DNA of 63,972 bases, filler included, from Neolecta irregularis DAH-3 (Eukaryota): the NCBI GenBank assembly GCA_001929475.1. It is 4 parts of 4 records of this genome, joined end to end, with 100 filler letters (N's around TTAATTAATTAA, not from the genome) between each part and the next. Parts side by side here need not be neighbours in the genome. Positions count along the whole stretch, not along the records: positions 9,280 to 30,448 come from LXFE01003116.1; 3 more parts are not named here. One strand, given 5' to 3'. The translations under genes were made by a program, and so were the position numbers. The notes under the pieces were generated by a model. That model saw nothing but the letters and a program-made list of their open reading frames with translations. It did not search any database and was not told the origin of the DNA. Shown here in pieces: positions 1 to 63,972 of this stretch; the stretch's first letter is position 1, and the number at the start of each line of letters is the position of its first letter.

Positions 1-505
1 TGCTGGCCGCCTACCGGAAAAATCTGATCTCTGCGCCCGCCAGAGCCTCTCTGGCGGGTGGGGCCTCTCAGGTCGGATTTTTATGCCTCCCGCCTTCACC
101 AAGAGACCCAACGACCCACCTGGAGAATGCTCTGGCAGGCTGTTAGGTTGTATGGTGGTTTGGTATTTTCCTCCATGTGATGTTTCTTCAAAGGTCCCCT
201 TTTGGCTTTCTTGTATTGAATTTGTTGGCAGACCATTAGTTTCGAGGAACTGAGTTGTGCATACGGCCAGCAATAGCAGATATCATTTCGCATTGCCATA
301 TAGTAGTCATGGGGGGAGGATAAATAAAGTCATGTGACGCGCAAGATGCGAACGCTGAACCCACCACCAACACGTCGCCGGATCTACAATTCGCAACAAA
401 TCGTCCGCCTGCAGCCATCTACGCGCTGCCTCCGAGTCCAAAAGGACGTGATCTTGCTGCCGCTGGCTGTTCTATGCGCAGACGGTTGCAGTCGCGTTAA
501 ACACA

Positions 506-1976
506 ATGGGCAACAGCATTTCCAGGAGGCCCGCCGACACTTCCACCGCCGCCGGGCTGTCCTCGTACCCGTCCTTTTCCAAGTCAGACACGCAGGACAG
601 CAGGCGCTCGTTCAGCTCGTTGCGAAAAAGCGCACGCGAGAAACTGCGTATTTCCGGCCCGAACGGATCAGAAACCGAGACTGGTGGTCGGCGCGGCAGC
701 ATCGCGTCGTCGCGAAGGAGCATCGACGAGAGTAGTGCACCGCCAGACCCGGGTTCTCCCGACCCTCTCCCGGTCCCGCTCGTCTCTCCGCCCCAGGGCC
801 CCGCCTGCTCTCCGGCTCCGGCTCCACCCGATCCGGTTCTACCCGCAACCATTTCCCCTCCGGCTTCCCCCGGAGCCCTCCCGCGGCCCGCTACACCCGC
901 CGGACTTGCCCTCGACGACTATATTTCGCGCCTGCTCGATGCCGGCTACTCTGCAAAGGTCACAAAGACCGTCTGTCTCAAAAACGCAGAAATATTTCAG
1001 ATCTGCCTGGCAGCCCGAGACACGTTTCTCGCGCAATCGGCCCTGCTGGAACTCGCGCCGCCGCTCAAGATCGTCGGCGATGTGCACGGGCAATACTCGG
1101 ACCTGCTGCGCCTGTTTGAGATGTGCGGATACCCGCCAAGTGCGAATTATCTGTTTCTCGGCGACTATGTAGACCGCGGCAAGCAGAGCCTGGAGACAAT
1201 TCTGCTGCTTCTGTGCTACAAGCTGAAATACCCAAACAACTTTTTTCTGCTACGCGGAAACCACGAATGCGCAAACGTCACCCGCGTGTATGGCTTCTAC
1301 GACGAGTGCAAGCGCCGCACGAGCATCAAAACATGGAAAGCCTTCATCGACACCTTCAACTGCCTCCCCATCGCCTCCATCGTCGCAAACAAGATATTCT
1401 GCGTCCACGGCGGCCTCAGCCCTTCCCTCCACGCCATGTCCGAGATTCATACCATAAATAGACCCACAGACGTCCCAGACTATGGCCTCCTCAACGATCT
1501 CCTCTGGTCAGACCCCGCAGAAACTAAAGACGACTGGGAACCAAACGAGCGCGGCGTAAGCTATTGTTTTGGTCGAAACGTCATCGACTCCTTCCTCCGC
1601 CGCTTCGATTTCGACCTCGTATGTCGGGCACATATGGTCGTTGAAGACGGCTACGAATTCTTCAACGAAAGAACCCTAGTCACAGTTTTCTCCGCCCCAA
1701 ACTACTGCGGAGAATTCGACAACTTTGTACCATCCATCACAAAACCATACATAGAACTTATCTTTTCAGGGCGCAGTCATGTCTGTTTCAGAAGAACTCC
1801 TCTGTTCATTCGAATTACTCAAACCACTAGACCAAATTGCTTTAAAACAAGAAATGAAGAAAAGACGCAGGAACAAGTACCACTCTTCCCCTTGCAGTTC
1901 TAACTCCCGCAGCGGTTCTTATACAGGTTACCAGAGTCCGCCGGCTAGTCAGACCGCGCAAAGTTTTCCAGGGTAA
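506..1976 (+). CDS. PPZ1: PPZ-type Ser/Thr protein phosphatase (PP1 family, N-myristoylation start)
   Basis: MGNS start, Ser/Pro-rich N-terminus, [29 protein letters not shown] motifs; intron 1727-1769 restores DNFGAVMSV; a possible further small 3' intron. Confidence 0.9.
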
Positions 1977-1987
1977 TAATGCGACAA

Positions 1988-2008
1988 CGGCGGCGGCGGC
2001 GGCGGCGG
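1988..2008 (+). repeat. (CGG)7 microsatellite just after the PPZ stop codon
   Basis: cggcggcggcggcggcggcgg read directly. Confidence 0.85.
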
Positions 2009-2643
2009 TAATGGTGTTGGCATTATTCTTCTTTGATCGTATATATTATCTCCTGTGCTTTTGTGACTTTTTCAAGATTCGGCTGTATTTGGTTGGTCAT
2101 GAATACAGTAAACTTTTTCTTCATTATTATATCGTTTTTTTTATCGATTACATTTACATGGAAGCATGATATTACGACACTTTTTTGTTCGAGTCAGGAA
2201 AGTCAGTTACTTTTAGATAGTGTAGTAAAATCAGATGTCAGCATTTGGCTAATATCATGACTGCAACATGAGAAATATTTGATTCTCGAATATTTCCACA
2301 ACATGAGAATTACCAAGTTATTTTCAGTCTATCACGAACATGTTGCATTATATTCTACTTAACGAGTTGGAAAGAATATTATTCTTGCTTGTTTTAAGAG
2401 AAAGTGATCCTAATTCATTTTTCTACTCATTCAGATTCTAATCCATGTAATTTCAAGTCATTCAGATTCTAATCCATGGGTTCGGATCTTTTTGCAACTG
2501 CATGCGACACTCACATTTAAAAATTGGGCATTCATTTTATCTTAACTATCTTGGAAAGTGTAGCCAATCATCTTGGTTGATCAATGCGCCGCTATAATTC
2601 GAATTGGTGCACCGCCATAGTTGAATTGGTTGATAAAAACACC

Positions 2644-3875
2644 ATGAACGACCCTCATTATCCGGGCTTTCCACCTTTTCTTTCTCGCTCTCAGGATCGT
2701 ACCCATCGACGCCACAGAGCTGTATCGTTGGACATAGACAACGATGGAGATACAGAGTCTTCGAGACCATCAACTGCTGAAAAAATCAAAATGAGTCAAT
2801 TTTTGGAGTACGAAAGCTGGCTTTGGCGTGTCGGCAGGGAAGCACCCGAATTTGGTCTTCTGTTTGCAGTAAGGCTCATGGCTGGTTGGTCGTCTCTTTA
2901 CAGCATGATTACCTAGTCAAAAATCCACAGCTTGACAAATCAAGATCAATTAGCACTTTCAGTTTGGTTTGTGATATTTCTTCTTCGAATCAAGATTCGG
3001 TACTTTTTTCTGCAGCTATGCGTCCTCATTCCTGAAGGCAATACGAACATGTCCATAATGCACTCCTTTATACAACTCTTTTACCAGAATTGGTCGTAGC
3101 ATCATTTTTCATCGTCTCTGGCCATCCACGGCCTTCAAAAGATTTCCTCCTAATGGCACTCTATAACGTTGCGAATATATATAGATCCACTCTTCTGGCC
3201 CATGTATTCGTCGTCGCTTTAGAATGGGTACCCTCGAATATTTGTCCAGTTGCGCTTATAAATACCTTTGTCAATCTTACTAAATCCTAGCCGCGCTAAT
3301 ATTATAGCCTGAATTTATATCCATTTCGTTATCACTCACATTCTCAATGTTTGCATTTGGTGAATTTATTCGAATAACAAGATTCTTTCCTTTCGGTTCA
3401 CAATTCGGCTCATTTCTTTCCCAAGTTACGGATCACCGTGATTTTCGAGGTAAGATTCTAATTTCATATCTTCTCGGATGTTCTCTTCCAGTCTGGCTTT
3501 CCATATATTCCCGCAAAATCTTTCATATTGAAGGATTTTCCGGGATTCTTTGTCTTGGTTTTGGAGATTCCGTCGCAAGTATATTTGGTCAAAAATACGG
3601 TCATAGGAAATAGAAAGGACGGAAAAAGACTGTCGAGGGGACAACAGCTTTTATCGTGTCAGTTCTTTTGGGAACTTGGGTATCAGTTTGGATGAAGTGG
3701 ATCGATACAGGTTTTGGATGTTTCAGATATATTTTGGTCGTCGTGTTAACGGGTATGTACGGTCCAAGTTCATCCTTGATTAAAAGGACTTTTCGAAGCT
3801 TTCACGAGATTCAACGATTATCTGTTAGTACCCGTATATATGTGGTGTGCAATTGTAATAATATCTCGCTGCTGA
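2644..3875 (+). CDS. SEC59: Dolichol kinase (SEC59/DOLK)-like gene, multi-exon, with an in-frame TAG at 3611-3613 (gene or pseudogene)
   Basis: EFIR...DHRD...LLGCSLPVW...GILCLGFGDSVASIFGQKYG-HRK*KGRKKTVEGTTAF...NDYLLVP matches the C-terminal CTP-transferase domain; 5' exon structure uncertain. Confidence 0.7.
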
Positions 3876-4015
3876 CTTGTAATTTACTACAATGGACATT
3901 ATTCACAAGTCAAGTTTCAATCCAGTCGTTCGTCGAAAATAGGAGCCGGAAAACATCGGATTTACGATCATGGGAATATAAAACAACTTAATATCAGTAA
4001 GGGAAACTCTCCAAC

Positions 4016-4872
4016 ATGACTATCGCAATCATAACAGGAGCAGCTCAAGGTATTGGAAAGGCAATTGCTTTGCGACTTGCTCGAGATGGTATCGATGTCG
4101 CGCTATGTGACCTCCAAATCCAACAGACTCTTCTCGAAAATACGAAGGCAAATATCGAAGCACTGGGTAAATTTCATTTAATCCCACAAAGACTAATTTT
4201 AAGGTCGAAAATCCATAATTCTGATGGGCGATATATCCTCTTCGATATTCATTGAGACCGTAATCTCCGAAACCGTATCACGTCTCGGGCCACTGGACAT
4301 TATGATCGCTAATGCCGGAATCGCAGGGACCTACTCCAAAATCTCAACACATTCACTCGATGTTTTTGATAAACTTGTACAAACAAATATTCGTGGCACA
4401 TTTCTTTGCTACCAACATGCTGCAAATCAAATGGTAAAACAAGGTGGCAAAGGAGTGATCGTTGGAGCGGGGAGTGTAACAGGTCAACAAGCTCTGCATG
4501 GATATCCCGTCTATGGAATGACAAAGGCGGCGATCAGAGCATTGACTCAATACACTGCCCAGGAGTTTGGAAAACAAGGGATTCGATGCAACTCTTACTG
4601 TCCAGCTTCTGTTGAGACAGAAGTATGACCTGATTACTTGATATGACTAACAGCCCTCATAGATGGTTATGAAGAGTTTTGCTACGATCGCACAAGCAAC
4701 TAAGACCCCCCTTGAGGATCTCAGAGCTAGTTACTCTGGAATAAATGGAGGAATGTGTACCCCGGAGGATGTAGCGAATTTGGTTAGTTGGTTATGTTCA
4801 GATGAGTCATCTTTTCTTACAGGCCAGAGTGTTACAATAGATGGAGGATATCTGATGAAACATAACCTTTGA
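4016..4872 (+). CDS. Short-chain dehydrogenase/reductase (acetoin/diacetyl reductase-like)
   Basis: TGAAQGIG, NAG, YGMTK, TGQSVTIDGG; introns 4167-4203 and near 4624-4662. Confidence 0.9.
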
Positions 4873-4953
4873 ATATGTAAATATCAGAATTTGACAACTC
4901 TTGAATTGTGTTTCTTTCACTCTCTCTGGATTATTGGGCAAAGGATATAATAG

Positions 4954-5633
4954 TTATAGGAATGCCAAAATTATAACCTGATCAATTGGACCGAATCGGT
5001 GCAGTTTCCATCTGGCCAAACAGACGAGGTACTGAAATATTAATGCTTGCTCAAGTTTACCATCATACCTGATGAACTCGATTGTATCTTCCATAGTCTT
5101 CCCTTTACAAATATACCAAAAATAACTGTTCAAGAAAAATCGTCCATCCCTTCCAACGCTAAATGCTTTGGTCACTGCCCCAGCCGGTGGTGACTCGGAA
5201 AATTGAAAAACAGAGGTACAGTCAACGAAACCTTTCATTGCAGACTCTGAAACCAAGTCTCCAGCAAGATCGATGATTCCCATCTTCAACACAGTTGCTC
5301 CAAGAGGAAGATTAGTATCTCTGCCGATTATAACACAGCTATTTCCAAAACAATCTGGGAGAAGGTAAAGGGTCTTCCCATTGTCTAGTCATCAGAAAGA
5401 AGCTATTAACCAGGAGTGTACAAGCATCATCCCAATAGCCGATGCTAAGAGAAAACCAAGTCAGGATATCACCATTCTGCATATTAATCGAGTTTACCAA
5501 AGAACTTCGTACAGTCGAAGCAGTAGCAAACCATGGTCCCCAAATTTGAAGTAGACTGAGAGTGGCCAAAAGTCGGTTGTGATGAGAGACCATAATACAC
5601 TGTAACGCAAATGAAATTTGTTTTTCAAGCCAT
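4954..5633 (-). pseudogene. Possible decayed gene remnant (GFA/Mss4-like zinc-site similarity)
   Basis: Stop-interrupted frame ...FICVTVYY...MVCYCFDCTKFFG resembles the CxCxxC of GFA domains; weak. Confidence 0.2.
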
Positions 5634-6484
5634 GCTTGTCTACTCTTTATATTTTCGACTGATGTAGTTCCGAGTTACACAAAATATGATCCTGCTGGAA
5701 CTTGCAATCAAGGGTGTTATCTATTCCATGCTCGCAAGTCCAAGTGGATTTCCCCAATCAAGTCATAGTTTGTGATCAGAGGATCCATAACGCACAAGCA
5801 TATTAGGGACAATCTCTCTTTAAGGTGCCAAGAAAACCCTTCAACATTGGTGACATATGAAACGTGATCCAAGATGGGCTGTAGAAGCCAAGAGGGAAGG
5901 AATCATGCAAGTCGCGATTGCTATAGCTCTTGCGATTTTCTCAAGTTGGAGGTAGAGAGAAATAAAGAGTAAGAATCACAAGAAGAGTTGCAATGATCTT
6001 ATGATTTTCGAAAATTATCGGGTTTTATTTTTCGTGAATGAATCAGAGATGTAGTTTCGTTATATACCTCTTTCCTACAGAACGGGTTTCTAGAGCAAAG
6101 AAGCCAAGAAAGATATTGTAGAAAGAACCACCCTGTTAGTTCTGCATACTCTCCATACAAAGAGCGCTCCTCTTGGAATATGTGAGGTTAAGAGTAATCC
6201 TGATCGTAAAATATTTTTGCAGTTGCTTCAAAGGCTGCAGAAAGAAGGACTGAACAAGAGCTGAGAAGGAGCAAGTGAATACTACAACCCATGAAGAGAT
6301 CAGAAAAATTAAACGACAGTTACAGCAATCAATTTAATTGAAGTTTATTACTTGGGTAAAACTGGCTCAACAGCATAAAAATCGAAGGCACAGTAAAGAC
6401 AGAAAATCTTCAAATCTCTAAAGGTTGCTTTTGAGTCAGCGGTTTTAACCACGTGTCACTAACTTGCTCAAACTACAAATTTTG

Positions 6485-7314
6485 ATGGCCAAGAAGCGTA
6501 AATTCGATAGCCAGCCTAGTCGGCTGTTCACCAGCGGCCCGATAGACTCTGAAACAAATCAAAGATCTGCTTTTCCAGTAAAACTCGCAGATGAAAATAT
6601 TACCACGGATGTTCCATTGGATGGATTCGATTATCTGAGAATGGTGCGGTATTCTTGTCGTCTGGTTGGATACAGCTGACTTTAATAGAAACCAAGCGAG
6701 AAAGGCGCCAAGCTTTACTTTCTCGGAAAAGCAGCAGGCCCATATGCCTACCCCAGCTGTGGAGCAAGAGTCACGAGAGACAAAGGCTTCAGGGATCTAC
6801 GAAGAGTGGCAAATACAGTTTCTTGCCAGGTTTCGCGAATTGAGACGGACAATGTCATCAATCCTGATGTCGAAATCGAATTTTCCAAGCACACAAAACA
6901 GCTGGCTTGGATTTGTAGCTCTCTCGAATCCAACATATAAGAATCTTCGCAGCACATCAAATCCTGTCGCTATACAGTTCCTTAGTCTATCGGCTTACTG
7001 GCTTGAGAATGAATACACGCCGCAGCTGGTATGTTTCTCCTAGGCCGCCTGAACCAATTGCTTAGGCGAAATGGATATTCGCGTTTTTGGTAAGGGTGGA
7101 TGACACTTTGGAGTTTGAAGAAGTCAGCGTATTGCGCGACCTTGCGAAGAAATCATGGGATCTGAAGGACACAGTATTATCTCGTTCCATTTATTTCACT
7201 CATTCTTAGGGAGAAATTGGATTTCGGGCGATTTGCGAGATGGTGATTGTTATTGTCTCCGAGATTTTTGGGCAGCATGATTTGAGAAAGGTTTATGAGC
7301 CTCAGGTTGAGTAA
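6485..7314 (+). CDS. GEMIN2: Gemin2/SIP1 (Brr1/Yip1-like) SMN-complex subunit
   Basis: PLDGFDYLRMVR-QA, W..FL.RF..LR, WIFAFL, LRDLAKK, C-terminal FGQHDL; three short introns. Confidence 0.8.
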
Positions 7315-7911
7315 TATTCGATTACTCATTGTCGCACGCTTTCATTTCATTCAGAGTATCAACGACGTCTTCCAGGGCTGCACGTAAGGTCATGAAGCGA
7401 TTGTCTTCAGATTGTCTAGAGTTTCTGTTCCCTAATATTTCAACTCAGTGAGTTGGCATTTCGATGGGCCGATTCAAGGGACTGGAATTCGGAAGTCGTT
7501 TTTGTTTTTGCTCTTGAGAAGATTTGTCTTCAATTTACCAAATTAAGTGCGCGTTCGGTGCGCGCCAGATTTTATGGAACTTCCCTATTCTTCGTAAGGT
7601 ACAACACTTTCTTGGAATAATTTTTGCCGAGTCCTTCCAAATTCTTCATAATAGAAAAAACAGGTCCACGCCTGTTTCTTTTTTCACGACGACACCTGAG
7701 AGCAGAAATCACTTTAGTCCCTCCATTATTTGTCCAAACCATAGAGTACGAATAAGACTATGTTTCATTTCTAGCCTAAGTGAACTTGAACTTTGTCTAG
7801 GTAAGGCCATCTATCTACTTAATACAATTTTAATTTCCGCAATATCATTACAGAGCTCTTTCCGTAATGGTAAGGTATGCCAAAGAGTATACTCTCACAC
7901 TTGTCATTGAT

Positions 7912-8752
<841 letters not shown>

Positions 8753-9036
8753 ATTTTGATTGGAGAAAAGTGGAGACAGAGCACCTCCATTTATGCAATG
8801 CTTAAATACAGAAATCTTGTTAAAAAGATATCATGGGTTCCCTTGTTGGCGTGTTCATTAAACGAAACTAACGACCAAACTAAATGGAGCCTTGTCTGGA
8901 TTTAGGAATGCAGATATCTTACCTGCTCAGCAAATTCCCAGAGCGTTTCCCTACAATTTTCAGTAAACATAAAGAAATCCGGAAGATGGATAGATTGATT
9001 TTGATATGATTCGGAGAGTATGCATGGTATTGCCAG

Positions 9037-9179
9037 ACTTGCTTGCTTGCATATTTCAGGGCTTTGGAGTTGCTTGCTTGGATTTACTTGCTAACATGTA
9101 AGTCATTCAAGTCAGACTTGCTTGCTTACTTGTTTATAAGCAAGTAAGCAAGCAAGTCCGGCGGACAAAAATAAGCAAG
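9037..9179. repeat. CTTG/CAAG-rich repeat with an 18-bp perfect inverted repeat (9115-9158); possible DNA-transposon/MITE end at the contig break
   Basis: gacttgcttgcttacttg-tttataag-caagtaagcaagcaagtc; CAGGG start near 9057. Confidence 0.5.
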
Positions 9180-9279
9180 NNNNNNNNNNNNNNNNNNNNN
9201 NNNNNNNNNNNNNNNNNNNNNNNTTAATTAATTAANNNNNNNNNNNNNNNNNNNNNNNNNNNNNNNNNNNNNNNNNNNN
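9180..9279. other. Artificial scaffold-concatenation linker
   Basis: N run + TTAATTAATTAA (stops in all six frames) + N run, 100 nt; the same linker recurs at 30449 and 61703. Confidence 0.97.
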
Positions 9280-9919
9280 CATTCACTCCTGATAAACTTG
9301 TTGCGAACGTGGATGATACCGTTGAATTTCAGTTTTATCCAAAGGCATCACACCATCTGTCAGTGTTGACCAGTAGAATCACTCTCTCGCTTCGTCGACT
9401 TTTGCGAATCCCTGCACTCCAATCAGTCAATCTAGCGACGGAGATTGGAAACAGGGCATTTGGTCTGGCTTTCATGCTGTTTCAAATAGCGACAAGACTA
9501 TTCCTACATTCACAATTAAGATCAACGATACAGATTCTATATGGTTATACTGTTCGCAAGGCGGTAAGTTCTACGATCAAGAGTTCAAGTGACAGTAAGA
9601 CCACTGTCAAAGTGGAATGGTGATGGCTATCAACCCAACTTTAGACAAGACACTGGCAAAGTATAAGGCGGCCGCTGCAAAGGCACCAGCAAACATTTCA
9701 CCTTGCTGTTCTTCAGGGTCGTCATGTTGCACAGCCACGCCAACCAGCTCCACAGCAAATCATGCATCTGTAACCACCAGCGCACTTGCTCCGAATAGGA
9801 CAGTAACTAGGTCTGCGCTTTCTGTAGTGGACGCCCCTTCAGCAGGAACTTTTACTCGGGCAGGAGTAATGTTTACGACGATGGTGGGGATGGCGGCTGC
9901 AATCTACTTGACCATGTGA
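9280..9919 (+). CDS. Secreted/GPI-anchored cupredoxin-fold Ser/Thr-rich protein, 3' part (5' part at 30245-30448)
   Basis: FTPDKLVANVDDTVEFQFYPK|NHSLASSTFANPC...WLYCSQG|DHCQSGMVMAINP, Ser/Thr tail and hydrophobic C-terminus. Confidence 0.8.
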
Positions 9920-10179
9920 CTAATCTTTGCGCAGACTCAATTAGACGTGATTGTGCGTAATAAATAGAATAGAGGGCGGTTCGCGTAAAGGTCGAATGGC
10001 CGGCCGCCCGGCCTCTTCCGAATAGGATGTTTCCATCTGTCAATATTTGCTCGTTGCTGGTGCTGGATAATTAAACATGTAGATTGCATTAACGCCCTGG
10101 AATTGATATTAGAGGAATTAGGTAGGGCCTGTTTGATTTTAGAGGGTTGAATTATCATCTCAGCTGTTTTGTGACCTCC

Positions 10180-11289
10180 ATGGAGACTTTTCCCGACTTT
10201 GATCCGTCGAAAGCAGACTTTTTATGGACGTACCAAGAAGAACCCCACCGAACCCGGCGGCAGGAAATCATCAAAGCCCATCCCCAAGTATTTCCCTGTA
10301 TATTCCAACCAACATCATAGGTGTCGAAACTTTGTGGACCAGAGCCCCTGACTAAATACATTGTCCTTTTTGTAGTCCTGTTACAAATCACCACTGCCTA
10401 TCTCCTGCGCCATACAACCGTGTTGTCAGTGAAATTTCTGGGCGCAGCGTATATCATCGGGGCAACCGCGAACCAAAATCTTTTTCTGGCAATCCACGAG
10501 CTTTCGCATAATCTAGGGTTCAAATCTCCGTCACTCAACAAAATATACTCGATATTCGCGAATCTTCCTATTGGGGTTCCGTATAGTGCGGCGTTTAGGG
10601 TGAATTAGCCGACTGTGGGGGCTGATAGGTAGCCGTACCATCTCGATCACCATAAATATCTGGGGGTAGAAGGCATCGACACCGATTTGCCGACTCGATT
10701 GGAAGCATTCCTTCTCAACAACATCCTCGGCAAGGCATTTTTCTGGTACATTTTCCCGAGGGTTACGCCTTACACGCTAGTACTTTTCAACTCTTATTTT
10801 ATGCCGTGCGACCCATTTTGGTTACTGTGAAGCCATTGACGTGGGTTTCTTATTTAAACCTAATTTCGCAGTTTCTCTTTGATTGTGTAATTTACAGGAT
10901 ACTGGGTGGGACGGCACTGCTCTATCTGTTTATTTCGAGTTTCCTAGCCGGAAGTGTACACCCGTGTGCGGCGCACTTTCTCTCGGAGCATTATCTGTTT
11001 GACAGGAATGGCAAGGACCGCGGCCAGGAGACGTTTAGTTATTACGGGCCGCTGAATATTGTTTGTTATAACGTCGGATACCACAATGTTTGTGCATTCC
11101 AGGGCAAACTGACGGCAGGAACATCATGATTTTCCGTATGTGGCGTGGACTAGACTGGGCGAATTACATTCTATCGCCAAGGAATTTTACGAGCCGTTGT
11201 CTAGTCACAAGAGTTGGTCGATGGTTGTTCCGCGGTTTATAATGGATAAACAAGTGGGGATGTGGAGTCGTGTTAAACGGAAAAGGTAA
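10180..11289 (+). CDS. DES1: Sphingolipid delta-4 desaturase (DES1/Dsd1)
   Basis: DFLWTYQEEPHRTRRQEIIKAHP, His boxes HELSH, HLDHH, HNEHH; four short introns. Confidence 0.93.
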
Positions 11290-11332
11290 TAGAAGTGTTA
11301 GAATAGCATGATATTTATACGAGACCGCCAGT

Positions 11333-12871
11333 TTATTCCACTGATTTCAAGACCATTTGGCGAGTCTTGCGTTTATATTCCTTTTTCTGCAGTTCAGTTC
11401 CGCACCAAAGTCGAGCGGCGTCGGTGTTGAGTGTACAACTTGGATCGGTAATAATGTTGTCCAAGTCGAAAAAGGCGATGATTGCGTTGACATGAGCCTG
11501 CATGCTATCCTGCTTTTGAATTCTGTAAAACGGGACACCGTCGACTAGTGTCAGGGGAGCAAGCAGGGAGTGTACCGGTCACATTTGGATGAAAGAAGGG
11601 AGTAAGAAACCTGATTCTGGGCTGGTCGTTTGGGAAATCCGGACTAAGCGATATTTTTATCAGCCAGTGTCCCTCGTCGAAAGGGGTCATGGGCAAACCC
11701 AGGATATTGACGATCCAGACAAAGGGATTGTCGTCTTCGAGCTCGAGGGCAACCATGCAGGAAGAATCTGCGGTCCACTGGCGGACTTGTTCAAACTGCA
11801 GGCGGAGGTTCTCTGCGGGGCCTGACTGTGTCTGGGCGGCGATCATTCCCTGGCGCGCCCAGTCGCGGGTCTCGCTGTCTATTGCGGTACGAATGTGGGC
11901 GAGCCGGCGGAGAAGACTTGAATAATTAAAGGAGCCGGTCATGCCGTTGTCTGCGGTTTCGAAGAGGGCCTTTTCGAACAGCTTGCCGTCGATGTGGGCT
12001 TTGCGCTCCGAGGAGCACATTTCCTGGCGATTAGAGGGCAGGGGAGAATGTATACGATGTAGCGGTCGCAGTACCTAGGATTAGGGCGGTGTGAGGGCGG
12101 GCGCACCAAAGAAACTGACTCTTGCTCAGGTCGTCGAACACGCCGGGGACTCTTGCGTCGTGGGGCGCGGTCTTCTCGCCTGTGAGGGGATCGAGCGAGA
12201 GGACGGCTTCCAGTTTGATGCAGACGCTGATGCGGAGGGTCTCGTGCCTGATTTTTGCGGCGTAGCAGCGGCGCTGGGCATCGCTGGAGCGGCGGCCGGC
12301 CTCGAAGCCGGGCTGCGGGTCAGCGGAGTCGGGGCACGGAGCACGGGGCACGGAGCACCTCGTTGTTGTACTGGAGTCAGCGGGCAGTAGCTCAGGGCGG
12401 GTACGGGGTTGTCTGACAGCACGGAGCGGATCGAGATGAGGATGGAGGCGATGCCGTGCGCCTGCGACCCTGGCGGTCAGCGGGGCGGGCGGGGCGGGCG
12501 GCAGCGGGCGGCGCACATTGCTCGTCGGCGTGGCCGGCCCAGGTGCCGAGGATGCTCAGACACACCTTGCCGCTGGCGTAGAGGTTTGGCCTGGAGTCAG
12601 CAGGGCGGACTCAGGCTCAGACTCGCCCGAAGCGGGCGCGGCCGTGGTTGGTCGTGCCAAAGACGCAGCCTGCGGTCAGCGCAGCGCACCAGCACCGGGG
12701 CGCACGCGGGGGCTGCGCCGGGTAGTCGGCAGGGAACACGAGCGCCAGGTCGAACAGGCCGAGGGCGTAGCTGCGGTCAGCGCTCGCCGCAGGACGCAGG
12801 CGCACGGCGTGTCTGGCGGGCCGACCAGCAGCGCGTGCACCGTCAGCAGGCCGCAGCCCGCAGCGACTACC
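11333..12871 (-). CDS. Tandem-UBC-domain ubiquitin-conjugating enzyme (UBE2Z-like N-domain), 5' truncated by a gap
   Basis: GPPDTP, PNLYASGKVCLSILGTW, RHETLRISVC; second UBC fold GLPMTPF...FPNDQPRIRFLTPFFHPNV. Confidence 0.8.
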
Positions 12872-12881
12872 NNNNNNNNNN

Positions 12882-12996
12882 TATCACACCATCTGTCAGT
12901 GTTGACCAGTAGAATCACTCTCTCGCTTCATCGACTTTTGCGAATCCCTGCACTCCAATCAGTCAATCTAGCGACGGAGATTGGAAACAGGGCATT
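12882..12996 (+). repeat. Gap-flanked near-copy of 9346-9460 (allelic assembly fragment, 2 SNPs)
   Basis: 115 bp identical except T/C at 12882/9346 and A/G at 12930/9394. Confidence 0.9.
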
Positions 12997-13006
12997 NNNN
13001 NNNNNN

Positions 13007-14245
13007 GTTCCTTCCACAAAATTTTGTTTTCAGCGGGTGTTCCAACAGTAATTCGTAAACATCCATTGCAATGTATTTCATTTCCTCGAAAACGTACGAC
13101 GATTCCACGATGTTCGGCTAATTCTCGGTATACCCGCATAGCAATATCATTACTTGGAGTTCCATTTTTTCTGTCTAGGATCTCGACAAGGATGAAATTC
13201 CCATCTAAACCGCCGAGAATTCTACCCAAGCCATCGTGCCTATTCATTAAATTGAGCAGGTTACTCCGTTCAGCGATAAGTAGCAAGAGATGTCTTCTCA
13301 TCTTTTCAATACCGGCTTTGGAAAGACATTCCAATGCGAGTTGGGAAGTCGGTGTGGAAATGTTATATGGAGCTTTCATTGAATTGAGAAGGGTGGCTAT
13401 TGGAGGGGATGTAAACGCTGCCCCGAGCCTCTCCATCAGTCATTTTCATGAAAAATCAGTGAAATACCGTATCCCAGCCATTCCAAACGCTTTCGAAAGT
13501 GTTTGTAGGACAACTAGATTAGGGTACAAAGGTACAAGTGTCGCTTGTGATGAACCATCCGGTGAAAAATCCACATATGCTTCATCGAGAATAACTACGC
13601 CGTTCCAATTATCACACTCAAGAATTGATTTTACAGCTTCCGAATCGATAAGTCGTCCGGTTGGGTTTCCAGGCGAGCATAAATAGATGAGCTTTATATG
13701 ATTATTGGAAAGATGCGAGAGGACCTAGGACTCTTGAGGAACTCGTGGAGAGAAAAAGGAATATACAGCTTTAATATCTATCGAGAAGTCTGGATTTAGA
13801 GGAACATTGACAACTTTGATGTCGTTGATAGCAGCGCATACGCTATACATTCCATAAGTAGGTGGACAAATAAGTATCTTGTCTTTTCCAGGGGTGCAAA
13901 ACACTCTCATCAACGCATCGATTGCTTCATCGGAACCAACACCTAAGAACAGGTTTTCCGGGGAAAGAGTCCCTTTGGAACCATTTCTCAAGGCGCATAA
14001 TCGCTCTTTGACTGCAAGTTGGTGTGGATCGGGGTATCTGTGCAATTCCGACAGGTATGATGAGGATATGGAAGTATCGATAGCCGGGCCATGGGCGTTT
14101 TCGTTTGCATCAAGAAGAATCCCTTTGAAATAGTCGCTCGAGATCAGATGTATCCGAGAAGGAACTGATACTCTCTAGCGCATCGGTATGGTGTCAAAGT
14201 GAGAATATTTGGCCTTGCGCAGGTTTCAAGATTGAAGGGGGTCAT
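13007..14245 (-). CDS. HIS5: Histidinol-phosphate aminotransferase, 3' end lost in a gap
   Basis: YRCARDD..GILLDANENAHGP, RYPDP, GVGSDEAID, CSPGNPTG, DEAYVDF, TLSKAFGMAG, LRITVG. Confidence 0.93.
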
Positions 14246-14444
14246 GTTCAAAGTGTTTTTGATTGGAGATCACGCTTAGGATAACAGTCGAGTAGAATAT
14301 ACAGTAGCCTCTTTTCCTTGTAGGGCTACAAAGAACACATGTCTACTAACCTAAAAAAACACTATCCACTGCAACAGTATGGCATACAAGGGCGGAGCAT
14401 AACAAACAAGAAAGAGTCAAAACACCATCCCGGAATTTCACAGT

Positions 14445-14933
14445 TTAAGAGCGCTCGCCACGAAGTCTTCGTGCCAATTGCATATCCTTTGGCTGGATAG
14501 TGACTCGTTTGCCATGAATGGCGCACAAGTTAGTGTCTAGGGGTGAGATTTGTGCAAAAGGATAACGGATACCTTCAAAGAGAGAGACAAGGTAAGCTTC
14601 AACGGCTTCTTGAAGAGCACCAATAGCCGAAGATTGGAATCGGAGATCGGTCTTAAAGTCTTGAGCAATCTCTCGAACAAGTCGCTGGAAGGGCAATTTT
14701 CGAATAAGCAATTCGGTAGATTTTTGGTATCGTCGGATCTCTCGAAGAGCAACAGTACCGGGGCGGTATCTGTGGGGCTTCTTAACACCTCCGGTCGCTG
14801 GGGCGGACTTTCGCGCAGCTTTGGACGCGAGTTGTTTTCGCGGGGCTTTGCCACCAGTAGACTTTCGTGCAGTTTGCTACAGAAGAGTGAGCATACGAGC
14901 CGACGCCTGCCTGGATACCTTAGTTCGGGCCAT
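14445..14933 (-). CDS. HHT1: Histone H3
   Basis: [24 protein letters not shown]...[25 protein letters not shown]...[23 protein letters not shown]; two introns. Confidence 0.97.
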
Positions 14934-15498
14934 GTATGCTGTTGTTGGGTTGAAGAAAGTGGTGTGATGGGTGGCAGGGGATGAATGGAAAAAAAGTGGG
15001 CGAGCGCGTCTATTTATGAGATGGGTGGAGTGGAGCGATCAAAGTCCCCTAATTGATGTAAAATGGATTTAGTGGCAATATTACGTGTGGGGGCTGCCTC
15101 TCTAAAATATGTGGAAAAGTCAGGCGAGTGGGCGCAGATTCCAGCGCGAGTTGTCGTCGTTTTTTGCTGCGCAACGTTTGCCCGTGCTGGCATGGCTGCG
15201 CTGTCTCAGCCCCAAACCTCACCACCAAAATGACATTTTGTCCTCCTTCTATTGTACTCTTGCTCTAGCTTGTATACCCCGACGCCTTTTTCTGAACAAT
15301 CATTCTCTAAACCCCCATGCATAAGATGACCTGTTGTGATACGTTTATTTCGGAGCAAAGTTTTATGAGGTTGAAACCCGAGCCAGATCAATATCGTATG
15401 ATGTACTGTGTATCTGCTTCTAGTAGGAACGAGCATGGTCAAGGCCACCAAAAAAATGAACATGAACATAAATCTGCAAGACCATATCAATATTATAT

Positions 15499-16079
15499 TT
15501 ACTCTCTCACACTCCAATCTCCACTCTTTCCCCCGACCTTTTTGATAACTTTGATGTCTGAGATGTGCATATTTTTATCCACAGCCTTACACATGTCATA
15601 GACAGTTAGGCATGCAGCAGTCACTGCTGTCAAAGCTTCCATTTCTACACCTGTGGCCCCCTGGCATTCCACGGAAGCTTCGACATCCACACATTTGTCC
15701 TGAAGAAACAAGCAAACTGAGACACTTGACAGTGTGATATTGTGACATAAGGGAATAATATCAGCGGTTCTTTTAGAGGCCATTATTCCGGCAACTCGCG
15801 CGGTCGCTAGGACGTCGCCCTTGTTAATCAAGTTTGAACGAATGAGATCTGCGACGACGGGATCAGAGAATATAACTTTGCCCTTAGCGATTGAGAGCCG
15901 ATTTGTGGGACTTTTGGAGGTAATTGCCACCATGTGTACTGCTCCATTTTCGTCAAGGTGGGTTAAATCCTTTTTTTTAGAGGATGTTGAATGTACTCGC
16001 AAACCGAGTGTTGAAATTGAGGATAAAGTATTCGTCCATGGAAGAAGCCTTGAACCGTTGGGTTTCATTGTCATATTAC
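15499..16079 (-). CDS. MOCS1B: MoaC/MOCS1B cPMP synthase (second cistron or fusion exon of the MOCS1-like locus)
   Basis: LTHLDENGAVHMV, KGDVLATARVAGIMASKRT..IPLCH, TGVEMEAL, YDMCKAVD, KVGGKSG. Confidence 0.93.
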
Positions 16080-16119
16080 CTATAACATTAGTCAAAATCT
16101 TTCCGCAAAAGCATACCGT

Positions 16120-17334
16120 TTACCCACCTATCAAGATCATCGGTCTATTCTTCATATTTTCCAACATTCCTATGCCCGCATGTTCTTTCTTCTTCCTTTT
16201 AACTGCCATCCCAATAACTTCAAGCATCTCATTGTCGGAACAACCGCTTCTTATCATATCCCTTAGTGAAACTTCAGCGTTTCCGAATAAACAGACTTTT
16301 AAATTCCCGTCCGACGTAAGTCGTAGACGATTACATGTTCCGCAAAACTTGTGTGTCATGGATGTGATGAATCCAATCCTTCCGGTGTGACCATTAATTT
16401 TGTAGGTTTTCGAGGTGTCATTCATATCATCACTGTCTTTATGCAGGGAGGGATGTTGCTGGCGGATAATCGATAGCATCGATTGATACGATACCATTTT
16501 TTCGGTTTTCCACTGATTTCCTGCCATAAGCGCGGAAATTTAAGAGAGGGTACCATCAAAAGGCATATACTCGATAAAACGGACATGTAGAGGTTTGTCT
16601 TTAGTCATGTCTACGAAGTCGAGGATTTCATTGTCATTAAGATTTTTTATAACGACGCAATTGATTTTGAGAGGATGAATTCCAAGATTTAGCGCTTGAT
16701 CGATTGATCTCAAGACATGTGACAATCCTAATAGCTTAGTGGTTTCTAGAGTTTGCGTATTTGCACCATTTTTGCGCGAGATCAACTGATACTTGAATGG
16801 ATCCAGAGTATCCAAGGACAGATTCAAATGAGTCAATCCAGCATCGATGAGCGCAGGAAGCTTCCGGTTTAATGCAATTCCATTGCTTGTCATAGCAATC
16901 TCCTTCAACCCGTCTTGCCGAAGATCCCCTAGTTGCTGAACCAATTGAATTATATCCTTCCGTACAGTAGGTTCTCCACCAGTAAGACGAATTTTGGAGA
17001 CTCCCTGGCCGACAAAAAGCCTTGCCAATTTTAGAATCTCTGGGGTTGTGAGTAAATCATCAGAGGGCGAGAGCTGGACGCCTTCCTCAGGCATGCAGTA
17101 TGTACAGCGAAGATTGCACTTTTCTGTGATGCTTATTCGTAGATAAGTGTGCTGGCGAGCGAAACCATCCGTCAAAAAATCCGAAAATGGGCGTGCATTG
17201 CTGATCGCAGATGGAACAGAAAACTGTCGGACAAAACGTCGGAATAAATTCGTCCTATCCGCAGCGCACTGTAAGGATATCGTCCTAGAAAGCAGGAGCA
17301 TTTGAGCGGTAGTCGTAGCTAGACAGCGGGGCAT
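16120..17334 (-). CDS. MOCS1A: MoaA/MOCS1A radical-SAM GTP 3',8-cyclase
   Basis: [44 protein letters not shown]-terminal MILIGG*; mitochondrial-like presequence; two introns. Confidence 0.95.
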
Positions 17335-17449
17335 TTGGGGGCGACTGTGTGAACACAGAAAAAAAAGTGGCGACATGACGAAATGGATCAATAGATACAT
17401 CACACATGTATCTACTCTATCTACTATTTATACAAGTCATAATAATATT

Positions 17450-19652
17450 CTATGTAGCTTCGACCATCTCTCTTTTCCTCTTTTGTTTTTCAGCTTGGTC
17501 TTCACTCCCCGCAGTCAGCAAGCTCTGTGACATAGAAGATGTATCGTGCTTCAAGATCTCTCTCAAAGCCATCGTGGCATACTGCGACTGCGCAAGAGCA
17601 AGTTGAACCTTGACCGCCATGAATTGTCCATCTGATAAAATTAGCAAAAGGTGAGCAAGTACGACTAACTACCCTCAACAATCCCGTCTGGTTTCCGGTT
17701 TTCAAGAATGTCCGCATCAGTAGGTACTAACTGTTTCTCAGTATCGTTGTACCGCAGGATATCCCAATCAACGTGGAATGCTCGTGTTACAATATTCCGA
17801 TAACTGCCCATCAACGAGCATTCCTTGATCGGTCTTCGCATGCTAAACGGATCCAGCTCATCTTTCTTCATTATTTCGACATATGCATCCCGAATTTCAT
17901 TATCTGGATAGATAATATCGAAGCCAGGAAGTGGTAAAACCACATCGTATATCGTATACGAATGTAATTCTTCTTCGCTAAGAGGTCGTGCTCGAGTCAC
18001 TTCTTTCATCGGCTGAATGTTTGTACTAAATTCTGGCGCTTCAGGATCAAATGGATCAGCATCTTGTTCGGCTTGCTCTTGAGATGTAATCAGGACAAGA
18101 TCACCTTTAACAGGCTTCATTCCGTAAACTCTCAAACGTTCGGATACAACTCTATTCCATACTAGCGATTGGTACGCATGAAGATATATTAAACGCAGAT
18201 TTCGAGGTATCTAGAATCAGTAATGATAGTCAAAAGAATTATACCGATTGAAAAGCAGTCGTCCATGCTGTGTGCCCGCCTTTAGCTAAAGTCCGAAGAA
18301 TGGAACATTCCGCAACGCATCTCCTCGGCATCAGTTTCAATGCTTCGCCCGCATTTTTAGTCTGAGACCAAATCTTTCTCGCTTCTAGTGAATCCGATCT
18401 GATTGTTTCTCGCTCTGTTAAGATAAGGTCAATGGCAGCCTCCCAGTCGACTTGTAAAACCGCTCGACCAATTTCATAGGTGCCAATTGACGAAGTACCG
18501 AACCTCTGCATTCCGTAGTAATTCACAAAACCATCTTCGCGAAGATTTTTCAGAGCTAGATGAATAGCTTCTTCTGAAGGTGCTTTTACATTTCTGCTAG
18601 ATCAGACCAACGGAAGATAGGACGAATGCCTAAGAACGATAGTAAATTCATTGCCCGAAAGATCCCCAAGCTGAAGCCCATTATTCGAATAACTGAAATT
18701 TCCAACCTTGACACCTCGGAGGTTTTTCGTCAAAGGTTCAATTCGCTCTGCTCGAATTTTGTGAGCGGAAACTCGTTGTACAGTAACCGCTCTGCGATCT
18801 TTTGTTCCAGCATATCCAAAATTTCGAGTATGCGTGCCAATTGCTTTTGAAAAGTTGCTGATCACTTCCATTGTATCTCTGTTTTCTTTATATAGCGAAA
18901 ATTGACAGTATACACCGCCAAGCTCAGCCCACGAAAGACTCTTTTGTAGTCGTCTGTTATCTTTTCCGTTAAGAATTTATTCAGATGATGACTTACTTTT
19001 CCCTTGATTCCAACTAATTCGGATACGAGCATCATCAGTCATTGTAGTCTCGAGTTTGTTGTTGAAAACTTTTCGCATGGTTTTGTGAAACTTTGTCCGA
19101 GCTTCCTTTTTGTCAATTTCCTGGAAATTGATACTTGATAGTGTAGGAATTTATACCACTGTAAACACTTCTTTAGGTTCTTTCCCATGCGTAACGAATA
19201 ACGCTTCAACGCTGGCGAAAACTTTTTCGCCGAGTAACTCTTCAACCATTTTTCGATCTTCTTCAGTGATCTAACAGCTCAGAATTACTATTAGAAAGAC
19301 ATTTTGCCTCGTGCTCTTTCAGTTTCTTATCAAATCCATTTTGTTCCGGTTCTTTCCTCGGCAAAAATAATTCTGGTTTTCCAATCTCTGTCAAATGTAT
19401 GACATTGCCGTGCTCGTCAACTTCGTTCACAAGAAAATCCGTATATCTAGTGCTTGTTTTAGCTATGTAGCAGCATAATGGTTTCTACCGTTGCTTGATA
19501 ATGCCACTGAATCCTAAGGCTTCGGGATGGATGAATTCCGTTATACCAACAGAATCTTCGGTGAGTGTATACACATCTTCTATGGCAGCTGACGGCACAG
19601 TGGATCCATCAAGATATACTTTTTGTTTCTTCTTCGGCGGTTCAGTGGCCAT
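17450..19652 (-). CDS. PUS7: Pseudouridine synthase 7 (TruD family)
   Basis: GIIKQRYTDFLVNE, AGTKDRRAVTVQ, GNEFTIVLR, NYYGMQRFG, YLHAYQS, GSYR, YATMALRE. Confidence 0.93.
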
Positions 19653-19758
19653 TCAATGTAAACCCCACCTAAATTGAGGTTGTGAGGTTAGAGGAGCTCT
19701 CCTGGGCCTTTCAACTTCCCCTTGTCTCACCAGCCCCATTCATATCCTTCAAATTTAA

Positions 19759-21064
19759 ATGGCGGTATGAACCTTTTGAATGGAAATCTCTGAATAGTAC
19801 TAGCATGTTGGAGCAAAGGCGCCTAGACTACTGTTAATGGGGCTCAGAAGGTTGTTTCACCGGTACACTCCAGTGTTGATATTGTGCCAGGAGCGGAAAA
19901 TCGAGTATACAGAAAGTGGTGTGCTGATTCTTTATCCGCAGATGTTTATCTGCATAGGTCTTTCAAAAAATGCCTCCACAAGACACATTGTACCTAGGGA
20001 CTTCCGCGGCTGAACCACGAGAAAGCATCGGGTAAGTATTTTGCGTTTCATCAACTCGCTCATTCTGAAGCTCATTCGTTGATGTTCAAGTGTTGGATTT
20101 CCCGAGTCAGCTGGACTTTTTTGACTCGGAGTGGGATTTTGAGGGAGTTTTGAGGGATATCGGCGCCTTGATATTTGTCATTGATGCTCAGGTACAACCA
20201 AAATATCTGTTCAATTCAAGTTGAGCTTCGCAGGATGAATATCTCGAAGCTCTCTCTGCATTACATGTCACAATAATGAAAGTTTTGCGGATGAACCCGG
20301 GAATGCTAATTGAAATATTTGTGCACAAGGTGGATGGGCTTTCGGATGATTATCGAATAGGTTCGTTTCTGTAGGAGCGTGTTGGCTCAAGTTAGATACG
20401 CAACGAGATATCCAGCAACGAACTCTGGACGAGTTGGCTGATGCTGGAATAGATGGTGTTACTATATCCTTCCATTTGACTTCAATATTCGATCACTCCA
20501 TATTCGAGGCATTTTCCAAAGTCATCCAGAAACTCATACCTCAACTGCCCACACTCGAAAATTTGCTGAATATCTTGTGCTCAGTAAGACATATGAATTC
20601 ATGCGGCTTATAACTAGAATTCTGGAATTGAGAAAGCCTTTCTTTTTGACGTTGTTTCCAAGATATATATCGCGACAGATAGTTCCCCCGTCGACGTTCA
20701 GTCATATGAAATTTGTGCTGATTTTATTGATGTAATCTATGATATTTCGTCAATATATAGGTATCCTCCTGACAAGGGCGCCTTCTCACATGTGAAGCTT
20801 TGAAAGAACGAAACAAACAAATGGAGATAATGAGACAGGTGAAGAAGAAATATCATCTATTATGAAACTGAACAACGGCTTAGTGATCTATCTCCGAGCA
20901 ATCGACAAGTATGTAACACTATTTGCGGAAGACTGACTATCAGATATCTGGTGCTGATCTGTCTTATGAGACACGAGAGTATGGAAAAACACGGCCTGGT
21001 AGATTACAATGTTCAGTGTTTCCAGGATGCAATCCAGGAATGCATGAAATATATCTCCGGCTAG
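19759..21064 (+). CDS. GTR2: Rag GTPase Gtr2/RagC, highly fragmented by introns (no ORF in the track)
   Basis: [84 protein letters not shown]. Confidence 0.9.
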
Positions 21065-21218
21065 AATAACTATGTGTAAGCATAGTTAATGTATAATATG
21101 AGGAATGCTTCTAATGACGATGGGCGGTATTAGTAAGCAGCCGCAATCTGAGTCTCATTATAACCGCCGAGGCAGATCGCGCTACGCTCTTTGCTAGTCG
21201 GTCCAAGCACTGGAAGCA

Positions 21219-22707
21219 ATGACCAAAGATGAAGAATTGCCAGTTTTCGTGGATACTGTCATCGTCGGTATGTCTTGCACTAGGCTCCTGTCTAATGTTG
21301 ATATACAGGAAGTGGTCCAGCTGCGTTGTTTCTTTCCTGGCTCCTTCATGGGTACATATTGTCAAAACTCTACCAGATATGCTCACAATCTAGCAATACG
21401 CCCTCCTACGTGGCCAGTTCGGTAGCAGGGCATCCAGATCCCGTTCTTCACGGAAAACTAGCGAATTTTCCCAACGACTCCTTATATCACGTGCTTCGAC
21501 ATTGTCCGGATCTGTTTTCCCATATATTTTCGAACCCAATATACTCAACCAAGGCTTTACCGATAAACGCCATGTTCGATGCCTTGTTAAGGCCAAATAT
21601 CGATGTTGATCCGTCGACCCACTCGCTGATCGAATTTCAAAACACCCCTTCAAACAAAGTTACCCATCTCGTGATTGGAGATTCACAATTTTCAGGTGGT
21701 CAATGGGTAGATAACGTTTCAAAGAAGGACTATGTTGCAGATTCGCAAGCTCTAAGGTTTATATCAGAGACTTTTGATCTTGTTAATATAATAGTTATGG
21801 AGAACTACTCTCATTGCCTGGTTTTTCGTTTTCTGAATGGCACAAGGCCAAACACGGGGCTGAATCTATTCTAGAACGCCCGTATTTCCGAGATGTCGCT
21901 GAATATTACTCGTCTTATCCCGAGAAAACTGGGATTGCAGATACACTGCGTCTGTCTACCAGAGTGACCCTTGTCCAACGTACACGAGAAGGTTTTGAAG
22001 TCCGTACACAATCCCGAGCCGAAGATGCCATAATCCATTGTCGCCACGTCGTTTTAGCATCTGGTTTATATTCCTCCACGATACCCGCATCTCCAGCATT
22101 GCAGCCCTACCTCCACGCCCGCTACACTTCAGATCCTGGTTTACCTATCATGGTTGTTGGTTCTGGCTTTTCTGCAGCAGACGCTATCAAGGAGAACATC
22201 TCTCATCGGCCCGTTATCCATCTATACCACTGGCACCCAGAAGCGTCATCACCACTAAAGTATTGCCACCCTCAAGCGTATCCAGATTACGCCCAGGTAT
22301 ACCGACAAATGAAATTATCTGCTGCTTCGGGCCAGCCAAGTGGAAACTATGAAGGTCTTCCGAATTCTCTGATTAAGTATGTTAAACACCTCGACAATGG
22401 GGAACTCGAACTCTGCGTCTCAACGTCTCACGGTGATATCACTCGTAGAATCGGACAAATCGGTATATACATAGGTCGTCGAGGGAAACTTGACTACCTA
22501 TCAGAAGACCTGATGGGGGAAATCGGGTTAAACAACGAATGGTTACAAAACGACGGTCTCCGTCGATATGTAAAGGGAGATTTGGTGGGATTTCATGTCG
22601 CAGAAAAAGTTTGGGCTATTGGTTCGGTCATGGGAGATTCCTTGGTAAGGCAATCCATGGGGGGAGTCATTGCATGTGCCGCAGATATCTTGCACGATAT
22701 TTCGTGA
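21219..22707 (+). CDS. OSGIN1/2-like FAD-dependent oxidoreductase
   Basis: VDTVIVG|SGPAA..LSWLLHG..P...HPDP.LH, GGQW, VVLASG, VVGSGFSAADA, WAIGSVMGD. Confidence 0.7.
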
Positions 22708-22951
22708 GCTTCTCAGGTGGAAAATTTGAGAAATTATTTTTGTTGCTTTATGTGATCGAGTTACTCAGATATGCATGGAAAAAGTTTGGATATTTTGATT
22801 CTTAAGACGAGCAGTGATCCCTTCAAGGACCTTGATTTTTCTCAAACAAATAAGCGTGTAAAAGAACAACCAATGGCAGGTGCGCAACCGCTGGCAGTGA
22901 TTCATCAAGTATGCGGCTCTGTTTGTGAACAGCCACCTCCTCTCTGTCAAT

Positions 22952-23667
22952 ATGACTGATAATCTTCGTTATCGTGGTACTAAAACGAAGATTTCTACAT
23001 CTCAAGAACGTTCTCAATCCCCCCCGGTGAGCCCTAAAATTAGACTCTTTACCGTGATTATCAAAGGACTGGCCCTATTTATTATCGTCAATTTATCCCT
23101 TTCATATTTTATCACGGAAAACTTTACCTGGGGCTACTCTAATAAATACACAAACATCAATCGTCATATTCAGTTCTTCGTATTACAGCTTGTGCAGTAA
23201 TTCTTCTGACTTTCTGAAAGAAATCTCCCGTGGAACTCTCGGAAGCAGAATTGGCCAGATTTGACGGGTCAGATCCATCTCGCCCTATATATCTAGCTAT
23301 GGAGTATTATATCCAATCTTTGTCAACAATTTCATGTTATAGTGGCGAAGTCTACGACGTTTCATCGAGTAGGGCTACATATGGACCTGGAGGTTCATAT
23401 CACTTCTTCTCTGGAAAGGACGCTGCTCGAGCTTTCGTAACTGGCTGCTTCAAGCCCGACCATTTAATTCATGATTTGAGAGGGTTGAATGAAATAGAAT
23501 TGAAGGACCTTGAAGGGTGGAAGCGCTTTTACGCTGATCACGGAAAATATTTCAGGGTCGGGAAGGTATAAATGGGACGAATATTTGCTGATGATTAGGT
23601 GTATCATGAACCCCTTGATCCTAATTCAGAATTTCCTCCACCATGCAATGGAGCAAAGAAACCCTAG
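22952..23667 (+). CDS. Membrane-anchored cytochrome b5-like heme/steroid-binding protein (MAPR family)
   Basis: TM segment, then LARFDGSDPSRPIYLA..GEVYDVS...YGPGGSYHFFSGKDAARAFVTG...Y..VGKV. Confidence 0.88.
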
Positions 23668-24699
23668 AGATGAACCTTTTTCGTGGGCTTCAAGGGTTAA
23701 CCAATGCTGGTGGGCCATCAAGTACAAACACCGGATAATGATAAATTTTGTATCATGGCTTCACAAATACCTTTGTTTGTCAAATAAATTTATTAGGTTT
23801 ATTAGGATAATTTCCGAAGACTATCCCCTTGGAAAATTAGAAAATAGAAAACCCGGGAGCGGTGGAAGGCAGCACAGGAGTTTACCAGCCCCCCGGAAGA
23901 AGCAGTAAATAGTTAATTGAAAGGCAGAAAGGTGATATCCGTCCTGGATCCGGTCAAGGAGTGAAAGGGACGGGTGATTGAAGTGAGGGACTTGGCATTG
24001 AAATTTGGGTTGCAAATGCAATATCTCGCCGGCGTTGCCACATATTGATAACCAAAACACCAATACATGAAGTTCTTTCTATGTATCTCTTGATACTAAT
24101 TTTCGTTTCATGTTGTATGGATGCATGAGATATGACGCATGGGCCTCATTAAGGATTTATATGATGACTTTACAACTCGTGCTATTCATGGATCCGGAGA
24201 ACATGACAGGACGACAAACAATATTAGGCTCATATCGGGTTCAAAAATTGGATGCCATTCTTACTGAATGCGAATCTACTGATGCAAGCCTGCAGAACCT
24301 TGTGAAGTTTTGGAGTTAACGGAATGATTTTTCTTGTACGTTATTATCGAGCACATCACCCCAACTTTAGTTGAAAGATGACTCAATCCCAGAATTTCCT
24401 CCTCGCCTAATGACAGGACAATAAACTCAAAAGTCATGACCAGTGGCGATTTAAGAATCTGTTCCTCTTGAATTTCTACTCTGGCTATTTTGATCCTAAT
24501 ACCCGCGAATACCAATAAGGAGTTCTAGAGGCTTGATATCATATACCTGAGGAACAGCATTAATAATTATAGGTATTTTTTTCTTCATCGGTTGCATACT
24601 CATAAGATATCGAGATGAGAGAAAAACACATCCACCTATTGATGATGAACAATAAATATTGGCCAACATACTCCTGATTCCTTAATGGCGAATGAAAAC

Positions 24700-26593
24700 T
24701 TAAAGCAGCTCATGATCACCGCTAATCCATCGATTGAACATTTCCAACGATGACTCGGGCTAGTTCAGTCAGCAGTACGTATTGTCATCTATGGACATAC
24801 CTGATCATAAGGAACCATATGCCCGGCATGGTGAAGTTTCAAGAATGTGAAATTACCAAAACTCTTGACCTGTCCCCATTCGTGCTTACCTCCAAAGCTT
24901 TGAAGTTTCTTTTGATTAAAATTGGATTTTCCAGGCCAATCGAGGGCTTCAGTCCAGGCGAGATTACCCATCCAGCTGAATGTTTAGCAATCATTCAATA
25001 ACGAGGATGCATGCTTGCAGATGAAGTCGGCGTCACCACTGTAAATCATAACTGGAATTCCTGCTAAGAGTAGCTGAGGGACTGCAAGATGGTATGGCTT
25101 CATCCAGTCACCTTTGAGTAAAAAGCTTAAAGTCCTTAGCAGGTACGAGAAAAGAATAGTACTTTCTGTTAACATTCGAGTTGCAGCTTAAGTATTCTTC
25201 AACTTCAGCACCAACTGCTTCTTTGACATCTGGTCGATTGAGATATTTCGTTATAGAACCCATGATCGGGTAGCAAAGGTTCTCTTTGTCCTCGCAATTG
25301 CTCCGAATATCATAGATGTTCTTTCCGGTTTTCTGAAATGGGTCTAAAGATGAGCATAAGCCTTGATAAGAGGTATACTAAGCATGACATTGTTACAATA
25401 GATACTAGCAGGGACACAGGTCCAAAGAGACTGATAGTTATAGCAAGACTCAATAAGACTGGCACATCGCGGATACGAATCTCTCATAGACTGGCACTCG
25501 CTCTCGCTCAGTACTGGGGCATAGGAATTATTGCAAGCCATGTCAGGATACTTTTCAAATTGTGTCAAAGGATCTGTGAGGCCATTTCCAATGAGGACGG
25601 ATTTTAGATTGATTTTAGGGAGCAATTCGATATCAGATTGAGAAGCGGTCGAGTAGAATTCAGTCGACAATCCTTTCGTGTGTTCAATAAGATCTTTGGC
25701 GAAAACTAGATCATCAGACTACTTTGGTATACGATACTATACCTGGAATATAATGCCCTGCATAAGACTCCCCAGCAATATGAAATTCCTGATGGCTGTA
25801 TTCGGGAAATTGCTTGAAGAATAATGCGAGTAAGGCGTAAACATCTTTTCCAGCCGCTACAGTATCTGAAACACTCCCTTCCCCATACGAATATCCAACA
25901 TTGATAGGCTGATCAAGGAACATCATATTAGCGTTGTTGTTCCAGCTGAAAGGATTGGTAACTAGCTTGCTGCCGTCTTTATTAACTGTGGCAGGCCCAA
26001 GCTCCATGAATAGTCCCAACAGAGATGAACATCCGGGTCCACCGTTGAGCCACAAGACTACTGGATCATTTTTTGGGTCATTTCGAGATTCGAAAAACCA
26101 AAAGAAGAAATGCTTCTCCTTTGACACATCAAGATAACCCGAGTACTGTGAAGAGTTAGGCTCTTGGATTTTCGAGGAGTTATACTTGCTTGACCTTGTC
26201 AACACCCAAATTTGAGGGGGTTTTAATTCGCAGTTGATGATCCGGAAGGGCGGATGCAGTGGATATAGCATCCCAGCCGCCCTCCTTCTTGGTGGCCTTC
26301 TTCTCTGGCGTGGTCCATGTCAGCTCCGTGAAAGCAGTGGCATAGTTCTTGGAGACCCATTCCCAGTTATCCAATACTTCAGTGCTGAGTAGCTTCAAAG
26401 CCTCACGAGCTTGGTCCAAGTGAGCCCAGACAGAACCCCTGATGTTTTCAATAGAAGAGTGCGTGTCCTTTGTCGAACTGTGTAAATTCGAGTTAAGCCG
26501 GTCTTCCTGCTTGATAAAGGGCTCCTGTTTAGCAGCTACAGAACCAAGCAAGACAGCGAAAGCAATTGATGAAAGTACATTGCTGGGCCTCAT
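24700..26593 (-). CDS. PRC1: Carboxypeptidase Y (serine carboxypeptidase S10)
   Basis: Signal peptide and propeptide, [40 protein letters not shown]. Confidence 0.95.
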
Positions 26594-27268
26594 GATGAAA
26601 AGACCTCTGGTGGTTGGCTGGTGTTAATCGATCCTGTTGAAATAGTCGTGCCCCTGCCCCTATTGGCTTGGAAACATTCTTGGGGCGTTCCACGACTAGA
26701 TAAACAAAGAAAAGTACAACCCAATTCTGCCAATATAAATAAATTAAACGCTCAAATGAAAGAAAATAGACTAGAAATTGCAGGGGCCAGAGCGATAGCT
26801 GCATTTGCAAGGAAAATAACCAGCTCACTGGCCAAACCCTAGCGTCGTATGTAGTACTTGAGGGCGAAACTGGAACCAAATGCAAACCCCAGCATATACA
26901 ATGCCTCAAGTTGGTGTTTGACCAAGAATATCAACAGGATGCTGTACATATACCTGGAAGCTCTAGAGTGTGATAGCGATCTGATCTAGTAGGGCAGCAA
27001 TTGATATTAGATTGAGATGGGTGAGGACTTTCAGGAAATCGATATGACATTCTGAAGAAACCACTCGAGCTAAAAACAATGAAAGGGGGGAAAATCAACA
27101 AAACTTTGGCAGATGGAAAGGAAACATGAGAGTAACGAAGTGGTAGAATAAAAGAACCCGCGGCCGACCACCCTTCCACTGCAATGCAATCCACCATGAA
27201 ACAAACATCCCCCCAATAAGTGATACGCCAGATGAATATAAGCAATTCCTTTGGGATATGTCGATCAC

Positions 27269-28207
27269 TTAATGAACGAAGATGCCTAGACTTTGGAGAG
27301 CTTTAACGGCACCGTGGAGGAGGTTGTTGGTTGCAGTGCTCGTTATGACAGATTCCGTATTAAACCTGATTTCGGGGATTCGAACTCCCCAAACGGCGAA
27401 TTCATCCCACTGGACATCGGCTGGTCCAGATGCGAGAAAGTCGTCTTTTGGAGATTTGCATGGTCCATTGTCAAAGAATTGAGGTTGTTGCCAAGACTTT
27501 GCGAGTTGATTGTAAACGGCAGTATCAAAAGGAGGCGGTGATGGTGGTAACATGGATTCCGGAGCAGGAATTTGCGGGATATTTTGGCTCTGCTGTATTT
27601 GTAGATTAAGGAGATCCTGAGCGAGTTTTTTATTTTCAGCTTTCAGTTTTTCTAGGTCGGCGTTGGAAACCTCTGTTATGCGACGGTTTTCCCTTTTAAG
27701 ATCTATGACTTGCTCGCGAAGTTTGCTGTTTTCCGAGTTTTGTTTCTGGACAAGCTCTTCGAGTTGATTGATGTATTCTGGGTGGTTGGATTGACTCCAA
27801 GACGTGGGAGACAAACCTTTTCTTCTCACTCTGAAATTCCTAGCAGACACTTTATTCCTGATTTGCCGACGTTCTTTTGAGCTCAGTTTCTTTCCTTCCT
27901 CGCTATTGAGAAAGACTTCTTCGTCGTCCAACTCTTTCTTTGAGGGACGCGGGGGTATAGCGGAGAGTTCTGGTACCGGAGACATCGGCTCGTCTTTGAA
28001 GGACTCATCATCGTCATCGTCTTCTTCCTTGATTGACGGCGAGACTCGGACGGCCTTCACGGCGCGAGATCTCGTTGCTGGGGTCTGGAACGACTCGACC
28101 AGAGAGGGGTCGATAGTGCCGTTTGCACGGAGATAGGCAGCCGGATTGACATCCTTTGCGGAGTAGTGGAGATTCAGATGGTAGTTTGAATGGCACTGGG
28201 CAGCCAT
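27269..28207 (-). CDS. bZIP transcription factor
   Basis: SEEGKKLSSKERRQIRNKVSARNFRVRRK|EYINQLE plus heptad leucines; start codon uncertain. Confidence 0.85.
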   Translation of the reverse strand: MAAQCHSNYHLNLHYSAKDVNPAAYLRANGTIDPSLVESFQTPATRSRAVKAVRVSPSIKEEDDDDDESFKDEPMSPVPELSAIPPRPSKKELDDEEVFLNSEEGKKLSSKERRQIRNKVSARNFRVRRKGLSPTSWSQSNHPEYINQLEELVQKQNSENSKLREQVIDLKRENRRITEVSNADLEKLKAENKKLAQDLLNLQIQQSQNIPQIPAPESMLPPSPPPFDTAVYNQLAKSWQQPQFFDNGPCKSPKDDFLASGPADVQWDEFAVWGVRIPEIRFNTESVITSTATNNLLHGAVKALQSLGIFVH

Positions 28208-28564
28208 GGAGAATGGTGGTTGGTATGGAGGAGGGTGTTTTTGGAAGGGGCAGAAGGTGGATGAAGAGGCAGCTAATGCCCGGGATTGGCGGCTCAAATG
28301 GAATCGCGACACGCCCGCATATACTCACCTATTGCCTGCTAGCGACTATCCGCTTGCAGGTCATCTATTCCTGCTTGCGCATCCGAGTCCAGCCTGCAAA
28401 AACAAAGTTATCATAGGCCAGATCAGCGCAGAAACACCGGCGAGAAGCCGAAAGAGCGTCCAGCGTAAATTAGTGGGCTTTATAAAGGCCGCTAATTAGC
28501 CCATCTGGTCGCGAGCAGTCAATGCAAGCTACCATTCGCGCTACACTTTTCTCCAGACCCCACC

Positions 28565-28944
28565 ATGGTATGTTGCTTTTCTTGCAGTCTAACATATCCA
28601 GCCAAAAGCAGTCACCGCAACCTCATCGGGGCCTAAAGGCAGCAAGAAGAAGAAGTGGTCCAAGGGAAAGGTCAAGGAGAAGGCCAACAGCGCCGTCATG
28701 GTCGACCAGAATATCTACGACAAGCTGTTTAAAGAAGTTGGATCATATCGTCTCATTAGTGTCTCTGTATTGATGGATCGTCTAAAGATCAATGGATCGC
28801 TGGCTAGAGCAGCGCTGAAGGAACTGGAAGCACAAGGTCTCATCAAGAAGATCGAGACACACCATTCTCAGCTCATCTACAGTACGGCTTCACTTTGCGT
28901 TCACACTAATCACTATAGCTCGGTCGACTGCTGCTGCCGAGTAA
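28565..28944 (+). CDS. RPS25: 40S ribosomal protein S25
   Basis: KKKKWSKGKVKEKA...YDKLFKEV...RLKINGSLARAALKEL...HHSQLIY; two introns. Confidence 0.96.
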
Positions 28945-29657
28945 TATTGAATATCTTTGTACATCCGAATATATCCTCAAAACTGTCCCGTTAGACCTCT
29001 TAGTAGCTTGTCGAATTCGGGCCAATATCTTTTCGGCGCTCGCACCCAACATCTCTCTTAGAGTGTTTTGTATTATCAGCAATCACCCATGCAAACTTCA
29101 CCTCTGTAGAGTTTAACTCTGACCGCTTTTGGCGAGACCACTTGACTGCCTGTCTGTAACCTGTGAGTACCAATTCCAATCTTTACAACCCGAAATAGAT
29201 TCGAGCCTTATAGACTCGAGCCTCCTTAAGAATATCTATGGGCGGACTTTCTAGCGACCCTACCTTTTCAACAGGTTGAAATGGTCTGCGAATGGCAATC
29301 GGAAGAGTTGAAACTTTGATGTTTCGCGGTCATTAGTTAGCCTGGGATATATGTGACTATTCTATTTACTAAATATCTAGATGTGTTGCTTATATGAGCA
29401 AACTAGAATGTTTACAAAGCGCACTTGAGTCATCTGAGCTTTGTTCATCTTTTACGAGTAATTGACACAAAGACATCATAGACGGTATGTTGAACAATTA
29501 GATGAAAACAGAAAGAATTGCTCGCAGAGTCCTTTAGAATGATTTAGGGTTAGGGGTAGGGTATTTAAGGATTGAAAACTTGCATTTGCATGCAAGGGAA
29601 ATTACACGCGGATAATCTGATTTGAGGCTTCTTGTTCCAACTCGGCATTAATTCATC

Positions 29658-29939
29658 ATGTCCGAAGAACCCACTCTACCCCTTGCAGTTCTCGCGCGCA
29701 TTTTCCAGTTGCATTACACAAATCCCAATACCAAGATTTCCAAGCTCGCATTGGTATGCAGTGCCGAGTACCTACGAATATTTGTCAAAGAAGCCGTGCT
29801 CAGATCGCTAGACTCAAAGACGCGTAGTGGAGGGAACACAAGTATGCTTGAAAAGGAAGATTTGGAAAAGATTGCGGCACAGGGATTCTCCCTTGGCAAA
29901 TCCATGGCTAATTCACAGATGATTCTTGATTTCTCGTAA
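29658..29939 (+). CDS. MHF2: CENP-X/Mhf2 histone-fold protein
   Basis: LARIF....TKIS..AL...EYLRIFVKEAVLRS...LEKEDLEKIAAQ..ILDF. Confidence 0.85.
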   Translation: MSEEPTLPLAVLARIFQLHYTNPNTKISKLALVCSAEYLRIFVKEAVLRSLDSKTRSGGNTSMLEKEDLEKIAAQGFSLGKSMANSQMILDFS

Positions 29940-30244
29940 ATATGCTGCAAAGGATAGCTGGCTTTGTAGATCCCTGTTCTCGTCAGGGATCCTTTGCTCT
30001 GTTTGATGGACGTGTAAATTATTTACGGACATCGTGTATCTTTCATCTTTCTCCAAGGAACAGTCTATTCTTGATGAATGCCATTCAAAGTTGATTGTCA
30101 AATCTCGAATGTCCAACTTGAAACGTGATAGGTCAGCAGCCATGTATTCATCGTGTTTCACTTACGTGTCGCTTAAAAGATGCTTGGATCCTGCATTCCA
30201 TCTTGTGTTTCAACATTTTCTTCAATTCTTGAGCAAGTCTCGAT

Positions 30245-30448
30245 ATGCAATTATCCTCCGTTTCCTTGATCGTTTTTGTTTCTTTACAGGGCAGGTGAAT
30301 ATTCTCCGATCCCCGACAAGCACTGACTAATACAGTGCCTTTGCAGAAAACCATATTGTTGCGGTTGGAAAAGATATGCTGGCATTCACTCCTGATAAAC
30401 TTGTTGCGAACGTGGATGATACCGTTGAATTTCAGTTTTATCCAAAGG
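30245..30448 (+). CDS. 5' part (signal peptide) of the cupredoxin-like secreted protein that continues at 9280
   Basis: MQLSSVSLIVFVSL...AFAENHIVAVGKDMLAFTPD; last 66 bp identical to 9280-9345. Confidence 0.8.
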
Positions 30449-30548
30449 NNNNNNNNNNNNNNNNNNNNNNNNNNNNNNNNNNNNNNNNNNNNTTAATTAA
30501 TTAANNNNNNNNNNNNNNNNNNNNNNNNNNNNNNNNNNNNNNNNNNNN
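30449..30548. other. Artificial scaffold-concatenation linker
   Basis: N-TTAATTAATTAA-N, 100 nt. Confidence 0.97.
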
Positions 30549-30918
30549 TCTGGTTCTGCGTCTGCAACTGCGACTGCATCTGTGCAAGCTGCTGCTGGCG
30601 CTGGCGGACAAACACCTCGTAGGGCAGCAAGTAGTTTTTAAACGCGAGTTCCATCGCACCCCCGTGGCCTTCTACAAATCCCAGCCCCTGAGCAACCTGG
30701 CCCCACTGCCCCGTTTCGGCAATCTTTTGCGAACCGCCAAGCCGCAGGATCATCGCATACAGGCTGATCAGGTTCAGCTGCCGCCCTTCAATCTGCGGCA
30801 TCTCGCGGATGGGCGTCCCGCGCTTACTCATAAAATCAAATAGCGACCGCAAAAAGGCATTCCCATTGTTGTTCGCCGCCGTCTGTTGGCTTGGTCCGGT
30901 CGCCTGCTGGCTCTGCAT
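30549..30918 (-). CDS. ARID-domain protein, N-terminal fragment (SWI/SNF Swi1/Sol1-like)
   Basis: FLRSLFDFMSKRGTP...LNLISLYAMILRLGG....W..VAQ.LG...YLLPYE then poly-Q; truncated by the linker. Confidence 0.75.
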
Positions 30919-30998
30919 CTCGCGTTAGGCGTATGCTATGTGTATCAGTAGTGCGATTGCTGTGTTGTTGGGCGAGTTTCAACTCGAACCTCACCACC

Positions 30999-31846
30999 AT
31001 GTCTGTTCCTGCTAGTCCCTCTTCAATTCTCTCCCGCCCAATTTCTCATTCTCCTTCCTCTCCTCCATCCTTTTCCCTAACCTCCCCTTTCCAATCTCCT
31101 CCTCCATCCCTCTCCTTAACCCCGCATACAAGCAAAAGAGCTACCCGCAATCTCGCTCTACGCCGCTTCTATGGCCTTGACAGCGCAACAGCCTCCTCGA
31201 CCTCAAATGGCACCAGCCCATCAATACCCGCAATTCCAGGAATAGACAGCGAAGATTTTTATGCCTCCAAGTTCGTCGATGATTTTCTCGCAAGAGCTTC
31301 GCTGCATGAGCTTATTCGGACAGAGAACGACCTGATTGCAGGTATACAATCAGCCTGCCTCACCCTGACCACAGAGATTAAAACCATCGATGGTGAAAGA
31401 AAGGCTCTAGTCTATGACAACTACAGTAAACTCATCGCTGCCACTGACACTATCCAGAGAGTATTCACCACCTACCTCCATGTCTCATTTGTCAGATGCG
31501 GTCCAACCTCAAACCTCTTGACCCAGAGACCTCACTGCTCATCCCAACCTTGGACAACATCACCTCTCTGTGTATTGCCTTGGGCAAAAAACTCAAGCAA
31601 GAGCTCGTCTTTCAGAGGGAACATTCCCCAGAGTTCGTCCTAGATGACGCCTACAAACACATCAAGACCGTTCAGTGGGCCATCGATGGGCCTCTTCACA
31701 TACAAAGTCTTGTCAAACAAGAAAGATATGACCAGGCAAGGAAAGAATACGACAAACTCATTACTAATACACTTGATTGGAATGCAAAGGATATCACAAA
31801 ACTGAGGGCGGACGCCAAAAAGGCAATTGATGGCATACCATCGTAA
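30999..31846 (+). CDS. VPS51: GARP/EARP subunit Vps51/Ang2
   Basis: ALRRFYGL, IDSEDF...V..L....L.EL...EN.L..EIK.IDGERKALVYDNYSKLIAATDTI. Confidence 0.88.
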
Positions 31847-31859
31847 TCTGACTCATTAA

Positions 31860-33026
31860 CTATATGATAACCAATGGGTCTCTGTCTTCTTCACTGCAGA
31901 GAACCTTTGCGCCCAGAGAATCCTGTGACAGCAGTGTTGCCAATTTGTGCTGCATTACCGCGCTCAGAAACCCCCGTTCCGTATTCGAATGTCCGCCTGC
32001 CGAGTCAGCTTGAAAGATAAAGACCACTACAAATAACAGTACTCGTTCCTGACGCCAGATTGGCTAGCAGTTCATGGTGGCCAAGTTCCCCTGTAAAAAA
32101 TACATCGGCTTTGACTCTGCGGAATACCGACCCGCCTATGTTGTCAATTTAAATTCCCGAGATATCAACCTGAGCCAGCGCAGATGCCGATTGTTTTGAT
32201 AACCTCTGAAGGATTATCACCACTATGGTGTTCTGCAATTGAAGCTTGTACTGAACCGTCAATCAAGTCTACATTCAACCCACCGTTGTGCAATCCCAAA
32301 TGTAATTTAATCCTCGTTACCAGCGTTAAGAATGATATCCCTTCTCTAAGCGTAACCAGTCTCCCCATTCCAGACCCTTCATGTCCTTCAATCGTAACTT
32401 GTGACNNNNNNNNNNGCCCACCGTTGTGCAATCCCAAATGTAATTTAATCCTCGTTACCAGCGTTAAGAATGATATGCCTTCTCTAAGCGTAACCAGTCT
32501 CCCCATTCCAGACCCTTCATGTCCTTCAATCGTAACTTGTGACTCTTCAATAGCCTCTCTACTTCTTTCATTCTCTCCCCCACCAGAAACACCATTGGCT
32601 AGCCAGTCATTGATTCCACCAATAGCAGCATCAACGCTCGTATGCGGACAATACACACTTATCCCAGCAGCTGCCAGCTGTAATAATGAGCTCTGCTGCG
32701 AATCCCCCATTGTCAACGATTTTAACCCTCGAAAGATAATCGGATCTACCCAAAGTATATAAGCACAATCCCATCGATGCTCAGTAATCACGATAAGCAA
32801 CAATCACACCCGCGCCTTTCTGAATAGCTTCCTGCGCAACAGATCTCGTCAAATCAATGGTCAACAACACATTTCTCTTTCCCGGATCTACAAATGGCGA
32901 TTCAAGAAGAAGACCAGTGTTGTCCCATGACTTATCCGCCAATTCCAATGGATATAAACTCTTCATTGAACGCATTACGCTGGATAAAAGTGACTTTGAG
33001 CCATGTATCGTCGACGGTATCGACAT
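31860..33026 (-). CDS. NIF3: NIF3/NGG1-interacting factor 3 (contains an artefactual duplicated segment)
   Basis: LADKSWDNTGLL, LLTIDL, AY|PIIF, PHTSVDA..GGINDWL, GMGR, ICAGSG, TGELGHH, HSNTERGF. Confidence 0.92.
32279..32543. repeat. Two near-identical 127-bp copies flanking a 10-N gap (allelic bubble)
   Basis: 32279-32405 vs 32417-32543, differing at C32339/G32477. Confidence 0.9.
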
Positions 33027-33094
33027 GGTGGAGGTGGTGATTAGTGAGGATCCAAAAAAATACCCATTAACCTACTTAATCAGGTTCTGACGTG

Positions 33095-33450
33095 ATGGCG
33101 TCGCTCGATATAATCACCGCGCTGTCTCTCAAGGAGATTATTAAAACCAGGCTAGAGGCGGAGTTAGTCGAGGTGGAAGATATTTCGGGTACGTTTGTAA
33201 TTATGATAAAGAGAAGCTGAATGGCAGGAGGCTGTGGACAGGCTTTTGAATGTATCATTGTCTCTAAACTGTTTGAAGGGAAGAAAACCATCCAACGACA
33301 TCGACAGGTATCCTTTTTAAGAATTAAGCTAATGGATAGGTAAACTCAGAGTTGAAAGATATCATTTCTCGGGTCCATGCGTTTAGTCAGAAGAGCTTTA
33401 CACCAACGGAATGGGTTAAAAATGCTAAAGGAACAATGGATGCGCTTTAA
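33095..33450 (+). CDS. FRA2: BolA-family protein (Fra2/Bol2-like)
   Basis: [51 protein letters not shown]. Confidence 0.88.
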
Positions 33451-33567
33451 ATTATTGGGACAAGTAAATGAATTTGGAAATCTTTGGAGAGGGGCGTTGG
33501 CTGGGATTTCTGCCGCAGAAAAATGGACCTCTGTACATACATTGTCTGAATTACAAAATTCCAATGT

Positions 33568-36273
33568 CTAAAATAATCCAAGCATATCTTCCTCTGCCGA
33601 TTGGTGATTTTGAGGTTGTTGGTTTGGAGCTGGTGTCGATTCCCATAAATTATCGTGTAACGAAAGGGCATCAAATGGTGGAGTTGTCGATGTTCCTGGT
33701 TTTGGAGTAGGTGCGTTTTGTGTCTGTGCGTTTGAATTTGAATTGAACATTGAGAAAAGGTCGTCCATTGTAGATGTGGGAGTCGCGGATGATGCTACTG
33801 GAGCGTTTTGTGCTGATGGCAGGTCAGGAGATTGAACAATAGGAGATGGATCCAGTTCAAAATCTAGCAGATTCTCAATATTGCTTTTCTGTGCAGATGG
33901 TTGAATTGGATTCTCTCGAGCGATCTGCTTCAGTTCACTGGATGGTCAAAAGTGCTCTCGGTAGATACATACTCAATTGCTTGTTGTTGAACATCATCCA
34001 CACCCTGACTTCCAGATTTAAGGAATGTGCTGGCGGGGCGATGATATACTGCAGCCAAGGTCGACAATTCCGCAATCATTTCTCGGAGTAATTGTGGCGA
34101 AAGGCAATTTCCATTACTTGAAATTGGCTCTCTTGGAGCAAGAACGATATCCTGGGAAAATCAGATTCTTCTCGGATTTAACGGAACAACCTTTGAGATT
34201 TCAGGGCTGCTCGATAAAAGCCGCCAATAAATATATGCACGGTCTCGCAAGTCTGGATTATCGCATTCTGAAGTAGCTGTTTGCAACATCTTTTGTACTA
34301 ATTCTTGATTCATCTTTGGTTTTTTGAGGAACAGTTTGACTGTTGCCGCGAGTAGTTGTAATTGTACCTTTAAATAAATCCAAGAGTCATAAAATTGAAA
34401 CTTGCCTGTGTTGTCTCGTCTTTGAAATTCTCGAGATACATGGATAGCAGTTCATTCGCATTCTCGATTCTCTCTGCATATTCTCCAATAATCCAGATCA
34501 ACGCTCCTTGAGCAGCAGGATCGTCCAATTCATCTATATTTTCGCAAAGTTGTGGGATGATTCCTTCATAACACGATGGATATTTTCGAAAGATATCCTG
34601 ATGCTTAGTCAAGGTAGTCGAAAACATCACCTTGATGACCACCACTGCTTCCTGCACCACATAATTGACTTTAGTATTGATCAAATCTAAAAGAACATTG
34701 ATGCAACGCTCTGCGGCGCCATTCAACTTGATTGCACACTGACCAATCGCGCGAACAGCGCGTCTCACAAATTCTACATCGACTTCAGAAGCATACCTTG
34801 ATGGTCAGTGTATACAAGTTTCAACTAGCATACTCCTTTAGCTCCATCAACAGCTGGTCCATATTCTTCTCATTCGCTAGCTTTATCATAATCTCCAGTT
34901 TTTCAAATTTCACATATTCCGGATCATTATATTTGCAAAAAAACACACGCAACTCTTTGCCCAGAATCTCTGGATATTTTTGGAGAATCAAATTGATATT
35001 TCTGAGAGCGACGTATTGGACTTCTGGAGCAGTAGATAGAAGAGTGACTAGCTAATGAGATTCTCAATGCTAGCAACGATACCAAGTGGAGGAGCCATTT
35101 TCTTTAGTAATTGCCGCTGCATGTCCTCTCCAACTGTTTCCAAATGCATTAGAATAACCTTAACGGCGCTCATAACGACACCTGCATTTGCATGTTGAAA
35201 TTGCGGTACAACTCGCTCGCATATGTGTTCGGCTTGGGTAGCATCGGTTGTCTTGTAGTTTGCTAAGGAAGTAAGAACAGCGATTCGTCCCCATCTAAAA
35301 ATTGTGAGATTTGTAAAACAAGCACAAAATATATACTCTGTGCATTCGTTTAGAGCTATGAGCAGTTTACTAAGGGATCCACTGGAGACTCTTAATGCGC
35401 GGGTCTCGGGTGCTGTTTCTTGGATTTCAGAAAGCGCCTGTACTGCATTTGCAACAACCTGCCCAGTTAAGCCAGTTCATTCGCAATATATACCATAGGG
35501 TTTCCATCGCCTAAAAGTTCTTGAAGATTATTTATGAATCCATTTTCGATAGCCATTTCAGGATTAAGATCGAATAGTTTGGCGACACATATAGCAGCAG
35601 TTTTCCTTACGTAGGGGCTTTCATCCTACAGATTAATCCTAAAGGAAAGACGAAACATGCTTTCAGCCCTTTACGAAGGGGTTCAGTAATATAATCGATC
35701 ATTTTGTCAACCCGAATGCAACCCATTGTCCGAATTGCAAGTGCCCTTACCAACGGATTTGGATCCTCCGAGTCCTGTGATTTCATTAACGTATCCTGTA
35801 GATAAAAGGCACCTGCACAAACGTATTAACAGCCAGAATACATAGATCAGGATGTGTCTTGGCGTAATTCCTATCACATCAGCCGAGAGGTTCGCCGAGC
35901 CCCCAACATTAGATATAAATAAACCAACTTCTTCTGAGCGAGATCGTGAGTCGCAATATTTTTCAAAACGTCGGGAAATAATGCAGAAACATCTTTCCCC
36001 AGTGTCATAGCAGCAATTGTCCGCTGGATTGCTTCCTTGCTGTGGAGTATTAGATATGAAGAAAGCAATGACGAACCGCTCATATGCATATTGTGAAACG
36101 AGGCCGCTCCGAAGTTCGAAAGTCTCACCTTTGAGGACGTTAGCTAGTTGACGAGATTTATTGCGAATATGAGTTGCTAACTTGTGTTGCATTTATGGAA
36201 ATGGAGGTTCAAGTTTAGACGCACCTTTTCGCGGAATCGTGCCGCTGCTAGTTTCGCGAGTAGTAGTGGCCAT
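33568..36273 (-). CDS. APL2: AP-1 adaptor complex beta subunit
   Basis: [82 protein letters not shown]-terminal DMLGLF; many introns. Confidence 0.9.
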
Positions 36274-36693
36274 CGTAAGGTGCACAATGACTGATATTGA
36301 GGATTACAGGTGGTGAACTCGATATTTGCACTGGATTCGTGGGTTGGTAAACTGGTTGTTCCAATGGAGGCTGACAGTAGGGGCAGATTGGCATTTCCAC
36401 ACCGGCGAGCAAAGTAGAAAATGGCAGTACTCCATTTTCAATCCACAGCTAAGCAATAGGCGTTGCCTAACCTCCGAAAGATATTCGCAGATTTTAGGAC
36501 AGTCGATGAGGAAAGAGCGGTTAGTAGAGCTGCTGTGCATTCATTTATCTGCATATTGAAGCTCATCCGTCTAGTTCTTCAATCTCGTAGGCTTTATTGC
36601 TTCTTGCATTGCTTTCAATTGGATAGCCGGTAAACAACAGAACTATTAGAGATCTGACTTAGAATCATCCAGCATTAACATAAACAACCCACA

Positions 36694-37694
36694 TTACTCG
36701 TCACTACTCTGATTGCCCAGAAATCCAAAGTCAATACCCTTTGGCGCAGGTTCTCCCGGTATTTTGTCCGGAACCTGTTGTTTTCTATCAACTCTCTGCC
36801 GTTCTTCTTCATCTTGTTGCAATGAAGCAACATCAGCTTGAAATTCGCGTTCTTCCTTGACCTTTTGCGCCCGTTCTGTAGGTATAAGCGCAACAACAAG
36901 GAGGTCAAACCCTTTGAAAATCTTCCCGTAATTCCAAGTGAAACCAAGATACTCTTGAGGTATTTGACTTTAGCCTTGTCCGTTCCATATGGCGCCAATT
37001 CCTTCTGCCAGTGCTTGATATATCCACATAAGCGAAGTTGTTGTTTATATTTCTTGATCTCTTCCTCAATCAGAGATGGTACCTTGCCATGAATAATGTG
37101 TACCAAGTCAGAATTACCTCATTTTCAGAAATTTTCTTTGGATTTTTCTTCACTGCAGCAGTAATTTGGGAATCAGGCTTATCTTTTGCCATCTTGTTGG
37201 TGCGTTTCTTCCTCGGTTTGGTGGGTTCATCGATTAATACCGACATATCACTCTTATTTTCATCTCCATCTGCAGAGGGTGACCTTGGTCCTTGAGCATC
37301 TTCAACAGATTGGGCTATGGAGGTGGCCTTGCTATTTTCGACCAACTTTTCGTGTTTCATCCCTTTCCTCTTCTTCCCAGATGGTTCAAGGACTTCGGCA
37401 TCCTTTGGAGGGTCATTTGAAGATTTTCTTTTCTTAGGTGGGATTGACTCTATTGACTCGCCATCCAATGCAGTCTACCATCAACAACCCGTTCTATACT
37501 GAAGAGAATACCAAGGCTTCGTCTACAGTTTGGCGCACGAAATCTTTGTAGACGGGCTCTTTGAGAGAATCTTTCTCAAGATTCAGCCTCGACTCAACCT
37601 CGCTTCGGATGCTCTTCAAAGTGCAAGCTTCGAGGTCTGCATTCTTTACAAGCTCACGAACAGTAGATTTAATGTTTTCGAAGGAGCGCGACAT
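36694..37694 (-). CDS. DEK-C-domain / HIRIP3-like chromatin protein
   Basis: N-terminal LEACTLKSIRSEVESRLNL, charged middle region, IKKYKQQLRLCG..K.W.KEL...LGITGRFS.E. Confidence 0.6.
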
Positions 37695-37842
37695 TTTTAC
37701 GCGGGCCCAGAAGCGAAAACTCTACGTGTCTCCTCTCAACAGGTTCTATAATTGTAACCCAGGGGTCTTTGGGGTTTTCCCGTTCTGTTTAGCAGCATAT
37801 AGTCCACAGACAAGGAGATAAAGTATGTACAAGGAATGAAAG

Positions 37843-37861
37843 ACGTCAGAAAAGACGTCAT
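37843..37861 (-). promoter_or_regulatory. Two TGACGT CRE half-sites (one is ATGACGT, the M26-type Atf1/Pcr1 site) about 100 bp upstream of TPS1
   Basis: ACGTCA at 37843-37848 and ACGTCAT at 37855-37861; tps1 is an Atf1 target in fission yeast. Confidence 0.45.
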
Positions 37862-37959
37862 GGTTTGCTGGTAGTCCGTGGCTGCCCTGTTTAACAAATC
37901 ACTTCGAGTAATAAACCGCTGTATACCACTGGGCTCGTTTGGCGAAAAATACCACCGAC

Positions 37960-39718
37960 ATGCCCGTCAGCCGCCATTCGTCGTCTTCAGAGACCTGTTC
38001 TGTTTCTCCAGATGAGCAAAATGGAAGGCTCCTCGTTGTGTCAAACCGTCTGCCGATCACGATCAAACGCGATCCAAAGGGCTCATACAGCTTCAGCATG
38101 TCATCAGGCGGCCTAGTTGCCGCTTTAAGTGGAATGAAAAGAGAGTTTTCATGGATTGGGTGGCCCGGTATCTGCTGGGTTCACACTTAAAAGACTAATT
38201 TCATGACAGGTCTAGAGATTCCAGAAGCAGAACGTCAAGGAGTTGTAAAACAACTCAAGGACGAATACAATACAGTTCCTGTTTTTCTCGACGATGAACT
38301 GGCTGACCGCCATTACAATGGCTTCAGCAACAGCATACTCTGGCCACTGTTTCACTATCATCCCGGGGAAATCAGTTTCGACGAACCAAGTTGGGAAGCA
38401 TACACCGAAGCAAACCGGAAATTTGCACAAGCTGTTGCCGAAATTGTTCACGATGGCGACCTGATTTGGGTTCAAGACTATCATTTGATGCTGCTGCCAG
38501 CCATGTTGAGGGAAGAGATCGGAACGAGCAAGAAGAATGTTAAAATTGGCTTCTTCTTGCATACACCATTTCCTAGCAGTGAGATCTATCGGTGTGTCAT
38601 TTATAGCTACATATATCTAAAACTTAGAATACTTCCCGTCCGCAACGAAATCTTGCACGGTGTTCTTTATTGTGATCTCATCGGTTTTCATACCTACGAT
38701 TACGCTCGTCACTTTTTGTCATCATGCACGCGAATCCTTGGCTTGCATACTATGCCGAATGCTGTCGATTTCCAAGGTAAACTGGTTAGCGTAGGAACAT
38801 TCCCCATTGGCATTGATCCAGAAAAGTTCTCAAAGGCAAATGATCATGATTGAAGCATAAATTAACGTTTAAGGGTCTTGAACAAGTCAAAGTACAAGAG
38901 CGAATCTCGACTCTAGAGAAAAAGTTTCAAGGTGTGAAATTGATTGTGGGTGTGGATCGACTGGATTACATCAAAGGCGTTCCTCAGAAACTTCATGCAT
39001 TCGAAGTCTTCTTGACCGAGCATCCTGAATGGATCGGAAAGGTTACACATAATTTCCACACACCGACGCTAATGATCCCGTAGGTTGTTTTAGTCCAAGT
39101 CGCAGTTCCTTCACGACAGGATGTAGAAGAATATCAGAATTTACGAGCTGTCGTCAACGAGCTCGTTGGCCGTATCAACGGAAAATTTGGGACGATCGAG
39201 TTTATGCCAATTCATTTCATGCACAAGAGTGTGAGCTTTGACGAGCTAATTGCTCTTTATTCAGTCTCGGATGTCTGCCTTGTTAGTTCAACTCGTGATG
39301 GAATGAATTTGGTAAGGGTCTCAGTTCTTGAGCTGAATTGATGGCCAGGTATCGTATGAGTATATTTGCTGTCAGCAAAAGAGACATGGTGTAATGATCC
39401 TGAGCGAGTTTGCTGGGGCTGCTCAGAGTTTGAATGGAAGTATTATTGTCAATCCTTGGAGGTATCTGCATTTTCATTCACGTTTGTTCATTTCAAAGTA
39501 CTGAAGAGCTTGCTGCCGGTATCTACGACGCAGTAACCATGTCAGATGATCTCCGCGAAACCAATCATCAAAAACTGTATAGATATGTTACAAAGTATAC
39601 TAGCAAGTTTTGGGGTCAAACATTTGTTGGCGAACTCAAACGCATCTCGGAGCAGGCTGAGAAAAAAGTCATAGTAGGGCCGTCTGCTGATATAACACAG
39701 GATGGAAAGGTAACCTAA
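37960..39718 (+). CDS. TPS1: Trehalose-6-phosphate synthase
   Basis: LLVVSNRLP, SSGGLV, HYNGFSNSILWPLFHY, FFLHTPFPSSE, GVDRLDYIKG, RDGMNLVSYEY, LSEFAGAA. Confidence 0.96.
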
Positions 39719-39932
39719 GGTTGGGATAAAATGTACATTGGAGTTGTTTGACGGACCTGGAGTATATACAGACAGACGTAGGAAATGCAATGCCACTTAA
39801 GGAGAGTGAGTCTTGCAAAAATGGGAATTCTGGAGGGGAATAGTACTACACGTGCACTATACAATTCGATGGTGACTGGGATGATTAACCTCCGATACAT
39901 CAAACCCAAGTTTTCTTTTCATTAATACAGCT

Positions 39933-42096
39933 ATGAAGCCTCAAGAAGGATTCGAGCTTTCTCATATTCTTAACAATGAAGCCGTTATTGCAGAGAATGC
40001 TGGGGACTTTGTGACTGCAATAGACAAATATCGACAGATAATTGCGGTAGTCGAAAGCGTTATCGATACTGCGACATTCATACGGCGCAAATCAGAGTAC
40101 ATATCTGCTAGTTCTTACTGTCTGACTTGGTAATAGTGCACAATACGCTTCTCTTTTGAGGGAATTTGAAACTTCAGCAAAATCCAGACTATTATACTTC
40201 CAGGCACAAGCGGACGAATTCACCTATCGAATGCCAGATCCCGAAACATCATCTTTGTCCCGAATACAGTTACCACCAACGCCATCGAATGACCTGCCTG
40301 AAATTCTGTCAGATTCACCAACAAGGTCCCAGCATACTGGCCTTGCAAATCGAACATTTCGGGGTCCAGATGCAGTGAAACGTAAATCAGAGAAGAAACA
40401 ACGAACTCAAGGGTCACGCCATCCTTGGAACGACTCTCGAACAGCCAGTACTAAAGGCGGTGAAGTTGCAAGCTTCTCAGCTGCATTCACCGCTTGGAAT
40501 ATTAATCTAAACGAATCTCAAGATCCATCTGCCGGTAAGGTTCGAATGACCCAGAGATTTTCGCAAAAGGAACAATCACATCCTTTGGTATCTTTAGAAT
40601 CTCGTAATGGCTCGCGAACATCTCTACCTGAAACTACAAACTTGGACTCTCCAGGTCATCGGACGGGAAATACCACGCCAAACTCTCGCTCGTCCGAGAA
40701 TCCATGGAAATCTTCAAACGACCCAGAACAACTTGTCAATTCGTCACCCCTAATGATTTCGTCTGACCTGGCCTCTCAAACAGCATCACAGGCATATTTC
40801 GAAAATGCCGTGACTTCTCCACCTATTGCTCGCAAATCAGCACCAATACGACCTCCCCCTCCCGTACCACCTCACAGGTCGTCACAGGCTCAAATCGTCA
40901 AAACAAAGCCTTCGAAACCATCACCATCTGGTGTTTCGAGAAAATCAAAAACGCAACAGTCAAATTCTATCTCGAACAAGTCTGACGCTACATCTGATCT
41001 GTCTCGAGAGGAAGCTGCACTGAAAAATATCAAGGGTATCGATGAGGAGCTAGCGCGAACGATTTTAAATGATATCCTTGTAAGAGGAGAAGAGATCAAA
41101 TGGGACGATATTGGTTTGTATGATGTATATGCATTATACTAAACTTCGCCAGCTGGTCTAGAATCCTCAAAGACGGCTCTAAAAGAAACTGTTGTGTATC
41201 CGTTCTTAAGACCGGATCTTTTCAATGGTCTCCGAGAGCCGGCGGCTGGAATGCTTCTCTTTGGCCCTCCTGGAACAGGGAAGGCATTGACCTTAATATT
41301 ACGATTTAGCTCATTTTTCAGACCATGCTTGCTAGAGCAGTTGCAACTCAAGCAAAATCCACATTTTTTCAAATCTCCGCTTCTTCGTTAACATCGAAGT
41401 ATGTTGGCGACTCAGAGAAGCTGGTCAAGGCCTTGTTCCTTGTGGCTCGAGAACTTTCCCCCAGCATCATCTTCGTTGACGAGATTGATTCAATCCTAAG
41501 TTCTCGTAGAGGGGGTGGCAATGAACACGAAGCCTCACGTCGTCTCAAAACCGAGTTTCTTGTCCAGTGGTCAAATTTGTCGAGCGTTGTCGCTCATTCA
41601 AGTACCGAGACCAGCAGGGTTCTTGTTCTTGCTGCTACAAATTTGCCTTGGGATATTGATGACGCTGCCATCCGACGATTCGTAGGGTTGTTTAACGAAA
41701 TGTTTGCTAAACCTAGGTTCGTCGACAGTATATACCTTTACCGGAAGCTCAAACTCGGGAGCAACAAATTCGAAGACTGATCAGTAGAATACCTCACAAT
41801 CTTTTTGAAACAGATTTATCTGAACTCGTCAAACTGACAGAGGGTAACTTTTTAGAAATCTCCGCTCTGCTAAACAGATAGGGTATTCTGGCTCAGATAT
41901 TCATGCACTGGCTAGAGATGCTGCAATGGGTCCAATTCGAAGTCTTGGAGATGCATTACTCACCACGCCTACTGATCAAATTCGAGTGGTCAATTTCTCG
42001 GATTTTGTGGCCAGTACTAAAACTATTCGAGCTAGCGTTCGAAAAGAAGCCCTTGTACAATTTGAGAGGTGGAATCATGATTATGGGTCTGGTTGA
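39933..42096 (+). CDS. Spastin/fidgetin-like AAA ATPase (Sap1/Yta6-type) with an MIT-like N-terminus
   Basis: [67 protein letters not shown]. Confidence 0.9.
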
Positions 42097-42274
42097 GCAA
42101 ATTTAATAGCATCGCGGGTGGGTCAGGCTGGGTTGTACATTAGTGGCACCGTATAAATTTTTTTTGGGCATTGGTCTACAAGCTGGATTTTGTAGCTCTG
42201 AAATACAGACCGTAGAGTGAAAAAGAATTACCTAAAAAACTCCTAATGACAAACAACTCAATCCGCAGTTCTTC

Positions 42275-42645
42275 CTAATAATGATGAGTCGTGGATGCAA
42301 GATGCCGATCTTTGTTTTGCGCCGACCTGCCCGTTTGTTCGTGTAATTCTTTGGTAATTTTAGCTTTACAAAGAATTTCGGCAACTGAGAATCTTTTCTT
42401 GGCACTGAGCGGACGACAAGCTTCTATACGGACCACATCCCCAGCTCTGCATACGAATCCTTCATCGTGGACGAGATAATTTTTGCCTTTTGTGATGATC
42501 TCGTCCCGTTAGCTAGGTAATTACCAATACTGGTAGATACTTTCTTTACAAGCGGATGGACGGTCTGTCTTTTGACGTGAACTTTGATTGTTTTTGCCAT
42601 CTTTCCAGCAGATACGACTATTCCAACCAGATTTTGACGGGCCAT
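42275..42645 (-). CDS. MRPS17: Mitochondrial ribosomal protein uS17m
   Basis: [22 protein letters not shown]...HP..KK|...YLVHDE....[17 protein letters not shown]. Confidence 0.9.
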
Positions 42646-42879
42646 GGTGGTTATATGGATGTAACGTTTTAGGTGAATGAGATGAGGTTGAAAATTTACC
42701 CAACTTATTGGCTCCATTCACACCATCCCTATTGGAAATGAGAAGTGAAACTCCATAATTTAAAGCGGATTTATCTACAGAGTTCATGACTTGGAATTAC
42801 TTCGGTATCCGATTCTCTCTATCCTCACATTTTATAATTTGTTGCTGATTATCCCAGATGATCATCCATTGACATTATC

Positions 42880-44052
42880 CTACAGTGAACGTCCGTATCT
42901 CCTCCAAATTTCCTTTCCAGCTTCATATGAGGCCCAACAAATAGCGGTACTAGTTGCTATTAACATAGCACCACGTAAAACGTTGATACCTAGGCATGCT
43001 CGTAACTACACGAGGTCTGAGCCCTCTTAAGAACCCTCTCCATCCTTCTTTTTCGTATATCACATTTGCAGCCGATGTGAAGCTGTCACACCTCCGTATC
43101 CGGTCATCAGTAGCTGACCCTCGAGTTTGCAATAGAGTTTTAATTACATCTACTGGTGTAGTTACAGCAGCTGCAACTGCACCTGCTAGTCCTCCAGAGG
43201 CAACATGGGATAACGGATCGTAATGCCTATTAGGATTGAGCTTTTTCGTGAAAAATTCGTATGCCGCAAATTGAAATGCTGTAAAGGGAATCGTCATCGT
43301 TAATGTTGTTGGATAAGAAATGTAGAATGCGCGAAGACCTTCATTTTTATAGATTGCCTTTGCGCAGGACGAAACTGAAGTATGTACTGAGCCATGGATC
43401 TGCATTCTTTGTTTGACAACTGAATATTTCAGTAGTGTGTAAGATAACTGGGTATACCGTCGAATGGATTCATCAAGGCATCGCTTGCAATGGTTGCACA
43501 AGCTCCAGCGGCACCTAAATTCATTCAGTAGCTACTCATAAAAGTTTAGAGACCAGTAGCGAGAGTATGGGCACCTCTCTGGTCTCCGACTAATTCATTT
43601 CGCACAATTTCATATGTACCTAATTACGATTAGAAACAGGTATTGATATGTATACCGAAATATACAGCATGGGCAGGTCCCGCACCCAGCACAACCGAAG
43701 TCATTCCTTTCCAAAGCGTTCTAGCACCTTCCGATGCTGAAATCCTTGTCAGAGCATGCGATATGCCGTTATATATTGCTGCAGGCGAGGGATTTACAAC
43801 TTGCATTCTCGTCTGAAATCAATTTCTTTCACCGCGGGAAAAAATAGAAAACCTTGATAGCGTCTATTGGATACATTACAGTATGTTCCTATGGTTCAAG
43901 TCAATATGATATCCTTTTAAAGAGTCGAATACCATGATCCCGGCGAATGCTCCAGCCAGCAGATTTGCAGATAATGGAGTTCCTGATGGTAATGCTTCGT
44001 AATCGAAATTGTCTGCTAGAGGAGATCCTTCTATACCGGCAGCAGCGGTCAT
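42880..44052 (-). CDS. MRS3: Mitochondrial iron carrier (mitoferrin, Mrs3/4)
   Basis: [62 protein letters not shown]. Confidence 0.93.
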
Positions 44053-44314
44053 TCCGCTAAATATCCACTACTTTGAGTTTTTTAAGAGGTCGAGGATGAT
44101 GAATCACTTCACCGTGACTGTTTAATAATTTTTTTCAATGACCTCGAATAAGAAATCAAAAAGGATATCCGGGCGACGGTGTTTTGGTTGATGCGATCGC
44201 GTAAGAGCGTTAGTTCATATTTGTGTAAGACAAAGAGGTAGACAAAGTTTGAGATTTTATCAAGCTTTCGATAATTGTACAAAACTCCGACATTTGTTAT
44301 TAGTTCATAAATAC

Positions 44315-44973
44315 TTAAATTTCTTTGATAACTGCTTCCGCTCGAGATACATCGACGCCGGTGTTGTCTGGCTCGACAAAAATTTTCTGGACTTGACCAT
44401 TCTAGGTTGATATTAGTAAAAGAAAAGTACTGGATGGTCAAGATACCTCCACAATCAGAGCGTATCGTTTGCTCCGATTGCCACCAAGAAGATCAGTTGC
44501 ATCAAAGCCCAAATTAAGTGCTTGAGTGTATTTCCCTGCTGGATCAGCGAGAAAGTGAATCTTGACAAGTTAAATTCCAAAGTGCCAAATTTGAATACCA
44601 GTTTATCGCCGAGGTCCATTGATTTCTTCCAATGATTCATTACAAACACATCATTGACAGACAGGATGTAAAGTTTAATAATTCCTTTTGCCTTGAGTTT
44701 CTCGAAGCTGCTGATGTATTGTGGAATATGAGTTCCAGAACATGCAGGTGAAAACGCAGCTGGGACTCCGATAACCAGCGCTTTCTTTACCGAAACAGTC
44801 TCTTTTCCGAGATCCACTGTATGTGACGGGCTTTTCTCGTAGAGATTGATTCCCACAGGCAGATATTCGCCTACAGAAATTCTTGCAGTAGTACAAGTAC
44901 TGAAACGATGTGCGGGCAGGCGAATTGCACTAAAACAAGACTCGCGTAGGCGGAGAGTACTGGAGATAAACAT
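44315..44973 (-). CDS. Prx5-type peroxiredoxin (Ahp1/Pmp20 family) with a probable mitochondrial presequence
   Basis: GVPAAFSPACSGTHIP, SVNDVFVM..W, RSKRYALIVE, FVEPDNTG. Confidence 0.88.
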
Positions 44974-45345
44974 GCTTTTTGTTCCAGTCACGTTTGGGTT
45001 TTTTGGTGGAGGATGTTCAGTGGCATGCTAATTGCTGGAACTGGGTATTACATCTGAGACTATCCAAATCAAAGCCATGGAACAGGGAAATGGGAATAAT
45101 GATGTAATATACCAATTTCTATCCAATTCCGCTTGCTTTGCCGCTTGTTTCTGCGAAAAGCGCTGGGTCAGTTGGTGGTTTGTCTTATTTCGGCATAGAC
45201 CCGAAATATTCAAACCACAGCCCCGGCGATTCTGGCAAACCTCCCCTTGTACCAGCCTGTTCTCGATCCTCGTGTTTAATCGCGCCTCGTCTCGACCGGC
45301 TATTTCGAGATAATTGCGTCGTGAATAGACAGCCAATCGCCGCAA

Positions 45346-47549
45346 ATGGTGTCTCAGCAGAACTCTTCCAGCGACTTTGTAAGTCTCGCCTGCTCTGCAC
45401 GCCGCACCAGTTTGTCTCGAGACCTGGGCTAATTTTACATCCGTGTAGGTCAAAAAGCTGTTCAAGTACGTCGATGTTCCCGGTTGCGCTATCCGATTGC
45501 TGACCAAGCGGCTAGAATGTTGGAGGAATCAGAATACGCCCATATCGTCCGCTGGAGTGATGGCGGCGACAGCTTTATCGTTCTAGATGTGCGTCGGCAC
45601 AGCTTGCGTTCGCCTTGTCTGACAGTATCTAGACCAATGAATTCACTAAAGCTATCCTCCCCCGACATTTTAAACACAGCAATTTTGCTAGTTTTGTACG
45701 ACAACTAAACAAGTACATCGCCTGCCTTTGGGTTTCACACTGAGTCCTCTAGATATGATTTCCACAAGGTCCGGAATAACGAAGAAGGAGGAATCAATCC
45801 CTATGGTGAAGGAGTAAGCAGTGCGGCTACGAAAGCGTACTAACGGCTAGGCCTGGGAATTCAGACATCCGGATTTCCAGGTACATAATAAAGACTTGCT
45901 GGACAATATTAAAGCATCTCCCCGAAGACATTCGACGCTGACCTTTCCACAGAGAAAAGCGCCTGCTCAGAGGAAAATACAGATGGATGAACCAGCTACT
46001 CACCAAATCAACATCCTCCAGCAGCAAGTCGACACTTTGACAAAACTGCAGTCGCATATGAATGCTCATTTGCAGGGTCTCAGCAAGAACTACCAGTCTG
46101 TCATTTCAGAAATGCTAACATTTCAACGCAATATGGTTGCACAGGACCAGGTGATGCAAAATCTAATCCAGTATCTCGTAAATCTGGAAGGTGACCAGCA
46201 AAAAACAGTGGGCGGCGCTCGGGGAGAATCTTCATCTCCGACTGGTCCTTTTATACCTTCGGAACAGGCCCGAAAACTCATAAGCTCGTATACAGAAGTA
46301 ACCAAAGCATCCTTTGAACAGATGAACGAATTATCAAGAAGAGCACAGTCCATAGGCCCTCCTTCTGGAGTCAGTTCTCCCGAGTCTCGTCGTCAGTCTG
46401 ACTACCTTGGTGAAAATGACTTTCGAGTCCTGTCCAGTTCACGCACGAAATCTCGACAACAATGTGTTCCAGTATCCCAAAGTGATAACCGTACACAGAA
46501 CCTTGATGGTGGTCTTCGTGTGTTTACAGTGGGACATCTCGCTCCCCGACGGCATGAGGATGTATCGACAAGCCTTGAACATTCCAATTCTGCATCAATG
46601 CCCATGAGTCACTTTACGGATGGAGAATCTCGTAACTGCAATTCTCTACGGGTAACCCGAAGCACCTTTATTCCAGGGTGGGCTGTGCCGCCTCGAGTTT
46701 TGCTGGTTGAAGATGATGCTGTTTGTCGACGATTGAGCTCCAAATTCTTGCAAGTTTTCGGCTGCGAGATTGATTTAGCTGTAGGATTCCTCACATACTT
46801 GTTCATACTGACCACCAAGGTTGATGGTGTTTCCGCGGTTAACAAGATGAACTTCGCAAAATATGACCTTGTACTTATGGATATTGTCATGCCAAATCTT
46901 GATGGTGTTTCAGCCACGTCACTGATTAGACAGTTCGACCCGCTCACTCCAATTATCTCAATGACATCAAATGTGCAGTCCGGGGACGTCATGACGTATT
47001 TTTCGCATGGTATACATTGTCTATATTCACGCTGATTAATATTCTCTAGGTATGAATGATATCTTGCCAAAACCCTTCACTAAAGACGGTCTCCTCGGAA
47101 TGCTCGAGAAACATTTGATTCATCTCAAGACGATTAAAGACATGCAAAATGTTCCACGGAATCCATCCACGATAGATAACAATCCTCGGATTACAGAAAC
47201 CGAGGATGAAATATCTTCGCCATCTAATCACAGTCCTAAAAAGTCTCAAGAGAAACCGTCACGTCACGACCAATCCCATATGGATAATGCCTCAATTCCG
47301 TCTCCCTATAATGAGAACCATTTCGGACACTCTGATTCTCATTCAAACGCCTCCCATCTCAACAGTCCCTTTAGCTTTACCGATTCTGACTATTTGCACA
47401 TGTTGTCTGGCATGATGGGTCCGGCAATAAACCCGCCTACTCCTCTTGCAGGATTGCGACGTAGTGCGTCTCAAATGGAGGACTTGGCTTTACCCTTCTC
47501 GGCTAATACCATGGACAAGAAACCCAGACTCGACCAACCGATGGTCTAA
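45346..47549 (+). CDS. SKN7: Skn7/Prr1 response-regulator transcription factor (HSF domain + receiver)
   Basis: [68 protein letters not shown]. Confidence 0.95.
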
Positions 47550-47994
47550 CTTCCAACGAGTACATAGTTTTCTTTGAAGCAAAAAAAGAAAATCCGCGCA
47601 GAATTGAGGTATTACTTTTTCCCTATTTCTCATCGTAACATTTTTATTGGATTGTGTGTTTTTTGTATCATCATATTCGTTGTCTTTCTTAGTTTTTATC
47701 TTTAACAAAAGTTTTCGCGATATGGGGATATATTATCTTATGGTTTGGATTTTATTGTTTGATTTCAGGTTTTGGCATTGTGAAACTACATTGTCGCGGG
47801 GGATTTTGATTTCCGGGCGATCTTCTTTTATTCAAGTCGAGGTTCAGTGGTTAGAGTTAATCGAAGCGAAAACATTGCAGCTGTTCATTCAATGTTTGGA
47901 AAAAGTTCAATATCAAATTGGTGCTTTCGACACAAATTCTGTAGAATCTTTTTGGAGTTGACTCGATCTTTTAATAAAATTTCATTCTTATCCA

Positions 47995-50381
47995 ATGTCT
48001 TCCAACAACAAAGGAGCTCTGTTTCCACCAAAGCGCTCAGAGGATTCTCAAACCCCTCTTCAAGTTTGTACTTTTGGTCTCAGTTGGGTTTAATTATCGC
48101 AGGCGATTGTTTTGACAGACAGCTACAATAGCCGCTTTAGACCTCTAACTCTTGAACGCCCAAGGGTTCAACTCCATTTGACTGCAATAATCTAAAGTTT
48201 GAGTGCCTTTTGAAAATCGCAAACACTCCTCTCATCGAATATACCTTTCACTTTCTGGCTTTGGCAGGCGTGAAAGACGTCATCGTATTTCTAGGCGCTC
48301 ACGCAGACCAAGTCAAATCTTACATCGAGTAACTACACAATTTGCATCAGATCCAACCAACTTGTAGATTATCAGAATGGAACAGCGATATGACGTCACC
48401 GTTCAAAATCCGAATGATAGTATCCCAAGAAGCATTATCTGTTGGTGATGCAATGAGAGCGCTCGATGAACGTTCTTTGATTACTTCAGACTTTTTGCTC
48501 GTGAGCGGAGATGTCATTGGTTCCATCGACATGACAGACATCCTTAAAGAACACGAAAAAAGAAAGCAGACGGACAAAAATGCAATCATGACCATGGTTG
48601 TCAGAGAAACTGGGTCAATTCATCGTACGCGGTAATTTCTCTATCCAAACTGCAAAGATATCCTGATGAGTTAGGGCCAAGAATGATATGGCAGTTTTTG
48701 CTATTCATCCACACACGGGACAATGTCTACATTACGAACCCATTGAATTTTCACCTACAAAGAAGCGGATTACTATGAACCTCGAGATATTTGAACGAGT
48801 TGGAGACATTGAAGTACGGAACGACCTTATTGATTGCCAAATCGATGTTTGCTCCCCAGAGGTTTTTTTTCAAGTTTAAAGCTTGTTGACGGCGTTAGGT
48901 ACCAGCTCTGTTCACGGAAAACTTTGATTATCAAGAAATTAGAAGGGATTTTGTTCATGGAGTCTTGACTTCTGACCTCATGGGGAAAACCATATACTGT
49001 CATGTTGTTGATGGCCAATATGCCGCGAGAATTGGAGATCTTGCTACTTTCGATGCTGTTAAGTAGATTTGTATGAGTGGTCCACCGCTGACTTACTTAG
49101 CGAAGACATCATTTGCAGATGGACGTTTCCAATGGTCCCAGACACGAATCTTATCGAGGGGCAAACTTATAAATACCAACCTGGACATATTTATAAAGAA
49201 TCTGCTGTTGTTCTTGCGCGGTCTAGTGTTGTCAAAGAGCGCACAGTAATTGGTGCTGGCACTCATATTGGGGAATCTACAGTTGTTCGCAGAGCTACAA
49301 TTGGAAGAAACTGTAGGATTGGTCAAGGCTGCAACATTGAAGGTGCATATGTCTGGGACAATGTCACCATCGGAGATAACTGCACAATTCATAAATCAAT
49401 CATAGCGGATGGCGTCGTCATTGGCGAAGGATCGGTAGTCGAAGCTGGTGCTTTGATCAGTTTCCAAGTCAAAATCGACCAGGGAGTTATAATTCCTGGG
49501 AATGCGCGTTTGACACGGCTTCCGAACGGCAACGCTGATCAAGATGATGAAGATGATGACGGTGATGGATCTCCTATCGAATGGGACGCAGATATCGTTG
49601 GGTGCAATGGAGAGGGCATAAATTATAAAGAGTCAAGTTGGGACGATAATGAAGAAGAGAGTATCGAGTTCTCACGGCTGAGTAAGTCAGGCGATAGTTA
49701 ACCCTTGTTTATCGATCAGTTTACAATATGGAATATTTCAACATGTCAGACACTTCATTGTCTTCAACTGCGTCAATCGACACCATTGGACCACCGGAAA
49801 AGGCTCGTCGAATGTCGATGGCAACCTCAGACACCTCACTTGGAACAGCTGAAGAAGGTAATTTTCTCCGCGAAGCAATTGCAACGTGGGAACGAGCGTT
49901 TGAAAACCATCATAAAGTGGATGATACTGCTGTTGAGCTCAGTAGTCTGCGAATGTCTTGTAATGCTTCTGAAAATGAAGTTCGACATGCTGCTGTGATT
50001 GCATTAGTGCACAGAGCTGCACACATTGCAAAAAATGTGCTTACAAGTTCATCGACGATAGTTGCTTCCCTCATAGAGGAATGGGCACCTGTATTACTTC
50101 GACTAGGCGCAAATTCGGTCGACGAAGCTACGCTTATTGAAATCCTCCGTCAAATTTGTTCACAACAGACAGAGCATACTTCGCTATACCAGCATTTTCT
50201 GTCTTCGTTTTACAATGAAGATATCATCTCGTCAGCCGGCCTTGGAAAAGCCTGCGAGCCTGTAATGGTTATTAGTAACAAACCCAAATACCTTGAGCTC
50301 GTGCAAACAACGAGGGTCTGCCGGGATAGTGTATTAAAAATGGAACAAGAGTCGAGCGAGGAGGATTCGGAAGATGATTAG
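47995..50381 (+). CDS. GCD6: eIF2B epsilon subunit
   Basis: LQAIVLTDSYNSRFRPLT..RPRCLL, SVGDAMR, RNDLIDCQIDVCS, LFTENFDYQ, hexapeptide repeats, acidic W2 tail. Confidence 0.93.
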
Positions 50382-50841
50382 AATAATTCAGGGCATAATA
50401 CCGGTGTCATACCATATATAAAACGATTTGTATAGCGGTGATGCCATACAATATTTATGAAAAATGAGCACAAGCCCAACGCATCTTGCTATTCAGATTC
50501 TTTCAATCGCTATTCTATTTTTTGCGCGATCTCGTTTTTTGTTCGGTAATAACAATGACACGATAATCGATCGTGACCCGACGAGAACTCCCCTCCTTTC
50601 CTTGAACGTTGACATCTGAATCACATATTTCTCACTATATTGCAACAACTTGCCTTTCTACATTAGCGCTTCGTATTTAAATACCGTTCCTCTTGTTTCC
50701 AGTCACGAAACCACACCCAATTATTCCGATTTCGAAACCCTTTGGTTTCCCGTCTTCGGTATAGACGTCAAAGTGGGTGCTAAGCGCAAAGCATCCGTGT
50801 CTTCCGGTGATTCTGCCTGTCATCCAAGCAAAAAGGGCGGA

Positions 50842-52470
50842 ATGTCTATGGGCTCTTTGAGTGACGACGACATGTTTGACAACATGTCGGACAAAGACAT
50901 CTCCGAAAATGATTCAGGTATATCCTGTTATTGATACTAGTACCAACTTGTAGAAGTCGATCTCTATGATGATGCTGACGGTTTTGATATCATAGTCTCC
51001 GAGAAAGATAGAAGGAAAGCATGGGAAGTTGATTTTCGGCCCCACTCAGAAGCCGATATCAAGAAGAGTCAAGATAAACAGATACAAGAGATTTGCGATC
51101 TTCTTGGACAGAATAAAGAAAATTCGGCTATCTTATTGCGGCATTTCCGATGGGACAAGGATCGACTTATCGAAAAATATATGGAGGATTCTGAACGAGT
51201 CAACCGTCAAGCCGGAATTATCGAAAGCGAAGAAGCCGCTCCGCATATACGGAAGGTCACAGGTTTTATGTGCGATATCTGCTGTGATGATGAAGATGTC
51301 GATACTTATGCCATGCTTTGCGATCATCGATTTTGCGTAGGCTGCTATAGCCAGTACCTTACTTCAAAAATCAGAACGGAAGGAGAATCTCAAAAAATTC
51401 AGTGTCCTGGAGATAAATGCAGGGCTGCGGTCGATGAAAGAACTGTCAGATTACTGGTCGATAATTCGACCTACGATCGGTATGCATATTGCCAGGTAAT
51501 TACAGTATTGAACTCTAGATACATCACTCTACTAAATAGGACGTATGTTGATGGCAATATCCTCCTTCGATGGTGTCCAGCACCGGAATGCGAGTATGCG
51601 GTCGAATGTGCGATTGGTCCAAAGCAGCTTGACCACATCGTACCTACAGTTGTCTGTACTTGTAGAAATCGATTTTGTTTTGGGTGTGGTCTTCCAGACC
51701 ACCAACCTTCTATATGTCGTCTTGTTAAACTGTGGATAAAGAAATGCGAGGATGACTCGGAAACAGCCAACTGGATTTCTGCACATACAAAAGAGTGCCC
51801 AAAATGCAATTCCACAATCGAGAAAAATGGTGGGTGTAATCATATGACTTGCAGAAAGTGCAAGAACGAGTTTTGCTGGATATGCATGGGTTCATGGAGC
51901 GAGCATGGTCAAAACTACTACAACTGCAACAGATTTGAAGAAAAAAGCGGAGTGGATGCTCGAGACGCACAGACAAAATCAAGAGCTTCGTTAGAAAGAT
52001 ATCTCCATGTGCGTATTGGCGTAGAACGCTTTACTTACATTTAGTACTATAACAGGTTTGCTAATCATGAACAATCCGCCAAACTAGACCGAGAGTTATA
52101 CAAGAGGACAGAAAAAAAGATGCTCCAGCTTCAAACGACTTCTGATTTGTCTTGGGTCGAATGTCAATTTCTTAGCAGCGGCGTCGACATCCTTTGCGAA
52201 GCACGACAAACACTCAAATGGACATATGCATTTGCATTCTATCTGGCTCGAGATAACGTAACTGAACTCTTTGAGAACAATCAGCGAGACCTCGAAATGG
52301 CGGTTGAGCAGCTTAGTGAACTATGCGAGAAACCTATTGAACAGGCTGATATATCTGCATTAAAGCAACAAATCTTGGACAAGACTGCATATGTTGGTTC
52401 TCGAAGGGAAGTACTGCTCAAGGATACTGCTGCCGGATTACAAGAGGAACGATGGACATATATCGTGTGA
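50842..52470 (+). CDS. Ariadne-type RBR E3 ubiquitin ligase (Hel1/Dbl4/ARIH1)
   Basis: Acidic N-terminus, RING1 (CDICC, CDHRFC), IBR (WCPAPEC), RING2 (TKECPKC..TIEKNGGCNHMTC), Ariadne domain. Confidence 0.93.
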
Positions 52471-52639
52471 AAGGGTATGACTGGGCATTGGGGTGGTGTA
52501 TTGATTGTTCGTTCCTTGCATTCTCTTTTCTTCTCTCATTTAGAGCAACTAGCAATTGGCATTCCCCTGATTTCCGATTGTAAACGGCTGGTGGAGATAG
52601 ACTTTGACCTTTGGATCTTCCAACCTCACTTCATGAACC

Positions 52640-53422
52640 ATGTCTCTACTTCGAACCGCCCAACGAGGTATACTCGGTCGAACAACTTTTCACTCTCATG
52701 CACATCCTGTTTTGGAGAGATATACCCCAACTCAGCTTGAAATTTTTAGTTCTGCAATGAAACAAGTACCCAAACATGGCTTCGTCTCTCAAACAATCAG
52801 CTTGGGAGCCCGAGATGCAGGATATCTCGAAGCTTCTCATGTTCTATTTCCGAGAGGCGGGTGGTCCTTGGTTGAATATTATCTGGTCACAGAACGATTA
52901 CGATTGTCGAGTTTGAAAAAAACAATCGAGACCGAAGAGGTTGGGACCTCAAACAAGATCCGACGTTTAATCAAAGAACGGCTAGAACGCAATAAAGACA
53001 TAATTGATCGTTGGCCAGAAGTATGATCAGATTTAATTCTCGCTGATTCTTGTTAGGCCCTGGCTGTTATGGCAATGCCATCAAACCTCTCAGACTCACT
53101 CGCTGAATTAGCCCGGTTGTCCGATGATTTGTGGCATATTGCTGGAGATACCAGTGCCGATATGAGCTGGTACTCGAAAAGAGCATCTCTATGCGCAGTA
53201 TATGCCAGTACAGGTTTATCATATATGTCTAGGTATAATTATTAATGTATAGAATTATTTATGACCCAAGATAAATCACCCGAATTCGTAGATACCTGGA
53301 AATTCCTTGATCGACGGCTAGAGAATGTTCAAAATATCGGCAGGGCATTCAGTGAGGCATCGATATTCTTGGGGTTCAACGCTCGAAGTGCATTCAATGT
53401 ATGGAAGTCTTTTCGACCTTGA
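52640..53422 (+). CDS. COQ9: Ubiquinone biosynthesis protein Coq9
   Basis: VPKHGF, WPEALAVM..PSN, L.DDLW..AGDTS.DMSWYSKRASL, ELFMTQDKSP.F.DTW.FLDRR. Confidence 0.92.
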
Positions 53423-53466
53423 TATCCTAGACAAGTAGAAAATGATATACAATGCCAACGCCGTAA

Positions 53467-54825
53467 CTACTTCCTCTTTTTTGCTCGAATAGATCCTTCA
53501 AATCCAGGCCGTTTCTTCTTGCTGCCTTTTGTCTTTTTTAAGTCTTTTCTAGCTTGGATATTAGTTTCTCGTTTTTTCTGTTTCTGTTCCTTCTTATGTC
53601 GAACACTCTCAATCCGTTCACTCCTAGCGGGTCAACTTTCAAACTAAAACAAATTTGCACCATTCTTTCTCGGATTTCTTTTTCTGCTTCTCTTGTCTTT
53701 TGATGGCCTTCTTGAGCAACTTTTCATCATCCCTGACTTTTTCGCCCCGAACTTGAAGAAGAGCTTTATGCCATGAATCCGACTGTTCAATGTGCGATCG
53801 CTACGTTGTTTAGAGGGTTTTCCAGAAAAACTGAGATCACCTTGACATCATCCATTCCCTGCAATCTCAGTTTTTTTGTTTCAGCATGCTTCAAGGCTCC
53901 AGCTACATCTATAGCCTTTCTCTTTTTCAATTTTTTAAACCCTCCAGAAACCACATCAAATTCTTCATCATTACCAAAGGTAACTCTGCTGAATGCTAGC
54001 CCACCGTTAAGTGAAGTCTGACTTGGCTCTGTAACTTCAGGTTCATCTTTGATTTCACTTTCCCTGTCCTTGACGGTCTTTGTGGTCATCAATTTTTCTC
54101 GCCTAGCCTCTTTCTTTTTTCGCCTAGCTTCCAAAATTGCGTCTCTGTTTTTAGGAGCGCCGTCAACGCCAGAACCCGGTGCTTTGCGATTTGCGCGAAG
54201 TTCTTTGATCCGAGAATGAAGTTTTGCCTTCAATTCGCTGATTGTTGAACATGATTGTTTTGAGATTTTATCGTCTGTTTGTTTCTCGGGGGATACGTTA
54301 GGTGACGTTTCGGGTGATTCTTTTTCCAAAGTCAGATCTTCAAAGTTATCTGATGAGCTGATCCCATTCTGTCCATCAGAAGATACAAATTTTTGAGCAG
54401 TCTCCTCAGGAAACTTGGCCTTGGGCTTCTGCTTTGGTTTCTTACCCTCGATTTTGGGCTTTTTTGATGCTTTTTGGGTAGTTGTGGGTTCGGGTTCGGG
54501 TTCAGACTTGTGCTGTTGCTGAGCTCGTAGCGCTTTTTCATTTTGAATATCAGCAGCTGTTCGCGAAGAATCTGGATCCAGCTTTGCCCTTTTCGCCCTT
54601 TTCGCCTCGTCTTTGGTCTGTTTCTTCTTGTTCCATTGTGTCTAGTCAACTTAGAATGATGGCGAATTAAATGAAATGTACACTTGATTCTTCGTGGTGA
54701 TAAAGTTTTCCCGGAATCAGTGCTAGTAGAGACTCAAACGCATTATTATGAGACTTGAGCCGTTCCTAACTATCAGTTGACATCAGTATATATGTACAAA
54801 CCAAAAGAGAATTTTCGCCCTCCAT
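53467..54825 (-). CDS. RRP14: Rrp14/SURF6 ribosome biogenesis protein
   Basis: RL..H.NAFESLL.LIP, AKLDP, W.KAL...GEKVRDDEKLLKKAIKR, SEKEWSER, RPGFEG. Confidence 0.9.
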
Positions 54826-55594
54826 GGCAAAATTACGGTGGGAAGTAAATTTTAGCGGAGTGCTGATCTTTGCATCCATCTAAAACCACCGACGTATAAG
54901 TAGAGCCTCGTATCTCGACCATATGTCACATACGTAAGAATCTGGGGATCGTCGTCAGTTCTAACGATGATTTTGCAGGATTGTACTTATCCAGAAATCT
55001 GCGGTTTGTATCTTGGGTATATCGGTGCTTTAAACTTACAGCGAAACAGGATGACAGAACAAAGTCCTGGCAAGAGTATAGCACTCTGAAGATAGCGATT
55101 GAAGGTATTTTTCATCTTGTTTTAAATTTCCTGATAAAAGATATATTTGATATATTCCATAGAAGCGTTGGTAGGTTGTTACTATAAGTTATTTGACATA
55201 AAGCGAATGTAAAGCAAGGAGGCCCACCATTATCTACATCTTGGATTCAGTTTGAAGAATTTATAGATCGACTTTTTGATTTAGTCATGTTAATCTGGGA
55301 TCCAAATCTTGACTCTTATGGTTCTAGTTCTCAAACACTGATGCTTACGTTTAGTTCCTCGAGATATAACTTGGGTCAAAAAACGGTTTCGTAATCAATG
55401 GGATCAAAGGTATTCAAATGGGAAACAAGCGGAATCGCTTCTTTAGACTTTGCGAAATCCGATGAGTTTTACAGAGTTCAGAACCCAGGAACTGAGGAAT
55501 CCAATGAGTATCATGGTTCGGAGGAGATCAATTCAACATGTTTTTATTTTGATATATCTGACCACTCGATGCAATCTTGAAATCATCGTGGCTG

Positions 55595-56486
55595 TCAGAC
55601 TGAGGCGTCGGTCAAAGCAACATATTGAACTCTGAACAATTTCTTCTCAGTAACCTCTCCCTTTTCATCTTTAGTCACCTAGTGAGTCAGCTTAATATTT
55701 GAAAACGGCTTTATTGCTTCATATATGCTTTGATCGAATGTCCCAACGGGTATAAACATTTTTCCTGGAGTTTTCAACTGCTCAATTAAAGCTTTGGGAA
55801 TAACAGGAGCAGCAGCCCCTACATGTATAGCATCATATGGTGCTGCCCGTCAGCTTGTCCATCAATCGTTGATACCTTCAGCCTGATAGCCCTGTCGTCC
55901 GTCCCCCGTTATGAGTTTAATTGTTCCATCTTCCAACCACTGGGCATGCTGAGAATCTTTCTTCAGATTTTCACTCGCAAGTTTCGTAAGCTCGGGTAGA
56001 TGGTCGATTCCGATAACGATTCCGTGGGGTTTAACCTTTACCATCAGGCTTACTTGAGATCAAATGGTTTGTACGAGCTGAGCAAAGACCGCACATAGAT
56101 ACCCACTGCCACTATTCCTCGTTAGTCGCGAATCTGGTGTAGCTTACCATCCAACATCTAGAACTTTGCAACCTGGTTTTAGGTGGTCACGCAGTAAATC
56201 GGCTGCGCTTGCATGAACATGAGGTGCGCTTACTAAAATGACTTATCAGATCACTTTACTATATACTCGGCATTACTCGTGGCACCGTGGCCTATTCTTT
56301 GCAATCAGCATGATAAGTTGATCCGCCTTACGACTGAGGTGAGTCCTTGTATGGAGAGGACGGAGCAAAATGAGCTCTATCGACAGCCAGAAACGACTCA
56401 TATGTACGTTTATCGTTAATTATCTTTGAGTCGTAAAGATTTTTAATTAATTCTCTATTTGAGCTTCCTGAGCACCGCCAGGCCAT
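55595..56486 (-). CDS. PCM1: Protein-L-isoaspartate O-methyltransferase
   Basis: [58 protein letters not shown]. Confidence 0.93.
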
Positions 56487-56693
56487 GTTTGCGAATCTTG
56501 TAACGAAGCTTGATATTGGCAGTGTGGTTCGGTGACGTCAATGGTGGTAATCTACAATACTCTTATACTGACAAACCGATTGCCTCTGAAAATTGTGTAT
56601 TACTAGTAGGAAGATGATGACAAGAACAAGATATAAATTGCGGACCAAAATAACTCCTCCGTATATAGAAAACCAATGTCTCTGCGAACCGGT

Positions 56694-57724
56694 CTAGACG
56701 GCATTTTCCCCCTCACCTTCAGCAATGACAGCCAGCGAAACACCAGGGAGTGTAGGGATCTGTCTTACAACCTGTTCCATCTTCCTAGCTCGAAGGTATT
56801 CACTCAAGGATCTGATCAAAATGAACCATCCTGCAATCATGAGCAGGTAGGACAACCACTCGCTCCCGCTGTTGTCTTTAATGGTAGTGACATCGTCATT
56901 CCCGGCAAAGTCAAATGCATCTGGTTCACCTTCAGGCAGAGTGCCATCGGTAGCTGCCCGCATATAATAGCCATATTGAACCAGCGTGATTCCTAATCCT
57001 GCCTTTGATCCATTTTTAGCAGCTGCCGCAAGTCAGCGATGCTGGGGGAAAGAGATGAAATACCATGTGTAGTGTGTAGTAAATAGGTCAGTAAGAATCC
57101 TATAAACTGAAAGCTCAAGGATACTAGATGCAGATGAGCGATGGACAGCAAGGTTGCGCATACTCAACATGTTCCAGACAAATCCAAAGAAATTCCCCAC
57201 CGGCAGTCCTTCGACGTATACTTCATCTGACGACATGCCTGGTGCAATTATTGTTGTCTCCCAATATGGAGGAGTTGAATCCGCAGCAGCTTGTTCGTAC
57301 GACTGACATGTCAGAAAGTAGTCCAGATGATCATACCGGAGGTTGCTCATCTGCTTTCTCCCCATTTACATCGGGCTTCGCAGTCAGGTTGGAGAAGACG
57401 CCGTCATTTGATCGGGGAATGGGCATAGCAGTTCCTTGCGCTCGTTGTGGCGGGGGTACTAAAGGCTGACGTTCCGGATGATGATTTGATCCATCTGCAT
57501 CCTGTAGGCCGCCCTCATCTTCCAACTCTCCGAAAGAGGCCACAAGCGCAGGGTCCTGCTCTAACGAACCGCTTCGCGATGAAGAAAATGACGCGGAAGA
57601 GTTATGACGATTAGATGCGACGGTAAATCCTGGGTTAGGGGAGGATGCCACGGAATCGTATTGTAGAATCTAAGCAGATAAGACCCGGATGCAACAAGCT
57701 CCTTACTTTTTTGTATGTAGTCAT
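56694..57724 (-). CDS. BSD2: Bsd2/NDFIP metal-homeostasis Rsp5 adaptor
   Basis: NDGVFSNLTAKP, PPSYEQAAADSTPPYWETTI, GLPVG, FQFIGFLLTYLLHTTHAAKNGSKAG.G. Confidence 0.9.
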
Positions 57725-58002
57725 ATTGAAGGAGCGGTGGATTATCAGGGTATGAAACAAGAGTGTAGAGGTTGGGAATTTTAGGCAACACTGCCCGTTT
57801 GAAATGCCATCCGAATGCAGAAAGCCACCCCGGCTTCTTCCTTCACAGACATCGTACCCGGCAGTTCAAAAGCATAAACAGAATTTGATATACCATCGAC
57901 ATATGAATACAACTGGGAAGATATTTTGGTTTGTAGTTTAAAATTTATTCATTGATTACATGCGAAGAGGGATTCGGATGATAAATATCATGACCGCGCG
58001 GG

Positions 58003-59464
58003 TTACAGCTCGTCATGCTGCCCCGGAGTTTTTTCTGCTGTTGGTTCTTCGGCAGTGACTGAAATATCTTCTTTTGCAACTGCCTCTTGGACAGGTTCGG
58101 TAGAGTCACCTTTACTCCATCCTGAGAATTTTTCCATGTCAATTTTATCCCGCTTTCCATCGCCATTCTTTGTTGCCAAAATGAAATCTTGCAGAGCGTC
58201 TTTATCAAAGTCTCCCTGGAACTTTTGAACCCATCCTCTCCGACCGTTGAGGGCAACCATTGCTGGAAGTTTAGCCTCAAAGTTTAGTACTTTGAGAATT
58301 TTTTCGCTTAGGGAACCTGAAGACCAGAAGAACTGAAAGTTTTTGACGTTGAGTTTGTGTGCAAGCGTTACGGTGCTGTCAAGAGTGTGAATCCATTCAT
58401 CCTGCGAGTCTGAATAGGAGGGAAGAAACGCGATTGCACAAATTGCCTTTGAAGATTTCGCCAAACACAGTGATTCGAATATATCGGACGTCAGATGATT
58501 AACTTGTGATTTGGGTGCTTATCGTTAGATTGATATACTGTGGAATTGTACAGTCGACCTCGGTTTTGGATTTACCAAAGGTCTCTTGATCTGAAGTTTG
58601 CTCCGAGGTTATGAAGCGATTCACGAATTTATTCAAAGCAGGAGCTTTAATCTCGTCACCTAAGATTCAGAATTAATAAATGACGCTGTCTCACTTTCAT
58701 AAATGACTATTGGCGAATCACCACCAGGTAGGACAAATATTGTCGGAAAAGTAGTAATCCCAAAGAGTTCAAGAACTGATTTTTGATTATCGCGGACCTG
58801 AAAAACGATGGCCTTGTCCTTGAAATTCAATGCAAGGCTTTTCCAGAGAGCAGAGGTGGCTGCCTTTTGTGTAAATAATCCGACTTTAGCCGTTTCGTTC
58901 TGAAGAATGAGTCCGAGATGCTCGATCCATCACCTTGTCAGACAGAAACTGCTCCAGGTTTTTGTCTGTGACTTTTTTGACCATGTTTGGAATTTGCTCG
59001 ACTGCATAATCCGCGATTGCCTTGGCCGTTCGTTGACCCTGGTAATCTTTTTTATAAACTATACCAGAAGTTGCTCAGGGACTCGTACCTTCTTGGACCT
59101 TTCCATGCTTGAACAATTTGATAGTTGGAAATCCCTGGACCTCGTGTTCACCACAAATGGGCTTGTTGTCCTCTTCATCGCAGTCGATAGCCGCAATCTT
59201 GACCATTCCCTTTAAATTTTCCGCAACTTTTCCATACGGGACTAGAGTAAAAGACATTTTGACACAAATTGGGCGGTTTCTACCTGCCAACTGTTTACAA
59301 TGGCCACACCAAGGGGCGAAGAACTCGACCAGTGCGACCGGCTCTTTCTCGAGCAAGTTGTGAAAGTTGCGGTGGTCGAGAATTTGGACGGGCCCCGATT
59401 TTTGATACAAGGCATATGTTAGAGGTACTGAGGCGACCAGGGATAGAATGAAAGCTATTTTCAT
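58003..59464 (-). CDS. MPD1: ER protein disulfide isomerase (Mpd1/PDIA6-like)
   Basis: Signal peptide, VEFFAPWCGHCK, VQGFPTIK, C-terminal HDEL. Confidence 0.85.
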
Positions 59465-59594
59465 TTTCTCACGAGTGGGGAAGGGTTAAGGATGTGGGTT
59501 TGCCCTTTTTAGCAAAACATTATTGTTGAAAGAGCTAAATGCTACAAACACAAAACAAGGCGCAATAAGAGATTATGTACAGATTTGTTATTGT

Positions 59595-60533
59595 TTATCG
59601 ACCCTGTTGAGATGGAGCAGGTGCTACGTGAGGTTGCATGCGTCGCTGTTCTCGTTGTATGCTCTGCGTTATATCATTGAACCAAGGATGCCGGAGAGCA
59701 TCTCGAGCACTGATTCGCAGTTGCGGTTGGAGTTGTAGCAATCTTCGAAGGAGATCAAGTCCAAATGGATCGACAGTGGGCAGAAACGACGACAGATCTT
59801 GGGCTTGATATAAAGGCCAGCTCGAACGGTATTCGGGATAATTGGAGACGCCAGGCCAGGTCAGTTCGGTAGGGGTGCCCATAAGGCGGAATATTTTCAC
59901 GAGTTGATCTTCATTAGTGGTTCCAGGAAAGAGCGGTCGCCCGGTAAACATCTCGGCCATTATACATCCTGCGCTCCAAACATCGATCGAGGTTGAGTAA
60001 GTCCTTGAGCCAAGGAGAACATCTGGGGCTCGGTACCACAGTGTAACAACTTCGTTTGAAAAAGTGTTTACTGGAATTCCAAACGCGCGTGCCAGGCCGA
60101 AATCAGCGAGCTTCAACTGTCCGCGTCGATTGATCAAGAGATTTTGAGGCTTCAAGTCCCTGTGAAGGACCCTGTTTTCGTGACAAAAGGCAATACCGCG
60201 GAGGAGCTGGAATGTGAATGATTTGATTGTGGGTAAATCGAGGGCTCCCCGGTTTCCATGCGTGTCCATGTACTTTTTCAAATCCTTGTCCATAAACTCG
60301 AATACAAGCATCAATTTGTTTTCTGTATGCACAACATCATATAGCGAGACGATGTTTTCATGTTTGAGCTCTTTCATCAACGAAATTTCGCGAATGGCAG
60401 TAGACGGCGTGCCTTCTTCGGAATCGAGGTGAATCTCTTTCAACGCGACAATTTCGCCGGTGACGCTTTTGCCTTTGTATACGGTTGCATATGTACCTTC
60501 ACCGAGCTTTTCGAGCTGTTGAAAGTGGGTCAT
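59595..60533 (-). CDS. PHO85: Cyclin-dependent kinase Pho85/Pef1
   Basis: [58 protein letters not shown]. Confidence 0.95.
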
Positions 60534-60724
60534 GGTCAGGCGACCTGCATATCAGTGCGTTTTCAAGGGTGCAGCGTACAGGGATAGGAAGGCTGTGAGT
60601 TTGAAAAGACAGCAACCGTACCTACAAAAAAACAGATATAAAGCAGACGAATGAAACGAAAAAGGTGGTCAACCAATCTGGAGGCGACAGCCAAACAGGA
60701 ACCCAACCTCATCAAATACTAACA

Positions 60725-61564
60725 ATGAAATTGGACATACCAGACGAACTAGGACGCATTTCGCAATACCTTCAACGCTCAAACGAAACAGCACAACATG
60801 ATCAAATAATATCTTACTACTGTAAATATCGGGCAGCACAACTAGCTATGGCCGCACAACACCGATCGCCCGCAGCCAATTCGTATTTATCAAAGCTGCT
60901 TGACGATCTTGAAAATGCAAGGGTGCCTCGGTAACCAGTATTAACGGAAATCAGTTTAAAAAGGAACTGAATGACCAAGATGCGATAAAAGACGATATAG
61001 TGGGTCAAGCTTATGTAGAGAATTTCGCATTATCCATATTCAGTAAAGCAGATCGCGAAGAACGGGGAGCAAGAGCTACCAGGTATCTCATCGCAAACTG
61101 TTGATTTACGTTAGAAATACTTCTCAGACGTTTCTAGCCGCAGCCACGTTTCTGGAAGTTTGTCGTGTATTCGGAGATTTAGAATCCGAGGTGATCGGTC
61201 TTTGCTGATGCGATTTGTGATATCTTAGATCTCGGAAAAGATAAAATATGCAAAATATCAGGCGGCGAGGATATTGAAGGCCGTCAAAGCAGGCCTAGAT
61301 CCCAACGAGGAACGTCGGGCCGACTCACATGTGAATGATGAAATTCAATCTTCCGTGGCCGAGAAGGCGTTTTCACCTGTCACGACGCGGCAGGAAACTC
61401 CAAATGAAGACTTTATCAAGCCGGAAAAAGAGTTCAATATTGAAAAGTTCAATATTGAAAAAGCTCAAAAACACGCACGATGGGCGATAAGTGCATTGAA
61501 CTATGAGGACATGTCAACAGCAATAGAAGAACTACAAAAGGCATTAAGGGAATTAGGTGCATGA
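60725..61564 (+). CDS. VTA1: Vta1/LIP5 ESCRT Vps4 cofactor
   Basis: ISYYC, LLD.LE, YVENFAL.IF.KAD, KIKYAKY, AQKHARWAISALNYED. Confidence 0.92.
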
Positions 61565-61702
61565 AGCAATATTAATACCGATGAGGACATGTCAACAGCA
61601 ATAGAGAACTACAAAAGCATTAAGGGAACTAGTTGCATGAAGCAATATTAATACCGATGAGGACATGTCAACAGCAATAGAGAACTACAAAAGGCATTAA
61701 GG
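61503..61702 (+). repeat. About 77-bp tandem repeat (2.6 copies) of the VTA1 3' end at a contig end
   Basis: atgaggacatgtcaacagcaatag... at 61503, 61581 and 61658 with small indels; probably an assembly artefact. Confidence 0.8.
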
Positions 61703-61802
61703 NNNNNNNNNNNNNNNNNNNNNNNNNNNNNNNNNNNNNNNNNNNNTTAATTAATTAANNNNNNNNNNNNNNNNNNNNNNNNNNNNNNNNNNNNNNNNNN
61801 NN
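61703..61802. other. Artificial scaffold-concatenation linker
   Basis: N-TTAATTAATTAA-N, 100 nt. Confidence 0.97.
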
Positions 61803-61920
61803 TAGAGTTAATTGATTGTTGATTAAAAGTATTGAGTGTTGAAAACAAAGAATCCATACCACAACGCCCAAAGCGGTTAGAGGAAGAAGGTTCGGGAATA
61901 GCTAGAACCTTCCAGCATAA

Positions 61921-63972
61921 TGTAGGCCTCTAATTAGCAGCCTTGTATTGTATATATATTAGATAGAGCTGACCACCAGCTCCTTGTCTTAGTACAAGCA
62001 TAGCTGANNNNNNNNNNACTTGTATTGTATATATATTAGATAGAGCTGACCACCAGCTCCTTGTCTTAGTACAAGCATAGCTGATGGTCAGGTAATAGAT
62101 GGTCCTAGTACAAGTGTAGCTGACGGTCAGGCATCACCAACCGTCCATAAGATACAGCAGTATCTTACATTTGGAGGTCCTCCTGTGTGGAGATCCAGCA
62201 CGCACAGCTAAGACATATGGATTCTAAAACATTCGCATGAATCATGGAGCAGGTTTCTGCTGCCATCGGTACATCAGTGGCCTCGGCAATAGACCAGGCC
62301 ATCACAAGAACTCAAGAATCAGCAGCAGCAAATGCAGCTGCATTAGAAAACCACTTCACAGCAACAGTCGCACAAGCAGTCACAGAGGCTGCCAAAACGA
62401 CTGCATTAGCAGTACAAAGAGCTGCACAATTACCCAAATTCCAAAAGTTTTCTGGTAACGAAGACGTAAACGATTGGTGGTTCTCAGTTATTGAGATATC
62501 CCAAGGATACGAGTTTCAGGTAGGCGAGTTTAAAAGGTTGATCTTCGAGTCACTCGGAGGGTATGCAAAGGAATGGTGGCAGGACAATAAAGATTCCCTG
62601 GATACCGCCAGTTCCACCACTTGGATCTAGAGTTGTTCTGAGGGGAGTTCATACCCAAAGGATACCTATTTAAACAAAGAATCTCGTTCAACAACCTGAA
62701 GGTCCAAGGATCGATCACTGGCTTCATAACCAACTTCCAGTGACTGAAATTGAGAGTCGATTACCCAGAGTCAGTACTTGTCCAAGGATTCATTTGCACT
62801 TTCGCATCGGTACCAGCATACCAGGATAAATTAATTGATAAAAATCTGGCTACCATATTGGAAGCGATAACAATCGAGAGAGAATTCGAGCTCAAGAAAT
62901 CTATGATTAAAATGGGTAACAACATTGGAGGTGGGGGAGGATAAACCCCTATGGAAATTGACAGAATTAAGAAAAAGTTGTACTGCAAGTTTTGCAAGTC
63001 GGCTAATGGCCACACCAAACCTCGATGTAACAGATTCAAGAGGGGGAAGAACAAGTTTCGACAAAGTAATAATGTCAAGGCGGGAAAAGGCCAAGAGGGC
63101 GTGGATGGAGAAGCCACCCCCCCTCAGTAAATGAAAAAGTTAACAGAGTATTAGATAAAAATAAACCTGTTGCATCACTTAAAACTTCTCCCACACTTGA
63201 AATTGTGAACACCAGCATCTCAGGCACGGGCCTCATAGAATTCCCTGCAAGATTATCCAAAGGAAAAATTGAAGGGAAGGCCATAGCCTTGAAACATGAA
63301 CTTCGTTTCAAAAAATTACATTGAAAAACTCAGATTACAAGTCTGGAAAATGGGAAAATTGCTCAAAGTCGTAATGGTGGACAAAAATGAGGGTCAAGTC
63401 AAACCACAACCTCAGCAGCTGGTCGACCTTTGCATTCATCTACCTTTGGACCAAGGGGAAATAAGTTTTGAAGAAACCTTCGAGGTAACAAACCTTGGGG
63501 GGTATGACATACTCTTGGGGAAAAAATGGCATGAACTCTTTCAACCGAAAATCGATTACCACTCCAATTTATGCAACATAGCAGGGCACAACCTGATTAC
63601 CGACTCTGTGCATAATCAGGTTGAGACCTGTCATATTGCAGAAATTGTCGAGACAGATGAATTGATTCTGATATCAGTTAACAAAGCTAGTACAGACAAT
63701 GAGGAAACTCAGCAGTAGAAGGAGATACAAAAAGTCATCAAGGAATATAAAGATGTCTTCAACGAAAAATTCCCATTTCCACCACAGAGGGAAGAGGATC
63801 ACAAGATCACCCTAGTGGATCCACTGAGAAAACCCCATAATCAACCCTTGCCTCAACTATCAATAACTGAAGAAAATGCTATGAGAGAGGAGGTCAAGGG
63901 TCAAATCGCAGATTCATCCAACCAAGCTCATCACCCTATGGAGCAGTGTGCTTATTCGTAAAAAAGAAATCT
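61921..63972 (+). mobile_element. Degenerate Ty3/gypsy LTR retrotransposon (5' LTR ~61921-62169, PBS, gag, damaged protease, start of pol/RT)
   Basis: TGTAG...TTACA LTR, PBS TGGAGGTCCT, gag (FSG.EDVNDW, LGGYAKEWW, PMEID, CxxC...H...C knuckle), YDILLGKKW...PKID, KDVF...PP.R..DHKI.L, SSPYG...LFVKKK; several stops and frameshifts. Confidence 0.9.

Follow-up and report, generated by a model that had tools for sequence, protein, structure and literature searches.

Positions 15499–17334 of the window (the whole stretch of Neolecta irregularis DAH-3 DNA that was analysed, 63,972 nt) carry on the minus strand the N. irregularis ortholog of Neurospora nit-7, Aspergillus cnxABC and animal MOCS1. In this gene the codons for the C-terminal Gly-Gly of MoaA and the stop codon that follows them (the GG-stop) lie within a potential in-frame intron. 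We put at about 0.65 the probability that messages keeping this stop codon produce MoaA and that messages spliced from a donor at 16127 produce a mitochondrial fusion protein that delivers MoaC. This reading builds on what we observed of the layout of the locus, the identities of its domains, the conservation of the junction phase in relatives and the relative quality of the competing donors. The features of the locus are listed below, with ^ marking an exon boundary here and throughout.

15499..17334, minus strand: whole MoaA-MoaC locus (nit-7/cnxABC/MOCS1-type), from the MoaA ATG (17334-17332) to the MoaC stop codon TAA (15501-15499)
16554..17334, minus strand: MoaA exon 1, 781 nt, coding for an N-terminus that resembles a presequence, for the radical-SAM cysteine motif PFSDFLTD...CNLRCTYC and for the radical SAM domain
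16521..16553, minus strand: MoaA intron 1, 33 nt, GTACCC...CTTATGGCAG; excision gives MPFDG^NQW, matching the public protein model P0001
16128..16520, minus strand: MoaA exon 2 with the Mob_synth_C domain, as far as base 1 of the first Gly codon; shared by every isoform
16120..16128, minus strand: GGT GGG TAA, the MoaA C-terminal Gly-Gly and stop codon
16122..16127, minus strand: donor GTGGGT of the fusing splice, found in the context tag^GTGGGTAA and in phase 1 within the first Gly codon; used in P0001
16118..16123, minus strand: candidate donor GTAAAC, arising from GGG then TAA; 44-nt intron with the acceptor at 16080
16111..16116, minus strand: candidate donor GTATGC, 3 nt past the stop codon; 37-nt intron, GG-stop kept
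16087..16091, minus strand: branch-point-like CTAAT, with the branch A at 16088, 8 nt ahead of the 3′ splice-site G
16080..16081, minus strand: shared acceptor AG (TTATAG^GT), from the sequence and the junction of P0001
15976..16074, minus strand: MoaC leader MTMKPNGSRLLPWTNTLSSISTLGLRVHSTSSK, with ATG codons at 16074 and 16068 and a presequence-like composition
15529..15933, minus strand: MoaC catalytic domain, PF01967, residues 50-184 of the 193-aa ORF translation

The 3′ end of the MoaA frame reads ATG ATC TTG ATA GGT GGG TAA on the minus strand (16140–16120), and the exon after the acceptor opens with GTAATATGACAATG at 16079. A minus-strand reading of 16140–16079 showed every coordinate of the initial annotation to be correct. 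The MoaA exon-2 ORF (16120–16539) and the MoaC ORF (15499–16119) are in one frame, with the TAA alone between them. When compared with Pfam, the upstream ORF matched Radical_SAM (PF04055, 3.5e-30) and Mob_synth_C (PF06463, 2.3e-36), and the downstream ORF, which follows directly after the TAA on the same strand, matched MoaC (PF01967, 8.1e-50). These domains, together with the GG-stop, the adjoining MoaC ORF and the in-frame join, uphold the original assignment to a MoaA/MoaC gene of the MOCS1/nit-7 type. We also considered the MoaC ORF as a pseudogene, which is unlikely as the ORF is intact and its Pfam E-value is 8e-50. It had been argued from the initial annotation that no separate MoaC promoter would fit into the ∼40 bp between the ORFs. 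A transcript could nevertheless start inside the MoaA coding sequence, and the gap between the ORF of the upstream neighbour and the MoaA ATG is itself only ∼115 nt.

Three joins to the shared acceptor can be read from the sequence. The join 16128^16079 takes out 48 nt and gives ATA G^GT AAT ATG (...IGNMTMKP) with the MoaC frame kept, which bears out the earlier claim that the GG-stop sits in a potential in-frame intron. The join 16124^16079 takes out 44 nt and re-forms GG^G TAA, as had been proposed for donor 16123; this donor exists because GGG is followed directly by TAA. The join 16117^16079 takes out 37 nt and leaves GGT GGG TAA intact. The distance from the MoaA stop codon to the putative MoaC start codon is 8 nt after the 37-nt splice and 1 nt after the 44-nt splice. 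With its full N-terminus, MoaA is predicted to have 393 aa; the predicted fusion, from exons of 781, 393 and 578 nt, has 584 aa.

The strength of the three donors was judged against introns of the window. De novo inference of introns from ORF joins with EM was rejected as too noisy, spurious ORF pairs swamping the signal. The intron set used was obtained by comparing 164 ORF pieces with Pfam and keeping junctions at which adjacent pieces matched successive stretches of a single family. With MoaA intron 1 and the two histone H3 introns included as well, there were 16 anchored introns, in which the donor was the sole possibility in nine cases, the candidate that best closed the gap in the profile in five, and ambiguous in two. 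The 16 introns are 30–42 nt long (median 37). Their donors tend towards GTAY, with A at +3 in 13 of 16, T or C at +4 in nine and four, respectively, and G at −1 in 11. A branch-like CTAAT, CTGAT, CTGAC or CTCAC is found a few nucleotides ahead of the AG, and a quarter of the introns (4/16) have GACTAAT, GCTAAT or CTCTAAT. The branch point and acceptor of the MoaA-MoaC locus look like those of the anchored introns.

A position weight matrix was built from the donors of the 16 introns, with percentiles taken over 6571 GT sites, and the three donors scored as follows.

Donor 16116, minus strand: acgGTATGCTT, +4.45 bits, 99.2 percentile
Donor 16123, minus strand: tggGTAAACGG, +0.75 bits, 89.7 percentile
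Donor 16127, minus strand: tagGTGGGTAA, −3.51 bits, 40.5 percentile

The GTATGC at 16116 had been described from the outset as the donor closest to the local consensus, and it proved stronger than expected. Its hexamer is that of the anchored Adaptin intron at 34833, and the intron that it defines, at 37 nt, equals the median of the anchored set. The 48-nt intron defined by 16127 is longer than all 16 of the anchored introns. With matrices from 14 or nine introns, 16127 fell at the 28th–34th percentile and 16116 and 16123 at the 93rd–99th. Over all matrices, donor 16127 scored −3.5 to −4.6 bits (28th–41st percentile), like a random GT. However, the leave-one-out scores of the true introns ranged from −8.5 to +5.5, and five of the 16 fell below zero. 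A value of −3.5 is thus compatible with use of 16127.

The weakness of 16127 has a simple cause: a donor that overlaps the Gly-Gly codons must read GT-GGN. A fusing donor in this position is thus inherently weak, an instance of a general constraint. Judged by the introns of the window, the splice expected by default is one that retains the stop codon. As 16116 is far stronger than 16127 and only 11 nt away, the fusion could be rare or absent.

The fused Neolecta protein is not new, since the public annotation already includes it. When longer proteins were searched with the MoaC ORF (1713 matches, of which the best 120 were examined), the best match was P0001, a 504-aa protein with 100% identity labelled ‘Molybdenum cofactor biosynthesis protein 1 [Neolecta irregularis DAH-3]’. 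P0001 joins 16128 to 16079 and reads ...ILIG^NMTMK, which corresponds to donor 16127 and acceptor 16080; the 33-nt MoaA intron (16553–16521) is also present in the model. P0001 begins at MPEEG, 80 codons downstream of the ATG at 17334. The 80 residues that it lacks include PFSDFLTD...CNLRCTYC, a motif conserved in Saitoella and Pezizomycotina sequences, and the public model, which is thereby without an iron-sulfur cluster motif, needs correction. A 2026 paper (PMC13263728) reports the first RNA-seq of Neolecta irregularis, with 75-bp paired-end reads under GEO accession GSE300630, and states that no RNA had been extracted from this species earlier. Given that statement, the fusion in P0001 was likely predicted without RNA support. 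Full-text literature searches found no paper on Neolecta and the molybdenum cofactor, and nothing on Neolecta in the literature on cnxABC splicing.

The junction was compared with that of other fused proteins among the same best 120 of 1713 matches. An NRPxxLI motif was present in 105 of these and missing from 15, among them insect proteins as well as long proteins that are unrelated. The residue following the motif is, in each of the 105, one encoded by a codon beginning with G (D in 70, G in 26, A in five, V in three and E in one). Most of the 105 models are automated, and most come from related Sordariomycetes, so that they do not count as independent observations. Nevertheless, the second and third codon positions vary and the first G is fixed, a pattern that is informative despite the relatedness of the models and that fits a single conserved phase-1 junction after the first G of a Gly codon. 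The fused model of Saitoella coloradoensis, from a second Taphrinomycotina lineage, has the junction ILIG^DVTRK.

Of 120 relatives of near length retrieved with MoaA exon 2, 108 end in GG, and 104 of those 108 end in RPMILIGG. No stand-alone Neolecta MoaC appeared among the 120 best near-length matches. Fungal junction DNA was also sought in a metagenome scan (595 stretches, 80 loci kept) and none was found; two loci were opened and the others judged by their listing. Locus L001 has a GC-rich MoaA ORF ending in GG, adjoined by a long ORF on the opposite strand, and locus L002 has a MoaA ending ...LIGG-TAA at the end of its contig. Judged by listing, the remaining loci look prokaryotic, with either ∼35% identity across both domains or MoaC alone.

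The initial annotation had left it open whether an early-diverging ascomycete keeps the stop-skipping switch or has rebuilt it. Of the two, ‘keeps’ fits better: nit-7 has the same G^GT donor and a second donor just past the stop codon (PMC7232280), and the equal phase of the junction in Neolecta and Neurospora argues for a switch that is ancestral in Ascomycota. A chance origin of the layout is disfavoured by the 16127 junction of P0001, by the G-first codons of all 105 models and by the high ranks of donors 16116 and 16123.

We next consider the region between the junction and the MoaC domain. Counted from the ATG at 16074, the MoaC leader has no acidic residues, four K/R and 12 S/T in 33 residues, and a composition this extreme was reached by only 30 of 7198 33-residue control windows, which were taken from probable coding ORFs of the window; the comparison is a crude one of composition and does not predict targeting. 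The MoaA N-terminus has one acidic residue and five K/R in 33 residues, again a matter of composition only. The leader fits either a linker with an internal signal and a cleavage site, as in human MOCS1, or a stand-alone presequence. The suggestion that MoaC borrows the MoaA presequence thus becomes one option of two, as the MoaC leader is itself presequence-like, in the manner of the human MOCS1B linker. A 181-aa protein with 81% identity from a JGI record (P0121), encoded on a 1.8-kb contig, retains NTLSSMSTLGLQTYSTSSK. Its start differs, lying at the T of WTNTLSS, and the two Met codons at the Neolecta junction are not visibly conserved in it. The MoaA part of P0121 was not found by the protein search with MoaA exon 2 among near-length relatives.

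These data bear on several other accounts of the locus. All three donors might be used in vivo and together set the MoaA:MoaC ratio, an arrangement that is compatible with our preferred reading and that we regard as rather unlikely. Both 16116 and 16123 are good local donors (99th and 90th percentile), and N. crassa has two donors flanking its GG-stop (PMC7232280). However, 16123 arises automatically from GGG then TAA, and the protein made from it is the same as that from 16116 or from unspliced messages, so that the stop-keeping forms would offer no selectable difference; moreover, the second donor of N. crassa is described as dispensable (PMC7232280). A plain two-state switch, with intron retention on one side and the 16127 splice on the other, fits the data equally well.

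The low score of 16127, no better than that of a random GT, and the top-1% score and median intron length of 16116 would also fit a locus that makes no fusion. In that case the 37-nt intron (16116–16080) would be removed, or nothing spliced, and MoaC would be translated with its own presequence from the ATG at 16074 or 16068, with translation relying on a transcript start within MoaA or on reinitiation past the MoaA stop codon. Two Met codons lie within four residues of the acceptor, and the leader composition would suit independent translation. We nonetheless consider this improbable, as it leaves the frame match and the conserved phase of the junction unexplained. The Saitoella linker has no Met ahead of the MoaC domain, the Met codons are not visibly conserved in P0121, and reinitiation after an ORF of 393 codons is generally inefficient. 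From the known systems, the human MOCS1B linker alone targets mitochondria in human cells (10.1101/429183), which favours independent translation of MoaC, but human MOCS1B is reported in the same source to be without independent expression, and in the Neurospora experiments NIT-7B alone was not mitochondrial (PMC7232280). It is highly improbable, in our estimate, that the 37-nt splice is the default and the messages mostly bicistronic, with MoaC made by termination–reinitiation or from an internal start and the fusion a minor product or relic. Were it so, the locus would give a functional bicistronic message in a eukaryote, adjusted through the choice of 5′ splice site.

As the two ORFs are in one frame with a single TAA between them and no further stop codon ahead of MoaC, read-through of the TAA on unspliced mRNA would also yield a fusion, with 16 extra residues (...ILIGG-x-TVCFCGKILTNVIGNMTMK...). 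We find this scarcely credible. A run of thirteen open codons has a chance probability of about one half, and no structured RNA was predicted around the donors by folding of 16050–16160 (z = 0.44). TAA then A is not known to promote read-through. The product would have an internal rather than a free GG, as splicing also gives, and there is no precedent for it in the gene family.

In the stop-skipping reading that we prefer, messages that keep the TAA (16122–16120) would be translated into the 393-aa MoaA with its free C-terminal Gly-Gly. These messages would be either unspliced or spliced from the strong donor 16116, and possibly from 16123. A minority would be spliced from the weak donor 16127 to the acceptor at 16080, losing 48 nt and encoding the 584-aa fusion (...ILIGNMTMK). 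By analogy with Neurospora and human, this fusion would be imported into mitochondria and its linker cut, freeing active MoaC. The actual use of each donor, the import and the cleavage are our inference.

The stop-skipping layout of nit-7 and MOCS1 thus reaches Neolecta and, on the evidence of the Saitoella model, another lineage of Taphrinomycotina. Useful additions are the asymmetry in donor strength, the very small size of the switch and the truncation of the public model. A mini-intron of 37–48 nt with a strong rival donor 11 nt away makes a compact natural system for 5′ splice-site competition, and competition that sets the ratio of two enzymes could be studied at the Neolecta locus.

Human MOCS1 was reportedly studied by Gray and Nicholls (2000), and Probst et al. 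(2014) are said to have made a study of Neurospora crassa nit-7. In Aspergillus nidulans, cnxABC is one fungal locus with MoaA-like and MoaC-like domains. Its transcript has been discussed as bicistronic, with the two parts translated separately (PMC7232280). In plants (cnx2/cnx3) and bacteria (moaA/moaC) these two enzymes are encoded by separate genes and no splice switch is involved, although MoaA there too ends in Gly-Gly (PMC7232280). Direct experimental precedent for a stop-skipping fusion, which had been cited as established, is indeed provided by N. crassa nit-7 (Wajmann et al. 2020, PMC7232280) and human MOCS1 (Mayr et al., 10.1101/429183).

In the human gene, the GG-stop of the A protein is likewise kept or removed by splicing: MOCS1 type I transcripts keep it, and types II and III lose it and produce MOCS1AB (10.1101/429183). 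Only the B domain of the AB fusion is active, the A domain being inactive, and the fusion is cleaved inside mitochondria. A presequence-like linker precedes the MoaC domain in both human MOCS1 and Neolecta; the human linker, encoded by exon 10, includes a predicted site for a processing peptidase as well as an internal targeting signal (10.1101/429183). The human switch operates through an alternative exon 9, from which 15 nt or the whole exon is removed, in a gene with long introns and alternative first exons, whereas Neolecta has a single mini-intron with competing donors within 12 nt.

The closest likeness is to nit-7, where the unspliced message yields NIT-7A and the Gly-Gly and stop codon lie inside a single intron (PMC7232280). 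Splicing deletes nt 1460–1696 and yields NIT-7AB; in Table 1 of the same paper, NIT-7A corresponds to nt 1–1467 and NIT-7AB to nt 1–1459 plus 1697–2664. These figures place the end of the exon one base into Gly codon 487, and the donor-killing change 1461T>C implies that this codon is GGT, as in Neolecta. The strain carrying 1461T>C (#555) showed no significant growth on nitrate, so the fusing donor is essential (PMC7232280). A second donor at nt 1469, one nucleotide past the stop codon, was seen by 5′ RACE, and its removal by 1470T>C left growth like wild type (PMC7232280). The NIT-7AB fusion is mitochondrial, and NIT-7B is freed after import (PMC7232280).

The intron is 48 nt in Neolecta and 237 nt in nit-7, and the second donor lies 3 nt past the stop codon in the former and 1 nt in the latter. 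The Neolecta linker is short and, unlike that of nit-7, has two Met codons right at the junction. Against these differences, both loci consist of one gene with MoaA- and MoaC-type domains and a GG-stop within an intron. In both, the fusing donor is a G^GT in the first Gly codon, in phase 1 (nt 1460 in nit-7, 16127 in Neolecta), and a second donor, a candidate one in Neolecta, lies just after the stop codon (nt 1469 and 16116). In nit-7, and by prediction in Neolecta, the A protein is made from messages that keep the stop codon and the AB fusion from spliced ones; the N-terminus is a mitochondrial presequence in nit-7 and is presequence-like in Neolecta.

The public fused MoaA-MoaC protein model of Neolecta irregularis DAH-3 (P0001, 504 aa) begins with MPEEG, and the 80 N-terminal residues encoded from the ATG at 17334 (window 17094–17334, minus strand) are missing from it. 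These residues open with a sequence resembling a presequence and also carry the radical-SAM cysteine motif, CNLRCTYC, which is conserved in relatives. The shortened N-terminus is probably an annotation error. On the upstream side, MoaA follows closely on a TruD/Pus7-like gene:

17452–17450, minus strand: TAG of the final ORF piece of the TruD/Pus7-like gene (...REMVEAT)

Only ∼115 nt (window 17335–17452, minus strand) separate this stop from the MoaA ATG, so any promoters and 3′ ends located there must be very compact or overlapping.

The 16 introns of the window that could be anchored via Pfam or histone sequence are very short, at 30–42 nt with a median of 37. They begin with donors of the GTAY type that show no preference for G at +5 (C in 9/16), and branch-like CTAAT, CTGAT, CTGAC or CTCAC motifs lie near the AG. 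Examples, including those of a histone H3 gene, are:

4167–4203: anchored intron
18211–18244: anchored intron
34797–34833: anchored intron
14445–14933, minus strand: histone H3 gene, two introns
14918–14877, minus strand: histone H3 intron 1, 42 nt, after MARTK
14572–14537, minus strand: histone H3 intron 2, anchored, 36 nt, in frame and stop-free

Because histone H3 intron 2 is in frame and free of stops, the unspliced ORF runs straight across it. The window also contains 304 N, arranged as three pairs of 44-N runs (12 bases between the two runs of each pair) and four 10-N runs, which are presumably masked or gap stretches; they lie at:

9180–9279
12872–13006
30449–30548
32406–32415
61703–61802
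62008–62017

Among the matches listed, the closest relative of the window MoaC is P0121, a 181-aa MoaC with 81% identity (JGI record, 1.8-kb contig). The stretch ahead of the MoaC domain is partly conserved in P0121 (NTLSSMSTLGLQTYSTSSK), and the candidate Neolecta donors around the MoaA GG-stop would best be compared with the DNA of this relative. An R-x-[FYW]-[ST]-[ST]-like patch is common to fungal and insect MoaA/MoaC linkers (alignment A1, columns about 810–860; e.g. RLFSTT, RYFSVS and LRYYSTK), and its sequence resembles a mitochondrial processing-peptidase site. The corresponding residues are RVHSTSS in Neolecta and QTYSTSS, without the Arg, in P0121.

Among the metagenome loci listed, many contigs align to P0001 from residue 1 to about 500 at ∼35% identity, each as one stretch of about 1.36–1.43 kb (L007, L009–L013, L015–L017, L034, L062 and others). 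These full-span alignments suggest that prokaryotes encode MoaA-MoaC fusions in one contiguous stretch, uninterrupted by a stop between the two domains.
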